From positions 1,404-65,403 of the forward strand of contig JBCDBO010000011.1 in assembly GCA_039183535.1 (NCBI GenBank): a stretch of DNA of 64,000 nucleotides. Direction: 5' to 3'. The notes below the pieces were generated by a model. The model did no database searches. It was not told the DNA's origin and saw only the letters and a list, made by a program, of their open reading frames with translations. The translations under genes were made by a program, and so were the position numbers. The stretch comes from Pseudomonadota bacterium (GTDB lineage Bacteria > Pseudomonadota > Gammaproteobacteria > Steroidobacterales > Woeseiaceae). Of this stretch, positions 1 to 64,000 are shown in pieces; position 1 is the stretch's first letter; each line of letters begins with the position of its first letter.

Positions 1-734
1 GTGTTGCGTCGCGCTCCGTCGACGCCGACACGACAGCGCCGTCCGGAGAAGGCTCGCAGTGGCGCTCGCTATTCAGCAATCGCGCGGCCGTTGGGTTAAT
101 GACCGCGTTTTTCAGTCAGCTCTGCGCGATGGGTATGGCCTACGCGACGCTGGCCTATTTGTTTACGTTCAATCTCGCTTTCGCGCAGCCGCTGGAGACG
201 ATCGGGGTCATGGTCTTGCTCATCAGTGTCATGGCCATAGGCATCCAGCCGCTGTGGGTTAGCACCGCGCGGCGCATTGGACGGCGGTACGTCTACATCA
301 TCGGCTTGCTCGGTTACACCGCCTCATTGCTGGTGATCGCGTTGGCGCCGGCGCAGAACGCGATGTGGATTTACGCCGGCGGGTTGATGATGGGGGTGTT
401 TCAGTCTGCCTGCTTCACGTCGGCTTTCTCGATGCTCGCCGACGTCATCGAGGATGATCGGCTAGCGCTCGGACGGTCACGAGCTGGTATGTTCTCAGCG
501 TTGTTTTCGATCATTGATAAGACCGGTTTCGCGCTAGGCGGCACGCTATTGGTTGGCTTACTCCTTGAGTCGAGCGGCTTTGTTGCTGGGCAAACCTCGC
601 AAAGCGCGGATGCGATGTTCGGAATTACGCTCGGCTTTGCGGTTGCACCTGCGCTTCTAAACGTGCTCTCGCTGGCGCTGATATGGTTCGTCTATCCGGC
701 CGAGCGGCAAACTCCGCAGCGTGTTGTCGCGTAA
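1..734 (+). CDS. MFS/GPH-type (MelB-like) transporter, C-terminal part; the 5' end lies upstream of the window
   Basis: The frame is open from base 3 to the TAA at 732-734. The product is a run of hydrophobic helices (e.g. GMFSALFSIIDKTGFALGGTLLVGLLLE), like the C-terminal half of glycoside-pentoside-hexuronide symporters. Family call is from motif memory only. Confidence 0.55.
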   Translation, partial: VASRSVDADTTAPSGEGSQWRSLFSNRAAVGLMTAFFSQLCAMGMAYATLAYLFTFNLAFAQPLETIGVMVLLISVMAIGIQPLWVSTARRIGRRYVYIIGLLGYTASLLVIALAPAQNAMWIYAGGLMMGVFQSACFTSAFSMLADVIEDDRLALGRSRAGMFSALFSIIDKTGFALGGTLLVGLLLESSGFVAGQTSQSADAMFGITLGFAVAPALLNVLSLALIWFVYPAERQTPQRVVA

Positions 735-859
735 GGTCGACACGCTGGTGCAAACCCAGCGAAATCCCCGATTTTCTCCAACAGCAGCGCGATAGCGCTT
801 TGACCGAGACTCATGGCCATCGCGGTAATCGGTACCGCGCCTCTGCCCAAGGAGTTTCA

Positions 860-1153
860 ATGATGCGTACATTTCTCGCCGCAGCGCTGCTAGCGGTGCT
901 TTTCGCGAGCGGTGCGGTGAATGCCGCTGAGGTCAATATCAATACCGCCAATTCAGCGGAGCTCGCTGAACGTCTGGTCGGTATTGGTGCCGCCAAAGCG
1001 GCTGCCATCGTCGATTATCGGCGCTCGAATGGCCCGTTTCGCTCGATCGACGATCTGGCCAAGGTTGATGGCATCGGCAAAGCCATCGTCGAGCAGAATC
1101 GCGCCAATATTCGACTCGGTAAGCCTGCGAAACCCACATCGACGAAACCGTAA
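860..1153 (+). CDS. comEA: ComEA-like periplasmic helix-hairpin-helix DNA-binding protein
   Basis: ATG at 860 follows AAGGAG (849-854). Signal peptide MMRTFLAAALLAVLFASGAVNA, then an HhH pair (INTANSAELAERLVGIGAAKAAAIVDYRRSNGPFRSIDDLAKVDGIGKAIVEQN). The ORF-track start at 683 adds a non-homologous Arg-rich leader and was not used. Confidence 0.8.
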   Translation: MMRTFLAAALLAVLFASGAVNAAEVNINTANSAELAERLVGIGAAKAAAIVDYRRSNGPFRSIDDLAKVDGIGKAIVEQNRANIRLGKPAKPTSTKP

Positions 1154-1251
1154 GCCCGACCTGAGCGGCGGTACCACCGTCGGTGCCGTCGCTCATTGCT
1201 GTCTTCGCCTGCGTCGGGTTGCTACCATTGCGACCAACCCGTCGTCGGAGT

Positions 1252-2124
1252 ATGACTATGCCGCAGCCGGTTAAGGCCGCCGTTTTCCCTGTTGCAGGTC
1301 GTGGCACGCGTTTCTTGCCGGCGACCAAAGCCAGCCCGAAAGAAATGCTGCCGATCGTCGATAAGCCGCTGATTCAGTATGCGGTCGAGGAAGCTGTTGC
1401 GGCAGGTGCGACGAATCTGGTTTTTATCACGCACGCGTCGAAACGCTCGATTGAAGATCATTTCGATATTGATCCGGAGCTGGAGCGTGCGCTCGACGAG
1501 GGCGGCAAGAGCGAACTGCTCGACATCGTGCGCTCCATAAAACCGACCGGCGTGTCTTGTACGTTCATCCGCCAAGGCGAGCCCCTGGGTCTTGGCCACG
1601 CCGTGCTCTGCGCTGAACCGGCGGTCGGCAATCAGCCATTCTTCGTTCACCTGCCGGACGACATGATTAAAGCCCAGACCCCGTGCCTGAAACAGATGGC
1701 GGATTTTTACGCGCAGCACGGTGGTGCTGCGCTAGCGGTACAGACGGTGCCGAAAGAAAAGACCGCGAGCTACGGGATCGTCTCGCTACACGCTGGCGAT
1801 ACCTTGCAGCGAATCAGTGGCATGGTGGAGAAGCCACAACCGGACGTCGCGCCGTCGAACTTGGCCGTCGTTGGCCGGTATTTGCTCGATGGCAGTATTT
1901 TCGATGTCCTAAAGACCATCGGGCGTGGCGCTGGCGGTGAGATTCAGCTCACCGATGCGATCGCCGCGCAGCTTACCGATGTACCTACTTACGCATTCCC
2001 GTTCGAGGGCAAGCGCTATGACTGTGGGAACAAACTCGGTTTCTTAGAGGCGACCGTTGAGTACGCGCTGGAGCACGCCGAGATCGGTGCGGGCTTCAAA
2101 GACTACTTAGCCTCGCTGCGCTAG
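1252..2124 (+). CDS. galU: UTP--glucose-1-phosphate uridylyltransferase
   Basis: Nucleotidyltransferase signature [37 protein letters not shown], with full-length GalU-like collinearity. Internal ATG at 1252 chosen over the ORF-track start at 1183. Confidence 0.9.
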
Positions 2125-2127
2125 CGC

Positions 2128-2520
2128 TCAGTCAGCAAGAAAAGCCGCCAAGCCGGCGAAGTAGTGGTCCCAGCCAGCATCGTGCTGGCTAACAGAACCC
2201 TCGCTCTTAAAACCACTGTGCACAAGATCGATGACGGTCTGGTCACCCTTCGCCGTGAAGCGCACGTCGATCGTTGATGCCTCGCCATCGTTGTCCCATT
2301 CCCATGAGTACACCAGCCGTTGGTTCGGTTCCACGACTGAGAACGTACCGGCGTTGCGGGCTGAGAATTCCGGTGTCGTGGCATGCAGGATGTAATGACC
2401 GCCGACTCGGGCGTCAATGTCCATTCGCGTTGCTGGCGGGATGACCGTATCGCTCGATACCCATGCGGCGTAGACCTTGGCAACCGGATTGTCGATTGTG
2501 ATTGTCTTTTCGATATTCAT
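2128..2520 (-). CDS. SRPBCC superfamily protein (AHSA1/Aha1-like START fold)
   Basis: 130-aa product with the typical pattern (PVAKVYAAWVSSD ... RLVYSWEWD ... GWDHYFAGLAAFL). Convergent with galU, 3 nt apart. Confidence 0.7.
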   Translation of the reverse strand: MNIEKTITIDNPVAKVYAAWVSSDTVIPPATRMDIDARVGGHYILHATTPEFSARNAGTFSVVEPNQRLVYSWEWDNDGEASTIDVRFTAKGDQTVIDLVHSGFKSEGSVSQHDAGWDHYFAGLAAFLAD

Positions 2521-2601
2521 AGTGCGGATTTAGACTCGTGCGTGACCATTGTGTTCACCGGGCGATACGATTTGGTTCTCAACGATGATACGCGCTAGGC
2601 A

Positions 2602-3003
2602 ATGAGAACGAACACATTGAACGCCAGTGTGGGGTGCTCCCGATGCTGGTCTACAGACGCGGTATCCGCGTGGTCGCTGATCAAATCGGTCCCGATCGAG
2701 ACATACCTCATCGATGAGTCGCACTACATTGTCAGTCTCCGGCGTTGTAGTGCGTGCGGACAGGGGTATCTGCAGGTAACGACGGAGACGGTCGACTGGG
2801 ACAACGGCGACGACCCTATTTTTCGAACCATTGTTCCACTGAGCGAGATGGAACAGCGCCGTTTGCTGCGCGATCAGCCGCCCTCCGAGCTGGATTTGTT
2901 GCGCATCGGAGCGCAGCGACCGTCGTTATGGTACGACCACGCCAGCGGCGAAGAGGCGAGCGTGTATTGGGGGCGGGGGATGCGGGTCGGTCCGCACGAT
3001 TGA
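2602..3003 (+). CDS. Hypothetical protein with two CxxC pairs (possible zinc ribbon)
   Basis: 133-aa ORF containing CSRC and CSAC. No family recognised. Coding status rests only on ORF length and plausible composition. Confidence 0.4.
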   Translation: MRTNTLNASVGCSRCWSTDAVSAWSLIKSVPIETYLIDESHYIVSLRRCSACGQGYLQVTTETVDWDNGDDPIFRTIVPLSEMEQRRLLRDQPPSELDLLRIGAQRPSLWYDHASGEEASVYWGRGMRVGPHD

Positions 3004-3254
3004 CGGCCACACAGGCACTTACTAGCTTTCGCCACTACGGCTTTCCGCCAGTAATCGCTAATGTCGCGGCCAAAATAGAGTAGTCGTTAGCCTAATTAGG
3101 GCGGACCGGCGGTGCGCCGGCTGGACGTATTCTTGCATTCGCCAACCGCCTCTCGCTTGCGAATACCGAGTGCGGCCGCTAATCATTGCCACGATACGCT
3201 GCCATGATCGTTCGCTGTCAGACCTTACGTTTTCGTGTGGGCGTCGGGAGATTG

Positions 3255-5720
3255 TCAGTCGGTAAAGGCATCTGCGGCGTCGCGAATTCTTGTCGCTTCC
3301 GCAAGTCGCCAAGGTTGTACGTTTACCTCTTCCCGCCGAATTTTCGAACCGGCGGCAGCCAACGCCCTTGCGACCTCAGCATTGCCAGCGGCGAGTTCTG
3401 CCTCGGCGCGCCAGAGCGTGACGTCAGACGCCCATTGATTGCCGGGCGATGTCCACTGCGGTCCTGACTGAATGAGCGTGTAGGCTTCCCGCAGATTATC
3501 GGTGGCCTCGTCGATCATTCCTGTTTCCAATAGGGCTTTGCCGAGTATCGATTGAACTCGCCCGGCCGCTGGCGTCTGTTCGCCAACCGTCGCTTGCATT
3601 CGGCGAAGTATGTCGGGTAGGGCGCGCAGCGCTTGCTCGCTATTGCCCAAGTAAACATTGGCGCGGGCGAGATTGATTTCCAATGCAAGTCGAGTAAACG
3701 AGTCGTTGGGCAATGCGCCTTCAGCAATCTTAGTGGCCTCGAGCAGCGCCGATTTTGCCGTGTCGAACTGTCCAAGAGCGATGTAAGCGGCGGCCACGTT
3801 AAGCTGCGCGGACACCAGGCCCACATAGTCGTCACCGAAGCGTTGCTTCGTCCGCTCGATACATTTGGTGTATGTCGCAATCGCATCATGGAGGCGCCCA
3901 AGTCCGTCATAGGAGTAACCGAGGTTGCAAAGTACGGTGATAGCGCTCGTGCGCAGGGTGTAGCCGTTCTCTTCAGCGATCTGCAGTGCTTCTTCTTTAA
4001 GTCTCGCGCCGCGCTCGAAATCGCGATTAGCTTCGTGGACGGAGGCGAGGTTGGACAGGTGAACGTATTTCAAATAGACATCGTTCGGCGCCAGTGCCGC
4101 TAGTATTTCGCCCTTTCGTTCCAGGTTGTCGATGCTAATCTGTATTTGTTCTTTGGTTTGGCCCCCAGTCGGGTATAGCAGTGGCGTGGATCCCAGTACA
4201 TCTGCGAAAGCCAGCGTATCGTCCATACCGAGCGCCTGGTATTCCGCAATAGCCCGTTGCATAACCTCGCGGGCGCGGTCGTAGTCGCCAATCGATGTGT
4301 ACATAGGGCCAATGTCGCCGAGGGCCAATGCACGTTTTTCGTGTGGCATTGGCTTCGTCGTGTCATGGTAGTCCAGGACTCGCTCCGCGAACATAAGCGC
4401 CTTTTCGGAATCCCCCAGGCCCTGGTAGCCCGACGCAATCAACGCCATGATGTCGTGACGTATCTCGTGCGAGGTCTGGAGTTCGCGGTCTATCCGTAGC
4501 GCGGCTTCATCCATGACGTCGCGAAGCGTGATGTCGACGTTACCGGCGACCTCTGGATCAACGCGATCAAAAAGACTACGGACGAAAGTTGCTGTTTCGT
4601 TGGCACGTCGTGCTTCAACGGTAGCCTGTGAATACTGCCACCAAGTGGCTGCGAGACCGGTACTGAGACTCGCAACAACGGCGGCAATCGCCGTTACGAC
4701 GAGCCGGTTCCGACCAAGGAACTTGCGAAATACGTAGCGCGTTTCGTTGCGGCGTGAGCTGATTGGATAGCCGTCGAGATAGGCGGCTATCTCTAGCCGT
4801 AGTGCATCGACAGACGCGAATCGATCCGTGGCCGATGCGGCCGTGCATTGCTCGATGACTAAACTCAGATCGTGCGATACAACGGCGTTGCCGCCGCTCA
4901 GCAGTGTGCGCAACAGACAACCGAGCGCGTAGATGTCGCTGGCTACCGAATGCGGCTGGCCGCTCTTTAACTCTGGGGCAGCGTAGCCGGCAGAAAATCC
5001 CGTCGGGTGGCCGTCGTAGGATTTTCCCGTCCATTTGCCCACACCAAAATCTAATAGGCGGGCTCGATCATCGGCGACCAGAATGTTCGCTGGTTTGACG
5101 TCACCGTGAACAACAAACGACTGATGGCAATACGAGACCGCATCACAGACTTGTAGAAAAACGGCCAGGCGGCGAGCTTCGGAAAGCGGCGCGCAATAGA
5201 TATCAATTGGCTCGCCAGCAACATACTCCATAACGAAGTACGGCATGTCATCGCCGGTGACCCCGGCATCGATAATCCTCGCAATGTTTGGGTGCTCCAG
5301 TCGCGCTAAGTTCGACCGTTCGTCGAGAAAGAGTTGGCGCTGTTTCTCGGTGTGTTGAAACCGTGGCAGAAACTTTACGGCGACCGTTTGCTCATAAACG
5401 CCGTCGCAGCGTTCCGCCTTAAATACAATCCCCATACCGCCCCGATCGACTAGGGCCGTGATCTTGAATGGCCCAACCTCTGAGCCGACTCGGTCGAGGT
5501 CTTCTTTCAAGAGCATTTCGCTGAATAGAGACGGTGCGGTCTGGTCGATGCTGTACGGTGCCGACTGGTCATCCAGCGCGAGGTTGAGGAGTCGTTCGAG
5601 TCGCTGTGCGGCCTCAGGATGATCGCTTGCAACAGTCTGCAACATAGTGGCACGAGCGCTTGGCGATGCTGCGAGCAAGTCGTCCAGCGCCTTCTCGAAA
5701 TTGAAGTTGCTAGGCGGCAA
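3255..5720 (-). CDS. Membrane Ser/Thr protein kinase (Hanks type) with a C-terminal TPR-repeat region
   Basis: Kinase motifs: DRGGMGIVF (G-loop), VAVKFL, HGDVKPANIL, DFG, YAAPE. One TM helix (LVVTAIAAVVASLSTGLAATWW), then about 430 aa of TPR-like repeats. TTG start at 5720 behind AAGGA. Lies 70 nt downstream of the sigma gene on the same strand. Confidence 0.9.
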   Translation of the reverse strand: MPPSNFNFEKALDDLLAASPSARATMLQTVASDHPEAAQRLERLLNLALDDQSAPYSIDQTAPSLFSEMLLKEDLDRVGSEVGPFKITALVDRGGMGIVFKAERCDGVYEQTVAVKFLPRFQHTEKQRQLFLDERSNLARLEHPNIARIIDAGVTGDDMPYFVMEYVAGEPIDIYCAPLSEARRLAVFLQVCDAVSYCHQSFVVHGDVKPANILVADDRARLLDFGVGKWTGKSYDGHPTGFSAGYAAPELKSGQPHSVASDIYALGCLLRTLLSGGNAVVSHDLSLVIEQCTAASATDRFASVDALRLEIAAYLDGYPISSRRNETRYVFRKFLGRNRLVVTAIAAVVASLSTGLAATWWQYSQATVEARRANETATFVRSLFDRVDPEVAGNVDITLRDVMDEAALRIDRELQTSHEIRHDIMALIASGYQGLGDSEKALMFAERVLDYHDTTKPMPHEKRALALGDIGPMYTSIGDYDRAREVMQRAIAEYQALGMDDTLAFADVLGSTPLLYPTGGQTKEQIQISIDNLERKGEILAALAPNDVYLKYVHLSNLASVHEANRDFERGARLKEEALQIAEENGYTLRTSAITVLCNLGYSYDGLGRLHDAIATYTKCIERTKQRFGDDYVGLVSAQLNVAAAYIALGQFDTAKSALLEATKIAEGALPNDSFTRLALEINLARANVYLGNSEQALRALPDILRRMQATVGEQTPAAGRVQSILGKALLETGMIDEATDNLREAYTLIQSGPQWTSPGNQWASDVTLWRAEAELAAGNAEVARALAAAGSKIRREEVNVQPWRLAEATRIRDAADAFTD

Positions 5721-5790
5721 TTCTGGTCCTTTGGTGCGCGATAGAAGCCTTCTTGGTCATACGATAAATGACGTTGAAGACCGCCAATGC

Positions 5791-6351
5791 TTAATCGCTC
5801 GTCAAGTAGTCACCGACGAAGGCGCGGGCTTTCATCCAATTGCGCTGCGCGGAACGTATTGAGGTTCCGGTGGCTGCAGCGAGCTCCGCATCGGTGAGGC
5901 CGGTAAAGAACTTGAGCTCGAAGACGTCGGCGAGACTTTGGCTATGTGCAGCGAGTTTATCAATGGCTTCATTAATGAGCAGAACTTGCTCAGCTTCTGA
6001 CGCTACAGCGGCGTCGCTTTCTTCTAATTCGACGTGAGCCATATCCCCGCCGCGTTTGTCGGCGTTCCGCGTGCGGGCATAGTCTACGATGATCTGGCGC
6101 ATCGCTCGTGACGCGATGTTCAGCAAATGCGCACTGTTTTCGGCGGCGCCAAGCGATCGGCGCATTTTCAAATACGCTTCGTTGACGACCGCCGTGGTCT
6201 GCAGGGTTGGATTACCGCCAATGTTCTTGCGAATGCGATGGGCGACCCGTCGTAACTCCGAGTACAGCAGCTCCATCGCATGATCGTACGCAGCGTCATC
6301 GCCTTCCCGGTGCGCTTCAACAAGCTGCGTAATTCCGTCCACCTCTGTCAA
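5791..6351 (-). CDS. ECF-type RNA polymerase sigma factor of the kinase-associated kind (PF07638/TIGR02999-like)
   Basis: Sigma region 2 (LQTTAVVNEAYLKM ... IIVDYARTRNADKRGG) and region 4 HTH (TGLTDAELAAATGTSIRSAQRNW). TTG start behind GGAGGA. No anti-sigma gene adjacent; the next gene is a kinase instead. Confidence 0.85.
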   Translation of the reverse strand: MTEVDGITQLVEAHREGDDAAYDHAMELLYSELRRVAHRIRKNIGGNPTLQTTAVVNEAYLKMRRSLGAAENSAHLLNIASRAMRQIIVDYARTRNADKRGGDMAHVELEESDAAVASEAEQVLLINEAIDKLAAHSQSLADVFELKFFTGLTDAELAAATGTSIRSAQRNWMKARAFVGDYLTSD

Positions 6352-6439
6352 CCAGAGTCCTCCCAGAGCGATTCGACCCTAGTGAAGCGCAAGGAAAAAC
6401 CCGCCGCAAGCGTTTTTCTTGCAAAAAAATTGGCGGACT

Positions 6440-6470
6440 TGTGAGCTGCGCTACGTATCTCTAAGTGACG
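6440..6470 (+). promoter_or_regulatory. Candidate ECF-type promoter for the divergent exported-protein operon (speculative)
   Basis: TGTGAGC-N19-TGACG lies 46 nt upstream of the ATG at 6516. The same 31-nt frame, TGTCAAC-N19-TGACG, occurs at 17247-17277 upstream of the gene facing the second sigma factor. Confidence 0.2.
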
Positions 6471-6515
6471 TCCCGGTTTGGGATGCTCGACGGGGTAAAA
6501 AGGAGGAACGGTGCT

Positions 6516-7223
6516 ATGTCTAGGTTGTCGCTATTGGCACGCGGGTGGGTTGCTGGTGGGGCTGTGCTTGCGCTCTTTGTCGTTGCTGCACATGCCCAAC
6601 AAACCATCGACGCAGAGATTGAGCAGGCGATCGCTGCGATGCGTGCAGCGGGGCAGTCGGAGCAGCAGATAGCGGATTTTGTTAAGGCCATGGACCAAGT
6701 GCGCGCGATGAGCGTACCGCCTCCACAGGCTACCGGTCGTCAGGCGAATGACATTCAGGCCGCGACGGGAATGACGGACGAGGAAATGGCGCTCGTGGGT
6801 CCGATGGCCAACGCGATTAAGGCGCGTCAGGACCAGCAAATCGGCGAGATGCTGCAACGTGATATCGACGCGTTCGAGAAACGGTACGCCCACAAGCCGG
6901 AGATTGCCGTTACGTTCGATGGTAACGACATCACGATGAAGCGCATCGATTGCCAAGGCGGAGACGCGTTCAACGTCTCGGCGCAAGCGGCTCCCACCGT
7001 TCATCACCAGGCGGGAATGATGATCAGCGCGCACCGCGGCTGGAGTGTTTCACAGAACAAATGGCTCGCCATGATTGGTGTCCAACAAGGCGGCAACAAC
7101 TATCGCGCCGACCTGCCAGTTAGTGCGATTAGCGAGACACGCGTTCATTTTGACGGTGTAGTCACGTCGAGTCGCGGTGATAGCAAACGCTTAGTGTTTA
7201 CCGCATCGTGTGAGCCGTCATGA
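6516..7223 (+). CDS. Exported protein, paralogue 1 of a two-cysteine C-terminal-Cys domain family, with an N-terminal helical extension
   Basis: ATG at 6516 behind AAAGGAGG. Signal peptide MSRLSLLARGWVAGGAVLALFVVAAHA. C-terminal about 110 aa share VTFDG...RIDCQGG...LVFTASCEPS with the next four genes. Confidence 0.75.
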   Translation: MSRLSLLARGWVAGGAVLALFVVAAHAQQTIDAEIEQAIAAMRAAGQSEQQIADFVKAMDQVRAMSVPPPQATGRQANDIQAATGMTDEEMALVGPMANAIKARQDQQIGEMLQRDIDAFEKRYAHKPEIAVTFDGNDITMKRIDCQGGDAFNVSAQAAPTVHHQAGMMISAHRGWSVSQNKWLAMIGVQQGGNNYRADLPVSAISETRVHFDGVVTSSRGDSKRLVFTASCEPS

Positions 7224-7675
7224 GACGGGTCACTCCAACTGTAATCGCGATGTTTGCACTAGTAATCACCGCCTGCGGATCTGGCTCATCCGACTCGCTC
7301 AGCGGAACGAACGGCAAGCGAGACGCCAGTAAGGGTTCGGGCAAAGGCACTGCGACGTTAGACGGCGTCAGCGAGACGTTGGAAACGTGGCCGGTCATGT
7401 GCGGGCTTACCCGCGACGGCAACAGCTTCGTTATGCGCGGCGGCTCACCGGACGGCGACGACAACCCAAGAAACAACGTTCTCAACTTATCAATCGGCGG
7501 CGAGAAACAACCCCGGCCTCTCGTTAGCATCGTCTACAACCCGCCGGGCGACGATACGCGTGAAGAGTCCGTCACGCTGACCGGCGATGACGCCGTATGG
7601 ATCGATGGACTCCGTTTCACATGGACGGGGCAGACGCGCAGCGGCAAGACGCTGGAAGTGGACATCGAATGCTAG
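7220..7675 (+). CDS. Lipoprotein, paralogue 2 of the two-cysteine family
   Basis: ATGA overlap with the previous gene. Lipobox LVITAC. Motifs ATLDG...WPVMCGLT...TLEVDIEC at the very C-terminus. Confidence 0.75.
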   Translation: MRRVTPTVIAMFALVITACGSGSSDSLSGTNGKRDASKGSGKGTATLDGVSETLETWPVMCGLTRDGNSFVMRGGSPDGDDNPRNNVLNLSIGGEKQPRPLVSIVYNPPGDDTREESVTLTGDDAVWIDGLRFTWTGQTRSGKTLEVDIEC

Positions 7676-8124
7676 GTAAACGACTAACGCTTGCAACTTT
7701 GCTGGGCCTAACACTGTCTGGCGCATTCACCGCGTGTACGAAGGGGCAGTCAGCAGCGAAGCGTGAGGCCGTTATTCGGGTCGACTATTTAGACACAACG
7801 TTCAATTTCACGATGAATGAAAACGCGGACTGCGGCACGCTTGACGATGGTCTGCCGTACGTCGAAGCGAAATGGCTCCAAGAACCGTCTTTCGAAAAGG
7901 AGCCGCCGTTTTTCATTCAGGGGCGTGGCGGTTGGACAGGCAACACTTATGAAGAACCGCACACATGGATCTTCGGTGTCTACGCGACCGGCAACCGTAC
8001 GCAGGAACTAGGCTTTGCGATCTACGGGGAAGAGCTCCCTGGGTTCGGTGCAGACAACGTTTTTCGCTGGTCAGGTGTGACACCGCTTGGTCAAGAAATG
8101 ACTGTGGAGGTGATCTGCCCATGA
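7669..8124 (+). CDS. Lipoprotein, paralogue 3 of the two-cysteine family
   Basis: ATG at 7669 overlaps the previous stop by 7 nt. Lipobox GAFTAC. Motifs NADCGTLD ... MTVEVICP at the C-terminus. The ORF-track start at 7597 lies inside the upstream gene. Confidence 0.75.
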   Translation: MLGKRLTLATLLGLTLSGAFTACTKGQSAAKREAVIRVDYLDTTFNFTMNENADCGTLDDGLPYVEAKWLQEPSFEKEPPFFIQGRGGWTGNTYEEPHTWIFGVYATGNRTQELGFAIYGEELPGFGADNVFRWSGVTPLGQEMTVEVICP

Positions 8125-8579
8125 TGTTCTTTGTAAGGAATCGATGTTGTGCGGTCTGGGTGGCATCTACGTGTTTGCTATGCGCTTGTGGTAGCGACAT
8201 GGTCTCACCATCAAACGCAGCGCAAACCAACGTAGCGGCCACCGTCGAGTTCTCGCTGCATAATCAATCGGTGTCACTGCCGGTATTGATTTCCTGCACC
8301 GACGGCGTTTATGGCGTTGGTCTGCGTGCACAGGCGACGCCGGGAAAAGACGCAACGGTTGATGTTCTGCGATGGACGGGGTCCCCACCCGACGAGGAAG
8401 GTTTAAAAGCGGTTATCAGCTACGACGTGGCGGGCGGACGCTATCTCGCGAGTGACGATGTCAGTCGCGACGGCGAGTGGCTGTCCTGGTCGGGCGAATT
8501 CACATTTCTGAAGAAGACGGATACCGGGTCCCGTAAAGCAGGCAAGGTGCCGGCTTCAGTGCGTTTCAAGTGTTCGTAA
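8121..8579 (+). CDS. Lipoprotein, paralogue 4 of the two-cysteine family
   Basis: ATGA overlap with the previous gene; GGAGG 10 nt upstream. Lipobox LLCAC. Motifs VLISCTDG ... SVRFKCS at the C-terminus. Confidence 0.75.
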   Translation: MMFFVRNRCCAVWVASTCLLCACGSDMVSPSNAAQTNVAATVEFSLHNQSVSLPVLISCTDGVYGVGLRAQATPGKDATVDVLRWTGSPPDEEGLKAVISYDVAGGRYLASDDVSRDGEWLSWSGEFTFLKKTDTGSRKAGKVPASVRFKCS

Positions 8580-8646
8580 AACACACACACGTTAGCGACG
8601 AGTGCGTACTCACACTTACTGGCTATGACTCAGTGCCGAGATTGAA

Positions 8647-9129
8647 ATGCGACGCGGATTAATCGTCGTTGGTGTATTGCTGGTTATAGCTCTCGCGGTG
8701 TTTGGCTTTCGAACCTACAGACCCGCGGAATCCGCTAGGGAACTTCACGGTGCCGAGAGTACGACTGGCGCGTTGTCGCGAGAGATGGCTACTGTTTCGA
8801 ATGAATCATCGAACACCGTCACGTTCGACGGGCAAGTTTATGCGCTTAGCGTCTTGGAACCGTGTGGAATCGGTTCGGACGGACAGCTACACCTTGTCGC
8901 TGTAACCGTGAACGATTATGGGTCAGTGCAGCCAGGCGGCCCGCAGTTTTCAGTTCAAAGTGGGCCGTGGGAAACCACTGCATACTTTTTTGCCGGCTCA
9001 GGAGAGGTTCGCGCACTTTCTCAGCGCGGTAACAAACGAATGACACTTGACGCGGGTCGCCTGCGCATTGACGGCCGAACCGATGGTGTTGACGCCGGCG
9101 CCATGAGTGTCGACCTAGCTTGCCCGTAG
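8647..9129 (+). CDS. Membrane-anchored paralogue 5 of the two-cysteine family
   Basis: N-terminal TM anchor (LIVVGVLLVIALAVFGF). Motifs VTFDGQVYALSVLEPCGIGS ... MSVDLACP at the C-terminus. Confidence 0.7.
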   Translation: MRRGLIVVGVLLVIALAVFGFRTYRPAESARELHGAESTTGALSREMATVSNESSNTVTFDGQVYALSVLEPCGIGSDGQLHLVAVTVNDYGSVQPGGPQFSVQSGPWETTAYFFAGSGEVRALSQRGNKRMTLDAGRLRIDGRTDGVDAGAMSVDLACP

Positions 9130-9148
9130 AGCCAACCGCGGAGTAACT

Positions 9149-17303: not shown

Positions 17304-20189
17304 ATGAGCGTAAAAAACCCAGACATACCGCAACTCGACTGGGAAGTGGCTAAGCTTCGAACCGCACAATCGGTCGGTCGGCTTGGCTTGACCAGGCGGC
17401 GAGCCTTCTGGCGGCGCCTCGTACCGCTCATGCTAATGACACAGGTTTTGACCGGCTGCGAGGCCCTCTTCGACCTGTTTTTTCCGATTGTCCGTACCGG
17501 CACGCTAGACACGGCCATCGTCGAAAGTGTCGAGTTTTATCGTTCGCCACCGTTGGTAACTACCAGGCGGGGCGGCGCTTTGCCCCTAGAGTACGCTGAA
17601 CCGCCAGTTCGCGCGATTGCATTGCGCCCTGGGGAATCGGTCGATCTGGACGTGGCGATCTCGCTGCGCTTCGACGGCGATGTTCCGTCGGTCCAGGTGA
17701 CACTGGATTTCGATCCATCCGTCCTTGAAGCTCGCGGCGTCACCATTGAATTTTTGGAGCCTGTGCAGCGATTCGACGACAACCCGGTTGTCCGGCCAAT
17801 CGATTGGCGGGCAAGGTTGCGCTTCACAGCGGCGAATGAAACGACTCTTGCCGTGGAACAATTGTTCATGCAAGCCACAGCACGTCGCTTCGGCGAACCG
17901 CAGTCGTTCGAAACACTCGGCACAGATCCGGAACCGATCGTAGCGGGGATCTTCTCTTCTCGGGCCGCAACTCTGACCGTGGCGCGGGAGAGAGAGTCGG
18001 CGCTGCCTTCTTTTGCAACGCCAGCGCGGATCAGTGCTGGCGAGAAGCATTCTCTTGCCGCCGCGTCGGACGGCAGTGTCTGGGCTTGGGGCAACAACGA
18101 TTTCGGTCAGATCGATCTGGCGCTCGAGCTGCCGGCGGACAGGCCGCAGCGCGTTCCGGTGCCCGGCGTTATTCGCGAGGTTGCCGCTGGTCAGTTCCAC
18201 TCGCTGGCGCTGACGGACAGCGGCCAAGTCTTCGGCTGGGGGCTTGGCCGTTTTGGCGCGCTGGGTCCCAACCGGCTGTCGCGGGCGATCGAACCGGTAC
18301 CCGGTGTCGGTGACGTTATCCGAATCTACGCGGGCCCCAATACGTCCTACGCAATTACTGCCGCATCGGAACTCTTTGTATGGGGCGATAACCGTGAGGG
18401 TCTCTTGGGCCTTGCGAATCGCGAGATCATCCAAACACCTACTCGCGTGCCGATCGGCGATGTTGTGAAGCTCGCAATTGGGCGCGAACATGTTTTGGCG
18501 CTAAGCGGCAGCGGCGCTGTCTATGGGTGGGGTCAAGCGCAGTTCAGACGATTGGGCAGCGGTAGAGACGTTCCCGACCGCGAAATTCGGCTGCCGGAAT
18601 TGGCCCAGTTCGACTCGTTTGTCGATATTGCTGCCGCGCGTGATTTGTCCTTCATGGTGAACGGCAACGGCCGAGTTTTCTATTACGGCCGCAACACAAA
18701 CCTTATGTTTGAAGACCCATCAACACCCGTTCGGGATAGCAACGTCATTCCAGACTTGTTCGGGGTCGAGAGAATCATTGGCAGCCCGTACTCGGAGGCT
18801 GCCATTGTTGTCCGCCGCAATGCGGACGGCAGTATCGACTACCGTGTTGCTGGTAGTAACGCCGACGGCCTACTGACATTGACCGATGTCGACTACGTCA
18901 ATGTCGCGGATGTCCCCAATTTCACGACGGATCCACTGGCGTTCGCTATTGGTGAGTCGCATGCGCTTTACCTGCAGCGCAACGGCACCTGCGGCGCCGT
19001 GTGGGGGTGGGGCGCCACTGCTGACGGCCGGCTCGGCCGTTCCGGTGAGGAGGCGTCGAGTCGGCCGCTGCCGCAGCCGGTTCCGGGACTAGGCGCAGAA
19101 AGCTGTGCCGTGCTGACGCTTAGCACCGACAACGGCGGCCGCATCGTTAGTACCCCGACCGGCATTGATTGTGGCGATGACTGCGAACTGGTCATCACTC
19201 CGGCGGACAACGTGGTGCTGGAAGCACCGACGCAAGCGCCGACCTTTGTCGGTTTCGGCGGCGCTTGTGCGAATGCCGATGGCAGCCTCAATACAGCGAA
19301 CCCGCTGTCCATCGCGGTCAGCGATCATGCGTTTTGCACGGCCACTTTCACACCGGCGTCCGGCAACCTACCGCCGATCGCAAGGTTCAGTGCGGGGCCG
19401 GCGTCCGCACTGGTCGTCGGCGGTCAGGTGGGCTTTGACGCGAGTCAGAGTTCAGACCCCGACGGCACGGTCGTTGCGTGGGCTTGGGACTTTGACGACG
19501 ACGGTACGGTCGATCGCACGACCGAAGTGACCAGTCGAACGGTTTTTACCGCTGGTCCGTATCCGGTTCGGTTGACGGTAACCGACGACGACGGCGCGAC
19601 GGCCACAACCGTACAACAGATCATGATCGCCGCGACCAACGACACACCACCTACGGCGCAATTCAGTGTCAGTCCGATGTCGCCCGTAAACGTTGGTACC
19701 CAGTTAACGCTCGATGGCAGTGCCAGTTTTGACGACGCGGGTATCACCGCCTGGGACTGGGACTTCGAAAGTGACGGAACCTTTGATGCGGCGGGCGAAA
19801 TCGTCAGCTTCACGCCCCTGGTGGCCGGCTCGCAAACCATCCGGCTGCGTGTCACCGATACGGCCGGGCAAACCGATAGCGCCACGAGGCAGATCACGGT
19901 CGCCGACGTCACCACGTTCTTTGCGCTGCGGGTTGTGCTGACCGGGCCCGGAACGGTTACCGTGACGCCGCCGGGCGTTGTGTTGCCGAACACGATCGAT
20001 TGCGACGGCAATGAGTGTTTCGTCTTCAATTTGCCTGCCGGCACCGTCGTTACCGCTGAAGCTAACGCACAAACGCCGGCGGTTTTCGCCGGTTGGTCGG
20101 CGGCCGATTGCGACAGCGTCGATACCGACTCAAACACCTGCACGGTAACGATGACGAGCGATCGTTCGGTTAACGCGCTGTTCCAGTAG
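17304..20189 (+). CDS. Exported (probable lipoprotein) RCC1-repeat beta-propeller protein with two PKD domains and Cys-containing beta-repeat modules
   Basis: Possible lipobox VLTGC. At least four RCC1-like blades (HSLAAASDGSVWAWGNNDFGQ, HSLALTDSGQVFGWGLGRFGALG, ...VWGDNREGLLG, HVLALSGSGAVYGWGQAQFRRLG). Two PKD units (FDASQSSDPDGTVVAWAWDFDDDG; LDGSASFDDAGITAWDWDFESDG). Confidence 0.85.
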   Translation: MSVKNPDIPQLDWEVAKLRTAQSVGRLGLTRRRAFWRRLVPLMLMTQVLTGCEALFDLFFPIVRTGTLDTAIVESVEFYRSPPLVTTRRGGALPLEYAEPPVRAIALRPGESVDLDVAISLRFDGDVPSVQVTLDFDPSVLEARGVTIEFLEPVQRFDDNPVVRPIDWRARLRFTAANETTLAVEQLFMQATARRFGEPQSFETLGTDPEPIVAGIFSSRAATLTVARERESALPSFATPARISAGEKHSLAAASDGSVWAWGNNDFGQIDLALELPADRPQRVPVPGVIREVAAGQFHSLALTDSGQVFGWGLGRFGALGPNRLSRAIEPVPGVGDVIRIYAGPNTSYAITAASELFVWGDNREGLLGLANREIIQTPTRVPIGDVVKLAIGREHVLALSGSGAVYGWGQAQFRRLGSGRDVPDREIRLPELAQFDSFVDIAAARDLSFMVNGNGRVFYYGRNTNLMFEDPSTPVRDSNVIPDLFGVERIIGSPYSEAAIVVRRNADGSIDYRVAGSNADGLLTLTDVDYVNVADVPNFTTDPLAFAIGESHALYLQRNGTCGAVWGWGATADGRLGRSGEEASSRPLPQPVPGLGAESCAVLTLSTDNGGRIVSTPTGIDCGDDCELVITPADNVVLEAPTQAPTFVGFGGACANADGSLNTANPLSIAVSDHAFCTATFTPASGNLPPIARFSAGPASALVVGGQVGFDASQSSDPDGTVVAWAWDFDDDGTVDRTTEVTSRTVFTAGPYPVRLTVTDDDGATATTVQQIMIAATNDTPPTAQFSVSPMSPVNVGTQLTLDGSASFDDAGITAWDWDFESDGTFDAAGEIVSFTPLVAGSQTIRLRVTDTAGQTDSATRQITVADVTTFFALRVVLTGPGTVTVTPPGVVLPNTIDCDGNECFVFNLPAGTVVTAEANAQTPAVFAGWSAADCDSVDTDSNTCTVTMTSDRSVNALFQ

Positions 20190-20325
20190 CTTTCGCGAGG
20201 AGCGTGCCGACTTCCGTCGCGGCAAGGCCGGAATGGGCCGGTGGGGTTGGAGCCAGGTGTTGCAACCCTGTCCAACCGATGCGGCGTGCGGATTGCGCGC
20301 CACGCTGCCCGTTTGTCGAGCCGTG

Positions 20326-20341
20326 CTGGTAAGCTGGACAG
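20326..20341 (+). promoter_or_regulatory. Possible LexA (SOS) box upstream of uvrB
   Basis: CTGGTAAGCTGGACAG compared with the gammaproteobacterial CTGT-N8-ACAG consensus: one mismatch. Ends 24 nt before the uvrB ATG. Confidence 0.25.
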
Positions 20342-20365
20342 CCGTATTTCGATGCCGCGACCGTC

Positions 20366-22387
20366 ATGTCTCAGGACAACAAACCGTTCCAGCTGCAATC
20401 CGATTACCAGCCGGCAGGTGATCAGCCAGCGGCAATCACAGCGCTGGTCGATGGCATTCGCGACGGTCTCGCTAAGCAAGTGCTGCTCGGCGTTACCGGG
20501 TCAGGAAAGACTTACACGATGGCGAATGTCATCCAGAAGATTCAGCGTCCGGCGATCGTGTTAGCGCCAAATAAGACGCTGGCGGCGCAGCTCTATGGCG
20601 AGATGCGCGAGTTCTTCCCCGACAACGCCGTCGAGTACTTTGTCTCGTACTACGACTATTACCAGCCGGAAGCCTACGTTCCAGCATCGGACACGTACAT
20701 CGAGAAAGACGCGTCGATCAACGATCACATTGAGCAGATGCGCCTATCGGCGACGAAGGCGCTGATCGAGCGTAAAGACGCCATTATCGTCGCGACGGTC
20801 TCGGCGATCTACGGCCTCGGCGATCCAGAAGCCTACTTTGCGATGGTCTTGCATTTGACCCGCGGCGAGACGATCGACCAACGCGAGATCCTGCGGCAAC
20901 TGGCTGAGATGCAATACAAGCGCAACGAGATAGAGTTGTCGCAAGGTACGTATCGGGTCCGAGGAGACGTGATCGATATTTTCCCGGCCGAGTCGGAGCG
21001 CGATGCGCTCAGGATTGAATTGTTCGACGATGAGGTGGAGTCGCTGGCTTGGTTCGATCCGCTGACGGGCGAGACTTACCCCGGCGTTCGCCGCGCGACC
21101 GTTTTTCCGAAAACCCATTACGTAACGCCGCGAGAGCGCTTGCTCGGCGCTATCGATCACATTCGCGACGAATTGAAAGACCGCCTGCATGTGCTTCGCG
21201 ACGCCGGTAAGTTGCTCGAAGCCCAGCGCCTTGAGCAGCGCACCTTTTTTGACGTCGAGATGATCCGCGAGCTCGGTTACTGCCAAGGGATCGAAAACTA
21301 TTCGCGGTATCTGTCGGGTCGTGCGCCGGGCGAGCCGCCGCCGTGCTTGTTCGATTACCTGCCGCCCGAGGCGTTGCTCATTATTGACGAAAGTCACGTA
21401 ACGGTGCCGCAGCTGGGCGCGATGTACAAAGGCGACCGGTCGCGCAAAGAGACGCTGGTCGAATACGGCTTTCGGTTGCCGTCGGCGCTCGATAACCGGC
21501 CATTGCGCTTCGATGAGTTTGAATCGATGGCACCACAATCGGTATTCGTCTCGGCGACGCCAGGGCCGTACGAGCGCGAGCGGGCCGACCAAACCGTCGA
21601 GCAGTTAGTGCGGCCGACCGGCCTTATCGATCCCACCGTTATCGTGCGGCCGGCAACGACCCAAGTCGATGACGTGTTATCGGAGATCAACGGGCGCGTG
21701 GCAGCGAACGAGCGCGTTTTGATCACGACGCTGACCAAACGAATGGCCGAGGACCTCACTGACTATCTCGGCGAACACGGTGTCCGCGTGCGCTATTTAC
21801 ATTCCGACATTGATACGGTCGAGCGAACCGAGATCATCCGCGATTTGCGCCTCGGCGAGTTCGATGTGTTGGTCGGCATCAACCTGCTGCGCGAAGGGCT
21901 AGACATGCCGGAGGTTTCGCTGGTCGCGATCATGGACGCCGACAAGGAAGGCTTCTTGCGCTCCGAAGGCTCGTTGATCCAAACGATTGGGCGGGCGGCG
22001 AGAAACTTGAATGGCACGGCAATTTTGTACGCCGATAAGACCACCGGCTCAATGCAGAGGGCGATTAACGAGACCGAGCGTCGCCGCAAAATCCAACAAG
22101 AGTTCAATGAGGCGAATGGCATCGAGCCGCGCAGCGTGCGCAAAGACGTTGCAGACATTATGGAGGCCGGCCAATCGCAGCGCGGCGGCCGGCGTCGTCG
22201 TGGTGAAAAAGTGGCGCCTGCGTGGCAGTCGATGGCGGCCGGCGAGCTGTTACGAGAGATCGAGCGGCTCGAAAAAGAGATGCTCGCACATGCCCGCAAC
22301 CTCGAATTCGAGGAGGCGGCGGCGCTTCGCGACCAGATTGACGCGATGCGCAAGCACAGCGTCGGCTTGTCGAATGACGCCGCGTAA
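20366..22387 (+). CDS. uvrB: Excinuclease ABC subunit B
   Basis: 673 aa. Walker [16 protein letters not shown], helicase motifs, and the C-terminal UVR motif [16 protein letters not shown]. Confidence 0.97.
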
Positions 22388-22445
22388 CGGGCGGTTGCGG
22401 ATAGGGCATCGCTTCCGGTATGTTTCACGGCCGTTCAGCGGTTGC

Positions 22446-22520
22446 GGGCGATTAGCTCAGGGGTAGAGCGCCACGTTGACATCGTGGAGGTCGGTGGTTC
22501 GAAACCACCATCGCCCACCA
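22446..22520 (+). tRNA. tRNA-Val (anticodon GAC)
   Basis: 75-nt cloverleaf: GGGCGAT/ATCGCCC acceptor, GCTC/GAGC D stem, CCACG-TTGACAT-CGTGG anticodon arm, GGTGG-TTCGAAA-CCACC T arm, ACCA end. Confidence 0.95.
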
Positions 22521-22942
22521 AGCCGCTGCTGCCGTCGATATCCGTCGCGGCGTCGCACCGGAAAAGCGCGCTCTAGCAGGTCCGCACTTCAGCCTCAGCG
22601 GTCTTCTGACCGCATCGAGCGGACCGGTTCGAAAAATCGCGTCAGCGATTTTCACCGAGCGGCAAGGCCGCGAAGCCCGTCGGGCCGGAGCAGCACGACG
22701 TGCTGGTCCGGGTAAACCACCATCGCCCACCAAACCGCCGCTGCCGCCGATAACCGTCGCGGCGTCGCACCGAAAAAAACGCGCTCTAGCAGGTCCGCAC
22801 TTCAGCCTCAGCGGTCTTCTGACCGCATCGAGCGGACCGGTTCGAAAAATCGCGTCAGCGATTTTCGCGGAGCGGCAAAGCCGCGAAGCCCGTCGGGCCG
22901 GAGCAGCACGACGTGCTGGTCCGGGTATACCGCCATCGACCA
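22504..22942 (+). repeat. tRNA-linked tandem repeat: two 212-bp units plus a 15-nt stub, each starting with a copy of the tRNA-Val 3' end
   Basis: Units at 22504-22715 and 22716-22927, with a degenerate restart at 22928-22942. Each begins with ACCACCATCGCCCACCA, which is the T-stem 3' strand, acceptor 3' strand and CCA of the tRNA. Each unit contains three inverted repeats. Confidence 0.9.
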
Positions 22943-23299
22943 CTATTCGGAGCCTATCACCCTCTGTTTTGCGAAACGCCGATTCCGGGCGCTAATCGTT
23001 GTCGCAACCTGCACAAATATCGCTGGTAGCCTGCGTAAATTTCGGCGTTTCGCTCGGTTTACCGCACGGCCATACGCGAGGCTCCGAGCGGACGGATTCG
23101 CTGTCGCTGCCGCTCGAGCCGCAAACCCTTGATTTCGTAGCATTGCCGCCCAATATCGGGGCCACGACGGGCGCTGACGAGCCACGGCGAATTGGCAATT
23201 ATCGATGCTGATTTTTTTAAGGTTTTCGCTTGTTTATGCGAAATACCGGCTTTAAAATTCGCGTCCCGGCGGAAGACGTCTTTAACTGAGGAACCTGAT

Positions 23300-23818
23300 A
23301 TCGCTGCAAATAAACGCGCTCGGCGCAACGAAGAGATCGAAGCTAGCCGTGTACGAGTCATCAACACGGACGGTGAACAAGCGGGAGTGATGGCATTGCA
23401 AGATGCGTTGGAGCTCGCCGCTGACCAGAAATTGGATCTGGTCGAAGTATCACCAAATGCGGATCCGCCGGTGTGCCGCGTCATGGACTTTGGGAAATTT
23501 GCGTTTGAGCAAAGTAAAAAAACCCAATCGTCTCGGCGCAAGCAGAAGCAGGTTCAGATTAAGGAAGTCAAATTTCGTCCGGGAACGGACGTTGGCGATT
23601 ACAACGTCAAACTCCGTAACCTGACGCGGTTCTTGACCAACGGCGACAAAGCCAAGGTCACGCTCCGCTTCAGAGGACGAGAGATGGCGCACCAAGACTT
23701 GGGAGCCAAGTTGCTCGAGCGGATTCGTACCGATCTCGACGAGTTGGCGAACGTTGAGCAGATGCCGCAGCTCGAAGGGCGGCAGATGATCATGGTCTTA
23801 GCGCCGAAAAAAAAGTGA
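23300..23818 (+). CDS. infC: Translation initiation factor IF-3 (probable non-AUG start)
   Basis: Homology to IF-3 starts near [26 protein letters not shown]...[12 protein letters not shown]. In-frame ATC at 23300 sits 7 nt after GAGGA. The ATG at 23192 would add 36 non-homologous residues. The exact start is uncertain. Confidence 0.8.
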
Positions 23819-23902
23819 GCGAGCTCAGCGCAACGCGCTGAACGTAGCCCGCCTGATTCGGCCGATAATGCCGATCCCAGGCTCAAAAAATTGGAGTTCG
23901 AA

Positions 23903-24100
23903 ATGTCGAAGTTGAAGACCAACCGCGGCGCTGCTAAGCGTTTCCGCAAAACCGGCAAGGGCGGTTTCAAACGTGCCCAGTCGCATCTCAATCATATCCT
24001 GACGAAGAAGAGTGCCAAGCGTAAGCGGCACTTGCGTTCGACCCAGCAAGTGGCTGAGTCGGATGTGAAGAGCGTTCGTCAGATGCTGCCGTACAGCTAA
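23903..24100 (+). CDS. rpmI: 50S ribosomal protein L35
   Basis: [39 protein letters not shown] at 23903 behind GGAG. Confidence 0.95.
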
Positions 24101-24112
24101 GGAGAGACCCAC

Positions 24113-24475
24113 ATGGCTAGAGTCAAACGTGGCGTCATCGCTAAGGCGCGGCACAAGAAAATTCTTGGCAAGGCGAAAGGCTATTACGGTGCCCGGCGCA
24201 AGGTGTATCGCGTCGCGAAGCAAGCCGTCATCAAAGCGGGTCAATACGCCTACCGCGATCGCCGGCAACGTAAGCGTCAGTTCCGGGCACTTTGGATCGC
24301 TCGGATCAATGCTGCAGCACGCGAGCACGACCTCAGCTATTCGCGCCTGATCAACGGGTTGACCAAAGCTGGCGTAGACGTCGATCGGAAGATCCTCGCT
24401 GAGTTAGCCGTCAACGAACCCGAAGCGTTCGGTGCCGTCGTAGAACAGGCGAAAGCCGCACTCGAAGCCGCTTAA
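24113..24475 (+). CDS. rplT: 50S ribosomal protein L20
   Basis: [39 protein letters not shown]. Confidence 0.97.
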
Positions 24476-24509
24476 GCGCGTCTTCGTCGCTGCGCGGTCG
24501 TCTGTAGCA

Positions 24510-25496
24510 ATGGAACTCGAGCGCCTCGCCGAGCGAGCGGCGGCCGACATTGCTGCGGCTGCCGATCTTGCTGAACTCGATAAAGTCCGTGTCAGCCTGC
24601 TCGGCAAGAGCGGGTTGATTACGGCCGAGTTAAAAAATCTCGGCAAACTCGCGCCCGACGAGCGCAAGACTGCCGGACAAGCGATCAATGCGGTCAAAAC
24701 GACATTGGTCGCCGCCATCGAGGCGCGTCGCGCTGCGTTAGGTGAGGCGGCGCTGGCGGCGGCGTTGGCGGCCGATACCGTCGACGTCACATTGCCCGCG
24801 CGAGCGGCCGATGGCGTCGGTGCGCTTCATCCGGTCACACGAGTCATGCGGCGAATTACCGATATTTTTGTTGGTAATGGCTTTCAGGTTCGTTATGGGC
24901 CAGAAATCGAAGACGATTTCCATAATTTTACGGCCCTCAATTTCCCAGCCAATCACCCGGCTCGGGCGATGCACGACACGTTTTTTTTCCCTGACGGTCG
25001 GTTGCTAAGAACGCACACATCGCCAGTACAAATTCGTGCGTTGCTGGCTGATGGGGTACCGATACGAATCATCGCGCCCGGTCGTGTTTATCGCTGCGAT
25101 TCCGATCAGACCCACACGCCGATGTTTCATCAGGTTGAAGGCTTGGTCGTCGCCGAACGGGTCACCTTCGCGAATCTAAAAGCGGTTCTGCACCAATTCG
25201 TTGAGCAGTTTTTCGAGCGTGATGCGACGTTGCGGTTTCGTCCCTCGTATTTCCCGTTTACCGAGCCGTCTGCCGAAGTCGATGTGTTGTCGGCCGAAGG
25301 TCGCTGGCTCGAGATACTTGGCTGTGGGATGGTCCACCGGAATGTACTGACCAGCGCTGGTGTCGATCCAGATCGCTATACCGGCTATGCCTTCGGCATG
25401 GGCGTCGAACGACTCGCGATGCTGCGATACAACGTTAACGATTTGCGGCTGTTCTTCGATAATGATCTCGATTTCTTGGAGCAATTCGGCCGATGA
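24510..25496 (+). CDS. pheS: Phenylalanine--tRNA ligase alpha subunit
   Basis: 328 aa. Class II core motifs ([39 protein letters not shown]). Confidence 0.97.
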
Positions 25497-27868
25497 AGAT
25501 CAGCCTAGGTTGGCTCCGCGAATGGGTTCCGGACGCGCCTGATGTTGGCGTGCTGGCCGAGCGTTTGACGCTCGCTGGCCTTGAGGTCGATAGCGTCACG
25601 ACGTTGGGCGAGGGCATGGAAGGGTTCTTCGTGGCCGAGGTTTTGGCCGTCGAGCCGCACCCTAACGCCGATCGTCTGCGCGTTTGTCAAGTTAGCGTCG
25701 CCGACGGACAACCGCTGCAAATCGTCTGTGGTGCGCCGAATGCCCGCGCCGGTATGCGCTCGATTCTAGCGACGAGCGGCGCTGTTATGCCCAACGGCAT
25801 GAAGATCCGTCGCTCGAAACTGCGGGGCGTCGAGTCGCAAGGCATGTTGTGTTCCGCCAGTGAGTTAGGGCTAGGCGATGACCACGACGGAATTATCGAC
25901 TTGCCCGCCGACGCACCCGTTGGCTCTGCAGCACCGGCGTATTTGAATTTGCCCGACGCCGTTATCGATATCGATATCACACCGAACCGTGGTGATTGCT
26001 TTAGCGTGCTGGGTGTCGCTCGCGAGGTGGCTGCATTCAGTGGTTACCGATTGGCAGAACCCACGCTGACTGAGCCGCTCGCTGGTAGCGATGCAGTCGT
26101 GTCCGTGGAGCTCCGTGAAACGGCCGCCTGCACGCGCTTTGCCAGTCGTCTAATCGACGGTACTGATCCGAACGCCGAGACGCCGCGCTGGATGGCGGAA
26201 CGCCTGCAACGGGCAGGTCTGCGCTGTATTCACCCGGTCGTCGACGTCACCAATTACGTCATGCTCGAATTGGGCCAACCGTTACACGCCTACGATGCCG
26301 ACAAGATCGACGGCTCGCTCGTCGTTCGCCGTGCAGAAAATGGCGAATCGTTGGTCCTACTGGACGAAAAAGAAGTCGAATTGACCGATGACGTTATCGT
26401 CGTCGCGGATCAAACACGTGCGCTCGGTATGGCCGGTGTCATGGGCGGCTTATCGAGTATGGTGACCGGCGCGACGACGCGCGTATTGTTTGAAGCAGCG
26501 TTCTGGACACCGGCATGGATAGCGGGTCGAGCCCGTCGTTTCGGCTTGCATACCGACGCCGCAACGCGCTTCGAGCGCGGCGTCGATCCAGCTGGACAGG
26601 CGCGCGCAGTACAACGCGCCACTGAGTTGTTGCTGTCTATCGCAGGCGGCAATGCTGGTCCGTTGCACGATGAGGTCGATGCGAGCCATGCCGCGCACCG
26701 CGCGCCGATCGCGTTGCCCTGGCAACGTATAGAGCAAATGCTCGGCGTCGCTATCGACAATGAGACCGTTATCGGCTTGCTAGATCGTTTGGGGCTCGAC
26801 ACCGAACCCGGGGTCGATAGCGCGCTGGTAACGCCACCAAGTTTTCGTTTCGATCTCGACATTGCGGAGGACCTCGTCGAAGAAGTCGCGAGGGTCTACG
26901 GCTACGATGAGATTCCGGTCGCGACAGCGTCGCTGGAAGCACCACTGCAGGCTGGCAGTGAATCGAAGACGCCACTGGATCGACTCCGTGACGTGCTCGT
27001 CGCACGCGGCTTGTATGAAGTCTTGACCTACAGCTTTGTAAATCCTGAGCTGGCAGAGCTGTGCGATGGCGAGGCAGCCGAGTTAGCGTTGAGCAATCCG
27101 ATTTCCGCCGATCTTGCGGTAATGCGCCGGTCGTTGCTGCCCGGACTATTGAGCGCCGCGGCGACGAATCGGGCCCGACAGCATGAACGCTTACGCTTGT
27201 TCGAAGTCGGCACTTGCTTCGCCGCTGCGGCGGACGGTCCGATCGAACAAACTCGTATCGGCGGCTTTATCAGTGGTCCGCGCGCGCTCGAAGGGTGGGC
27301 GGAGTCAGCCGAGTCTGTCGATTTTTTTGACATAAAATCCATCGTCAATGTGCTGCTCGGGCGCCGCGCTGCGGACGTCGAATGGACACGATCATCGCAC
27401 CCGGCATTGCATCCTGGGCAATCGGCGGATGTTGTGTTTGCCGCTAAGACGGTCGGGCGCGTAGGCCGCATTCATCCGCGTGTCGCGGATCAACTCGATC
27501 TGGATACCGGCAGTTACTACTTCGAGCTTGCGGCCGATGTCGTCAGCGATTCTCCGCTGCCAGAATCTGCGCCGGTATCGCGATACCCGAGTGTGCGTCG
27601 CGACATCGCTGTTCTCGTCCGAGAAGAGGTGGCGGCCGGCGCTGTTGTACGAACGATACAACGCGCGATCCCCGCATTGCTGCGCCAAGTGGTGTTGTTC
27701 GATGTTTATCGCGGCAAAGGTGTAGAACCGGGCCTAAAAAGCCTCGCCTTTGGCTTGATTTTGCAGGAAACATCACGCACGCTAATCGACGAAGAAGCGG
27801 ACTCTGCGGTACGTGCCGCGACAGATGCACTGCGTGAAGAACTCGGTGCAACACTACGGGATAAATAG
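25493..27868 (+). CDS. pheT: Phenylalanine--tRNA ligase beta subunit
   Basis: 791 aa. N-terminal tRNA-binding domain ([11 protein letters not shown]...), B3/4, B5 and C-terminal FDX-ACB regions. ATGA overlap with pheS. Confidence 0.97.
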
Positions 27869-27870
27869 CG

Positions 27871-28170
27871 ATGGCACTGACCAAGGCCGCTATGGCGGAA
27901 TCGCTCTTTAATGAGTTAGGATTAAACAAACGCGAAGCACGCGAATTGGTGGATCTTCTGTTTGAAGATATGCGTGCGTCTCTCGCGTCGGGGGAGCAAA
28001 TCAAACTGTCTGGGTTTGGCAATTTTGATTTGCGGGATAAAAACGAAAGACCTGGCCGTAACCCAAAGACTGGGGAAGAGATTCCGATTACAGCGCGACG
28101 CGTTGTGACGTTTCGGCCGGGTCAAAAACTAAAAGCCCGAGTAGAGGCCTATGCTGGAACCGGGAAATAA
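27871..28170 (+). CDS. ihfA: Integration host factor alpha subunit
   Basis: 99 aa. [41 protein letters not shown]. Confidence 0.97.
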
Positions 28171-28507
28171 CGACGAATTACCGCCCATACCCGGAAAACG
28201 TTATTTTACGATCGGCGAAGTGAGCGAACTCTGTTTCGTTAAGCCACACGTACTGCGTTACTGGGAACAGGAATTCCCACAACTCAAGCCGGTTAAGCGC
28301 CGCGGTAATCGTCGCTATTACCAGCGCCAAGACGTGCTGATCATTCGCCAGATTCGTAGCTTGCTGTATGAGCAAGGGTTTACGATCGGTGGCGCGCGTC
28401 AGCAACTTACTGGCGAAGAGGCCCGTACTGACGTTTCGCAAAGCCAGCAAATAATCAAACAGTTACGCGTTGAACTGGAAGAAGTACTGAAGATACTTCG
28501 ACGTTAA
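28151..28507 (+). CDS. MerR-family transcriptional regulator
   Basis: 118 aa. N-terminal MerR HTH ([25 protein letters not shown]). Overlaps ihfA by 20 nt. Confidence 0.8.
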
Positions 28508-28602
28508 GTGCGATGCCCACTCTATGGGTTTCGCGCGACGCCAGTCGCACCAACCCTGCCGCGTAACAGGGCCGTCCGCAGAGTCTTGGAATCCGATACG
28601 TT

Positions 28603-28679
<77 letters not shown>

Positions 28680-28686
28680 TTCGGTT

Positions 28687-29979
28687 CTAAGGGCGGCTAG
28701 TCGGGTGTTGCTGCAACGAGTGACTGACTAACTCGAAGCTCGCTTGATTCTCAAACAGCTTACGAAGTTTGCGGTCCTCGATACCGAGCAAAATCGGTTC
28801 CGCGCGTTCGCGGTAAATATTAACTTTGGCGTTGTAAACGCTGCGACTCAAGCCGTGTTTGTCGGCGATGATCAAACGTCGAATGTTGAAGCCTTGTTCG
28901 TTTTTCTCACCCGTCAAATAGCATTTGATCGACGAGATCCGCTCGCCCGACAACTCGAGCCCTTCCAATTGCGCTAAGTTGTCTTGGGCGTGATCGACGA
29001 AGCCGATGGCATCCAATTCAACACCGCTTGGCCGATTATTACGATCGGCGCCGACATGGAAATCACCGACGAAAATCTGCCCAGGCAGCGCCTTGTCGAT
29101 CATCCGCGCCAACTCGATCGTTACGTCACCGACGATGTAATCGTGGATGGTCGGATTGAGTCCTTCGGCTTGGTGAAACTCATAGCAACTGCCGACATGG
29201 AATGCGGCTCGGAGCCGCGGCACTGAGTTCGCCGTTGCACGTTGTTTCGCAATGGCGTTATCGGCTAGCACCAAATGCATGAATCGGTACAGATTTGCAT
29301 TAGCGGCATCGCTCTCGTCCCGGTTCCAGATATAGAAGCCGTCACCGGTCGTTGACCGTCCAAAGCTAACGCCAATCTGGTTGTCCATCAGCTTACTCTG
29401 GGCGGAGTTCAGCGAGTAGGAGAGGCTGTTTAGCTGCGTCATCTGCTCGAATGGGCTCAGCAAGCTGAAGCCGACGATATCGAACAACGCGACGGCGCGG
29501 CTTGGTACGAAACTGATCCCGTAGCGTTTGACCATTTGCTCGATAATTTCGAGTTCGGTGGCGGTACGACCAACCGCTTGGCGAAGCGGCAGATAGCGTG
29601 GCTCGATCGCCAACAACCGGGCGATCTTGCGCAGTTGTTTTTCGCTGAATAAACGGCGGTGGCTGAGTAGGCTTTTGATAAACTCTTCGGACAGTTGCCA
29701 GCCACTCGATGCTTGACCGCCGCGTCCCGCTGCATACTCGGCAACGGCGTAGTGGGGAATGACCAATATTAGGATGCCGTCCTCGTGCGGAGTCCACCCA
29801 AGAATGCACTGCTGCCCTAAGCCCCATTCGGTATGCAGGCTCTTTTCTAGTAGCACCAAGTTGCTGCGCTCGCGCAGCCCCATCTCGCTCGCTATGCCAA
29901 CCAACGCATCGAGGTATGGCGAGTAGCTGGCAATTCGCTGGATAGCAGAAGGCGAGATGTCATCGATAGTCATGAACAC
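28687..29979 (-). CDS. Hypothetical protein with a divergent class III nucleotidyl-cyclase-like central domain
   Basis: 430 aa. Central block [11 protein letters not shown] ... [11 protein letters not shown] ... [13 protein letters not shown] ... [23 protein letters not shown] follows the order of cyclase-homology-domain motifs. The flanking N- and C-terminal regions are unrecognised. Its stop codon is 7 nt from the 3' end of tRNA-Pro. Confidence 0.6.
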
Positions 29980-30130
29980 CGCATCGGTAGGCGCTGCGGC
30001 TAATGCCGCCGCGGGCGACCTAGGCTAGTCGTTCGCCGGCGGTGGTGCAAATAAGACAGGGTTTGACTTATGTAAGGTTGTTACGCCGTTCACTGCTATC
30101 ATCTCCTTGCCCGTCGGAGTATCCGCCACG

Positions 30131-31084
30131 ATGAAATTAATTACGGCTGAGGACATTGCCGCAGCCGCAAATACGCTTGACGGCCGCGTACGCCGGACGC
30201 CGGTTGTCGAATTGGCAGCGGCGGGCTTCGGCAACAATATTGCCGGCAAATTCGAGCACTGGCAGCGAACAGGTACGTTTAAAGCTCGCGGTGCGCTGTT
30301 GAGTATCGATGCCCTCGATAAGTCGCAGCGCGAGGCGGGGGTTACCGCGGTCAGCGCCGGCAATCATGCCATCGCAACAGCCTTCGCGGCGCGCGAAGCT
30401 GGCGTCTCAGCCCACGTGGTGATGACCGCGTCGGCGAATCCGTTGCGCGTACAACGCTGCCGTGACCTAGGCGCGTTTGTCGAGATCGCTGGCTCCGTTC
30501 ATGCGGCGTTTGATCGCGTGGCGGCGATTCAGCGCGATGCGGGGCGTGCGTTTATCCACCCGTTCGACTCACGAGAAATGTTGCTTGGCAGTGCAACGCT
30601 GGGTGCGGAAATTGTGGCGCAGTGTCCCGATGTCGAGCGCGTTATTGTCCCTATTGGCGGTGGTGGGTTGGCGGGCGGTTTGGCTGCTGCCATAAAGTTG
30701 CTGCGGCCGGAGTGCCAAGTAATTGGGGTCGAGCCGGACGGTGCCGCGTCGATGCAACTCAGTTTACGGTGTGGTGAAGCGAAGACGATCGACGAGGTCA
30801 AGACAATCGCAGATAGCCTCGGTGCGCCGTATGCGCGACCATATTCGTTCGCGCACTGTGCGCGGTTTCTTGACCGGGTGGATACCGTGTCTGACAGTGA
30901 GTTACGTCGCGCGATGCAGCGATTACATGATTCGCTCGGTTTCGCGGTCGAACCGGCGTGTGCTGCCTCGACGGCGTGGCTTGAGCGTTACGGTAACAGC
31001 GCCGATGGGCGCCGCACGGTGCTGCTGTTTTGCGGCAGTAATATCGATGTCGGCAGCGTTGCTTCGCTGCTCGTGGACGTGTGA
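30131..31084 (+). CDS. PLP-dependent threonine/serine dehydratase family protein (short form, no ACT domain)
   Basis: 317 aa. PLP-lysine motif FEHWQRTGTFKARGAL; glycine loop VPIGGGGLAGGLA. ATG at 30131 preferred over the ORF-track start at 30107. Confidence 0.8.
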   Translation: MKLITAEDIAAAANTLDGRVRRTPVVELAAAGFGNNIAGKFEHWQRTGTFKARGALLSIDALDKSQREAGVTAVSAGNHAIATAFAAREAGVSAHVVMTASANPLRVQRCRDLGAFVEIAGSVHAAFDRVAAIQRDAGRAFIHPFDSREMLLGSATLGAEIVAQCPDVERVIVPIGGGGLAGGLAAAIKLLRPECQVIGVEPDGAASMQLSLRCGEAKTIDEVKTIADSLGAPYARPYSFAHCARFLDRVDTVSDSELRRAMQRLHDSLGFAVEPACAASTAWLERYGNSADGRRTVLLFCGSNIDVGSVASLLVDV

Positions 31085-32541
31085 TGGACGCGGCACTTGC
31101 GGCGATTGTCGGTGCGGACGGCATTGTCGCTGACGATGCCAAGCAACCCTTTCTGACCGAATGGCGCGATCGTCTGCACGGGGCGGCTCGCGCGATCGTC
31201 ATGCCGCGGACGACTGCCGAGGTTGCAGCCGTTCTTCGTTACTGCGCCGAGCGCGATTTCGCGGTCGTGCCGCAAGGGGGTAACACTGGCTTGTGCGGCG
31301 GCGCAATTGCGACCGATGCCGAACGCGACATCGTTGTTTCGTTACAGCGGATGAACCGTGTCGTTGCCAGCAACGCGAGCGACAACACGTTGATTGTTGA
31401 GGCCGGCTGTACACTCGCGGACGCCCAGGCCGCTGCGGCCGCCGTCGACCGGTATTTTCCGTTGTCCTTGGCCGCCGAAGGCTCGGCGACTATCGGCGGT
31501 AACATCGCGACGAACGCTGGCGGAATTCATGTCCTGAAGTACGGCACGACGCGAGATCTGGTGCTCGGTCTCGAAGTTGTCCTTGCCGATGGGCAAATTT
31601 GGGACGGACTACGGACCGTTCGCAAAAACACGGCGGGCTACGACCTCAAACAGCTGTTTATCGGTAGTGAAGGTACGCTCGGTATCGTCACTCAAGCGGC
31701 ACTTAAGTTGTTCCCACGACCGCAGCGCTACGTGACCGCATTCGCTGCCGTTGCGGACATGGAAGCGGCGGTAGCGCTGTTACATGCGACTAACGCCGCC
31801 GCGCCGGGCATGGTCGAGGCTTTTGAACTGATCTCCGCTCAGGCGCTGCAGTTCGTAACGCGACACATCGACGGCACGCGTCAGCCTATTTCGTCCGCCG
31901 CGCCTTTCTTCGTCTTGGTTGAATTGGGCGGCGGCGAACGATTTCCCCTGCAAGAGCTTACCGAAGCTACGTTTTCTGAGGCGCTGGAGGGCGGTATCGT
32001 TGATGATGTCGTCGTTGCGAGTAGCTTGTCGCAGCGCGATGCGCTGTGGCGCTTGCGGCATTCAATTTCGCAGGCTCAGAAACCGGAAGGCAGTAGTTTG
32101 AAGCACGATGTCTCGGTCCCAGTTTCCGCGCTGGCGGCGTTTCACCACGATACGGAGGCGATGCTTGCAGATCTTTGCCCGGGCATCCGACCGGTTGTCT
32201 TTGGTCATGTCGGTGACGGTAATTTGCACTACAACCTGTCGCGACCAGAGCGTGGCAGCGATGCCGAATTTCTGAAGCTCGCAGATGCGTTGAGTGACTG
32301 CGTCTATGACCACGTAGAGCGGTACAATGGGTCGATCGCCGCCGAGCATGGAATCGGTGTGTTCAAGCAGTCACTGCTGCAAGATCGAATAGCGGATGTT
32401 GAATACGGCCTGATGGAAACGCTAAAACACTCTCTCGATGCCGCTGGCCGACTTAACACTGGCCGAATTGTCGCATCGCGGTCGCCGACACAGGCAGTGC
32501 CGACTGACCATCGATCGGGGTCAAAACAGAACTCTCCATGA
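31084..32541 (+). CDS. FAD-linked oxidase (GlcD / D-2-hydroxyacid dehydrogenase family)
   Basis: FAD-binding PCMH-type N-terminal domain (VVPQGGNTGLCGG ... GGNIATNAGG ... KNTAGYDL ... IGSEGTLGIVT) and a C-terminal oxidase domain. The start overlaps the previous stop (GTGATG). Confidence 0.8.
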   Translation: MDAALAAIVGADGIVADDAKQPFLTEWRDRLHGAARAIVMPRTTAEVAAVLRYCAERDFAVVPQGGNTGLCGGAIATDAERDIVVSLQRMNRVVASNASDNTLIVEAGCTLADAQAAAAAVDRYFPLSLAAEGSATIGGNIATNAGGIHVLKYGTTRDLVLGLEVVLADGQIWDGLRTVRKNTAGYDLKQLFIGSEGTLGIVTQAALKLFPRPQRYVTAFAAVADMEAAVALLHATNAAAPGMVEAFELISAQALQFVTRHIDGTRQPISSAAPFFVLVELGGGERFPLQELTEATFSEALEGGIVDDVVVASSLSQRDALWRLRHSISQAQKPEGSSLKHDVSVPVSALAAFHHDTEAMLADLCPGIRPVVFGHVGDGNLHYNLSRPERGSDAEFLKLADALSDCVYDHVERYNGSIAAEHGIGVFKQSLLQDRIADVEYGLMETLKHSLDAAGRLNTGRIVASRSPTQAVPTDHRSGSKQNSP

Positions 32542-35102
32542 CTCGAGCGACCGAGCAATCCGGTGAGCATGCGTCGAGCGTTCCTGAGCTCGATGAGGCC
32601 TTACAAGCGTTGTTGGACGGCAATCTTCCGTTCGCGACATTTCGCGACCTGATCGCGAACCGCGCTTATACCGATACGGATGAGGCTGTTGCTCTGCTCC
32701 CATGGTTGGAGCGCTTGCGCGAAGCCAGCAGTTTGCCGGCGCATCTGGTGTCGTTGCTTGAGTCGGATGTCCGCCGTATCTGCAATGAGGATGTACCGAC
32801 AGAGGTCGATGTATTCGCTGCCGCGGAGGCGACTGATGGCGACGCCGCCCCAGTCGGGGCTAGCGACGATCCACCGCTGTCTGCTGAGGTCCTCGCGCTC
32901 CGTGAAGCGCACCAGTTGTCGATCGGCGATGTGCTCTGCGAGCGTTATGAAATCGTGAGTCGCGCACACGGCGGAAATATGTCGGCGGTTTATAAAGGCC
33001 ACGACGTTCCGACCGGCAATGCCGTCGCTATCAAACTGGTTAGGCCCGAGCTAAGCGGCAGTGGTAGAGCCGTGCGAGCGCTGCAAGACGAATTCGAGAA
33101 AGGACGTCGCTGTCAGCATCCGAACATCGTTCGTTACTACGCCCTGGAACGCCATAACGATGTCTTTTTTATTGTTATGGAATGGCTGGAAGGCGAGCAC
33201 CTTGCCGAGCGGATAAATCGCGAACCCGGTGTGGCGCAGAGTTTTGACTGGACATTCAGCATCGTTGAGCGGTTAGCGTCGGCGCTCAATGTTATCCATG
33301 AGCAGGGCTTCGTCCACGCCGACGTTAAGCCAGGTAATGTCATGCTGCTGACGAATGGCGACATTAAGCTGTTCGATTTTGGCGTTACCCAGGCGTACGG
33401 CCAACACGCGAAAGAGCGCGTTGCATTTGATGCCAGCGTACTGGCGGCAGCGACACCGGCGTATTCCAGTGCCGGGGTATTGGATGGCGATCCACTGACG
33501 CCGTCCGACGACGTCTATTCACTGGCGTGCTTAACCTACCGCATGTTGGCCGGCGCGCGACCGTACGGCGAATTAACAGCGAAGATGGCCCGCGAGTCGC
33601 GGGTCGAACCGGCGCGTATTACCGCATTACCAGCTTCAGCGTGGATGACGATCTCGACGGCGCTCGGCCACGACCCGGATGAGCGGCCGCAGTCGGTGCC
33701 CGCGTTTGTCGAAGGCATCCGGGCGCCGTCTCTGGCGGGATCGCGGCAGCGGCGCATGTCTGGATCGACGATGGGCTGGTGGCTGGCAACGGCTCTGGTG
33801 TTGTTGGTGGCGGTTGCTGTGTTGCTCGGTCGGGATCGGCGCGAATCTACCACTGAGCCGCCAGCCGTAGCTAGCGAGTCGCAGACGCAGCGGACCGGTG
33901 CTGGCGCGATCTTAGAGAGTGAGGTGTTGCCAGCGGTCGATCCGGAAGCGGTCGGCGCGCTGGCACCGCCCCCGCCTGAGGCTGCCGCGAGCGATACACC
34001 GCAGGACAACGCAGCGCTAGAGCCATTGACTAACGCCGGCGACGAAGTGCCGCGCGACGCCGACTCGGACGCGAATGCTATTGCGAGCGACGACGACGCG
34101 GTCGTTGCCACGGGTGTTTCAATTGTCAATGACGTTGCGGCCGATGATGACAATGCCGCTGCGATGACGCCCGACGATGACGGTGCCGTAGAGGTGACGC
34201 CAGAAGACGATGACGGTGCCGTCGAGATTGCGTCTGACGATGCCTTCGAGGTGTTGCCTGATGGGGATATCGTCGCTGGTGCAGCGGTGATTCGGCTACC
34301 GGTCACTAGCGACCTTGCACCGCTCAAGCTGGTTGAGACTGACGCGATGCTAACGCTAAGCTTCGATACGACAGCGCTTGATTCGACGAGCGTCGGCGTT
34401 TACTTGAATGCGTTGACGCGCGACCAATACAAGCAGACCTTGTCGTTGCTCGACAGTGGGCTGCAGCCAATCGTTGGTGGAACGTTGGCGATTCGCTTGC
34501 AGCCGCGAGCAAGTTGGATCGATGCGCCAACTCGTTTGTACCGCCTACTGATTACACGACCGGATACGGGCGGCGTACTGGCTGTGGTACCGATTGAAGT
34601 TGCTGATCAGAACGGCCCTGTCGAAACGCTAAACGCGGAACCGGCACCGCTCAATGACGACGCGGTCGCCGGCGGGTTGCCTAGCGGTAACGCGCCCGTC
34701 GGCACCGAGACGGTAGTCGCCAAAGTCGCGGCTGCAGAGGTCGTCGTGGGGTTTGCTAGCGCGACCCAGACGGTGTTGGAGGACCAACGGGTGGTTACCG
34801 TCAGCATCAACAAACGCGGCAATGCGGCGATCGTTGTTCAGGTGGCTATTGACAGTGACAGTGCGATTGCTGGCGAGGACTTTATCGCGCCGGTTGGCAA
34901 TACGGTTGAGTTGGCGGCTGATGTATCCAGCGCCGATTTTCGGATCGCGTTGGTCGACGACACGCAATGGGAAGCCGAGGAAGTTTTCCGGGTCCGAATT
35001 GTTGCGCCGCGCGGTGATGATGCCGTCTTCGAACAGTCACAACTCATCGTCATTCGCGACGACGATCCGAAACCTGTCAATGATGTTGGGGAACAGTTTT
35101 GA
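32538..35102 (+). CDS. Membrane Ser/Thr protein kinase with an acidic repeat region and a C-terminal Calx-beta domain
   Basis: Kinase motifs [22 protein letters not shown] helix [20 protein letters not shown]-rich repeats ([20 protein letters not shown]). Calx-beta-like end ([46 protein letters not shown]). ATGA overlap upstream and TTGA overlap downstream. Confidence 0.85.
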
Positions 35103-36775
35103 CAAACGATAAAGATCAACGCCGTTATTCGAGCCAAATCGTTGATGGTGTCGAGCAAGCGCCCAGTCGAGCGATGCTGCGGGCGGTCGGTTTCGACGAT
35201 GCAGACTTTGCTCGCTCACAAGTAGGCGTTGCCTCAACATTTAGCATGGTCACGCCGTGCAACATGCATATCAATGAGCTTGCTGATCACGCGGTTGATG
35301 GCGTCGATACGGCCGGCGGAAAAGGCGTGTTGTTTAACACGATTACGATTTCCGATGGCATTTCGATGGGGACGCCAGGCATGCGTTACTCGTTAGTCAG
35401 TCGCGAAGTTATTGCCGATTCGATAGAGACGGTCGTGGCGGGGCAAGGCTTTGATGGTTTTGTTGCCATCGGTGGTTGCGATAAAAATATGCCGGGTTGT
35501 GCAATGGCGATCGCGCGGCTGAATCGACCGGCCGTGTTTGTTTACGGAGGCACTATTCAACCTGGCCCAGGCCGCACCGATATCGTTTCGGTGTTCGAGG
35601 CGGTCGGTGCGCACGCGGCCGGCACGATGTCCGATGATGAGTTGACAGCGGTTGAGCGCGTCGCAATCCCCGGAGCGGGATCGTGCGGTGGTATGTACAC
35701 GGCCAATACGATGGCATCGGCCATTGAGGCCTTGGGTCTAAGCTTGCCGGATAGCTCAGCGCAAGAGGCGGTATCGCAAGCGAAACGCGACGATTGTCGC
35801 CGGGCAGGCGAGGCCTGCGTCGAGTTAATTAAGCACGGGATTACGCCAAGCGATATTCTGAGCCGCGAGGCATTTGAGAACGCCATTGCTGTTGTCATCG
35901 CGCTGGGTGGCTCAACCAATGCGGTTTTGCACTTACTGGCGATCGCGCACAGTGCTCATGTCGAACTTAGCCTTGACGACTTCACCCGTATAGGGAAAAG
36001 AACACCGGTGCTCGCCGATTTGCGCCCGTCCGGGCGCTTTTTGATGTCGGAATTGATCGACATCGGCGGGATTCAGCCGCTCATGAAGCAAATGTTGAGC
36101 GACGGGTTGTTGCATGGCGACACACTGACCGTCACCGGGCAAACGCTGGCGGAAAACTTGGCCAGTGTCGAGCCGTACAGTGCGACGCAGGAGATCGTCC
36201 GTACGATAGCCGCGCCTATAAAAGCGGAGTCACACCTCGTGGTGCTTTACGGCAACCTGGCCCCGGAAGGTGCAGTTGCGAAAATTTCAGGGAAAGAGGG
36301 AACCCGATTCACGGGTACCGCACGCGTATTTAATGCCGAGGAAGAAGCGTTGGCGGCGATACTGGATGGGCGAATCGTGGCAGGCGACGTTGTTGTTATT
36401 CGCTACGAGGGGCCGCGCGGGGGACCGGGGATGCGGGAAATGCTGAGCCCGACCGGGGCGATTATGGGTAAGGGTCTTGGCAACGACGTGGCATTGATTA
36501 CCGATGGCCGTTTCTCCGGTGGGAGTCACGGTTTTGTTGTCGGTCATGTCGCGCCTGAGGCGGCGGTCGGCGGTCCGCTCGGACTTGTCGCCGATGGCGA
36601 TACGATAACGATCGATGCTGAACGGCGGGAGATCACGCTGGCCGTCGATGCTGCGGAGCTCGATCAGCGCAGAACGAACTGGCAGCCCGAGAAGACACCG
36701 CCGACTCGAGGCGTGTTGGCAAAGTACGCGGGGCGGGTCAGTTCGGCATCGCAAGGCGCCGTTACGGATTTTTAA
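35099..36775 (+). CDS. ilvD: Dihydroxy-acid dehydratase (IlvD/Edd family, short form)
   Basis: 558 aa. [25 protein letters not shown]. The only start that keeps the conserved N-terminus is the TTG at 35099, which overlaps the kinase stop. Confidence 0.9.
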
Positions 36776-36828
36776 TCCCTTCTGACTTGACGGTATCGCT
36801 AACGGTGCTATCGTCAACCGCTCGCTCG

Positions 36829-36854
36829 AACCCGCCCCTTGGCGGGTTTTTTTT
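36829..36854 (+). terminator. Rho-independent terminator after ilvD
   Basis: AACCCGCC-cctt-GGCGGGTT followed by a T-run. Confidence 0.8.
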
Positions 36855-36877
36855 GCTGACCGTTGCGGATCACCGGT

Positions 36878-39520
36878 ATGTTGGATGAAGCACCTTTTCG
36901 CTCGCCCATCGATTTAGGCATCGATGCAGACGTTGCTGCGTCAAAGCGACTTGTACTCAAGTTTGGTGGCACAAGCGTCGCGACGCTTGAGCGCTGGCAA
37001 CGCATCCGCCAGATCTTGCAATCGCGGCTGGCAGACGATTGGCGACCTCTGGTCGTCCATTCGGCGCTCGGTGGCGTCTCAAATTCTCTGCAGGCATTGG
37101 TTCGTGCGACTGAACGCGGTGCCGGTGCAAACGAACTTGACGCTGTTATTGTGCAACATCGCGATCTTGCGTCGGCGATGCAACTTGATGCCGATGCGTT
37201 GCTCGGCGACTATTTTGACGAGTTATCACAGCTCAGTGCAGGGACGCGATTGGTTCGCGAGGTTAGCCCACGTGTTCATGCGCGTATTCTTGGGCTCGGT
37301 GAGCTAATGGCAACCCGCATGTCAGCGGCGTGGCTGGCGGCTCATGGCGTACCAACCGAGTGGCGAGATCCGCGTGACTGGTTAACGGCAGAGCGACGGC
37401 CCAGTGCGTCCGAGCGCCAGCTATACCTGAGTGCAACGTGTGCTGCGACGTTCGATCCAAGGCTAGCAGCTGCGCTTGACGAGACCGACGGCGTCTTATT
37501 GTTGCCAGGGTTTTTGGCGGCGAATGCCGATCGAGAGACGGTCCTTTTAGGTCGGGGTGGTTCCGATACGAGCGCGGCGTATTTTGCCGTCAAAGTGGCG
37601 GCGGCCCGCGTCGAGATGTTCTCCGACGTTCCCGGCGTTTTTAGTGCGGATCCACGTTTTGTGCAAGGTGCACGACTGTTGCAGCAACTGCACTACGATG
37701 AGGCCCAGGAAATAGCGTCGACCGGTAGTACCGTTCTGCACCCAAGGGCAGTCCCGCCGCTGCGTCGAGCAGGTATTCCGTTGTATTTGCGCTCCATCGA
37801 CCAGCCAGATGTCGACGGTACCGTCATTTCGCCAGCTGTCGACGATGATACGCCGGTGGTCAAAGCCGTTTCGGTACAGTCCGGTATTACTTTGGTGTCA
37901 CTCGAAGGCATTGCGATGTGGCAGGAGTCGGGTTTCTTGGCGCGGGCCTTCCAGGTGTTTGCCGACGCCGGTATCTCGATCGATTTTGTCTCAACGTCGG
38001 AGAGCAGTGTCACGCTGTCGATCGATCCACGTGGCGGGGAATTAGCCGAGGGTGTTATCGACGATGTGGTCGAGTCCCTGCGTACGCTTTGTCGAGTGCG
38101 ACTCCTCAAAGATTGTGCGGCGGTGAGTCTGGTTGGGCGCCGTATTCGGGCGACCTTGCATCAGATTGGTTCGGCCATGGAAGTATTCGAGGAGGAGCGG
38201 GTCTATCTCGTTAGCCAAGCGGCGAACGATTTGAACTTCAGTTTTGTCACTGACGAAGATAACGCGTATCGCTTGGTATCGCGGCTGCACAACTTGTTGT
38301 TTCCAGCGTCGCTTCGTGGCGCAAGCTTTGGCCCGTCGTGGTCCACCTTGCAACGGCAGGTTTCGCTACCAGAGGTCTCCGAGCCACGCTGGTGGGAATC
38401 GCATGCGCCGGCGCTTTTGCAGCTAATGGATGATCGCCAAGCGGCGTATGTCTACAGTCTCGATGAGGTGCGGATGGCGGCGGAGCGGCTGCAGTCGATG
38501 CAGCATGTAGCCGCTGTTTTCTTCGCGATGAAGTCCAATTCACATCCCGACATTTTGCGAACCTTGGTCGACTGCGGAATCAACCTTGAGTGCGTATCAC
38601 CCGGTGAGCTGCACCGCGTTTTTGATTTGTTCCCAGATCTCGATCCTAAGCGGGTTTTGTTTACGCCAAACTTCGCTCCGCGTAATGAATACGCGCTAGG
38701 TATCGAACGGGGCGTTAATTTGACGCTCGACAATCTCTTTCCGTTACGGCAGTGGCCCGATTTGTTCGCCGGGCAAGACTTGTTCGTTCGCCTTGACCCC
38801 GGTCAAGGACGCGGTCACCACGAGCACGTCAAAACAGCCGGTAGTCATGCAAAGTTCGGTATCCCGTTGTTTGAGTTAGATGAGTTGGCTGCATTGGTTG
38901 CGTCTGCCGGCGCTCGCATTGTCGGTATCCACGCGCACAGCGGTAGCGGGATTCTTGATCATGATAACTGGGAACAGGTAGCCGCGACGCTCGCTGCCGC
39001 GGCGGAGCGATTCCCCGACGTGCGGGTTCTCGATCTTGGTGGTGGCCTCGGAGTGCCCGAGCGAAGCGGAGATCAGGAACTCGACATCCGCCGGCTGGAT
39101 GAGAGTTTGGCCGAGTGGCGTGACCGCGCACCGCAGTATGAGTTGTGGTTGGAGCCCGGCCGCTATCTTGTCGCCGCGGCCGGCGTGTTGATGGCGCGGG
39201 TTACGCAGACCAAAGGCAAGGGTCGGATGAAGTATGTCGGGATTGCGACCGGTATGAACAGTCTTATTCGACCTGCTTTGTATGGCGCCTATCACGAGAT
39301 CGCGAATCTGTCGCGTCTTGATGATCCAGCGAACGACCTGGTGACGGTTGTTGGTCCTATTTGCGAGTCCGCTGACAAACTGGGCACCGACCGACTGCTG
39401 CCCGTGAGCGAGGAGGGCGATGTGATCCTAATCGCCAATGCGGGTGCGTACGGTGCTGTTATGGCGTCCGATTACAATCTGCGCGATCGCGTCGAGGAGC
39501 TGACTCTAACGATCAAGTGA
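36878..39520 (+). CDS. Bifunctional aspartate kinase / diaminopimelate decarboxylase fusion
   Basis: N-terminal aspartokinase (LKFGGTSVATLERW ... GRGGSDTSAAYFA ... ACT-like region) fused to an Orn/DAP/Arg decarboxylase fold (FFAMKSNSHPDIL, LDLGGGLGVPE, VGPICESADKLG). Confidence 0.9.
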   Translation: MLDEAPFRSPIDLGIDADVAASKRLVLKFGGTSVATLERWQRIRQILQSRLADDWRPLVVHSALGGVSNSLQALVRATERGAGANELDAVIVQHRDLASAMQLDADALLGDYFDELSQLSAGTRLVREVSPRVHARILGLGELMATRMSAAWLAAHGVPTEWRDPRDWLTAERRPSASERQLYLSATCAATFDPRLAAALDETDGVLLLPGFLAANADRETVLLGRGGSDTSAAYFAVKVAAARVEMFSDVPGVFSADPRFVQGARLLQQLHYDEAQEIASTGSTVLHPRAVPPLRRAGIPLYLRSIDQPDVDGTVISPAVDDDTPVVKAVSVQSGITLVSLEGIAMWQESGFLARAFQVFADAGISIDFVSTSESSVTLSIDPRGGELAEGVIDDVVESLRTLCRVRLLKDCAAVSLVGRRIRATLHQIGSAMEVFEEERVYLVSQAANDLNFSFVTDEDNAYRLVSRLHNLLFPASLRGASFGPSWSTLQRQVSLPEVSEPRWWESHAPALLQLMDDRQAAYVYSLDEVRMAAERLQSMQHVAAVFFAMKSNSHPDILRTLVDCGINLECVSPGELHRVFDLFPDLDPKRVLFTPNFAPRNEYALGIERGVNLTLDNLFPLRQWPDLFAGQDLFVRLDPGQGRGHHEHVKTAGSHAKFGIPLFELDELAALVASAGARIVGIHAHSGSGILDHDNWEQVAATLAAAAERFPDVRVLDLGGGLGVPERSGDQELDIRRLDESLAEWRDRAPQYELWLEPGRYLVAAAGVLMARVTQTKGKGRMKYVGIATGMNSLIRPALYGAYHEIANLSRLDDPANDLVTVVGPICESADKLGTDRLLPVSEEGDVILIANAGAYGAVMASDYNLRDRVEELTLTIK

Positions 39521-39829
39521 TGGCTGCCGCGCGGCGTGCCGCTCGCGCAGCAGAGCGGCAATATCGGTTAACCGAATGCCTCTATCCGCCATCAAGACCA
39601 ATAAATGAAAAATGAGGTCGGCGATTTCGTTGCGTAGGAATTCATCGCCGCTATCGGTAACGCTGGCGAGGGCAACCTCCAGCGCTTCCTCGCCCACTTT
39701 TTGCGCAATGCGCGCGGTACCTTCGGCCACCAGTTTGGCGGTGTAACTGTAACCGTCGGCCGCTGCGATTCGCTGCTGCACAACGCGTTCTAGTTCGTAC
39801 AGAAATGGATCCTCAGTGTCCATGGGCAT
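39506..39829 (-). CDS. hisE: Phosphoribosyl-ATP pyrophosphatase
   Basis: 107 aa. [28 protein letters not shown] ... [13 protein letters not shown]. Confidence 0.9.
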
Positions 39830-40610
39830 TGTCCTCGTTTGGTGGACGCACGGTGATACCGGCCTTACGTAGAAACCGCTTCAAGTCGGGAATCGTAATT
39901 TCGCCGCTGTGAAAAACGCTCGCTGCCAGAGCACCACTGACATTCGCACGTTCGAAAACACGCGCGAAGTGGCGTGGTTCGCCGGCGCCCCCGCTGGCGA
40001 TTAGCGGTAAATTTATTGCCGCACGAACTTCGGCCAACTGCTCGCAGTCGTAACCGTTGCGCACGCCGTCTTGATTCATGCAATTCAAAACGATCTCGCC
40101 CGCGCCCCGCTCGGCAACTTCGCGAGCCCAGTCAACGACATCACGCCCGGCCGCGCTCGTTTTGCCAGGGTCGCCCGTATTACGGAAAGCACGCAAGGAG
40201 CCGTCGGCGCCGCGTTGCGAGTCAATACCGACGACGATGCATTGTGAGCCGAACCGCTTGGCAAGCTCATCGACCAACGCTGGGCGTTCCAAGGCCGGCG
40301 AGTTCACCGAGATCTTGTCGGCGCCCCGATTCAAGACCGCTTCGGCATCGGCGATCGAACGAATGCCGCCGGCAACACAGAATGGAATGTTTAGCTCGGC
40401 GGCAATCCGATCAATCCATTCGCGAGCGACGGGCCGTCCCTCTGGGCTGGCCGTGATGTCGTAAAACACCAGCTCATCGGCGCCGTCGGCGCGATAGCGC
40501 CGCGCAAGCTCGACAATGTCACCGACGACGCGGTGGTTACGAAACTGGACGCCTTTGACAACCTGGCCATCGCGAACGTCAAGACAGGGAATTATGCGGC
40601 GGGTAAGTAT
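39813..40610 (-). CDS. hisF: Imidazole glycerol phosphate synthase cyclase subunit (start codon uncertain)
   Basis: Homology ([20 protein letters not shown]...) extends 47 codons upstream of the first canonical start (GTG at 40469). No ATG, GTG or TTG is in frame there. An ATA at 40608-40610 sits where Met1 is expected, 8 nt after GGAG. Confidence 0.85.
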
Positions 40611-41332
40611 GGCGTCAACTCCTGCGGTGTCAGGTGACCGTCGAGCAAGGCCTTGCCGACGATGGCGGCATGGGCACCCGTCGTCGCGAGCGTTGCCAGA
40701 TCGTCGGCGTTGCGAACACCGCCAGACGCTTGCAGTGCAATCGATGGGTGTGTGCGAGCGATTTGTCGATACAGTTCAACATTCGGTCCGGTCATCGCAC
40801 CATCGCGGCTGACGTCGGTACAGAGCACATGACGCAGACCGACCGTGCTGTACGACGCGATGACATCGCCGAGGCGACGGTTGGTTTGCTGAGTCCAGCC
40901 ATGGGTTGTGACAAGCGGTACACCGTGTTCGTCAAGATTTATGTCGAGCGCTAAGACGATACGTTCCGGACCGAACTCGATGAGCCAATCGGCCACGACC
41001 GAGGCGTGGGTTATTGCAATACTGCCAACAACAACGCGGGTCACACCGGCCTCGAATAGACGTAGCGCATCCTGCTGTGAGCGAATTCCACCGCCGACCT
41101 GAACATCCATGTCGGTCGCATCGATTATGTTGCGGACCATCGCCGTGTTGGTTGGTGCGCCGTTGGCGGCTCCGTCGAGGTCGACGACATGCAGCATCGT
41201 CGCGCCAAATTCAGCGTAGCGTTTGGCGATAGTGACGCCGTCGCCGCTGTAGTCGGTTACCGCATCGAATTTGCCCTGGAATAAACGCACGACACGGCCT
41301 GCTTTCACATCAATAGCGGGAATTAATTGCAT
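40592..41332 (-). CDS. hisA: ProFAR isomerase
   Basis: 246 aa. [20 protein letters not shown] ... VQVGGGIRS ... LQASGGVRN. Confidence 0.95.
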
Positions 41333-41949
41333 GCAGTGATACTCAGGAAGTTCTTAAGGAGACGCTGGCCCTCGCTAGCCGAGCGTTCTGGGTGAAACTG
41401 GGTGGCAAAGAAATTGCCCTGTTGGACAACGGCGGCGTATCGCTCGCCGTAGTCGTAGGTGGCAGCACAGGGCAGAGCATGCGCTGCTATCGCATAGCTA
41501 TGCACGTAGTAGTGAAAGGTTGGGTCCGCATAGCCATCAAACAACAGCGAGTCGCCGCTCTGTCGAGTCTGGTTCCAACCCATATGCGGAACGACCAATG
41601 CATCGGACGCTGGAATTCTCCGCACATCGCAGTTGAAAACTCCGAGGCACGGTGTGTCATCCTCCTCGGAGTAGTTCGCGAGCAAATGCATGCCAAGGCA
41701 AATGCCGAGTACCGGTTGCGTTAGTTCCTTAATGACGTTGTTTAGCCGGTGTTGCTCAAGGCGCTGCATCGCATCACCGGCTGCGCCAACACCCGGTAGA
41801 ACGACGTGCGAGGCAGTGCTAATTACGGCGGCGTCTATACTCACTTGCGCCTTAACATTTAAGCGTTGAAACGCGTATTTGAGCGATGCCAGGTTTGCGC
41901 CGCCCGTGTCAACGATGACGACGCTTGACGAGGCGTGGTCTACGCTCAC
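41323..41949 (-). CDS. hisH: Imidazole glycerol phosphate synthase glutamine amidotransferase subunit
   Basis: GATase-1 motifs (VLPGVGAAGDAM, GICLGMHLL, FHPERS). GTG start in a GTGA overlap with the hisB stop, preferred over the ORF-track start at 42030. Confidence 0.9.
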   Translation of the reverse strand: MSVDHASSSVVIVDTGGANLASLKYAFQRLNVKAQVSIDAAVISTASHVVLPGVGAAGDAMQRLEQHRLNNVIKELTQPVLGICLGMHLLANYSEEDDTPCLGVFNCDVRRIPASDALVVPHMGWNQTRQSGDSLLFDGYADPTFHYYVHSYAIAAHALPCAATYDYGERYAAVVQQGNFFATQFHPERSASEGQRLLKNFLSITACN

Positions 41950-43016
41950 AGCGTCCCCTTGCTCGACGGAATAGCGTCGCCGTCGCGGCGCGTGGCTTGG
42001 GCTAGTGCTCGGCCAAGTGCCTTGAAGCAAGCTTCGACCATGTGGTGGGTGTTATCGCCGTTGACCGTGACGTGAATGGCGGCCCCAACGCTTACCGCCA
42101 GCGATTCGAAAAAATGCCTGACCATCTCGATCGTTAGGCCACCGACTTCGTCGCGGGGAAACTCGCCGTTGAAACGGCTCACAGGACGTCCCGAGAGATC
42201 GATCAACACCTCGGCGCGTGCTTCATCCATCGGTACGGTAAATCCGTACCGCGCAATGCCGCGTTTGTCGCCGAGGGCTGTCCGAATCGCTTCTCCCAAC
42301 GCCAACGCAACGTCTTCGACGCTGTGGTGGTCGTCGATGTGCAAATCGCCACTGCACGTAACTTCTAGTGAGTAACCACCGTGACGTGCGATCTGCTCGA
42401 GCATGTGGTCGAAAAATCCGATGCCCGTGTCGATGCGTACTGGCGACGTTGTATCGAGCGATAGATCGATACGTATGTCGGTTTCATTCGTACGACGCTG
42501 TATGCTGGCGCGGCGCGGTTGCAAACACAGCTCGTCGGCGATCGCATCCCAGTCCATCGCGCCCTGTTCTGTACCGATTCGAATACCGCGCAAGCCGAGT
42601 TTTTCGGCCAGCATCAGATCGGTATCGCGATCGCCGATGACAGCACAGCGCTCGACATTAAGCGCCGTGCGGGCAAGGTATGGCGCTAGCAGACCAGCCG
42701 CTGGCTTACGGCAGTCGCAACCGTCGTCCGGTAGGTGTGGGCAGATCAGCACATCATCAAATCTGATGCCTTGAGATTCGAACAGAGCCAGCATGAACTG
42801 ATGCGGTGCGTCGAAGTCGTCTTGCGGAAAACTTGCCGTTCCGAGGCCATCTTGGTTACTGACGATAACCAATCGAAACCCCGCCGACTGCAATCGCAGC
42901 AGCGCCGTAATCACACCGGGCACAAGGCGAACCTTGTCGATTCGATCGACCTGCTCATCGGCGGGTTCTTCGATGAGCGTGCCATCGCGGTCGATGAACA
43001 AAACGGCGGCCGTCAT
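41946..43016 (-). CDS. hisB: Bifunctional histidinol-phosphatase / imidazoleglycerol-phosphate dehydratase
   Basis: 356 aa. HAD phosphatase N-terminus (LFIDRDGTLIEEP ... SNQDG) and an IGPD C-terminal half (DDHHSVEDVALALG ... NTHHMVEA). Confidence 0.95.
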   Translation of the reverse strand: MTAAVLFIDRDGTLIEEPADEQVDRIDKVRLVPGVITALLRLQSAGFRLVIVSNQDGLGTASFPQDDFDAPHQFMLALFESQGIRFDDVLICPHLPDDGCDCRKPAAGLLAPYLARTALNVERCAVIGDRDTDLMLAEKLGLRGIRIGTEQGAMDWDAIADELCLQPRRASIQRRTNETDIRIDLSLDTTSPVRIDTGIGFFDHMLEQIARHGGYSLEVTCSGDLHIDDHHSVEDVALALGEAIRTALGDKRGIARYGFTVPMDEARAEVLIDLSGRPVSRFNGEFPRDEVGGLTIEMVRHFFESLAVSVGAAIHVTVNGDNTHHMVEACFKALGRALAQATRRDGDAIPSSKGTL

Positions 43017-44077
43017 GACAGGGTACCGAGCGCGCTGAGGACGGTATCGTTCTGCTCGCGTGTGCCAATCGTGATACGCAGGCTATTTGGGTGCGCGTCA
43101 GCCTTGGAGAAATCACGAATGAGAAATCCAACCTTTTCCACGGCAGTGATCGCTGTTGCAGGATCGATGAACTCGGCAAGTACAAAGTTGGCATCGCTGC
43201 GATAGACAGCTCGAACAGCGGGCAGTGTCGCTAGACGCTGACTGACCCGATTGCGTTCGGCGCGCAGGGTATCGAAACGATTCTTGTCATCTGTTGGTGA
43301 CGACTGTGCTAGGACGCCGAGGATAGCCTCGACGACCGGTGTGGCGATCGAGTACGGAGCAAACACCTTACGAATAAGGAGGCTAAGGTCGGTATCGCCG
43401 ATGATGACGCCGCAGCGGGCGCCGGCCAATGCGAACGCTTTTGATAGCGTTCGCAAGACGACGACGTGCGACTCGTTGGCGTAGCGCTGCGCTGGGTCAT
43501 CGCACTCAGCGAACTCCAAGTAGGCAGCATCAATCACCACGACGGCGCGACCGCGTGTCGCCGCGACAACCGCATCGACCGCGGTCGGACTCATCACGTT
43601 GCCGGTTGGATTGTTTGGACTCGTGATAAACACCAGTTTCGTGGCGTCCGTTATGGTCTCGCGAATTCGGTCGACGTCGAGATCGAACGCGGGCGCGGCC
43701 GTTAGCGGTGCGCGTTGTATCGTCGCACCTTGGACATTGGCATAAACGGCATACATACCAAACGTCGGCGGACAGATCAGCACAGCGTCTTCGCCGGGAC
43801 GGCAGAACGTACGAATCAGAAGATCGATTGCCTCGCTGCTGCCGCGAGTTACCGTAATCCGCTCCGCCGGTTGATTGACCAAGCTGGCGAGGCGCCGCTC
43901 AAGCTCGGTAGGCCGATCGAGTGGATACCAGTTAAGGCCGCGTTGCGTCGTATCACCCACGCGACGAAGCGGCGACTCGTTCGCATTAAGGCGGACCAAC
44001 GCCTCATCGTGAGACGCGGACGTATAGCCGGCCATCGAGACGATCTCCGGCCGTGCCAATTCGGTAACGATACTCAT
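43013..44077 (-). CDS. hisC: Histidinol-phosphate aminotransferase
   Basis: 354 aa. ITSPNNPTGN, and RTLSKAFALAGARCG (PLP lysine). Confidence 0.95.
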   Translation of the reverse strand: MSIVTELARPEIVSMAGYTSASHDEALVRLNANESPLRRVGDTTQRGLNWYPLDRPTELERRLASLVNQPAERITVTRGSSEAIDLLIRTFCRPGEDAVLICPPTFGMYAVYANVQGATIQRAPLTAAPAFDLDVDRIRETITDATKLVFITSPNNPTGNVMSPTAVDAVVAATRGRAVVVIDAAYLEFAECDDPAQRYANESHVVVLRTLSKAFALAGARCGVIIGDTDLSLLIRKVFAPYSIATPVVEAILGVLAQSSPTDDKNRFDTLRAERNRVSQRLATLPAVRAVYRSDANFVLAEFIDPATAITAVEKVGFLIRDFSKADAHPNSLRITIGTREQNDTVLSALGTLS

Positions 44078-44083
44078 CGGCGC

Positions 44084-45382
44084 TTAAGCGAGGCGCAATC
44101 GAACCGCGTTGGCGTGCGCATCGAGCCCCTCTATACCGGCCAACGTGATTGCCGTCGGTCCTATTTTTTCAAGTCCGGCACGAGTCAACGCTTGGACAGT
44201 CATCTGTCGACAAAAATCACTGACGCTCAAGCCGCCAAAGCTGCGTGCATAGCCGTACGTTGGCAGTACATGGTTCGTACCACTGCAGTAGTCGCCAACG
44301 GATTCGGGCGACCACGGACCGAGGAATACGGAACCCGCGTTACGGATATTCGCCAATACATTGCGTGGCTCGGCCATCTGAATGATGAGATGCTCAGGGG
44401 CATAGTGATTGGCGATATCGATCACGTCTTGTCGTTCATCGACGATGATCGACGCACTGGCCGTTAGCGCACTGGCCGCAATGTCACGCCGTGATAAACG
44501 CTGCAATTGCGTATCGACCGCCTTGCCGACAGCGCTCGCCATGTCGGCATCTGTCGTCACGAGCACAACTTGAGAGTCGACACCGTGCTCGGCCTGCGAC
44601 AATAAATCCGACGCAACAAACTGCGGGTCAGCTTGCCGATCGGCGAGCACCATGACTTCGGATGGACCCGCCGGCATATCGATCGCGGCACCGGCTGGAT
44701 CGGCGGCCACTTGTTGCTTCGCTTCAGTAACGTACGCGTTGCCAGGCCCAAAGATCTTGTGGACAGGTGGGACGGTCGCCGTACCGTACGCGAGCGCGGC
44801 AATCGCTTGCGCACCGCCGGCTTTAACGATCGTAGTAATGCCGAGTTCGGCCGCGACGGCGAGTACATGGGGATCCAACGTGCCGTCCGCGCGCGGTGGC
44901 GAGGCGAGTACGACGGTTGGACACTTAGCGAGCAACGCCGGAACACCGAGCATGATGGCCGCACTGGGCAACGGGGCGGTGCCGGCTGGTACGTACAGAC
45001 CCACCGCATCAATTGGTCGAACCAAACGCTCACAAACAACACCTGGCTGAGTTTCGAGTCGTGTTTCCGTCGGCTGTGTCGCTGCATGGAATTTGCGAAC
45101 ATTCGCGACCGCCGCTGCGATAGCAGCGCGCACATCGGGATCGACCGAAGCCACGGCCGCTTGAACCTCGTCGTCACTGACCAAGACTCGGGTTATCGAT
45201 GCGGAATCGAAACGCTGCGCGTAGCCGATCAGGGCCTCGTCGCCGGTGCGTTTGACGTTGTCGATTACCGTTGCGACGGTGGCCGACAAATCGCCCTGCG
45301 TACGTTGTAGCGGTCGAGTCAGCAACGCTTCGCGTTGTGACGCGCTCAGCGTGGCCCAGCGGTAGCATTCAAGGGCGCTCAT
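44084..45382 (-). CDS. hisD: Histidinol dehydrogenase
   Basis: 432 aa. IDMPAGPSEVMVLAD, SQAEHG. Confidence 0.95.
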   Translation of the reverse strand: MSALECYRWATLSASQREALLTRPLQRTQGDLSATVATVIDNVKRTGDEALIGYAQRFDSASITRVLVSDDEVQAAVASVDPDVRAAIAAAVANVRKFHAATQPTETRLETQPGVVCERLVRPIDAVGLYVPAGTAPLPSAAIMLGVPALLAKCPTVVLASPPRADGTLDPHVLAVAAELGITTIVKAGGAQAIAALAYGTATVPPVHKIFGPGNAYVTEAKQQVAADPAGAAIDMPAGPSEVMVLADRQADPQFVASDLLSQAEHGVDSQVVLVTTDADMASAVGKAVDTQLQRLSRRDIAASALTASASIIVDERQDVIDIANHYAPEHLIIQMAEPRNVLANIRNAGSVFLGPWSPESVGDYCSGTNHVLPTYGYARSFGGLSVSDFCRQMTVQALTRAGLEKIGPTAITLAGIEGLDAHANAVRLRLA

Positions 45383-46284
45383 GCCAACATTTTCTCAACA
45401 GGCAGCACTAACACCGAGCTCGCGCCGGCTTCCTTGAGACTTTCTAGCGTTTCCCAGAACACATTCTCGTGGCAAACCGCATGCAGGGCGACGCGGTCCG
45501 GTTGACCTTCGAGCGGCAACACGGTCGGTGCTTCGCTACCGGGCAGCAGATTGCGAATGGCCGCGATCGCGTCACGCGGCGCGTGCAACATGATGTATTT
45601 ACTCTCGCGAACCTGCTGTACGCCTTCGATTCGTTGCAACAAGCGTCCCAGCAGGGCGTTCTTGTCGACATCATCGAGCCCGGCGTGGCGAATGATCCAC
45701 GCTTGTGAGTCCAATATCGAGACGTACTCGCGCAAATGGTTGGCGGCTAGCGTCGAGCCGGTCGAGACAAGATCGCAGATGACATCGGCACAACCAAGCC
45801 GAGGCGCGATTTCCACAGCACCGGAGAAATGAACGATGTCAGCGTCGACACCGTTGTCGCGCAAGTATTGACCGAGCAAGCCTGGGTAGGTTGTCGCGAT
45901 GCGTTTCCCGGCTAGGTCACTGGCGCCGTTGAACGACGCGTCGCTAGGCCCGGCTATCGATAGCCGGCAGCGTCCAAACTCGAGTGGCATGACGCGTTCG
46001 AAAGGCTGAATTTCGCCGTTGCTGTCGCCGGACAATCGCTTCTCTTCGATGACGTTTAGCCCAGCGATACCAAGATCACAAACCCCATCGGCGACTAGAC
46101 CGGGGATATCGTCATCGCGAACGAGCAGAATGTCGACGGGCATATTCTCCCCGTAACAAAACAGCTGGTCCTTGCTTTGCCGGAACGTCAACCCGGCCCG
46201 CGAAAACAGATCCAAACTGTACTGAGTCAGGCGCCCGGATTTTTGCAGCGCAATCCGCAGGCGGTTGCGATCTGATTGACTCAC
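45379..46284 (-). CDS. hisG: ATP phosphoribosyltransferase, long form
   Basis: 301 aa. LRIALQKSGRL, DLVSTGSTLAAN. A C-terminal regulatory domain is present. Confidence 0.95.
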   Translation of the reverse strand: MSQSDRNRLRIALQKSGRLTQYSLDLFSRAGLTFRQSKDQLFCYGENMPVDILLVRDDDIPGLVADGVCDLGIAGLNVIEEKRLSGDSNGEIQPFERVMPLEFGRCRLSIAGPSDASFNGASDLAGKRIATTYPGLLGQYLRDNGVDADIVHFSGAVEIAPRLGCADVICDLVSTGSTLAANHLREYVSILDSQAWIIRHAGLDDVDKNALLGRLLQRIEGVQQVRESKYIMLHAPRDAIAAIRNLLPGSEAPTVLPLEGQPDRVALHAVCHENVFWETLESLKEAGASSVLVLPVEKMLA

Positions 46285-46583
46285 GGCAGTAGCTCCAACG
46301 CTTTGCGGTACCCGCCGCGGCCGGTCCCAAGGTAGCGCGCAACGCGCCCGATCGTCGTCACACTAACGCCGGTCAAATCGTGGATCCGCCGATAGGCGTG
46401 GCCTTGGTTGAGTAAACGGACGACTTGCCACCGATCCACCAAGGCCTGCAACTCGGCTGGCGTGCACAAATCATGCAAAAAATCGCGAACATCGGCGGCT
46501 TCTTCGAGCCCCAGAAGCGCGTTACACAAGTCGAGCTCGGCTTCGCGTATGAGCCGGCCTTTGGCGGGGCGGTTGGGTTTCAT
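46281..46583 (-). CDS. TrpR-like YerC/YecD-family DNA-binding protein, first gene of the his operon
   Basis: 100 aa. FLHDLCTPAELQALVDRWQVVRLLNQGHAYRRIHDLTGVSVTTIGRVARYLGTGRGGY matches the YerC/YecD pattern. 4-nt overlap with hisG. Confidence 0.8.
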   Translation of the reverse strand: MKPNRPAKGRLIREAELDLCNALLGLEEAADVRDFLHDLCTPAELQALVDRWQVVRLLNQGHAYRRIHDLTGVSVTTIGRVARYLGTGRGGYRKALELLP

Positions 46584-46591
46584 AACGTATC

Positions 46592-46615
46592 AATGTATTA
46601 ACGTGTTAGTACATT
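46592..46615. promoter_or_regulatory. AT-rich near-perfect palindrome, candidate operator
   Basis: AATGTATTAAC-gt-GTTAGTACATT: 11-nt arms with one mismatch. It lies 9-32 nt upstream of the ATG of the YerC-like gene, in the divergent region shared with the met operon. Confidence 0.35.
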
Positions 46616-46683
46616 AATGCATAGTGCGGACACCTGGCAAGTCGAAATTCGGCCGCGAGCGGCCCGTTTTGTTGCACGCGGCG

Positions 46684-46713
46684 TTGACAGCGGCGTTTGG
46701 CCCTGCCTAAACT
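46684..46713 (+). promoter_or_regulatory. Sigma-70-like promoter for the riboswitch-controlled met operon
   Basis: TTGACA (46684-46689), an 18-nt spacer, then TAAACT (46708-46713). It ends about 9 nt before the riboswitch P1 stem. Confidence 0.45.
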
Positions 46714-46721
46714 TCGACCAA

Positions 46722-46837
46722 CTCATCGAGACCGGTCGAGGGAAAGGCCCGACGACACCGGGGCAACCTCCAGGCATAACCAGCCTGGAAAGGTGCCAAC
46801 TCCTGCGATAGTGCGTGTGCGCTATACGAGAGATGAG
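46722..46837 (+). promoter_or_regulatory. SAM-I (S-box) riboswitch aptamer
   Basis: CUCAUC...GAUGAG P1 stem, GAGGGA, GGCCCGACGA, GGCAACC, P3 hairpin CUCCAGGC/GCCUGGA, GGUGCCAA, P4 hairpin AUAGUGC-GUGU-GCGCUAU and AGAGAUGAG, all in consensus order. Confidence 0.85.
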
Positions 46838-46930
46838 TGACGGTACAACTGCACGGCAGAAGGGTACCGATCACGCGCTTTCGTCGCCGGTTTCGTTGAT
46901 TTTACTTCTGGTAATCAGGTAGAGATCGAC

Positions 46931-49461
<2,531 letters not shown>

Positions 49462-49466
49462 ACGAC

Positions 49467-50573
49467 ATGCTGAGCGCGGACGGCATTGCGGCGCTGATTT
49501 CGCCGGCGACGCAGTGGTTTTCGTTGCCCGGACCGCTGCGGCTAGATAGCGGCGCTGAGCTCGTCGGCGGACAGCTGGCCTACCGCACCTGGGGTCAGTT
49601 GGCAGCGGACGGCCGCAATGCTGTACTGGTTTGCCATGCGCTGACCGGTTCCGCCGACGTGGATACGTGGTGGCCCGGACTGATTGGCGCTGGCTTGGCC
49701 TTAGATCCAGCGAACGATTTCATTGTTTGTAGCAACGTGCTTGGCAGTTGTTATGGCAGCAGTGGTCCGCTAAGCCGTCGACCGGGCAGCGATGCGTTGT
49801 ATGGCGGTGAGTTCCCGCGTCTAACCATTCGCGACATTATCCGCGCGCAGCGCAAATTGATTGATGCGCTCGGGATTCGGCAACTACGCTTGGTCATCGG
49901 TCCGTCGCTAGGCGGTATGCAAACACTCGAATGGGCGGCAACCTACCCGGAGCTGGTTAGCGCGATTGCGCCGATTGGTGTATCCGGCCGGCACTCGGCG
50001 TGGTGCATTGCGACCAGCGAGGCACAGCGGCAAGCGATCTTCGCCGACCCGAATTGGCAAGGTGGTCGGTATTCACCAGCGCAAGCCCCGGAGCGAGGCC
50101 TAGCCGCAGCACGAATGATGGCGATGGTGAGTTATCGCAGTTGGGCAAACTTCGAGTCGCGGTTCGGCCGATCACTGCAGCCGGATAGCGACGCGCACGA
50201 TTTCCAGGTGCAGTCGTATCTTGCTCACCAAGGCCGGCGGATCAATGAACGATTCGACGCCGTGAGCTACGTACGGCTTACCGAATCGATGGACACGCAC
50301 GACATCGCTCGGGGGCGCGGCGACTACCCGGCGGTTTTGGCCGCGTTGACGATGCCGGCGTTGGTTGTATCGGTGCCGTCGGATGTCTTATACCCACCGC
50401 ACGAGCAGCAGATACTGGCCCAACATTTACCGGCCGCAGAGCTAGTAGAGCTCGACTCGGAGCACGGGCACGATGGTTTTCTGATTGCCACCGATGCGTT
50501 GTCGGCCGAAATTCGGCGTTGGCGCGCGACGTTCGACCGCGGTCTGGCCGCTACAGGCGCAAACGCTCGATAA
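49467..50573 (+). CDS. metX: Homoserine O-acyltransferase (MetX type)
   Basis: 368 aa alpha/beta hydrolase. VCHALTGSADV; GPSLGGMQTLEW (nucleophile elbow); SEHGHDGFL. The acetyl versus succinyl donor cannot be called from sequence by eye. Confidence 0.88.
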   Translation: MLSADGIAALISPATQWFSLPGPLRLDSGAELVGGQLAYRTWGQLAADGRNAVLVCHALTGSADVDTWWPGLIGAGLALDPANDFIVCSNVLGSCYGSSGPLSRRPGSDALYGGEFPRLTIRDIIRAQRKLIDALGIRQLRLVIGPSLGGMQTLEWAATYPELVSAIAPIGVSGRHSAWCIATSEAQRQAIFADPNWQGGRYSPAQAPERGLAAARMMAMVSYRSWANFESRFGRSLQPDSDAHDFQVQSYLAHQGRRINERFDAVSYVRLTESMDTHDIARGRGDYPAVLAALTMPALVVSVPSDVLYPPHEQQILAQHLPAAELVELDSEHGHDGFLIATDALSAEIRRWRATFDRGLAATGANAR

Positions 50574-51612
50574 TGGCGTCGGTTAGCTCACTCGTCGACA
50601 CGGCGGCTCCGCCGTCGGCGATGTCGGCTGTGCGCACACCGCTTGAGACGGCCGCATCGATAGCTGTATCAATCGCATCGGCAACCGCCGCCGCCTTGAG
50701 GTTGTGACGACAGGCCATCGCCAAGCTCGCGATCGTTCCGCACGGGTTGGCAATCCCCTGGCCAGCGATATCCGGCGCCGAGCCATGAATGGGCTCGTAT
50801 AGGCCCGGTCCATCATCGCCTAGCGATGCCGACGGTAGAAGACCGAGTGAGCCAGCTAACATCGACGCTTCGTCGGTCAGAATGTCGCCGAACATATTCT
50901 CGGTAACGATCACGTCGAAACTGGCGGGGCGTGACAACAGATGCATCGCCGCGGCGTCCACCAGGACATGTTCGAGCTCGATACTCGGAAACTCGGACCG
51001 GACGACCCGCTCCGTGGTCTCGCGCCACAAACGTGACGTCTCGAGGACATTGGCTTTATCGACCGACGTCAGCCGACCACGCCGCTCGTTGGCGAGCCGA
51101 GCGGCCACACGCACGATACGCTCAACCTCAGCAACCGTGTACTTGCACTCGTCCGTGGCCATCGTGTCCGTACGCTGTTTGGCGCCAAAGTAGATGCCGC
51201 CAGTCAATTCTCGAACGACAAGCAAGTCGGTGCCGGAGAGGCGCTCCTCGCGAAGTGGCGAGGCGCCGGCCAAGGCGGGCAGCGTTCGCACCGGCCTGAG
51301 GTTTGCGTACACGCCGAGCTCACGGCGCAGCGCAAGAAGCCCTTGCTCGGGGCGCACCGTCCGGTTGGGGTCGGACCACTTCGGTCCGCCGACGGCGCCA
51401 AGTAATACGGCGTCTGCCGCACGGCACTTGGCCGCTGTCGCCGGCGGCAACGGATCGTTGCAATCATCGATGGCCGCACCACCGATTAATGCTTCATCAA
51501 TCGTGACGTCAATAGCCCCTTGCGCAACACAATGCTCTACCACACGTCGCGCTGCCGCAGTCACCTCGGGGCCGATGCCGTCGCCGGGCAACAGCAACAG
51601 ATGGGCGCTCAA
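50551..51612 (-). CDS. leuB: 3-isopropylmalate dehydrogenase
   Basis: 353 aa. LLLPGDGIGPEV; NMFGDILTDEASMLAGSLGLLPSASL. Confidence 0.95.
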   Translation of the reverse strand: MSAHLLLLPGDGIGPEVTAAARRVVEHCVAQGAIDVTIDEALIGGAAIDDCNDPLPPATAAKCRAADAVLLGAVGGPKWSDPNRTVRPEQGLLALRRELGVYANLRPVRTLPALAGASPLREERLSGTDLLVVRELTGGIYFGAKQRTDTMATDECKYTVAEVERIVRVAARLANERRGRLTSVDKANVLETSRLWRETTERVVRSEFPSIELEHVLVDAAAMHLLSRPASFDVIVTENMFGDILTDEASMLAGSLGLLPSASLGDDGPGLYEPIHGSAPDIAGQGIANPCGTIASLAMACRHNLKAAAVADAIDTAIDAAVSSGVRTADIADGGAAVSTSELTDAIIERLRL

Positions 51613-52184
51613 GGTCGCTTGGCCTCGAACTGCGCGATAGCGTCGTCTTGTTGCAGCAAAAAGCCGAGTTGGTCGATCCCTTCCATCAAACAGTAGCGCG
51701 CGAAATTGTCGATCGGAAAGTCGACCGTACGATCGTCGGGAAAGCGGATGTGGCGTGCTTCGAGGTCGACGGTTAGCTCGATTCCCGGGTTCGCCAGCAA
51801 CTCCGCATGTGTATCTGGATCGACCACGACGGGCAGCAGTCCGTTCTTAAGCGAGTTGGACCGAAAGATGTCAGCAATTTCAGAACTGATGACAGCTTCA
51901 AAGCCGAAATCGAGTAACGCCCATGGGGCATGTTCACGCGACGAGCCACATCCAAAGTTGTTGCCGGCCACAAGAATTCGCGCGGTTTTCGCGGCAGCGC
52001 TGTTCAGTGGCGCATCGCTAATCTCGCTGCCGTTGCTCGCGAAACGCCAGTCGGCAAAGGCGTGTTGCCCAAGGCCGCTGCGTTCCGTTGTCGTCAAAAA
52101 TCGTGCGGGGATGATTTGGTCGGTATCGATGTTGGTCTCGGTAAGCACGAACGTTGCCGAGCGAATCGTCTTGATCGGTTTCAT
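51609..52184 (-). CDS. leuD: 3-isopropylmalate dehydratase small subunit
   Basis: ATG at 52184 (MKPIKTIRSATFVL...) preferred over the ORF-track start at 52304. NFGCGSSREHAPWAL. Confidence 0.92.
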   Translation of the reverse strand: MKPIKTIRSATFVLTETNIDTDQIIPARFLTTTERSGLGQHAFADWRFASNGSEISDAPLNSAAAKTARILVAGNNFGCGSSREHAPWALLDFGFEAVISSEIADIFRSNSLKNGLLPVVVDPDTHAELLANPGIELTVDLEARHIRFPDDRTVDFPIDNFARYCLMEGIDQLGFLLQQDDAIAQFEAKRP

Positions 52185-52188
52185 CGTA

Positions 52189-53598
52189 TTAGCTTCCCGA
52201 TAACAATGGGCGCGGATCTGCAATGCAGCCGGCGATCGCGCTGGCTGCCGCCGTTTCCGGGCTCGCGAGCACGGTACGGGCGCCGACGCCTTGCCGGCCT
52301 TCAAAGTTTCGGTTGCTGGTGCTAACGGCTAGCTTACCGCGCGGCACCGTGTCGCCATTCATTCCAAGACACATCGAGCAGCCCGGTTCGCGCCATTCGG
52401 CACCCGCGGCGCGAAACACATCGTCGAGTCCTGCTGCTTCCGCGTCGGCTTTGACTTGTTCGCTGCCCGGCACGACCAGCATACGAACACCGTCCGCCAC
52501 GCGTTGATCGCGTAATACGTTGGCGGCCGATTGCAAGTCGCTGAGCCGTGAATTCGTGCAGCTTCCGACAAACACAACATCGATCGGCGTACCGGCAATC
52601 GGTCGACCGCTCTCGAGCCCCATGTAGTCCAGTGCTTTCTGAAACGCATCATCCCCGGCGCCGGTTGGCACGGCCGCATCAACATCGACGACCATACCCG
52701 GGTTTGTGCCGAACGTGACCTTCGGCGCGAGCGCACTCGCGTCGATATTCACCTCTGTGTCAAAGCGAGCGTCGGGGTCGCTCGGCAACGCGCGCCAACG
52801 CGCCACAGCCTGATCCCACGCAGCGCCGCTGGGGGCCATGGGTCGTCCGGCCACGTAGTTGAGCGTTGTATCGTCTGGGGCGATAAGGCCAGCCCGCGCG
52901 CCGCCTTCAATCGACATGTTGCAGACTGTCATCCGCTGCTCCATCGACAACGCCGAGATGGTTGAGCCGCGATACTCGATAACATGACCGGTTCCGCCAG
53001 CGACACCAATTTTGCCAATAACCGCAAGGATGATGTCCTTCGCTGTTACACCTGGCGGGAGCGCACCGTTGACATTAACGGCCATCGTTTTCGCTTTGCG
53101 TTGCAATAGACACTGCGTGGCAAGGACATGGCCGACCTCGCTAGCGCCGATCCCAAAGGCCAAGGCACCAAACGCGCCATGGGTCGATGTATGCGAGTCG
53201 CCACAGACAATCGTCTTGCCCGGCTGCGTCGCACCGAGTTCTGGACCGATGACATGGACGATACCGCGGTACGGGCTGCCAAAATCGTGTAACTCGATAC
53301 CGAACTTTTTGCAGTTAGCTTGCATCGCGCGAATCTGTGCAGCCGCGGCAGGGCCGACGATATCGATGTCCGATAACTGCCGAACAGGTGTCGTTGGCGT
53401 CGAGTGATCCATCGTTGCCAGCGTCAAATCGGGGCGACGCACCTTGAGCCCGCGATCGCCAAGCAGCGTAAATGCCTGCGGTGTCGTGACCTCATGGATA
53501 AGGTGCAAGTCGATGTACAGTACGGCTGGCGTATCCGCGGTTTCGGGCGCAACCAAATGCTGGTCCCAAATTTTTTCGTAAAGCGTTTTAGCGGTCAT
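52189..53598 (-). CDS. leuC: 3-isopropylmalate dehydratase large subunit
   Basis: 469 aa aconitase-family protein. [15 protein letters not shown]; [12 protein letters not shown]. Confidence 0.95.
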
Positions 53599-53616
53599 GG
53601 GTAGCGGCTGCGGACG

Positions 53617-55197
53617 TTAAACGTTGACGAGATGATCGGTACGGTCGCCGCGGCTAGCGCGGCCCGATGCGACGCGACGCAAAATGCGGTTGATGACCTC
53701 AAGGTGAGCACGCGTGCCGGCTTCGACGATATCGACGCTGACGCCATGACCGCGATACGTCTCGGCATCGTGCTCGACGGTGACGACGACTTCACACTGC
53801 GCATCCTCGCCCATGGATAGGCTGCGTAATTCGAAGTTTTTCAGTTCCAAACGTAAGCCGGTTAGCTCCGCCAAAGCTTCGGCTGCGGCCTCGATCGGAC
53901 CTTCACCGGTGGCCGTTAGCGTGTGCGACGCTTGTTCATCGTCGAGCAACGTCAACGTAGCTGATGCCGCTCGACCGGTACCGGTCGTTATCTCAAACGA
54001 TTGCATCGACCATGGGCCGCGGGTATTGCCATCCGCACTCAATACAATCGCTTCGATGTCAGCGTCGAACATGTCTTTCTTGCGATCGGCAAGTTTCTTG
54101 AAGTCGAGAAACGCGCGGTTGAGTTCAAACTCGTCGAGTTCGAAGCCAAGCTGCTCCACGCGCTCGCGAAACGCGTGTCGACCGCTGTGTTTGCCGAGCA
54201 CGAGATTAGAGCGGGTGAGGCCGACGTCCTCAGGCCGCATAATTTCGTACGTGGATGCGTGTTTGAGCATGCCATGTTGATGGATGCCGGCTTCGTGCGC
54301 GAACGCATTCTCACCAACGATCGCTTTGTTTCTCGGGATGCTCATCCCCGTTACTGAGGATACCAAGCGTGCCGTTGGGTAAAGCCGGGTCGTGTCAACG
54401 CGTGTATCAATATCGAAAAAGTCGGGCCGGGTGCGAAGCGCCATAACCACTTCTTCCAACGAACAGTTTCCCGCGCGTTCGCCAATCCCGTTGATCGTGC
54501 ACTCAACTTGGCGCGCGCCAGCGCTAACCGCTGCCAAACTGTTGGCGACAGCCATCCCAAGATCGTCGTGGCAATGGACCGACAGAATCGCCTTGTCGAT
54601 GTCGCTAACGTTATCGATCAGATAGCGGAACAAACGATGGAACTCGCCGGGTACCGTGTAGCCGACCGTATCGGGCACGTTAATCGTCGTCGCGCCGGCA
54701 GCGATGGCAGCGCTGACGACTTCGGCAAGGAACGGTAACTCCGTCCGCGAGGCGTCCTCAGGCGAGAACTCAACATCGTCGCAGAACGAACGAGCTAACT
54801 CGATGGCGCCAACCGCGCTGCGAATGATCTCTTCTTTCGCCATGTTTAATTTGTATTCGCGGTGAATAGCGCTGGTGGCGACGAAGACATGAATTCGCGG
54901 GTTTGCTGCCTCCTTGATGGCGTTCCACGCTTTTTCGATATCCTCAGGGTTACAGCGCGCAAGACTGCAAACCGATGCATGGCGGATTTGCTCAGCGCAC
55001 GCTTGCACCGACTCAAAGTCACCCGGGGACGCCGCGGCGAAACCCGCTTCGATAATGTCGACTCCGAGCTCGTCAAGCGCCTCCGCGATACGAAGTTTTT
55101 CGCGTAGCGTCATGCTGCAACCAGGTGCTTGCTCGCCATCGCGCAAGGTCGTATCGAAAATTCGTACTCGCTCTTCGTTGCCAGTGCCTGTCGTCAT
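53617..55197 (-). CDS. leuA: 2-isopropylmalate synthase
   Basis: RIFDTTLRDGEQ; HCHDDLGMAVANSLAA. C-terminal LeuA regulatory domain. ATG at 55197 preferred over 55242. Confidence 0.93.
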   Translation of the reverse strand: MTTGTGNEERVRIFDTTLRDGEQAPGCSMTLREKLRIAEALDELGVDIIEAGFAAASPGDFESVQACAEQIRHASVCSLARCNPEDIEKAWNAIKEAANPRIHVFVATSAIHREYKLNMAKEEIIRSAVGAIELARSFCDDVEFSPEDASRTELPFLAEVVSAAIAAGATTINVPDTVGYTVPGEFHRLFRYLIDNVSDIDKAILSVHCHDDLGMAVANSLAAVSAGARQVECTINGIGERAGNCSLEEVVMALRTRPDFFDIDTRVDTTRLYPTARLVSSVTGMSIPRNKAIVGENAFAHEAGIHQHGMLKHASTYEIMRPEDVGLTRSNLVLGKHSGRHAFRERVEQLGFELDEFELNRAFLDFKKLADRKKDMFDADIEAIVLSADGNTRGPWSMQSFEITTGTGRAASATLTLLDDEQASHTLTATGEGPIEAAAEALAELTGLRLELKNFELRSLSMGEDAQCEVVVTVEHDAETYRGHGVSVDIVEAGTRAHLEVINRILRRVASGRASRGDRTDHLVNV

Positions 55198-55226
55198 CGG
55201 TGCTCTCCGTGAGTGACTGCGCGTGA

Positions 55227-56213
55227 TTACCCTTCCAACCAATCCATCTGACCGCGGAGCTTAACGCCAACCGCTTCGATGGGGTGCTCGAGATCCTCGT
55301 TCATCATCCGTTTGTACTCGCTGCGGCCATTGGCATTCTCGTCAATCCATTGGCGCGCAAACACGCCTTCCTGAATGTCTTTGAGAACACCGCGCATTGA
55401 CTCTTTGACCGTCGCATCGATAACGCGCGGGCCGCGTGTCAGGTCGCCGTACTGGGCTGTTTCGCTGATGAACTCGTGCATTTTCTTCAGCCCACCTTCG
55501 TGCAACAGGTCCACGATAAGCTTGAGCTCGTGCATGCACTCGTAATAGGCGACTTCCGGTTGATAACCGGCCTCGACCAGAACCTCGAAACCCTTGAGCA
55601 CAAGTTCTGTCGCGCCGCCGCACAGCACCGCCTGCTCGCCGAACAAGTCGGTCTCAGTCTCTTCTTTAAATGTCGTTTCGATGACACCAGCGCGGGCGCC
55701 GCCGATACCCGATGCATAGGCGAGGGCGCGCGATAATGCCTGACCGGTTGGGTTGGCGTGAACGGCCACTAAGCAGGGTACGCCTTTACCTTGTTCGTAT
55801 TGTCGCCGCACCAAATCGCCAGGTCCCTTCGGCGCGATCATGACAACGTCAAGATCGGCACGCGGCTCAATTTGTGCGAAATGAATGTTAAAGCCGTGGG
55901 CGAATAACAGCGCCGCGCCTTGTTTAAGATGCGGTTCGGCTTGCGCGTAAATAGCGGCCTGCGGAACGTCCGGCGCGAGAATAGCGACGAGATCGGCCTC
56001 GGCGGCGGCGGCCTCGATCGTTTTAACCTCGAGTCCATCCGCTGTCGCTTTATGCCAGCTTGCGCCGCCCTCTCTGAGTCCGGCGACAACCCGAATGCCG
56101 CTATCGCGCAGGTTCAATGCGTGGGCTCGGCCTTGGCTACCATAACCAACGATCACTACGGTGGCATCGGCAAGCGCTGTCTTGTCGACATCGGCTTCGG
56201 TGTACATCTTCAT
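55227..56213 (-). CDS. ilvC: Ketol-acid reductoisomerase (class I)
   Basis: 328 aa. [18 protein letters not shown]. Confidence 0.95.
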
Positions 56214-56243
56214 TATATGGGTCCTTAACCTCGAGGTAGTGCC

Positions 56244-56286
56244 AAAAAAAAACCCCGATCCGCAGTGTTGTCGGGCCGGGGTTTTT
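56244..56286 (-). terminator. Rho-independent terminator after the oxidoreductase gene, upstream of ilvC
   Basis: On the minus strand: CCCCGGCCCG-acaacactg-CGGATCGGGG followed by T9. On the plus strand it is flanked by T5. Confidence 0.7.
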
Positions 56287-56442
56287 GCGACTGGTTGTCT
56301 TTTTTCTAGCTAGCCGCCACCCTCTCGCTCCGTAAGGAGTGCGAGCGGCAGGAGCAGCGCTAGGCGTGCAGCGTTTGGTGCCCGAAAAATCATCCCCCGA
56401 TGATGTTGCACCGGCGGGTCACTGTCAACGATTCAATGACGG

Positions 56443-57420
56443 TTAGCGTACGGCAACGACAAGTTTTCCGATCGCTCGACGCTCTGCCAGCGTCGTCAAC
56501 GCGTCGATCGCATCCTCCAACGGAACGGGCGGCTGAATTGTCGGGTGTAAGAGACCGGTTTGCAGCAGTCGCTGCAGCTCCCCCATGTTATGTGCATGTT
56601 TGGATGGTTCATTCGCGACGTGCTGGCCCCAGTACACACCGACGGCAGCCGCCCCTTTGAGCAGCAAACGATTTGCGGGCAAGGATGCAATGTCGCCAGC
56701 AGCGAAACCCACGATCAATAAACGCCCGCCCCACGCCAGGCAGCGAAGCGCTTGATCGGTGAACTCGGCCCCGACTGGGTCATAAATAATGTCGGCGCCA
56801 CGTTTGTCGGTTAGTTCACGAACGCGATCGACGAGTGACTCATCAACGTAGTTAATAAGGTCGGTGGCACCAAGCGCCTTCGCGGCATCGAGCTTTTCGG
56901 CGGTGCTAGCGGCGGCGATGACTCGCGCGCCAGCCGCAACCGCGATATCAACGGCTGCTAGGCCAACGCCACCGGCTGCGCCGAGTACCAAGACGGTATC
57001 GCCACTGTTGATCGCGCCGCGATCGTGCAAGGCATGGTACGACGTGCCATATGCGAGCGTGAAGGCAGCAGCCAACGGCGCAGGCACCTCATCCGGGATG
57101 GGATACACGCTAGCGGCAGGTGCTACAGCCAACTCTGCGAGCCCGCCACTTGCCATGAACGCGCCAACGCGCTGCCCGGCGGTAAATCCGCGTACACGCT
57201 CACCGAGCGCGGTAATTCGGCCCGCAATTTCGAGCCCGGGGACGAACGGCAACGGCGGTTGAACTTGGTAGCGGCCTGCGATCATCAAAACGTCGGGGAA
57301 ATTCAGTCCGCACGCATCGACGGCAATGGCGACATCGTTGGGGCCCGGCGTGGGCTCCGCGATATCGGTCAGCGTCAATGACGCAGGAATACCGTGTTGC
57401 TGGCAAAGAACAGCGCGCAT
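56443..57420 (-). CDS. NADPH:quinone oxidoreductase-like medium-chain dehydrogenase/reductase
   Basis: MRAVLCQQHG... start at 57420. Rossmann motif VLGAAGGVGLAAVDIA. No structural-zinc motifs. Confidence 0.8.
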   Translation of the reverse strand: MRAVLCQQHGIPASLTLTDIAEPTPGPNDVAIAVDACGLNFPDVLMIAGRYQVQPPLPFVPGLEIAGRITALGERVRGFTAGQRVGAFMASGGLAELAVAPAASVYPIPDEVPAPLAAAFTLAYGTSYHALHDRGAINSGDTVLVLGAAGGVGLAAVDIAVAAGARVIAAASTAEKLDAAKALGATDLINYVDESLVDRVRELTDKRGADIIYDPVGAEFTDQALRCLAWGGRLLIVGFAAGDIASLPANRLLLKGAAAVGVYWGQHVANEPSKHAHNMGELQRLLQTGLLHPTIQPPVPLEDAIDALTTLAERRAIGKLVVAVR

Positions 57421-57792
57421 AGGAAAGTCTCTAAGTCGTGGCAAAGAAGCGAACGGTAAGTAAATATGTAGGCAGCGTCGATGCCATCATCGCTACCCAA
57501 ACACATTATATACAGCTGCTAAAAGCCGTTTCAGGCGACACCGTTTTGGCGGTTGATTGTTACCGTGGCCCGATCGCCCCCGTCGTCGCAACATTTACCT
57601 TAATCATTGTTTCTTAGCGCGTTGTTGGCACATGCAATCCATCGCCGGCAAATACGTTTCCGGACTGGCGTCACAATATTGCTGTGTTATTCTTGCCCCA
57701 CGCCGCAGGGGGCGACGTGGCTGCCGTTGTGCCTGCTAAAAGGTAGAAGGGGCAGTCGTACGCAGGATTACGCGACCGGTGGGGGCCATCGC

Positions 57793-57815
57793 TATTGACC
57801 GGGAAACGGTCAATA
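57793..57815. promoter_or_regulatory. Perfect 9-bp inverted repeat in the long leader of the TonB2-type cluster
   Basis: TATTGACCG-ggaaa-CGGTCAATA, about 105 nt upstream of the first gene. It could be an operator or an RNA hairpin; no T-run follows. Confidence 0.3.
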
Positions 57816-57919
57816 ACTCAAGCGCCGCCATCGCCGCGACACGGGGCGCGTCGGGGGGTTATCTGGTGCGTCTGCAACAAGAATTTTTTACAAAGCAGAA
57901 CCTGACTTAAGGAGCGTTC

Positions 57920-58699
57920 ATGATTCCGCGAAACCACGGCGGCCGTTTGGCCGTTATCGGAGCAGCTATTGGCATGCTGCTCGCTGCGGGCACCGCTACA
58001 GCCCAGTCTGTAGACAGAGTCCTGGAAGCCGAGAAACAGCGTGTTCGGCAAAACCAGGAGGCTCAAAAGCGGATCGATAACATCGTTCAACAGACGAACG
58101 AAATCGTTAACGATTACCGTGGCGTAACGAAAGAAATCGACGGCCTTAAAATCTACAACCGCCTGATGGAAGCGCAAACCGCGAAACAACAAGCGAAGTT
58201 GGATGAGATCACCGAGTCGATGGAAAAGGCCAACGTCATTAACCGGCAGATCTTCCCGCTGATGACCCGGATGATTGAGGGCATTGAAAAGTTCGTTGCT
58301 CTCGACGTGCCGTTCCTTTTGGAAGAGCGCACAAAGCGCATCGACGACCTAAAGGCGTTGATGGATCGTCCGGACGTTACCGTTGCGGAGAAATTCCGCA
58401 AGGTGATGGAGGCGTACCAGATCGAAAGTGACTACGGTCGCAATATCGAGCAATACGAAGCGGCTGTCCCCGTTGAAGGGGGTGGTGAGCTGACGGTCGA
58501 TTTCCTCCGGATTGGCCGCGTTGCCCTGCTTTACCAATCGTCCGACGGCAGCCGTACCGGCCGCTGGGACAACGACGCACGCGCGTTCGTCGACGCTAGC
58601 GAGTATCGCAATGAAGTCCGCGAGGGGCTTGACGTCGCGACGCAGAAAATCGCACCGGTTTTGCTGCAGGTTCCGGTAGCAGCACCAGGTGGAGAATAA
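57920..58699 (+). CDS. DUF3450-type periplasmic coiled-coil protein (TtpB-like, TonB2-system accessory)
   Basis: Signal peptide, then coiled coil. Occupies the position and has the size of the first gene of Vibrio-type TonB2 clusters. Confidence 0.7.
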   Translation: MIPRNHGGRLAVIGAAIGMLLAAGTATAQSVDRVLEAEKQRVRQNQEAQKRIDNIVQQTNEIVNDYRGVTKEIDGLKIYNRLMEAQTAKQQAKLDEITESMEKANVINRQIFPLMTRMIEGIEKFVALDVPFLLEERTKRIDDLKALMDRPDVTVAEKFRKVMEAYQIESDYGRNIEQYEAAVPVEGGGELTVDFLRIGRVALLYQSSDGSRTGRWDNDARAFVDASEYRNEVREGLDVATQKIAPVLLQVPVAAPGGE

Positions 58700-58703
58700 G
58701 AAT

Positions 58704-60071
58704 ATGAAATCATTGAAAATTATTCTGGCATCGACACTATTGTCGGTGGCCCTAGTCGGTACGGTCCCGGCGCAAGAAGCGAGCAACTTGAACCAGCTAC
58801 TGCGGCAGGTGCGAGATGGCGCTGCGAACGACCAACGCGCTGAGCGGGCTCGGATACAAGAGTTCGAACGCAATAAGGCCGAGCAGCAACGCTTGCTGCA
58901 ACAAGCCCGCAGCGAGCGCACCGCACTTGAGCGTCGCGGTGAGGAGCTTGAGAATCTATTTGACCAAAACAACCAGCAGATCGCCGTGCGCACGCAAGAG
59001 CTCAATGAGCGTCTTGGCGCGTTGAAAGAATTGTTCGGTGTGTTGCAGCAGGTCTCGGGCGACACGCAAAGCGTGTTTAAAGCATCGCTCGTCAGCACCG
59101 AGTTCCCGGACCGCGAACAGTTCTTGATCGATCTCGGCACCAAGATGTCGAGTTCGACCTCGCTCGCATCGATCGAAGACATCGAGCAACTCTGGTACGA
59201 GATCCAGCGTGAAATGACCGAGTCCGGTAAGGTGACGTCGTACACGACTGATGTCTCTGACAACCAGGGCAACACAGCGGCAACGCCAGTTGTTCGCGTC
59301 GGGGCGTTTAACCTCGTGACGGACGGCAAATACCTGGAATACTCACCGTCTACCGGTTCCGTGAAAGAGCTGCCGCGCCAGCCTCGGGCACGCTACACCG
59401 GCACTACGTCGGCCTTGGTGGGCTCCAGCGGTGGCGTTACGAAATTCGGGCTTGACCCGACCCGTGGCGGCATCCTCGCCCTCGAGATCGAGCAGCCAAC
59501 GGTCAGCGAGCGTATTCAGCAGGGCGGTCTTGTCGGGTACATCATTATCGGTCTCGGCATTCTCGGCCTATTGATCGCGGCAGTCTGCTTCGTGTCATTG
59601 ACGTCGGCGAGCAGCAAGGTTTCGGCGCAGCTCAAAGACACGAGCAATCCGAAGAGCAACAATCCGCTGGGACGCGTTCTTGCGACCTACGACGCGAACC
59701 GCTCGGTTGATACTGAGACGGTCGAGCTGAAGCTCAGCGAAGCGGTCTTGAAAGAAACACCGGCGCTAACACGTGGCCTGTTGTTCTTGAAGGTCATTGC
59801 GGCGGTAGCGCCTCTGGCCGGACTGCTTGGAACGGTGACCGGGATGATCAAGACCTTCCAGGTCATTACGCTCTATGGCGCTGGCGATCCGAAACTGATG
59901 GCGGGCGGTATTTCGCAAGCATTGATGACCACGGTTTTGGGTCTGTGCGTCGCGATTCCGATGATTCTGCTGCACACGTACCTCAACGGTCGTAGCAAGC
60001 GCGTGTTGTCGATTCTGCAAGAACAGAGCGCCGGCATGATCGCGGAACATTCCGAAAAGAGCCACGGCTAA
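58704..60071 (+). CDS. Large MotA/TolQ/ExbB-family proton-channel protein (TtpC-like)
   Basis: ATG at 58704 behind GGAGA. Signal peptide, long coiled-coil periplasmic region, and a C-terminal three-TM channel with APLAGLLGTVTGMIKTF. Confidence 0.8.
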   Translation: MKSLKIILASTLLSVALVGTVPAQEASNLNQLLRQVRDGAANDQRAERARIQEFERNKAEQQRLLQQARSERTALERRGEELENLFDQNNQQIAVRTQELNERLGALKELFGVLQQVSGDTQSVFKASLVSTEFPDREQFLIDLGTKMSSSTSLASIEDIEQLWYEIQREMTESGKVTSYTTDVSDNQGNTAATPVVRVGAFNLVTDGKYLEYSPSTGSVKELPRQPRARYTGTTSALVGSSGGVTKFGLDPTRGGILALEIEQPTVSERIQQGGLVGYIIIGLGILGLLIAAVCFVSLTSASSKVSAQLKDTSNPKSNNPLGRVLATYDANRSVDTETVELKLSEAVLKETPALTRGLLFLKVIAAVAPLAGLLGTVTGMIKTFQVITLYGAGDPKLMAGGISQALMTTVLGLCVAIPMILLHTYLNGRSKRVLSILQEQSAGMIAEHSEKSHG

Positions 60072-60089
60072 GGGCCCGGAGCGACAACG

Positions 60090-60611
60090 ATGATCGAGAA
60101 TTTTTTTCTCGCCATCCGCGACTTTATGGAGTTGGGTGGGCCGGTACTGAATTTTATCGCGCTCACCATCTTCGTAATGTGGATGCTCATAATCGAGCGA
60201 ATCCTGTTCTTTAACGGCGGATTACGGCGTATGACGGCCGACACCCAGCGGACGTGGGAGTCGCGGCCTGAGCGTAAGTCGTGGAATGCGCATCGCATTC
60301 GTGACGGATTGGTCTCGAAGGTCAACATGGCGGCCAACGACGGTTTGTCGATGATCAAGACTTTGGTGGCGCTGTGCCCACTGCTCGGTTTGCTGGGTAC
60401 GGTCACCGGCATGATCAGTGTGTTTGGCGTCATGGCGGCCTCAGGGTCCGGCAATGTTCGAGCGATGGCGGCAGGCGTATCGCAGGCTACGATCCCGACG
60501 ATGGCCGGCATGGTTGGCGCCTTGTCGGGCGTGTTGATGATCACGATCCTGTCGCGACGGGCGGAACGCGAAGTCGAGTTACTCGACGACTCGCTCACGA
60601 TGGACCATTAA
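60090..60611 (+). CDS. exbB: ExbB/TolQ-family proton channel
   Basis: 173 aa. CPLLGLLGTVTGMISVF. Confidence 0.85.
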   Translation: MIENFFLAIRDFMELGGPVLNFIALTIFVMWMLIIERILFFNGGLRRMTADTQRTWESRPERKSWNAHRIRDGLVSKVNMAANDGLSMIKTLVALCPLLGLLGTVTGMISVFGVMAASGSGNVRAMAAGVSQATIPTMAGMVGALSGVLMITILSRRAEREVELLDDSLTMDH

Positions 60612-60624
60612 TGGAGGCGCGATC

Positions 60625-61035
60625 ATGGGACGTAGCATAGGCAAGGCCCCCGGTGCGGAGGAGGGCAACGAGGGTGAAATTGATCTGACACCAATGCTCG
60701 ACGTTGTCTTCATCATGCTGATCTTTTTCATTGTGACCGCGACATTCATTAAAGAAGCGGGCATCGAAGTAGACCGGCCAAACGCGATTACGGCGGCCGC
60801 CAAAGACGCCAGTATTTTGGTGGCCATCGGTCCCGGTAATGAGATTTGGATTGACCGAAACGAGACAGACCCACGCTCACTCCGCGTCGATATCGAACGC
60901 TTATACGCCGAAAACCCGAAGGGGTCGGTCATCATTCAGGCGGACAAAGAGTCGAACCACGAAACGCTGGTGCAGGTGATGGAAGCTGCCCGTTTGGCTG
61001 GCGTCGAGAACGTCGCGATTTCAACGAATAAATAA
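60625..61035 (+). CDS. exbD: ExbD/TolR-family protein
   Basis: 136 aa. EIDLTPMLDVVFIMLIFFIVTATF. Confidence 0.88.
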   Translation: MGRSIGKAPGAEEGNEGEIDLTPMLDVVFIMLIFFIVTATFIKEAGIEVDRPNAITAAAKDASILVAIGPGNEIWIDRNETDPRSLRVDIERLYAENPKGSVIIQADKESNHETLVQVMEAARLAGVENVAISTNK

Positions 61036-61130
61036 CGGCTGTACGACTGGTGCTTGCATACCTAGAACTAAAAAGGTATACCTGTGGCAGGCATCGGTGC
61101 AACGCCGAAAAATAGGTTACAGGCGAAACC

Positions 61131-61553
61131 ATGCGCAGAGATATTGGGAAGTCGATTGCCGACGAGGAAGAAGAGAACGATATCAACCTAACACCGATGT
61201 TAGATGTGGTGTTTATCATGTTGATTTTCTTCATTGTTACTGCTTCTTTCGTCAAAGAATCGGGCCTCGACGTGAACAAGCCGCCGGATAGCGATATCCA
61301 GCAAAACGAGGAAGACAAGAACATCTTGATCTCCATTAACGCTAACGATGACGTCTACATCGCCCGCCGCTTGATCGACAAGCGGGCTATACGCGCCAAT
61401 ATTGAGCGCTTGCACGCGGAAAATCCGGAGGGCACCGTCGTCATTCAGGCACACGTCGCCTCAAGCAATAACGCGTTGGTTGAGGTGATGGATGCGTCGC
61501 GGCGGGCTGGTGTTTATAACGTTTCGATCGCGCAAGCGATCGGCGGTCAGTAA
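61131..61553 (+). CDS. exbD: ExbD/TolR-family protein (second copy)
   Basis: 140 aa. DINLTPMLDVVFIMLIFFIVTASF. Confidence 0.88.
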   Translation: MRRDIGKSIADEEEENDINLTPMLDVVFIMLIFFIVTASFVKESGLDVNKPPDSDIQQNEEDKNILISINANDDVYIARRLIDKRAIRANIERLHAENPEGTVVIQAHVASSNNALVEVMDASRRAGVYNVSIAQAIGGQ

Positions 61554-61605
61554 CGGAGTAGGAGCGCCGGCGACGGGGTTTCCGAGCAACGGCAGGAACT
61601 AGCAT

Positions 61606-62208
61606 ATGGCACGGTTTGGAATAGCGATATTGTCCGGTGTGGCAGTGACCATTGGCCTCCTTTGGCTGATGCAATTCCTTATTGCGAGTGGCGAGGACGC
61701 CATCGTCAAGAAAGAGGAACGCCACTTCTTGGATTTCGTGCGCGTTAAGCAGCAGGAAATCACAAACGTGGAGGAGCCGAAACCCGAGAAACCACCGAAG
61801 CCGGAGCAGCCGCCACCCGATATTCCGCCGCCGTCGCAAGATAACTTAAACCCGAACGCACAAACGGTATCGGTCGCCCCACCATCACTCGCTGGTGGGA
61901 CCGACATTGCTGGACCTGGCGCGCTCAGCTACTCCGACGGTGAGTACCTGCCGATTGTGCGCGTAGCGCCGATCTACCCGAACCGTGCTCTGTCGCGCGG
62001 CCTCGAGGGTTACGTCGATCTTATGTTTGTCGTAACTAGCGCTGGGACCGTGCGCGATCCAGTCGTCACGTTTTCGACGAGCAGTCTGTTCGAGCGTGCG
62101 GCGAAAAAAGCGGTTTTGAAGTTCAAATACAAGCCACGAATCGTCGACGGCACAGCTGTTGAGGTGGAAGGCGTCGAAACGCGCATTCGTTTCGAGCTCG
62201 AGAAATAA
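61606..62208 (+). CDS. tonB: Energy transducer TonB
   Basis: N-terminal TM anchor, Pro-rich spacer EEPKPEKPPKPEQPPPDIPPP, and a C-terminal TonB domain (PIYPNRALSRGLEGYVDLMFVVTSAGTV). Confidence 0.88.
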   Translation: MARFGIAILSGVAVTIGLLWLMQFLIASGEDAIVKKEERHFLDFVRVKQQEITNVEEPKPEKPPKPEQPPPDIPPPSQDNLNPNAQTVSVAPPSLAGGTDIAGPGALSYSDGEYLPIVRVAPIYPNRALSRGLEGYVDLMFVVTSAGTVRDPVVTFSTSSLFERAAKKAVLKFKYKPRIVDGTAVEVEGVETRIRFELEK

Positions 62209-62217
62209 GGAGCTGTT

Positions 62218-63534
62218 ATGAGCCAAGTAGCATCGATTTCTCGCACGTTGCGACTCGCCACGATCGCGACGGCGGCCATACTGACGTTTGGCGCACCGTT
62301 GGCGAATGCCCAGAAGGCCAATAAGCAGGCGGAACCTGAGCGAGCGACTAAAAAAGTCGAGTCGCTGTCGAAAGCCGTCTACGACAAACTTCTCAAAGCG
62401 CAGGAAGCGATCGACGGCAAAGACGTTGCTGGCGCGCTGCGTATTCTGAATGGTATCGACCGCAGTAAACTCAGCGGTTACGAGCAATCGAACCTCGACA
62501 ACTATTACGGGTTCGCGCATTACTCAAACGGCGACAATCGCAGTGCGCTGCGTTCCTACGAGGCGGTCGTCAACAATCCCGATACTGAGCCCAACATGCG
62601 TACGCAGGTGTTGTACACCGTCGCGTCGCTGCATGCACAAAACGAAAATTGGGATCAGACGATTCGTTATTTGAACGAGTGGTTCACGCTGACGATCAAC
62701 CCGACGCCGGCGGCGTACATATTGTTGGCATCGGCGTACCAGAGTAAGGGCGATTACCCGCAAACGATTAAGGCCACCACAACAGCTATCGACCTTGCCA
62801 AAGAAAAAGGCCAGCAGCCGAAAGAGAGCTGGTGGAACCTGCTCTACTACTCGTACTACCAGACCGAGAACTTCCCCAAAGTTCGCGATACGTTGAAGAT
62901 TTTGATCGCTGGCTGGCCGAAGAAGGCCTATTGGTTGCAGCTTGGTGCTGTGTATTCCGAGCTAGGCGATGAGAAGAACTTCTTGGCCGCGTACGAAGCT
63001 GCTTTCCTGCAAGGCATGCTCGAAAGCGAAAGCGAAATCGTAACGTACGCGCAACTACTGCTGCAGCAAGAGGTGCCTCACAAGGCAGCTGTCGTGCTCG
63101 ACAAAGGCATGACTGACGGCGTAATCACGAAGACTGCGAAGAACTACCGCTTGTTATCGCAAGCCTGGTCGTTGGCGCAAGAAGACGAGAAAGCGATTGG
63201 GCCGCTGACGCAGGCGGCCAAGCTGTCGGACGACGGCGAGCTGTATGCGCGCTTGGCCGTTAGCTACCTGAACTTAGATCGCTTCGACGATTGCGTAGGC
63301 GCGGGCCGGTCTGGGATCTCGAAAGGCGGACTCAAAAAGCCGATGGACGTTCGGATGACCGTTGGGCAGTGTCTCTACAACCAAGAAAAGTACAGTGCCT
63401 CGAAAGACGAGTTCCTGCGTGTCGTTCGTAACGGCAGTGACAAGGACAAACGCATCGCGCAGCAATGGGTGCGGGTTATCGACAGCGATATGGAGCGCTT
63501 AGCGCAGTTGCGTCGAGCACTTGCGTCGAACTGA
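62218..63534 (+). CDS. Exported TPR-repeat protein (TtpD-like, last gene of the TonB2-type cluster)
   Basis: Signal peptide ending LANA, then TPR-like repeats throughout. Confidence 0.7.
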   Translation: MSQVASISRTLRLATIATAAILTFGAPLANAQKANKQAEPERATKKVESLSKAVYDKLLKAQEAIDGKDVAGALRILNGIDRSKLSGYEQSNLDNYYGFAHYSNGDNRSALRSYEAVVNNPDTEPNMRTQVLYTVASLHAQNENWDQTIRYLNEWFTLTINPTPAAYILLASAYQSKGDYPQTIKATTTAIDLAKEKGQQPKESWWNLLYYSYYQTENFPKVRDTLKILIAGWPKKAYWLQLGAVYSELGDEKNFLAAYEAAFLQGMLESESEIVTYAQLLLQQEVPHKAAVVLDKGMTDGVITKTAKNYRLLSQAWSLAQEDEKAIGPLTQAAKLSDDGELYARLAVSYLNLDRFDDCVGAGRSGISKGGLKKPMDVRMTVGQCLYNQEKYSASKDEFLRVVRNGSDKDKRIAQQWVRVIDSDMERLAQLRRALASN

Positions 63535-63569
63535 TTCATAGCACCTGCTGCTAGCAGGCAGTACACTAC

Positions 63570-63604
63570 GCAGCGGCGCTATTTAGCGCCGCTGCGTTTT
63601 TTTG
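63570..63604 (+). terminator. Rho-independent terminator of the TonB2-type operon
   Basis: GCAGCGGCGC-tattta-GCGCCGCTGC followed by a T-run. Confidence 0.85.
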
Positions 63605-63626
63605 TTTGGGGAGTTTGGAATTAACC

Positions 63627-63947
63627 ATGCCCAAAATCATTTACGTCCAGAGGGATGGTTCGCGGGTCGAAGCCGACGTGAAAAGCGGCTACACCGTTAT
63701 GGAAGGCGCGGTCGATAATGGCGTCGACGGAATGCCTGCCGAGTGTGGCGGTGCCTGCGCATGTGCGACTTGTCACGGTTACATCGATGCCGCCTGGTTA
63801 GACAAGCTCCCACCTATGGACGACATGGAGGACAGCATGTTGGATATTGCGTACGAGCGTAAAGAAAACAGCCGTCTGACCTGCCAAATAGAAGTCAGCG
63901 ACGCGCTGAACGGCCTTGTTGTTCACGTTGGTGAGAACGAAGGCTAA
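63627..63947 (+). CDS. 2Fe-2S ferredoxin (adrenodoxin/putidaredoxin type)
   Basis: [11 protein letters not shown]...; cluster ligands in [15 protein letters not shown] and LTCQI. ATG at 63627 preferred over the upstream TTG at 63606. Confidence 0.85.
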
Positions 63948-63985
63948 GCCTTTTCGCACGTGTTAACGATCTAAGGAGATTTGAT

Positions 63986-64000
63986 ATGGCGATTTCTGCT
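63986..64000 (+). CDS. Start of an unidentified gene that runs off the window
   Basis: ATG at 63986, 7 nt after AAGGAG. Only five codons are visible. Confidence 0.3.

What the first reader, a model, noticed from the sequence alone, without database searches (positions are those of the whole stretch)
6516..9129. Five tandem paralogues of an unrecognised ~110-aa exported domain with two invariant cysteines, one within the last 1-5 residues
Seen: five consecutive genes encode proteins whose C-terminal ~110 residues line up.
- A first strand reads AVTFDG / ATLDG / IRVDY / TVEFS / TVTFDG.
- The first Cys follows about 10-15 residues later (KRIDCQGG, WPVMCGLT, NADCGTLD, VLISCTDG, LEPCGIGS).
- A late DG/W-containing strand follows (HFDGVV, WIDGLRFTW, FRWSGV, LSWSGEF, LRIDGR).
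- The final strand ends in Cys at the extreme C-terminus (LVFTASCEPS, LEVDIEC, TVEVICP, SVRFKCS, SVDLACP).
- Export signals differ: one Sec signal, three lipoboxes and one TM anchor.

Inference: this is a disulfide-stapled beta-rich periplasmic or outer-membrane domain amplified in situ. The differing anchors suggest the paralogues sit in different envelope layers. The TFDG strand followed by a Cys faintly recalls the start of vWD domains like the one in the downstream gene, but that resemblance is weak.
Basis: seen in the sequence. Interest (0 to 1): 0.75.

Follow-up and report, generated by a model that had tools for sequence, protein, structure and literature searches.

The report
Five tandem LpqH-fold envelope proteins
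Five neighbouring genes of an uncultured proteobacterium encode old, very diverged copies of one small exported all-beta domain with two invariant cysteines; the domain is a previously unannotated distant relative of the mycobacterial 19-kDa lipoprotein antigen LpqH, and it sits in a conserved operon with an auto-cleaving von Willebrand D protein.

Summary
G1-G5 (6516-9129, + strand) are real, translationally coupled genes under purifying selection. Each ends in a ~110-residue domain with exactly two Cys, the second 0-5 residues from the C-terminus.

Pairwise similarity among the five is not significant (11-25% identity). Orthologues from about eight related operons make it significant at profile level:
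- Each orthogroup matches the profile of the others end to end (hhalign 72-98%).
- A 37-sequence alignment has three invariant columns: Cys, Gly, Cys.

The domain is not a new fold:
- The family profile's best hit in the whole PDB is a Pfam PF05481 protein, the LpqH orthologue 4xin (E 0.01-0.018). The match runs end to end and reproduces all three invariant residues.
- The AlphaFold model of G4 (pLDDT 88.8) has M. tuberculosis LpqH (7fds, 4zjm) as its top two Foldseek hits (TM 0.57-0.62).
- Pfam and NCBIfam do not detect any member.

The resemblance to vWD is not supported (hhalign 0.5%).

The family is very rare: about 17 clusters among 1.84 billion representatives. It occurs in arrays next to an ECF43-like sigma/Ser-Thr kinase pair or a LuxR-type regulator, usually with a GDPH-bearing VWD protein. 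Its function is inferred, not shown.

The parts
3255..5720 (-). Ser/Thr protein kinase with one TM segment and a C-terminal TPR region, the probable activator of the adjacent sigma factor.
   Evidence: Pfam Pkinase 6.7e-35 and TPR_12 2.2e-25. The same gene pair stands divergent to the operon in L001, L005-L008 and L017-L019.
5791..6351 (-). ECF sigma factor of the kinase-linked (ECF43-like) kind, divergent from G1.
   Evidence: Pfam PF07638 Sigma70_ECF 2.7e-37. The sequence reads LQTTAVVNEAYL where canonical ECFs have DAED (translation). EcfP has STTA there and is activated by Thr phosphorylation (PMC8999054).
6516..7223 (+). G1, 235 aa. It has a Sec signal (AHA|QQ), a conserved ~95-aa helical N-terminal region and a C-terminal LpqH-like domain (nt 6891-7220; Cys145, Cys232).
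   Evidence: Family HMM 73.5 bits. The N-terminal region has no significant PDB or Pfam match.
7220..7675 (+). G2, 151 aa lipoprotein (lipobox ITAC|G) with the LpqH-like domain at nt 7334-7672. It ends ...DIEC and overlaps G1 by 4 nt.
   Evidence: Family HMM 119 bits.
7669..8124 (+). G3, 151 aa lipoprotein (FTAC|T) with the LpqH-like domain at nt 7759-8121. It ends ...VICP and overlaps G2 by 7 nt.
   Evidence: Homologues at 53-57% identity.. Family HMM 103 bits.
8121..8579 (+). G4, 152 aa lipoprotein (LCAC|G; orthologues read LVGC|G) with the LpqH-like domain at nt 8226-8576. It ends ...FKCS and overlaps G3 by 4 nt.
   Evidence: AF2 pLDDT 88.8, pTM 0.82. Foldseek top hits are LpqH 7fds_B (TM 0.62) and 4zjm_D. 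Family HMM 58 bits.
8647..9129 (+). G5, 160 aa, with an N-terminal TM anchor and the LpqH-like domain at nt 8803-9126. It ends ...LACP. NCBI did not call this gene in either MAG.
   Evidence: dN/dS 0.18. Orthologues P0023, P0029 and P0034. AF2 pLDDT 87.9. Family HMM 89.7 bits. Cluster members come only from Logan.
9149..12631 (+). G6, 1160 aa secreted protein, the last gene of the operon. It has an N-terminal region with no family match, a Cys-rich segment, a Gly/Pro-rich linker, a VWD domain with a GDPH motif (aa 627-783, about nt 11027-11497) and three C-terminal ~95-aa repeats.
   Evidence: Pfam VWD 5.8e-12. Best PDB sequence hit is FCGBP 8rde, 1.8e-22. GDPH is conserved in six orthologues. 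The signal peptide, Cys-rich segment, linker and repeats were read from the translation; internal repeats also appear in the blastn.

Best explanation
G1-G5 are five anciently diverged paralogues of one ~110-residue, nine-stranded all-beta exported domain. The domain is a remote homologue of the mycobacterial 19-kDa lipoprotein antigen LpqH (Pfam PF05481).

Inferred disulfide: the Cys in strand 3 and the Cys that closes the last strand are the only Cys in each mature domain, and LpqH has both. They most likely form an intramolecular disulfide that ties the C-terminal strand to the sheet after export.

Inferred localisation: the copies carry different targeting signals.
- G1 is a soluble periplasmic protein with an extra helical N-terminal region.
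- G2-G4 are lipoproteins without Asp at +2, so they probably go to the outer membrane.
- G5 is anchored in the inner membrane.

Inferred operon logic: the genes are translationally coupled and followed by a secreted VWD protein with a GDPH auto-cleavage motif. The divergent ECF43-like sigma factor (QTTA in place of DAED) is probably switched on by phosphorylation from the adjacent TM Ser/Thr kinase.

Inferred function: the set works as compartment-specific binding modules that accompany a large secreted protein, here the VWD protein.

Shown here: homology among the five, the link to LpqH in sequence and predicted fold, purifying selection and conserved synteny. Localisation, the disulfide, regulation and function are all inferred.
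For: Real genes: dN/dS 0.09-0.58.

One family:
- Leave-one-out hhalign 72-98% end to end.
- Invariant Cys/Gly/Cys in 37 sequences, with exactly two Cys in every domain.
- Predicted strands of the G4 and G5 models agree at 75% of aligned positions, against 45-53% when shifted.

Link to LpqH:
- The family profile against 177,635 PDB sequences ranks LpqH orthologue 4xin first, E 0.018 and 0.01. The match runs end to end (profile 3-114, chain 17-126) with both Cys and the Gly identical.
- 4xin is a true PF05481 member, 9.9e-33.
- hhalign of the family against a 4xin+4zjm profile gives 92%, E 6.6e-7, score 40.3. Column-shuffled controls reach at most 15.1. The result is stable (88-92.5%) when any one orthogroup is left out.
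- Foldseek with the G4 model ranks 7fds_B (E 1.2e-3, prob 1.00, TM 0.62) and 4zjm_D (TM 0.57-0.60) first and second of 350,542 chains. The next folds reach TM 0.46 or less.
- The LpqH structure is described as having a C-terminal 'beta strand 9' (PMC5341126), which matches nine strands in the models.

Operon:
- Start/stop overlaps of 4, 7 and 4 nt between G1-G4.
- Conserved synteny with a VWD protein and a regulator in independent contigs.
- Sigma factor is PF07638 and the kinase is Pkinase plus TPR.
- The mechanism for ECF43-type sigma factors is described in PMC8999054 and PMC13147305.
Against: - No member matches PF05481 or any Pfam or NCBIfam model, even at E 10.
- The PDB sequence E-value is only 0.01-0.018, and M. 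tuberculosis LpqH itself is not hit by the profile.
- Single orthogroup profiles do not recognise LpqH.
- The OG3-dominated profile A4 gives only 2% against LpqH.
- A two-sequence LpqH HMM ranks family ORFs high among 1,938 ORFs but not significantly.
- The G5 model has no LpqH chain among its top 50 Foldseek hits.
- AlphaFold was trained with 4zjm in the PDB, so the fold evidence is not fully independent of that entry.
- Nothing here tests localisation, regulation or any interaction with G6.
- Two operon variants lack an adjacent VWD gene (L003, L020).
Confidence: 0.72

Rival explanations
1. The domain is a genuinely new family, and the likeness to LpqH is convergent. On this view a small meander beta-domain stapled by a terminal disulfide arose twice.
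For: - No Pfam or NCBIfam hit.
- Borderline PDB E-value.
- Single orthogroups do not see LpqH.
- The G5 model lacks LpqH among its top Foldseek hits.
- The deep search returned no actinobacterial LpqH.
Against: - Two different kinds of search, sequence profile against PDB and predicted fold against PDB, each pick the same small family as best hit out of more than 170,000 entries.
- The alignment is end to end and keeps all three invariant residues, including the Cys at the very C-terminus.
- Shuffled and reversed controls fail.
Confidence: 0.15
2. The five are not all one family. G4 (OG4) only mimics the Cys pattern, and just G1/G5 and G2/G3 are truly related.
For: - OG4 pairwise profile scores are weak, 0.6-19.5%.
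- Its MAFFT placement shifts between input sets, once even misplacing its first Cys.
- Its leave-one-out probability is the lowest, 72%.
Against: - OG4 against the rest still aligns over 99 columns at E 3e-5.
- G4's model is the one that hits LpqH directly, and LpqH is the family the other four reach by sequence.
- G4's strand pattern matches G5's.
Confidence: 0.06
3. Functional rival. The proteins have nothing to do with G6. They are a diversifying set of envelope or surface lipoprotein antigens or adhesins, as LpqH is viewed in mycobacteria, carried on a mobile island. Copy number and sequence would then be driven by host, phage or predator pressure.
For: - Arrays vary in content (2-6 members) between operons.
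- Some arrays lack an adjacent VWD gene or sit next to an HExxH protein instead.
- IS elements, Tra genes and a tRNA gene lie beside the loci.
Against: - dN/dS of 0.09-0.29 for G2-G5 shows purifying rather than diversifying selection.
- Orthogroups are stable across operons.
- A large secreted protein follows the array in every locus whose contig extends far enough, except L003.
Confidence: 0.3
4. The small domains are degenerate N-terminal pieces of VWD domains, as the first reader hinted from the TFDG...C motif.
For: G1 and G5 read VTFDG, and G6's VWD reads ISFDG immediately after GDPH.
Against: - The family profile against the VWD profile of six G6 orthologues gives hhalign 0.5%, score 14.2, with no register.
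- No member hits PF00094.
- Foldseek lists no VWD structure for either model.
Confidence: 0.02

Closest known systems
LpqH / 19-kDa lipoprotein antigen family of mycobacteria (Pfam PF05481 Myco_19_kDa; PDB 4ZJM, 7FDS, 4XIN)
   Same: - About 110-residue all-beta domain behind an export signal.
- V-x-[IL/F]-D-G first strand, then a Cys about 10 residues later.
- A late x-[FY]-x-[IW]-[ST]-G motif whose Gly is invariant.
- A last strand ending in Cys at or next to the C-terminus.
- Best sequence hit and best fold hit in the PDB.
   Different: - Below every library threshold; sequence identity is about 10-17%.
- Found in Pseudomonadota MAGs and metagenomes rather than Actinobacteria.
- Occurs as arrays of 2-6 ancient paralogues with three kinds of anchor rather than as a single lipoprotein.
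- Sits in an operon with a VWD/GDPH or other large secreted protein and a dedicated regulator.
- No Thr-rich glycosylated linker of the mycobacterial kind is evident.
Avidin / lipocalin-like small meander beta-barrels
   Same: The fold-search lists of both models contain avidins, lipocalin-like proteins and a designed beta-barrel at TM 0.35-0.46. This suggests a curved up-and-down sheet that could hold a ligand.
   Different: - Their scores are clearly lower than those for LpqH.
- There is no sequence signal.
- They lack the Cys pair and the C-terminal Cys.
ECF43-type sigma factor plus Hanks-type kinase modules (EcfP/PknT of Vibrio parahaemolyticus, EcfK/PknS of Xanthomonas citri)
   Same: - The sigma factor gene lies next to a TM Ser/Thr kinase gene and no anti-sigma factor gene is present.
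- The sigma-2.2 region reads QTTA in place of the acidic DAED motif (EcfP has STTA).
- The pair is divergent from the operon it presumably controls.
   Different: - The target operon is different (LpqH-like array plus VWD protein).
- The kinase carries a long TPR region.
- Phosphorylation was not tested.
- Related operons use an AAA-TPR-LuxR regulator instead.
GDPH-cleaving VWD domains of FCGBP, mucins and RGM (for G6, not for the small proteins)
   Same: G6 has a PF00094 domain that begins with a conserved GDPH. Its best PDB sequence match is FCGBP.
   Different: - G6 is bacterial.
- It lacks the C8/TIL modules that accompany VWD in animal proteins (none found).
- It is flanked by a Gly/Pro-rich linker and three unrelated C-terminal repeats.

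Membership tests
Pfam PF05481 Myco_19_kDa (LpqH) | Matches the family HMM at its gathering score (23 bits). | tested here: not met
   None of the 37 family members matches PF05481 even at E 10. The control 4xin scores 113 bits.
Pfam PF05481 Myco_19_kDa (LpqH) | Profile-level homology to solved family members over the whole domain. | tested here: met
   - hmmsearch of the family profile against the PDB ranks 4xin first, E 0.018 and 0.01, profile 3-114 against chain 17-126.
- hhalign against a 4xin+4zjm profile gives 92%, E 6.6e-7.
- Shuffled controls reach at most 15.1 against a real score of 40.3.
Pfam PF05481 Myco_19_kDa (LpqH) | Same fold as the LpqH crystal structures. | tested here: inconclusive
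   - The G4 model has 7fds_B and 4zjm_D as its top two hits, TM 0.57-0.62, prob 1.00.
- The G5 model has no LpqH chain in its top 50.
- These are predicted models, not experimental structures.
Pfam PF05481 Myco_19_kDa (LpqH) | Conserved Cys early in the domain and Cys at the C-terminal end. | tested here: met
   Both Cys are invariant in 37 sequences and align with the two Cys of 4xin and 4zjm. Whether they are disulfide-bonded was not measured.
Pfam PF05481 Myco_19_kDa (LpqH) | Lipoprotein signal peptide with a lipobox. | tested here: inconclusive
   Met for G2, G3 and G4. Not met for G1 (Sec signal) or G5 (TM anchor). Read from the sequences and orthologue alignments; no dedicated predictor was available.
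VWD domain (PF00094), for the small proteins | Sequence or profile similarity to a VWD domain. | tested here: not met
   hhalign of the family against the VWD profile of G6 orthologues gives 0.5%. There are no Pfam hits.
ECF43-like phosphorylation-activated sigma factors | ECF sigma factor encoded next to a Ser/Thr kinase, with Ser/Thr residues replacing the DAED motif of region 2.2. | tested here: met
   PF07638 and Pkinase genes are adjacent. The sigma factor reads LQTTAVVNEAYL. The criteria come from PMC8999054. Formal assignment to an ECF group and phosphorylation itself were not tested.

The most novel reading that the evidence does not exclude
The five LpqH-fold proteins form a dedicated, envelope-spanning chain: one anchored in the inner membrane, one soluble in the periplasm and three outer-membrane lipoproteins. 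This chain hands over, holds or displays the auto-cleaving VWD protein, or another large secreted protein in variant operons. It would be a new kind of accessory apparatus for surface proteins in Gram-negative bacteria, switched on by a kinase-activated ECF sigma factor.
Probability: 0.12. Interest if true: 0.75.

Novelty: new variant of a known kind. Interest (0 to 1): 0.45.

Why it matters
- LpqH is one of the most studied mycobacterial antigens, yet its own cellular role is unknown. To my knowledge the family is regarded as actinobacterial.
- A proteobacterial branch in a defined operon, with a dedicated regulator, several anchors and a large secreted partner, gives a genetic context from which the function of the fold could be worked out.
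- The finding supplies an alignment that could seed a new family model. Current libraries miss all members, and NCBI annotation misses G5 and truncates G2 and G4.
- Bacterial VWD proteins with an intact GDPH motif are also little studied.

Tried and rejected
- A concatenation of the five proteins as one query for the search for homologous proteins returned nothing and cost one search.
- Scans of the metagenome and genome collections with the G3 alignment added only three loci of an already known type, plus one spurious 19-residue match (L014).
The substitute A4 lacks OG4 and is dominated by OG3. It recovered the family but is a poor bridge to LpqH, 2% by hhalign.
- Single orthogroup profiles against 4xin gave no significant match.
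- A two-sequence LpqH HMM against all ORFs of the loci showed enrichment of family ORFs, but no significant hit.
- VWD origin of the small domain was rejected.
- The N-terminal helical half of G1 has no significant PDB match with an eight-sequence profile.
- Literature searches for the PDB codes and for an LpqH disulfide found nothing usable.
- Promoter and terminator scans gave nothing above chance.
Full report
**1. What is in the sequence**

Five ORFs on the + strand match the finding:

| Gene | Coordinates | Length |
|---|---|---|
| G1 | 6516-7223 | 235 aa |
| G2 | 7220-7675 | 151 aa |
| G3 | 7669-8124 | 151 aa |
| G4 | 8121-8579 | 152 aa |
| G5 | 8647-9129 | 160 aa |

- G1/G2, G2/G3 and G3/G4 overlap by 4, 7 and 4 nt. 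G5 follows after 67 nt, and the 1160-aa G6 (9149-12631) after a further 19 nt. This is an operon layout.
- The window comes from a MAG labelled only 'Pseudomonadota bacterium'. The proteins are 'hypothetical' in NCBI, G5 is not annotated at all, and G2 and G4 are annotated with truncated N-termini.
- A second MAG contig (L001) is 95% identical over the region. Nei-Gojobori dN/dS for G1-G5 is 0.58 (only nine substitutions), 0.29, 0.16, 0.09 and 0.18, with all frames intact. All five are genes under purifying selection.

**2. Are the five really paralogues?**

Pairwise, the answer is no. All-against-all blastp and phmmer give nothing significant, and identities are 11-25%. The question therefore needed orthologues.

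G3 has homologues at 53-57% identity. Their contigs carry the same kind of operon. Each consists of three elements:
- a divergent regulator, either ECF sigma factor plus Ser/Thr kinase or an AAA-TPR-LuxR protein;
- a ~240-aa G1-like gene followed by two to five ~150-aa genes;
- usually a large VWD protein.

The small proteins fall cleanly into five orthogroups that correspond to G1-G5. Each group keeps both Cys and the terminal position of the second.

Profile-level tests:
- Domain-only profile-profile comparison gives OG1-OG5 82.5% (E 1e-5, 99 columns) and OG2-OG3 91% (E 9e-7).
- The remaining pairs are weak but mostly full-length and in register. Nine of ten score above all 20 reversed controls.
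- In leave-one-orthogroup-out tests, each group finds the profile of the others at 97.1, 97.1, 92.4, 72.3 and 97.6% over 99-107 columns.
- MAFFT alignments of 23 and of 37 domains have exactly three invariant columns: Cys, a Gly in the late F-x-W-S-G-x-T motif, and Cys.
- All 37 domains have exactly two Cys. The second lies 0-5 residues from the end and is followed by Pro in 23 cases.

G4/OG4 is the weak link, because MAFFT shifts it in some input sets.

The five-fold duplication is old. Orthologues are far more alike than paralogues.

**3. What the domain is**

- No member matches anything in Pfam or NCBIfam.
- A profile of the family searched against all PDB sequences ranks 4xin first. 4xin is named 'LpqH orthologue' (E 0.018 with 23 sequences, 0.01 with 37).
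  - The match covers profile positions 3-114 and chain residues 17-126.
  - The chain also ends ...VVTC. The first Cys and the invariant Gly are matched as well.
- 4xin is a bona fide member of PF05481, 'Mycobacterium 19 kDa lipoprotein antigen'.
- Against a small profile of 4xin plus M. tuberculosis LpqH (4zjm), hhalign gives 92% (E 6.6e-7, score 40.3, 89 columns).
  - Reversed and column-shuffled controls score at most 15.1.
  - The result survives removal of any one orthogroup, 88-92.5%.
- AlphaFold2 models without templates are confident: G5 pLDDT 87.9 and pTM 0.79; G4 pLDDT 88.8 and pTM 0.82.
  - Both show nine to ten beta-strands.
  - The strands coincide at 75% of aligned positions, against 45-53% when shifted.
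- Foldseek with the G4 model ranks M. tuberculosis LpqH 7fds_B first (E 1.2e-3, prob 1.00, TM 0.62) and 4zjm_D second (TM 0.57-0.60). All other folds are at or below TM 0.46.
- A paper on LpqH refers to 'beta strand 9' at the C-terminus of the structure (PMC5341126).

Points against the link:
- The G5 model does not list LpqH among its top 50 hits.
- Single orthogroup profiles do not see LpqH.
- The OG3-dominated profile A4 does not see LpqH.
- A two-sequence LpqH HMM only enriches the family without reaching significance.

I conclude, at about 80%, that this is a remote branch of the LpqH fold, beyond the reach of the current family model. The suggested likeness to vWD is not supported (0.5%).

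**4. How common it is**

A full HMMER scan of 1.84 billion representative proteins found 20 hits at E <= 1e-3. About 17 of these are true members.
- All are ~146-170-aa lipoproteins or anchored proteins, or ~235-aa G1-like proteins.
- All end in Cys plus 0-5 residues.
- None is an actinobacterial LpqH.

Scans of 241 million metagenome records and 185,579 species genomes added almost nothing. The window itself has no further copy.

Variant arrays exist:
- G1-like plus G3-like genes next to a 633-aa HExxH protein (L020).
- Two still more diverged members in L023.

**5. Context and likely working**

Shown:
- The divergent genes are a PF07638 ECF sigma factor and a Pkinase-TM-TPR protein.
- G6 has a VWD domain whose GDPH motif is kept in all six orthologues examined. 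It is closest to FCGBP in the PDB.

Read from the sequence:
- The sigma factor has QTTA where canonical ECFs have DAED. EcfP of Vibrio parahaemolyticus has STTA at this position.
- G1 has a Sec signal with a conserved A-x-A-Q site.
- G2-G4 have lipoboxes followed by Gly or Thr at +2.
- G5 has an uncleaved hydrophobic N-terminus.

Inferred:
- The kinase activates the sigma factor by Thr phosphorylation, as described for ECF43 members (PMC8999054; PMC13147305), and the sigma factor drives the operon.
- The five domains are oxidised after export, so that the terminal Cys staples the last strand.
- They occupy three envelope locations.
- They act as binding modules together with the large secreted protein.

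The function of LpqH itself in mycobacteria is unknown. The homology therefore gives a fold, not an activity. The main functional rival is that these are independent envelope lipoproteins on a mobile island. Supporting this rival, IS elements, Tra genes and a tRNA gene lie nearby.

**6. Verdict**

- It is partly wrong: the domain is not an unrecognised fold, it is not vWD-like, and the amplification is not recent.
- Novelty: a new variant of a known kind, namely a very rare Gram-negative branch of the LpqH fold that occurs as multi-anchor arrays in a regulated operon.
- Interest is moderate at 0.45.

Noticed in passing
window 8647-9129; also 7220-7675 and 8121-8579: NCBI annotation of both MAGs does not call G5 at all. 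It starts G2 and G4 downstream (141 and 126 aa), which removes their signal peptides. G5 is nevertheless conserved (dN/dS 0.18) and has orthologues.
   Followed up: yes
window 9149-12631: G6 is a bacterial VWD protein with an intact GDPH auto-cleavage motif, and its best PDB sequence match is human FCGBP (1.8e-22). It has a GGGPDGGGPD-type linker and is 1160 aa here against 1372 aa in the 95%-identical MAG. It also has three C-terminal ~95-aa repeats with no family assignment.
   Followed up: partly
window 5791-6351 (-) and 3255-5720 (-): The ECF sigma factor reads QTTA where canonical ECFs have the acidic DAED motif, and it sits next to a TM Ser/Thr kinase with a TPR region. This is the signature of phosphorylation-activated ECF43-type sigma factors.
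   Followed up: partly
window 12803-12878 (-); L005 4654-5676 and 14664-20429; L017 10410-15443: A tRNA-Asn gene lies directly after G6. In related contigs the operon is flanked by IS110, IS21 and IS66 transposases or by TraG/TraH/TraF genes. The region upstream of the kinase also differs between the two 95%-identical MAGs. Together these suggest a mobile island.
   Followed up: partly
L020 8027-12628; L023 239-2574: Variant arrays exist. In L020 a G1-like and a G3-like protein precede a 96-aa lipoprotein and a 633-aa HExxH protein instead of a VWD protein. L023 holds two more diverged members (156 and 188 aa, ending ...VVCNAY and ...VRCR), with the G1-like gene last.
   Followed up: partly
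window 6597-6890 (G1 residues about 28-125): The N-terminal half of G1 is a conserved helical region (D-x-E-I-x-x-A-x-x-x-M-R-A-x-G-Q-S-E...) present in all G1-like proteins. It has no significant match in the PDB or Pfam.
   Followed up: partly
L009 5273-5617: One operon has a 114-aa multi-TM protein inserted between the G4-like and G5-like genes. It is absent from the window.
   Followed up: no
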